NCBI GenBank assembly: GCA_003144275.1
Contig: NJBF01000081.1
Location: 1 to 7,845 of the forward strand
DNA: 7,845 nucleotides
Reading direction: 5' to 3'
From: Candidatus Heimdallarchaeota archaeon B3_Heim
Lineage (GTDB): Archaea; Asgardarchaeota; Heimdallarchaeia; Hodarchaeales; Hodarchaeaceae
Below are positions 1 to 7,845 of this stretch, in pieces (position 1 is the first letter of the stretch; each line of letters begins with the position of its first letter). The position numbers and the translations under genes are program-made. The notes under the pieces were generated by a model. It saw nothing but the letters and a program-made list of their open reading frames with translations, was not told where the DNA came from and did not search any database.

Positions 1-932
1 CTATAATAGGTCTCAATCGTGAAACGCTGCCGATAAAGCTCATTTATCCGTCTTCCTGAGAGAACACAGGTGGGAGGTACAATTAAAGCCATGATACGAT
101 CACCTGCTCGACAAAGAGCGAGCTTAACGGGAAGCCGTTTCCGAGTATGACCTTTATTCATTCGATAGTCTACAACCAAATGTGTTCCTTTTTGACGTAA
201 CTCTTCTTGGTGTTTTTGCACCAAAGGTTTAACACCTGCATTAACACGTCCTCGAATGATAAAAAAAACTTGCTTATGAATAAGCCACTGGATTAAATCC
301 CAATTATAAAATCCACCATCCGCAAGTACTCCAACAATTCGTTCTTGAGTGAGTAGAGGTGTCAAAAGGCTCTGAACCGTCTTGAAAGTCGAATGCTTTA
401 TAGGGAGAAGTTGGACTGCTAACGTGATTGGTTCGGGTGCATTTAACCAAATGACTGTGATATATTTATAAGACTGGTGGGTACTGGCTTTCTTCCTACC
501 TTTACAGATATAAGCGGATAAAGTTTTTGCATAATTAGGATCAGTATGGAAGTCGATCGCTAGCAACATTCCTTGCTTCCGAGCAAACTGAAAGTTCTCA
601 GGCAGACTCTCTAAGAATTGGTAGAAACCAGTTTGTTGCGAGGTTGTTATGTCTTCAACTGATTTGGTTTTTAACCATGCTAAAGTAGCTTCACCTGAGG
701 GGATTGGGAGGTTTTGCTCTCGTAGATCTCGAGCTTTGCGAGAAATTGAGGTTCGATCTATAGCGGTAAGTAAAAGTAATTTCAATCGATTTTTCATTTT
801 GAAAGGTGAGCTACTTGGGATCGGGTTTAATAAGATTTGAAATTTATCTAACCAGCGTACTACAAAGTTTATAAGGGTCGGTGTATTTCGTGCTTTCCGT
901 GGTGGAAAGCGAGGTAGTTTTATTTTGTCCAT
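1..932 (-). CDS. ISH3/IS4-family DDE transposase, 3'-truncated by the window edge (310 codons visible)
   Basis: Manually translated, stop-free from ATG 932 to position 3: MDKIKLPRFPP...GMLLAIDFHTDPNY...KGRKKASTHQSYKYITV...GVLADGGFYNWDLIQWL...FFIIRGR...NELYRQRFTIETYY. Catalytic D (AIDFH), D (LADGGF) and E within the IS4-type Y-x2-R-x3-E motif (YRQRFTIE). Absent from the ORF track, probably because no stop codon falls inside the window. Confidence 0.92.
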   Translation of the reverse strand, partial: MDKIKLPRFPPRKARNTPTLINFVVRWLDKFQILLNPIPSSSPFKMKNRLKLLLLTAIDRTSISRKARDLREQNLPIPSGEATLAWLKTKSVEDITTSQQTGFYQFLESLPENFQFARKQGMLLAIDFHTDPNYAKTLSAYICKGRKKASTHQSYKYITVIWLNAPEPITLAVQLLPIKHSTFKTVQSLLTPLLTQERIVGVLADGGFYNWDLIQWLIHKQVFFIIRGRVNAGVKPLVQKHQEELRQKGTHLVVDYRMNKGHTRKRLPVKLALCRAGDRIMALIVPPTCVLSGRRINELYRQRFTIETYY

Positions 933-1021
933 AATGGCTACTAATTGCTTTTCTCCACATTTAAGTCTTTCCCCTTCGAGATTTCATGAAGATCACCCTC
1001 TCCCATAGTTACGAAGTACTG
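1..1021 (-). mobile_element. Insertion sequence, ISH3 family (IS4-like DDE), left part; continues beyond position 1
   Basis: Contains the DDE transposase ORF. On the minus strand the sequence from 1021 reads CAGTACTTCGTAAC, which fits the C-GT terminal consensus I recall for ISH3-family IRs and lies 89 nt upstream of the ATG. The partner IR and target duplication are outside the window, so the end is inferred. Confidence 0.75.
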
Positions 1022-1267
1022 GTTGGTTATTGCACATCTATAATTTTTTTCCAAATTATTTTTGAAAAAAAGATTTAGTGCAGATGAGGCGTACGCCTTT
1101 TAATGTCTGTTATATAATAAAAAATTAAATTTGTTCACTTCTTTTATGATTAAATCGAATTCAAAAGATAACTACTTATTCCTTAAAAAAAAATTTAGGT
1201 TCCCCATCTTGAAACAAAAAATTATTGCTTTCACCTTCAATGAAATGCTAAGGAATATTGTAACACG

Positions 1268-1299
1268 AACGTCGTCCATGGCTGGTTTAGATTGGAAAA
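1268..1299 (+). repeat. Direct repeat copy 1 (32 bp)
   Basis: aacgtcgtccatggctggtttagattggaaaa; 31/32 identical to 2518-2549, first 25 bp identical. Confidence 0.95.
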
Positions 1300-1355
1300 G
1301 GATATACCAAGTTTAGAGCGGTTATTTCTGGAGAAGAATCTAAAAATGGAAAAAT

Positions 1356-2468
1356 TTGCGTGGAATAATAGTGATTAAGAAAAACCAATTGCTTCTTTCT
1401 GAGGAAGAAAAACAGATTTTAGACGCAATTCTATCATTAGAAATGTACCCCTCTGCAATTAAGGAGGAAGAAGATGAAAGAACCAAACAAGGGGATAAAT
1501 TAGTCCCTACTCAAGATTATATTTGTAAACGGGGAAGATTGATTCAGAAATTATCTCCTAGTGAACAAACATGGATTAAAGACTGGAAAATTCCATTTAA
1601 GCTTCTGTGTACTAAAGATTTGATTCAAAAAGATAACATTAAAGACACCAACCTCATATATACACTAACACACTTAGGTAGGTCACAAGCTAAACAGGTG
1701 AGGCGAGAACGAATTGGCAAACAATTCAGTGATACTCTTGTTCGAAGTGATCAGAGTAAAGCCAATTCTTCATTTTGTTACCAGGTATTTGGAAAGGATC
1801 TGAGCCAGGCGAATATGATGGACATGATACAATTGGATAAACTACTCGAAGTGCTCAACCTTACTTCTGGAAACAGGGTACTGGACTTAGCGTGTGGTGT
1901 TGGTAGGATAACAGAATACATTTCTGATATTACTCAAGCTCATGTTCTTGGCATTGACATCGCTACGATTGCTATTAAACGTGCCCAAGAACGAGCTCAA
2001 AAAAAAAAGAATCGCTTGGAGTTTCAAATAGGAGATATTAATAATCTGCCTTTAGATATAATAGATGTTGATACAGTTATAGGAATTGCGGCTGTTCATT
2101 ATATAGAGGATTTAAATAAGGTAATTGATCAAATAAAAGGAATTTTACCTCCAAATGGTCAAATGGGTTTTTTTACTTTCCAATATTGCACTGCTACTGA
2201 TTCTCCTGAAATTTTGCTTCCAGAAAATACCACTCTTGGACAAATCTTGAAGAATAATGGGTTAAGGTTTCAAACTTGGGATTTTACTGATAAAGAGATA
2301 GAGATACGGCACAAACAACTTCGAATTGCGAGAGACTTGATGAAGGATTTTCAAAAAGAGGGGAATAAGGATTTATGTGAAGACCTAATTGAGGAATGTG
2401 AGGTAGATTTACCACATTTGGAAACTGGTAAAAAACGCCGCTATCTTTATCATGTACAATTAAAGTAG
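1356..2468 (+). CDS. Class I SAM-dependent methyltransferase with ~110-aa N-terminal extension (wHTH-like)
   Basis: SAM-binding motif I VLDLACGVG, acidic end of strand 2 (VLGIDIA), IGDINNLP, and D-x-V...AAVHY and ILPPNGQM motifs. The N-terminal LLCTKDLIQ...YTLTHLG resembles a wHTH wing. Start uncertain (TTG 1356, GTG 1371, first in-frame ATG 1443). Substrate unknown; no DNA-MTase DPPY/NPPY or PC motif seen. Confidence 0.9.
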   Translation: MRGIIVIKKNQLLLSEEEKQILDAILSLEMYPSAIKEEEDERTKQGDKLVPTQDYICKRGRLIQKLSPSEQTWIKDWKIPFKLLCTKDLIQKDNIKDTNLIYTLTHLGRSQAKQVRRERIGKQFSDTLVRSDQSKANSSFCYQVFGKDLSQANMMDMIQLDKLLEVLNLTSGNRVLDLACGVGRITEYISDITQAHVLGIDIATIAIKRAQERAQKKKNRLEFQIGDINNLPLDIIDVDTVIGIAAVHYIEDLNKVIDQIKGILPPNGQMGFFTFQYCTATDSPEILLPENTTLGQILKNNGLRFQTWDFTDKEIEIRHKQLRIARDLMKDFQKEGNKDLCEDLIEECEVDLPHLETGKKRRYLYHVQLK

Positions 2469-2517
2469 AGAAATTACCAGTTTTTGAAACAATGGATCCT
2501 AAATTCTCCTGATCTTT

Positions 2518-2549
2518 AACGTCGTCCATGGCTGGTTTAGATAGGAAAA
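2518..2549 (+). repeat. Direct repeat copy 2 (32 bp)
   Basis: aacgtcgtccatggctggtttagataggaaaa; exactly 1250 bp after copy 1 and 49 nt past the methyltransferase stop. Confidence 0.95.
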
Positions 2550-2680
2550 ATATAAACTGAGGTATATACTTTCATCAATTCATCTATAAGGGTTCAGTCA
2601 ATCAAGGTAGATTTGATATCAAAGACTCCTATCTGTCTATTAACGTTGGTTAAACGACATATCCATAATTCGAATTTCTC

Positions 2681-5671
2681 TTATGTTTCACACTTGTAAG
2701 GGTCCTCAATGGCTATCAATGGTTCCCAAGGATCGTCAAAAGTACTAAAGCCAAACAGTCCTATCCACCCCTCATTTTGTGGGAACAACCAGTAATTCCT
2801 CGCTGAAGGTACACCAAGAGAATACTGTTCACGGTTACAAAATCCCTTATGAAGGTGGCCAGACACTACAATGTCACTTATTCTTACTTTTTTACCATTC
2901 ACAGGTTTTGAAAAATTCGTTCGCCAGTTGTAAACTTTCTTTGCAGTGATTTCTTGTTTACCCAGATATTGTTCCATCTTAGAATTATGACCATGAATAA
3001 AAATAAGATCTTGATAAGGTTTCAGAGACCAGCGGATTTCTGTCATGGTATTAATTGGTTTTCGCCAACGAAAATATCGCATGTCGTAATCATGGTTCCC
3101 TAAAATAAAAATCGTCTTATGGAGTAGGTTTAACTGGTCCAATGTCTCGTAAAGGATAGATAGTTGAGCTCTTGCGATAGTAAAATCATGAGCGGCTAAT
3201 CGATCAATGGTGTCTCCGAGAAAGATGATTACTGAGGCATTTTTCAGAGGTTTTACTAGAGTATAACAAAACTGTCGAAAATTAACCTCCTGGCCATTGA
3301 TTGTGATTAGCTGGCCATTGAAATGCAGATCGGCAATGCATCCCACCGTGAAATGATAATCATCTAGATATCGGTGAAAACGGTTTTTCTTTTCTTGATA
3401 AAGAGTTTGTGTCTGAACATTCTTTTGCTCTTTCTTGTTCTTTATCTTATTCCGAGTCTTTTTTAGCAGTATCCATTGTTGATAAAACATGGACGCCAGA
3501 CCAAGGTTGCTGGTATCAATTAGTAGCGATCCTAACCCCAGTTCTTCATGATAACAGGTGGTTGATCGAAACACTGACCGATCAATGTTGAGTATATCAC
3601 AGTATTTTCGGATTTTCCTTTCCACTGGAATTGTAATCTTCTTTTTCTTTATAAAAATCCCTGTATAATCGGTATTCTGAGCTAGCGGGACATTGTTCAA
3701 GTCAAATGATCCTGTTCGTATATCTTTTTTGACTACTCGCTCTGTTTCAATGACTTCAACAAGGGCTGCATTAATTTTCAGGTCATGTGCTAAGATTTCG
3801 GTGGCAGTTATCGTCTTTTTAACCTTGTTTTTCATAGTGTATAATTCAAGAAAGCCCTTTGTCACATAGACGGTTTTCGCAGTGGGATTGATTTCAACGA
3901 CCTGATAGGTATCATCTATGTAGGTTAATGTTTGACTTGGGAGTCCTCTGCGAAACAGTTCCAAGAGACGGATTGTGCCTAGCTTCCTCTCTTTCGAAGT
4001 CTTTGTGCGTAAGATAACAGTGTAAATTTCTGTACCAAACCGTCTGGGAAACGCATGAATCCACCTCTTTGTTGTTGCAGTAGGACAAATCTGCTCATCA
4101 GAACCCACTGTGACCACATGTTCATCTAGTAATTTGATATATGCCTGTTCGACTTCCTGTAGATAACTCGAATCATCCCTTCCATAAAATCCCTTCTTCA
4201 ACTGATCTACAATATTCCAAAAGCCGAATACCACTCCCATTACTATAGCATACTGCAATGTTAACGGAGTAAAAAGGGGCGTTTGGAATGGAGGAGGTTC
4301 TTCTTGGAAAATAAAGTGAGCTAGAGCATCAACATTAGCTGCTTTATTATTTTCAAAGGTATTCGATGCACGTAAGATAATATCAATTTTCCCCTCCTGT
4401 GACGGATCACGGTTGGAGCGTCCTCGTTGTTGAAGATATTCACGATCACAATGGGGAATGCCATAAAAAATCACCCAAAACGCATCAGGGATATCTAACC
4501 CTGTCTGAATGATGCTTGTAGCGACCAGGCAGATTTGAAGACGGTTATGGCGAAAGTTCCGAATTCTTTTCGCCACTGTCTTAGAGAGCATGTCCCCATG
4601 TACGGTGGTAAAATAGGCAGAAAAGGTGCCTATGAGCTTTTTGATATCGATGTCGCGCTTGTTATTCAAAAACAATATGATCTTCCGTGGCACATACTTG
4701 TTTCCTGGTTTAACTTTCGCACGTTCCGCTTGAATATAGGTTTTAACTTCCTGAACAAAATATTCTAGGAGCTCTTGAGGTTCATCTTCACAATAGACAT
4801 TGATATTAGTGGTACCTCTTCGACCCAGACCCGTTTGATCTAGATAGTCACTTTCTGGCCCAAAAAACAGGGTAGCAAACAGATCAGGATTACTCACGGT
4901 CGCTGAAGATAGAATCACTTTAATCCCTGGATTTTTCCTGATTAAAAAACGAACGAAGATGGATAGACAGAGTAGCACAGAAAGCGGATACGAATCAACC
5001 TCATCGATCAAAATAATGGAGGGGGAAGAGAGTTTTTCCGCCCAGCGATAATTAAAAGACGAAAACACCTTCCCCCACATATCACGGTCGCCCAGCTGAT
5101 CTAAGACTTCTTGATATTCGAGCTGTCCCATAAGAGAAAAACTGGTAAATGACCCTAACAGCATAAAGGGTGTCATAATAAACACCGCTGCACGATCCTG
5201 GCCCTCACGCACCTGATCTCGAATCAGCGCGTTTTCTTCTTCAGTATCCTTATAATATGCGACAATTTGACGGGTATCGCTAAGTCGTCTCATGAAAGTA
5301 GCGAATTTATCCTTGAGTTCTTCCGCTAATCCGCGATTATGTGCTAGGACAAAAGCATAAGAATCCTCCTTTAACGTTTCATGAAGAGTATAGACACACA
5401 TCGCCTCACTTTTACCGCGAGCCGTTTTCCCACGAAGAATGTAAAACTGATGACCAGTTTTACTAAGCATTTCATGCTCAATCAAGGGACGACGCTTTTT
5501 AAAATAATCCAGTTCAACATCGGAAATGTAACACTCCAAAAAGTCTACATACGGCGTACGGGAATAATCCTCCTCAGGAGGTTCAGTACTCGCCAAGGTA
5601 CCTCCCAAAATAGACACAGGAGGAGAAAGAATAGTGTGTTTTCCTCGAAGTCGAGTAGATTTACTAGTCAA
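2681..5671 (-). CDS. SF2 helicase (YprA/Hrq1/Lhr-like) fused to a C-terminal calcineurin-like metallophosphoesterase
   Basis: Helicase motifs: I GKTARGKS (5408-5431), Ia AHNRGLA, Ib TPFML, II DEVD (4994-5005), III SSATVSNP, IV LFLNNKR, V ATSIIQTGLDIP, VI QQRGRSNR (4409-4432), followed by a YprA-like LPSQTLTYIDDTYQVVEIN segment. MPP motifs from aa ~774: ADLH, GDTID, GNHD (3089-3100), HGH, GHLH (2849-2860). The TTG start at 5671 is uncertain. Confidence 0.9.
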   Translation of the reverse strand: MTSKSTRLRGKHTILSPPVSILGGTLASTEPPEEDYSRTPYVDFLECYISDVELDYFKKRRPLIEHEMLSKTGHQFYILRGKTARGKSEAMCVYTLHETLKEDSYAFVLAHNRGLAEELKDKFATFMRRLSDTRQIVAYYKDTEEENALIRDQVREGQDRAAVFIMTPFMLLGSFTSFSLMGQLEYQEVLDQLGDRDMWGKVFSSFNYRWAEKLSSPSIILIDEVDSYPLSVLLCLSIFVRFLIRKNPGIKVILSSATVSNPDLFATLFFGPESDYLDQTGLGRRGTTNINVYCEDEPQELLEYFVQEVKTYIQAERAKVKPGNKYVPRKIILFLNNKRDIDIKKLIGTFSAYFTTVHGDMLSKTVAKRIRNFRHNRLQICLVATSIIQTGLDIPDAFWVIFYGIPHCDREYLQQRGRSNRDPSQEGKIDIILRASNTFENNKAANVDALAHFIFQEEPPPFQTPLFTPLTLQYAIVMGVVFGFWNIVDQLKKGFYGRDDSSYLQEVEQAYIKLLDEHVVTVGSDEQICPTATTKRWIHAFPRRFGTEIYTVILRTKTSKERKLGTIRLLELFRRGLPSQTLTYIDDTYQVVEINPTAKTVYVTKGFLELYTMKNKVKKTITATEILAHDLKINAALVEVIETERVVKKDIRTGSFDLNNVPLAQNTDYTGIFIKKKKITIPVERKIRKYCDILNIDRSVFRSTTCYHEELGLGSLLIDTSNLGLASMFYQQWILLKKTRNKIKNKKEQKNVQTQTLYQEKKNRFHRYLDDYHFTVGCIADLHFNGQLITINGQEVNFRQFCYTLVKPLKNASVIIFLGDTIDRLAAHDFTIARAQLSILYETLDQLNLLHKTIFILGNHDYDMRYFRWRKPINTMTEIRWSLKPYQDLIFIHGHNSKMEQYLGKQEITAKKVYNWRTNFSKPVNGKKVRISDIVVSGHLHKGFCNREQYSLGVPSARNYWLFPQNEGWIGLFGFSTFDDPWEPLIAIEDPYKCET

Positions 5672-5749
5672 TATCTTTCACTAGAGATTGTTTATTTACC
5701 TTTTATATTCAGAATCGCATACATTTTTCAATGATATTAGGTAATAAGT
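5672..5749. promoter_or_regulatory. Divergent promoter region with a TATA-like box (ttttatat, 5701-5708)
   Basis: 78-bp AT-rich gap between the divergent helicase and MazG-like genes. The box reads ATATAAAA on minus about 30 nt before the helicase TTG (leaderless geometry) and TTTTATAT on plus about 42 nt before the MazG ATG. Confidence 0.4.
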
Positions 5750-6061
5750 ATGGAATTGACACAATTAGCTGCTGAAATTGATTCTTTCATCAACAACCAT
5801 GGCGGATACTGGGATCCAGCCTGGCTTCTTTCTGCCCTGACTGAGGAACTTGGTGAATTGTCCCGTGCCATACAAATTTTTGCTGGTATAAGGAATAAGG
5901 GGGTATCTACTGATTCTCCTGTGATGATTCAGAATATAAAAGAGGAAAGTGGTGATTTACTATTTGCTTTACTTTGTTTAACAAATAAATTCCATATAGA
6001 TTTGGAAAAAGCGCTGTTAAACACCCTTAAAAAGTACAAGCAACGGGAATCTGGCACATAA
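5750..6061 (+). CDS. MazG-like nucleotide pyrophosphohydrolase (YpjD-type, single domain)
   Basis: Metal-binding helices LTEELGELSRAI and IKEESGDLLFALLCLTNKFHIDLE; N-terminal EIDSFI...GGYW pattern and 103-aa size match YpjD-like all-alpha NTP-PPases. Confidence 0.9.
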   Translation: MELTQLAAEIDSFINNHGGYWDPAWLLSALTEELGELSRAIQIFAGIRNKGVSTDSPVMIQNIKEESGDLLFALLCLTNKFHIDLEKALLNTLKKYKQRESGT

Positions 6062-6137
6062 ATTGCCGCTAGCTGATATTATATATTCCAGTGTTAGGAA
6101 GGATAATTCAAACAGAAAATATAACGGAAATGAATTT

Positions 6138-7571
6138 ATGGCAAGTACAATAAAACTTGTGGCTGGAATTTTAATTGTTCTAATTGGATTTCCCATTTTT
6201 CTTGGTGGATCTGCAGTTCTCCTTGTTACACCCATATTCGCGGATGATCAAGGATATTTTGTCTCAGAAAGTTATCAAATTACTGATGATAATGTTACTG
6301 CAGTTCGTTTGGATATTCCATTAGACGATGTTCAGCTAGGTATAAGGATTGATCCTTCGGATTTTGTAACTCTCAAAGTTAATGCTTTCGGGGAAACAAA
6401 TGAAGAAATATTCTTGGGATTAACAACGTATGAACAGGCTGAGATTTTTTTAGAAAATGTTTCGTATCTAGAAATTACTAACTTAGACTTCTCAACTGCC
6501 TTTCCATTCGACTCAGAGGAAAATGGTCCTGCAATAAGCATGGTACCAGTTATTAGCAGTAATCCAACAAGAATTCCAAGTTCTACTGATGTCAATTGGC
6601 TATTAGGAGGAGAAGAATTAGGAAATGAATTTGTATGGTCTCCCTCTTACTCTGATCTGACAGGTGGTACTTTAACATTGATAATGATGAATTCAGATAT
6701 GGGTCTAGGAAACAAAGTTAATATTACATTCAGCATTGGAGCACGTATTCCTATTATCAATGCAATTGGATGGGTTTTGACTGTTTTCGGAGGATTATTC
6801 TTATTATTAGGGATAATTATTATCTGGAGCGGTTTACGATCTAAACCACGGAGAGTTGAAAGAACTCGTTACTACCAGGGAGCAATGGCAACGCGTGTAG
6901 AACCAATCGAAAGAACAGCAGCGAATTATCAACTTCAGTGTTCTAATTGCGGTTCAACCAGTGACGCAGATAGTACGTTTTGTTCTCAGTGTGGTGAAAT
7001 TCTTCTTTCAGAAGATAGAAAAGCCATCGATACTGCAGTAAAATCGTCAGAGTTAGGATATTTGGAACCTACTGGAACAAAATTAGTTGTAGCCGATTGG
7101 GGTCCAAGATTTTGGGCATATATTATTGACTTCTTTATCGTTAGTGCAATTACGAGTACATTCACATCTATACTCTTTTTCACTATGAGTGACTGGACTT
7201 GGTGGTCATTTGGAGTATTTAGTCCATTTCAATGGCTCTTTAGTCTGGGACCTTCTTCTGTAGTATTTTTCATCTACATTCTCCTTATGGACCATTATTA
7301 TGGCCAAACTTTAGGTAAGATGGCACTGAATTTGGAAGTGATATCCGAAAGTACTGGGGAGCGTCCTCTCCTGCAGGATCTCGCAATTCACAACCTTGGT
7401 AAAGCCTTCTTTTTACCCATTGACCTAATAGTTGGAAGAATTGTACGTGATCAGAGTCAAGTTCCTGATATGAATCAGAGATTAACTCAAAAATGGAGTC
7501 GTGTTGCGGTCGTTCAGAAATCACGCAAAAGGGAAACTACGACTCAGTTTGTTTCAAACAGGCTTTATTAA
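6138..7571 (+). CDS. Membrane protein: N-terminal TM, ~190-aa extracytoplasmic domain, TM, zinc ribbon, RDD domain
   Basis: Likely start is ATG 6138 (MASTIKLVAGILIVLIGFPIFLGGSAVLL) rather than the TTG at 6063. Second TM IGWVLTVFGGLFLLLGIIIIW; CSNCG...CSQCG (6939-6995); RDD hallmarks ADWGPRFWAYIIDFFIV, GQTLGKMALNLEV and QRLTQKWSRVAVV. Confidence 0.88.
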   Translation: MASTIKLVAGILIVLIGFPIFLGGSAVLLVTPIFADDQGYFVSESYQITDDNVTAVRLDIPLDDVQLGIRIDPSDFVTLKVNAFGETNEEIFLGLTTYEQAEIFLENVSYLEITNLDFSTAFPFDSEENGPAISMVPVISSNPTRIPSSTDVNWLLGGEELGNEFVWSPSYSDLTGGTLTLIMMNSDMGLGNKVNITFSIGARIPIINAIGWVLTVFGGLFLLLGIIIIWSGLRSKPRRVERTRYYQGAMATRVEPIERTAANYQLQCSNCGSTSDADSTFCSQCGEILLSEDRKAIDTAVKSSELGYLEPTGTKLVVADWGPRFWAYIIDFFIVSAITSTFTSILFFTMSDWTWWSFGVFSPFQWLFSLGPSSVVFFIYILLMDHYYGQTLGKMALNLEVISESTGERPLLQDLAIHNLGKAFFLPIDLIVGRIVRDQSQVPDMNQRLTQKWSRVAVVQKSRKRETTTQFVSNRLY

Positions 7572-7604
7572 TTTCCTTCCCTTCTTTTTTTTTATTTATA
7601 ATAT
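7572..7604. terminator. Oligo-T/pyrimidine-rich terminator between convergent genes
   Basis: tttccttcccttctttttttttattt directly after the RDD-gene stop, typical of archaeal T-tract termination; 33-bp gap between convergent stop codons. Confidence 0.5.
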
Positions 7605-7844
7605 TCAGATAATGGATTCATTCAATATAACTTCGTTCGATTCCTTTAATACTCGTTTATAATCATCGAAAGTTAGCATCGACAACGCTTTTTCAAAATT
7701 TACCCATTTCCAATTGATATGCTCTGATGAAAGTTTAACATCTCTAGTTTGAAATTTTACAAGGAAAATTACCACTTTCTTCACAATTTTTCTTGTACCA
7801 CGTTTAGGAAAGTAAATTGAGTCACTTATAAGACGCTTTATAAT
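7605..7844 (-). CDS. Nudix hydrolase C-terminal half, asymmetrical Ap4A hydrolase-like; 5' part outside the window
   Basis: Manual translation: IIKRLISDSIYFPKRGTRKIVKKVVIFLVKFQTRDVKLSSEHINWKWVNFEKALSMLTFDDYKRVLKESNEVILNESII*. The K-x-V-x-x-FL, VKLSSEH-x-x-WKW and EKA-x-x-x-LT pattern is characteristic of the Ap4A-hydrolase Nudix subfamily. The Nudix box itself is not visible. Confidence 0.8.
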   Translation of the reverse strand: MIKRLISDSIYFPKRGTRKIVKKVVIFLVKFQTRDVKLSSEHINWKWVNFEKALSMLTFDDYKRVLKESNEVILNESII

Positions 7845-7845
7845 T

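What the first reader, a model, noticed from the sequence alone, without database searches (positions are those of the whole stretch)
2681..5671. Single-chain SF2 helicase-metallophosphoesterase fusion: candidate helicase-nuclease for repair or defence
Seen: a full helicase motif set, a Lys-rich linker (KKTRNKIKNKKEQK), then all five calcineurin-like motifs (DxH, GDxxD, GNHD, HGH, GHxH) in one reading frame. Established: YprA/MrfA partners with the separate YprB/MrfB exonuclease; Lhr genes cluster with a separate MPE Mn-dependent ssDNA endonuclease (Pseudomonas putida); Mre11/SbcD share this fold; YprA-like helicases are core parts of DISARM (DrmB), Druantia (DruE) and Dpd. I do not recall this fusion being characterised. 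Inference: a Rosetta-stone helicase-nuclease or end-processing enzyme, possibly a one-gene antiviral system given the neighbouring IS and cassette.
Basis: partly seen in the sequence, partly recalled or inferred. Interest (0 to 1): 0.78.

Follow-up and report, generated by a model that had tools for sequence, protein, structure and literature searches.

The report
Helicase-nuclease fusion of Asgard ARAMP loci
An intact 996-residue gene of an Asgard archaeon joins a MrfA/YprA-type DNA helicase to a metallophosphoesterase (Mre11-like fold) domain; its relatives sit inside a rare CRISPR-derived gene cluster without repeat arrays (ARAMP), so it is most likely that system's DNA-unwinding and DNA-cutting arm, a new variant of a known theme rather than an ordinary repair gene.

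Summary
Window 2681-5671 (-) is one open 996-aa frame with a complete SF2 helicase motif set, a disordered Lys-rich linker and all five calcineurin-like motifs. These motifs are conserved in about 29 relatives down to 28% identity, and dN/dS against the paralog is 0.155. The model (pLDDT 84) superposes on MrfA over 630 residues (Z 24), so the helicase is YprA/MrfA-like but lacks the 4-Cys zinc cluster.

The family is tiny: 22 hits among 1.84 billion representatives. It was found in one Asgard genus only, and there patchily. Two-gene (helicase | MPE) forms exist, so the functional link is real.

In 8 of 12 informative loci the gene sits beside an array-less CRISPR-derived module: a Cas7 RAMP, an HD protein, PD-(D/E)xK-like and PIN-like proteins, and a roughly 1000-aa protein with a Cas1 fold. 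This matches the computationally described, untested ARAMP systems.

A distinct TnpB clade lies directly upstream in several loci. The window copy is a detached, promoter-bearing duplicate (82% identical to the in-cluster copy) next to an IS.

Best reading: a Cas3-like helicase-nuclease arm of ARAMP. The scan had already noted the paralog and ARAMP loci elsewhere. I could not read the 2020 ARAMP paper.

The parts
2681..5671 (-). Complete helicase-MPE gene (996 aa, TTG start, TAA-type stop included)
   Evidence: Start confirmed by alignment with the ATG of paralog P0007. dN/dS 0.155.
3458..5629 (-). Residues 15-738: MrfA/YprA-type helicase (two RecA domains plus helical and OB/connector/DUF1998-like 'canopy' region; the 4-Cys zinc site is not conserved)
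   Evidence: Foldseek 6znp_A E 9e-30 over 774 columns. VIA-align 6znq_B Z 24.0, rmsd 3.5, 630 residues aligned, model 15-738 against chain 12-710. No Pfam MZB hit. No conserved Cys in 690-735 across members.
5408..5431 (-). Walker A / motif I, G81-S88 (K87)
   Evidence: Sequence. GK[ST] is invariant in the family.
4994..5005 (-). Motif II, DEVD 223-226
   Evidence: DE[VIL]D is invariant in the family.
3404..3463 (-). Lys-rich flexible linker (about residues 737-756)
   Evidence: pLDDT below 50 for 737-754. Length and sequence vary between members. This is the site of the gene split in two-gene forms.
2684..3403 (-). Residues 757-996: calcineurin-like metallophosphoesterase domain with all five metal-binding motifs
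   Evidence: Pfam Metallophos 34.2 bits against cut-off 21.5. D781/H783, D820/D823, N859/H860, H893, H939/H941 are invariant in 14-29 sequences.
5672..5719 (-). Promoter segment duplicated with the gene; TATA-like ATATAAAA at 5701-5708, 30-37 nt before the start codon
   Evidence: Identical block TGCGATTCTGAATATAAAAGGT upstream of both the window and C21 copies. blastn homology to C21 spans window 2694-5719 only.
1..1027 (-). ISH3-family insertion sequence copy (transposase ORF 3..932, cut by the contig end). It is context, not part of the system, and explains the contig break.
   Evidence: NCBIfam transpos_ISH3 1e-22, Pfam DDE_Tnp_1. There are at least 6 copies at 76-100% identity elsewhere in the genome.

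Best explanation
The gene encodes a single-chain helicase-nuclease. The first part is a YprA/MrfA-family SF2 DNA translocase that has lost the family's 4-Cys zinc cluster. A flexible Lys-rich linker joins it to a divergent metallophosphoesterase domain with an intact two-metal site. The family is a component of a genus-restricted, array-less CRISPR-derived cluster of the ARAMP kind. The usual gene order is [TnpB] > helicase-MPE > < giant Cas1-fold protein, then A (PD-(D/E)xK-like) > B (PIN-like) > Cas7 RAMP > HD protein > (E, F). Proposed mechanism (inferred): the RAMP/HD module, or another sensor in the cluster, marks foreign or target DNA. The helicase loads on exposed single-stranded DNA and moves 3'-to-5' as MrfA does. 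The tethered Mn/Mg-dependent MPE domain cuts the displaced or tracked strand. This would make it a functional analogue of Cas3 (SF2 helicase + HD nuclease), built from different parts. The window copy is an intact, selectively maintained duplicate that kept its own promoter but sits apart from the cluster. It probably acts in trans with one of the genome's two clusters, or on its own. Shown here: domain composition, fold, motif conservation, purifying selection, split/fused forms, gene neighbourhood and distribution. Inferred: DNA as substrate, nuclease activity, cooperation with the RAMP module, and a defence role.
For: Domains and motifs. Fold: model pLDDT 83.6, pTM 0.84; MrfA is the top hit and the only one covering residues 15-738. 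The nearest sequence outgroups all carry the MZB domain, and the family is monophyletic against them at 100/100 support. Split forms have 1-4 nt junctions: the P0021 contig, L024 and L017. They are scattered among fused forms on the tree. Neighbourhood: a Cas1-fold giant protein in 8 loci and the A-B-C-D operon in 7. Gene C hits Pfam RAMPs above the cut-off, PADLOC Csm3 at 2.6e-7 and type IV Cas7 at 3e-5. The giant protein's top 45 PDB fold hits are all Cas1 or casposase. Gene D hits Pfam HD in 2 of 4 members at E 0.0018. Atlas leads suggest A is PD-(D/E)xK-like and B is PIN-like. No CRISPR array was found in 6 loci. The literature describes ARAMP as array-less, type III-derived, carrying a distinct Cas1 and assorted nucleases. 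YprA helicases commonly carry C-terminal or adjacent nucleases in defence systems. Distribution: 4 of 20 sister species had the gene, 0 of 280 other genomes sampled in the phylum did, and there are three copies in this genome. Purifying selection acts on both halves.
Against: The window copy has none of the cluster genes on its 7.8-kb contig, so its link to the cluster rests on its paralog and orthologs. In G190 the helicase and the cluster are on different contigs, and in G102:C16 they are 9 kb apart. The MPE domain has no significant sequence match to any solved nuclease; the only PDB profile hit is the cyclic-nucleotide phosphodiesterase Rv0805 at E 0.086. No RNA guide, binding partner or activity has been shown. 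The annotations of A, B and the RAMP part of D are leads only.
Confidence: 0.55

Rival explanations
1. The gene is part of a mobile element rather than a defence system. The Cas1-fold giant protein would act as an integrase or casposase-like transposase. The TnpB elements would be homing partners. The helicase-MPE would process DNA ends or unwind DNA for the element's replication or transposition.
For: The giant protein matches casposase (6opm) as well as it matches Cas1. The literature notes that some Asgard Cas1 variants may belong to new mobile elements. In the TnpB clade at or above 57% identity, 6 of 7 genus loci abut a helicase-MPE gene. Presence within the genus is patchy and genomic positions vary. 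The window copy is flanked by an IS.
Against: No terminal repeats, target duplications or polymerase gene were looked for or seen. The duplicated segment in the window is just the gene plus 48 nt of promoter. TnpB and helicase identities do not co-vary (Spearman -0.24, p 0.5). RAMP, HD, PD-(D/E)xK-like and PIN-like genes are more typical of interference modules.
Confidence: 0.2
2. It is a housekeeping DNA-repair helicase-nuclease, an archaeal counterpart of MrfA-MrfB or Lhr-MPE that removes cross-links or processes stalled forks.
For: MrfA is the closest solved structure.
Against: It was found in only 4 of 20 sister species and in 0 of 280 other genomes sampled in the phylum. There are only 22 related clusters among 1.84 billion representatives. 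It is multi-copy within one genome. It is linked to a CRISPR-derived cluster, to TnpB and to defence-type neighbours such as NERD-UvrD, KAP NTPase and ThsB-TIR. None of this fits a core repair gene.
Confidence: 0.1
3. The MPE domain is not a nuclease. It is a phosphodiesterase or phosphatase acting on nucleotides or a signalling molecule, or it removes 3'/5' phosphates or protein-DNA adducts from ends that the helicase exposes.
For: The only PDB sequence-profile hit is Rv0805, a cyclic-nucleotide phosphodiesterase, at E 0.086. NCBIfam gives a weak YfcE phosphodiesterase hit. The superfamily is chemically versatile (established knowledge).
Against: These hits are not significant. The position of the domain, C-terminal to a YprA helicase or encoded by the next gene, is where that family carries nucleases. 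No cyclase (Cas10 or CD-NTase) was seen in the cluster.
Confidence: 0.1

Closest known systems
MrfA/YprA (DUF1998) helicases, e.g. Bacillus subtilis MrfA with its MrfB exonuclease (PDB 6ZNP/6ZNQ)
   Same: Whole-length fold match over 630 residues, including the region after the RecA domains. The nearest sequence relatives outside the family carry MZB. Both follow the logic of a helicase plus a nuclease partner.
   Different: The nuclease here is a fused metallophosphoesterase, not a separate DnaQ-type exonuclease. The 4-Cys zinc cluster and the Pfam MZB signature are missing. The host is an archaeon and the context is a CRISPR-derived cluster. Sequence identity to MrfA is only about 15%.
Defence YprA helicases with C-terminal nucleases (ARMADA Vsr, Druantia III DruE PLD, TALON RNase H-like; bioRxiv 10.1101/2025.09.15.676423)
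   Same: A YprA-family helicase with a nuclease domain at the C-terminus or in the next gene. Occasional loss of the 4-Cys cluster is reported for Dpd.
   Different: A metallophosphoesterase is not among the nucleases listed, and Asgard archaea and TnpB are not mentioned. The partner genes BrxHII, PglX and DruH are absent here. PADLOC gives only weak helicase-core hits: DpdF 3.6e-5, DrmA 8.5e-5.
ARAMP (Asgard RAMP) array-less CRISPR derivatives (Makarova et al. 2020, CRISPR J 3:156; summarised in PMC8730458 and PMC12669027)
   Same: Asgard host, Cas7-like RAMP, HD-bearing partner, highly divergent Cas1, extra nucleases, no CRISPR array.
   Different: The summaries name HNH and PD-(D/E)xK nucleases, not a helicase-MPE. 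Here the Cas1 fold is the C-terminal third of a protein of about 1000-1440 aa. This version was found in essentially one genus. The primary paper could not be read, so prior mention of this helicase cannot be excluded.
Cas3 of type I CRISPR-Cas
   Same: An SF2 helicase and a metal-dependent nuclease in one chain, encoded next to RAMP effector genes. The best PADLOC hit is Cas3c at 2.6e-10, over the helicase core only.
   Different: The nuclease is a C-terminal MPE, not an N-terminal HD. The helicase belongs to the YprA lineage. There is no CRISPR array and no Cas8 or Cas11 was recognised. It is an analogue, not a member.
Lhr helicase with the adjacent MPE nuclease (Pseudomonas putida; recalled knowledge, not read here) and Mre11/SbcD
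   Same: An SF2 3'-5' helicase functionally coupled to a calcineurin-fold Mn-dependent nuclease. Lhr is the third-best structural hit (Z 23.2, but only 463 residues aligned).
   Different: In Lhr systems the two are separate genes of a bacterial repair operon. The helicase here matches MrfA over far more of its length. There is no sequence similarity of the MPE domain to Mre11, SbcD or any solved nuclease.

Membership tests
YprA/MrfA (DUF1998) helicase family | SF2 helicase core with motifs I, II, III and VI intact | tested here: met
   GK[ST], DE[VIL]D, S[AG]T and QxxxRxxR are invariant in the family. Pfam DEAD and Helicase_C hits.
YprA/MrfA (DUF1998) helicase family | Post-RecA 'canopy' (OB fold, connector, DUF1998 domain) with the MrfA architecture | tested here: met
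   VIA-align 6znq_B Z 24.0, rmsd 3.5, 630 of 711 residues aligned, model 15-738 against chain 12-710. Other helicases align at most about 465 residues. Foldseek E 9e-30.
YprA/MrfA (DUF1998) helicase family | Four-cysteine zinc cluster / Pfam MZB (PF09369) signature | tested here: not met
   No MZB hit at E<=0.01. The two Cys in 690-710 of P0001 are absent from the 30%-identity members. The 2025 survey reports the same loss in Dpd helicases, so this feature is not universal in the family.
YprA/MrfA (DUF1998) helicase family | Closest sequence relatives outside the own clade are MZB-bearing helicases | tested here: met
   9 of 10 next-best full-length hits (22-29% identity) carry PF09369. The tree places the family as sister to them.
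Calcineurin-like metallophosphoesterase superfamily | Five metal-binding motifs DxH, GDxxD, GNH[DE], H, GHxH, and a Pfam Metallophos score above its cut-off | tested here: met
   34.2 bits against 21.5. All motif residues are invariant in 14-29 sequences.
Mre11/SbcD nucleases | Sequence or structure relationship to Mre11/SbcD, including the capping domain and a Rad50/SbcC partner | tested here: inconclusive
   The MPE-domain profile against PDB sequences found only Rv0805 at E 0.086. The domain was not folded and searched alone. No Rad50-like gene was seen in the loci.
ARAMP (Asgard RAMP) system | Cas7-like RAMP gene in the locus | tested here: met
   Met for the family's loci, not for the window. 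Pfam RAMPs 23.0 and 24.9 bits against cut-off 22.1, PADLOC Csm3 2.6e-7, NCBIfam cas7_csf2 1e-3. Present in C21, C38, L021, L022, L018 and L030.
ARAMP (Asgard RAMP) system | Distinct, highly diverged Cas1 | tested here: met
   The top 45 Foldseek PDB hits of the giant protein's model are all Cas1 or casposase (best 4n06_B, E 1e-7, TM by target 0.58). No Pfam or PDB sequence hit.
ARAMP (Asgard RAMP) system | Second RAMP (Cas5-like) fused to an HD nuclease | tested here: inconclusive
   Gene D hits Pfam HD in 2 of 4 members (best E 0.0018) and has an atlas HD lead at 0.76. The RAMP part is not shown (hhalign probability 0.4%).
ARAMP (Asgard RAMP) system | No CRISPR array and no Cas10 | tested here: met
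   No array in six loci. A genome-wide k-mer scan found only a 4-copy candidate on C93, unlinked to the loci. No Cas10 hit in Pfam, PADLOC or NCBIfam scans.
ARAMP (Asgard RAMP) system | The window gene itself lies in such a locus | tested here: not met
   None of the cluster genes is on the 7845-nt contig. Membership is by paralogy (82% identity to the C21 in-cluster copy) only.
Cas3 (type I CRISPR) | HD nuclease domain joined to a Cas3-type helicase, working with Cascade and a CRISPR array | tested here: not met
   No HD domain in the protein. The PADLOC Cas3c hit covers the helicase core only, residues 217-446. No array.
DISARM / Druantia / Dpd / ARMADA | Signature partner genes (DrmB/C/MI, DruH, Dpd genes, BrxHII+PglX) next to the YprA helicase | tested here: not met
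   PADLOC scans of the window's and the cluster's proteins gave no such partners.

The most novel reading that the evidence does not exclude
The helicase-MPE is a convergently built 'Cas3' recruited by an RNA-guided module that has no CRISPR array. That module would be either the Cas7/HD complex, loaded with a still unknown RNA, or the TnpB nuclease encoded 210-320 bp upstream on the same strand in many loci. Two genomes also carry a TnpB in the operon position where the Cas7 and HD genes are expected. This would be the first case of a transposon-type RNA-guided nuclease, or an array-less RAMP complex, working with a processive helicase-nuclease.
Probability: 0.18. Interest if true: 0.88.

Novelty: new variant of a known kind. 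Interest (0 to 1): 0.62.

Why it matters
YprA-family helicases are the motors of several major antiviral systems and are always paired with a nuclease. This finding adds a fifth nuclease fold, the metallophosphoesterase, to that list. It also ties a YprA helicase to a CRISPR-derived module for the first time that I could find.

ARAMP systems have been enigmatic since 2020, because they have a Cas7, a Cas1 and no array. A dedicated helicase-nuclease arm gives a concrete and testable effector hypothesis.

The recurrent TnpB next to the gene raises the possibility of a link between OMEGA-type and CRISPR-derived machinery in the archaea closest to eukaryotes. The protein is compact, single-chain and has clear catalytic residues, so simple biochemistry can decide.

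Tried and rejected
- **Sequencing runs:** The look-up of sequencing runs listed no run for the gene. Read-level checks of the linker and of expression were therefore not possible.
- **Primary papers:** the ARAMP and HRAMP papers (PMC7307682, PMC6702361, DOI 10.1089/crispr.2020.0012) are not held.
- **PDB sequence-profile searches:** searches with the giant protein, A, B, C and D gave nothing significant. The MPE-domain profile gave only Rv0805 at E 0.086.
- **Other blanks:** Rfam found nothing in the window. No CRISPR arrays were found near the loci.
- **'MPE-less paralog' on C8 (P0018), rejected:** the last few hundred bases of C8 are GC-rich and encode an LpxC-like bacterial N-terminus, so the contig end is chimeric. 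The start of C38 carries the missing MPE C-terminus next to the second cluster.
- **TnpB and helicase co-divergence:** no correlation (Spearman -0.24, p 0.5, n = 10 pairs). Vertical co-inheritance is not shown.
- **Window's methyltransferase as a partner:** the PADLOC mad2 hit covers only the generic SAM-MTase domain, and the gene is not conserved beside any relative.
- **Fused architecture elsewhere:** an AFDB fold-cluster search found no other hit that extends past residue ~764 into the MPE domain, apart from the protein itself.
- **Literature searches:** Asgard+Cas1+phosphoesterase found nothing, and TnpB+helicase+YprA found nothing relevant.
- **Not used:** Complex prediction, because no direct-binding claim is made.
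Full report
**1. The observation**

The window is the whole of contig C103 of a 3.95-Mb, 94%-complete metagenome-assembled genome. Coordinates 2681-5671 on the minus strand hold one open frame of 996 codons.

Pfam finds DEAD (residues 77-260), Helicase_C (328-421) and Metallophos (775-942), all above their curated cut-offs. The helicase motifs are:
- Walker A G81-S88, with K87
- DEVD 223-226
- SAT 256-258
- QQRGRSNR 414-421

The five metallophosphoesterase motifs are D781xH783, G819D820xxD823, G858N859H860D861, H893G894 and G938H939xH941. All of these are present and are invariant across every aligned relative, down to 28% identity.

The TTG start aligns with the ATG of an 82%-identical paralog. 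Both genes are preceded by the same block containing a TATA-like box, 30-37 nt before the start. dN/dS between the two copies is 0.155, with dS 0.61, and is the same for the helicase and MPE halves. The feature is real, intact and under selection.

**2. What the protein is**

An AlphaFold model built on 29 relatives is confident (pLDDT 83.6, pTM 0.84). The only internal disordered stretch is the Lys-rich linker, residues 737-754.

The best solved match is B. subtilis MrfA:
- Foldseek E 9e-30 over 774 columns
- VIA-align Z 24.0, rmsd 3.5 A, 630 of 711 residues aligned, model 15-738

Hel308, Brr2, Pol-theta and Lhr match only the 420-465 residues of the core. The nearest sequence relatives outside the family (22-29% identity) almost all carry the MrfA zinc-binding domain. 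A tree places the family as a 100%-supported sister group to them.

The protein gives no MZB hit and has no conserved cysteines there. The 2025 YprA survey reports the same loss for Dpd helicases. That survey lists Vsr/PD-(D/E)xK, PLD, RNase H-like and EEP domains and the separate MrfB exonuclease as the family's nucleases. It does not list a metallophosphoesterase.

The MPE domain is very divergent. A profile of 14 domains hits nothing significant among PDB sequences (Rv0805, E 0.086). An AFDB fold-cluster search finds no other entry whose match extends beyond residue ~764, that is into the MPE domain.

**3. How rare it is**

- Among 1.84 billion representative proteins, only 22 score below 1e-30.
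- Among 5.8 billion clusters, 12 full-length relatives were found. Submitters named them only 'metallophosphoesterase' or 'MPP superfamily phosphohydrolase', from Hodarchaeales or Thorarchaeota MAGs.
- In a sample of 301 genomes of the phylum, the gene was found only in the window's own genus: 4 of 20 other species and 0 of 280 genomes outside the genus.

**4. Fused and split forms**

Three relatives encode the helicase and the MPE as adjacent genes with 1-4 nt junctions: the P0021 contig, L024 and G102:C16. On the tree these split forms are scattered among fused ones, and fused forms occur in both major clades. The link between the two activities is therefore conserved regardless of covalent fusion.

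**5. The neighbourhood**

An all-against-all comparison of ORFs from 16 loci showed a conserved cluster.

The helicase-MPE gene lies tail-to-tail with a gene for a 970-1440-aa protein. The distance is 10-200 bp in L015, L018, C38 and L011, 2.5-3 kb in four other loci, and 9 kb in one. Downstream of that gene, on the other strand, is an operon A-B-C-D, sometimes followed by E and F.

- **Gene C** is a Cas7-type RAMP: Pfam RAMPs above the cut-off in two members, PADLOC Csm3 2.6e-7 and type IV Cas7 3e-5.
- **The giant protein** has no sequence-level annotation. Its model (pLDDT 75) gives Cas1 or casposase as all of its top 45 PDB fold hits.
- **Gene D** hits Pfam HD weakly in 2 of 4 members.
- **Genes A and B** look PD-(D/E)xK-like and PIN-like by language-model neighbours and by eye. 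These are leads only.

No CRISPR array is present in six loci. A crude scan of the whole genome found only an unlinked four-repeat candidate.

This matches the published description of ARAMP. These are array-less, type III-derived systems of Asgard archaea, with diverged Cas7 and Cas5, extra nucleases and 'a distinct form of Cas1' (PMC8730458 and PMC12669027). Earlier follow-ups of this scan reached the same label for Cas7/Cas5-HD/Cas1 islands in other Asgard genomes. I could not open the primary 2020 paper. I therefore cannot say whether the helicase-MPE was already drawn there; the two summaries mention only HNH and PD-(D/E)xK nucleases.

**6. The window copy in context**

The genome has three copies.
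- The C21 copy (P0007) lies in a full cluster.
- A second cluster starts contig C38, directly after the last 75 codons of an MPE domain. Its helicase is most likely P0018, at the end of contig C8. The apparent non-MPE tail of P0018 is an artefact, because the end of C8 is GC-rich bacterial-looking DNA encoding an LpxC-like N-terminus.
- The window copy is sister to the C21 copy.

Nucleotide similarity between the window and C21 covers only window 2694-5719, that is the gene plus 48 nt of promoter. Its neighbours are not conserved beside any relative:
- a multi-copy ISH3 element
- a SAM methyltransferase
- a MazG-like protein
- an RDD/zinc-ribbon membrane protein

The window holds a detached but maintained duplicate of a cluster component.

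**7. TnpB**

A 410-aa TnpB with an intact RuvC D-E-D triad lies on the same strand, 210-320 bp upstream of the helicase gene, in L006, L013, L016/L034, L017/L046, L018/L047 and L043.

Sequence conservation downstream of tnpB stops about 70-80 nt after its stop codon, as expected for an IS right end. Within the genus, 6 of the 7 TnpB loci that are at least 57% identical to this clade abut a helicase-MPE gene. The seventh also lies tail-to-tail with an MPE gene, although one locus (L033) shows no helicase.

More distant TnpBs sit after genes A-B, where Cas7 and D are expected (L027/L056 and L037), or next to gene E (L035). The genome itself has only about ten tnpB copies.

TnpB and helicase identities do not co-vary. 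Repeated site-specific insertion into these islands is therefore as likely as a functional partnership.

**8. Mechanism and rivals**

The best-supported reading (0.55) is a Cas3-like helicase-nuclease arm of the ARAMP-type cluster. In this reading a MrfA-like 3'-5' ssDNA translocase carries a tethered two-metal nuclease that degrades DNA marked by the RAMP/HD module.

The rivals are:
- a role in a Cas1/TnpB-linked mobile element (0.2)
- housekeeping repair like MrfAB or Lhr-MPE (0.1), which fits poorly with the patchy, multi-copy, island-linked distribution
- a non-nuclease phosphodiesterase role for the MPE domain (0.1)

None of the activities has been measured.

**9. Verdict**

I rate the finding as a new variant of known kinds: a YprA helicase-nuclease, and the ARAMP systems. 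Interest is moderate to high because it gives ARAMP a testable effector and adds a new nuclease fold to the YprA repertoire. The caveat is that the primary ARAMP paper could not be checked.

Noticed in passing
L006:6304-7539, L013:6552-7790, L016:6506-7738, L017:6666-7910, L018:8557-9795, L043:3-713: A distinct TnpB clade (57-66% identical to each other, at most 51% to other TnpBs of the genus) lies on the same strand 210-320 bp upstream of helicase-MPE genes that are only 26-42% identical to each other. RuvC residues are intact. An IS right-end-like conserved block ends about 130 nt before the helicase start.
   Followed up: partly
L027:1745-4354 (G262:C189) and L037:100-2700 (G181:C244): In two genomes the operon reads A, B, then a TnpB gene where the Cas7 and HD genes are expected. 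No Cas7 or D match was found in the 2 kb that follow in L027. This is either an IS insertion with loss of the genes or a module swap.
   Followed up: partly
L006:about 10250-10594 (end of G000:C8) and L028:1-360 (start of G000:C38): The end of C8 switches to GC-rich DNA encoding an LpxC-like bacterial N-terminus, so the contig end is chimeric. The start of C38 carries the C-terminus of an MPE domain next to the second ARAMP-type cluster. The two contigs are probably neighbours.
   Followed up: partly
window 1-1027: ISH3-family insertion sequence with at least six copies (76-100% identity) at contig ends elsewhere in the genome. It probably caused the contig break.
   Followed up: partly
window 1356-2468: SAM-dependent methyltransferase with a 150-residue N-terminal extension of unknown function. 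The PADLOC 'mad2' hit (5e-20) covers only the generic methyltransferase domain.
   Followed up: no
window 5750-6061 and 6063-7571: A small MazG-like nucleotide pyrophosphohydrolase gene is followed after one base by a 502-aa membrane protein with a zinc ribbon and an RDD domain. The pair is divergent from the helicase gene and only 78 nt from it.
   Followed up: no
L005:8676-10076 and L005:13456-14862 (G000:C21); L013:2616-4037: Two paralogous proteins of about 467 aa and unknown function flank the C21 helicase-MPE gene. A homolog and an S8 peptidase are syntenic in L013. Related repeats occur on contig C88.
   Followed up: no
L013:11617-18964 and the P0014 contig (no DNA held): Defence-island-like neighbours: a NERD-UvrD_C protein, a KAP NTPase, an integrase-AAA_5 fusion, two ThsB-type TIR proteins and an LRR protein.
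   Followed up: no
L029:4382-7696 (G102:C16): A 1104-aa ORF whose N-terminus matches gene A (PD-(D/E)xK-like) stands where the A-B-C-D operon is expected. The rest shows no similarity to B, C or D.
   Followed up: no
G000:C93:6949-7156: The only CRISPR-like candidate in the assembly: four copies of a 20-mer at about 69-nt spacing, unlinked to the three helicase loci.
   Followed up: no
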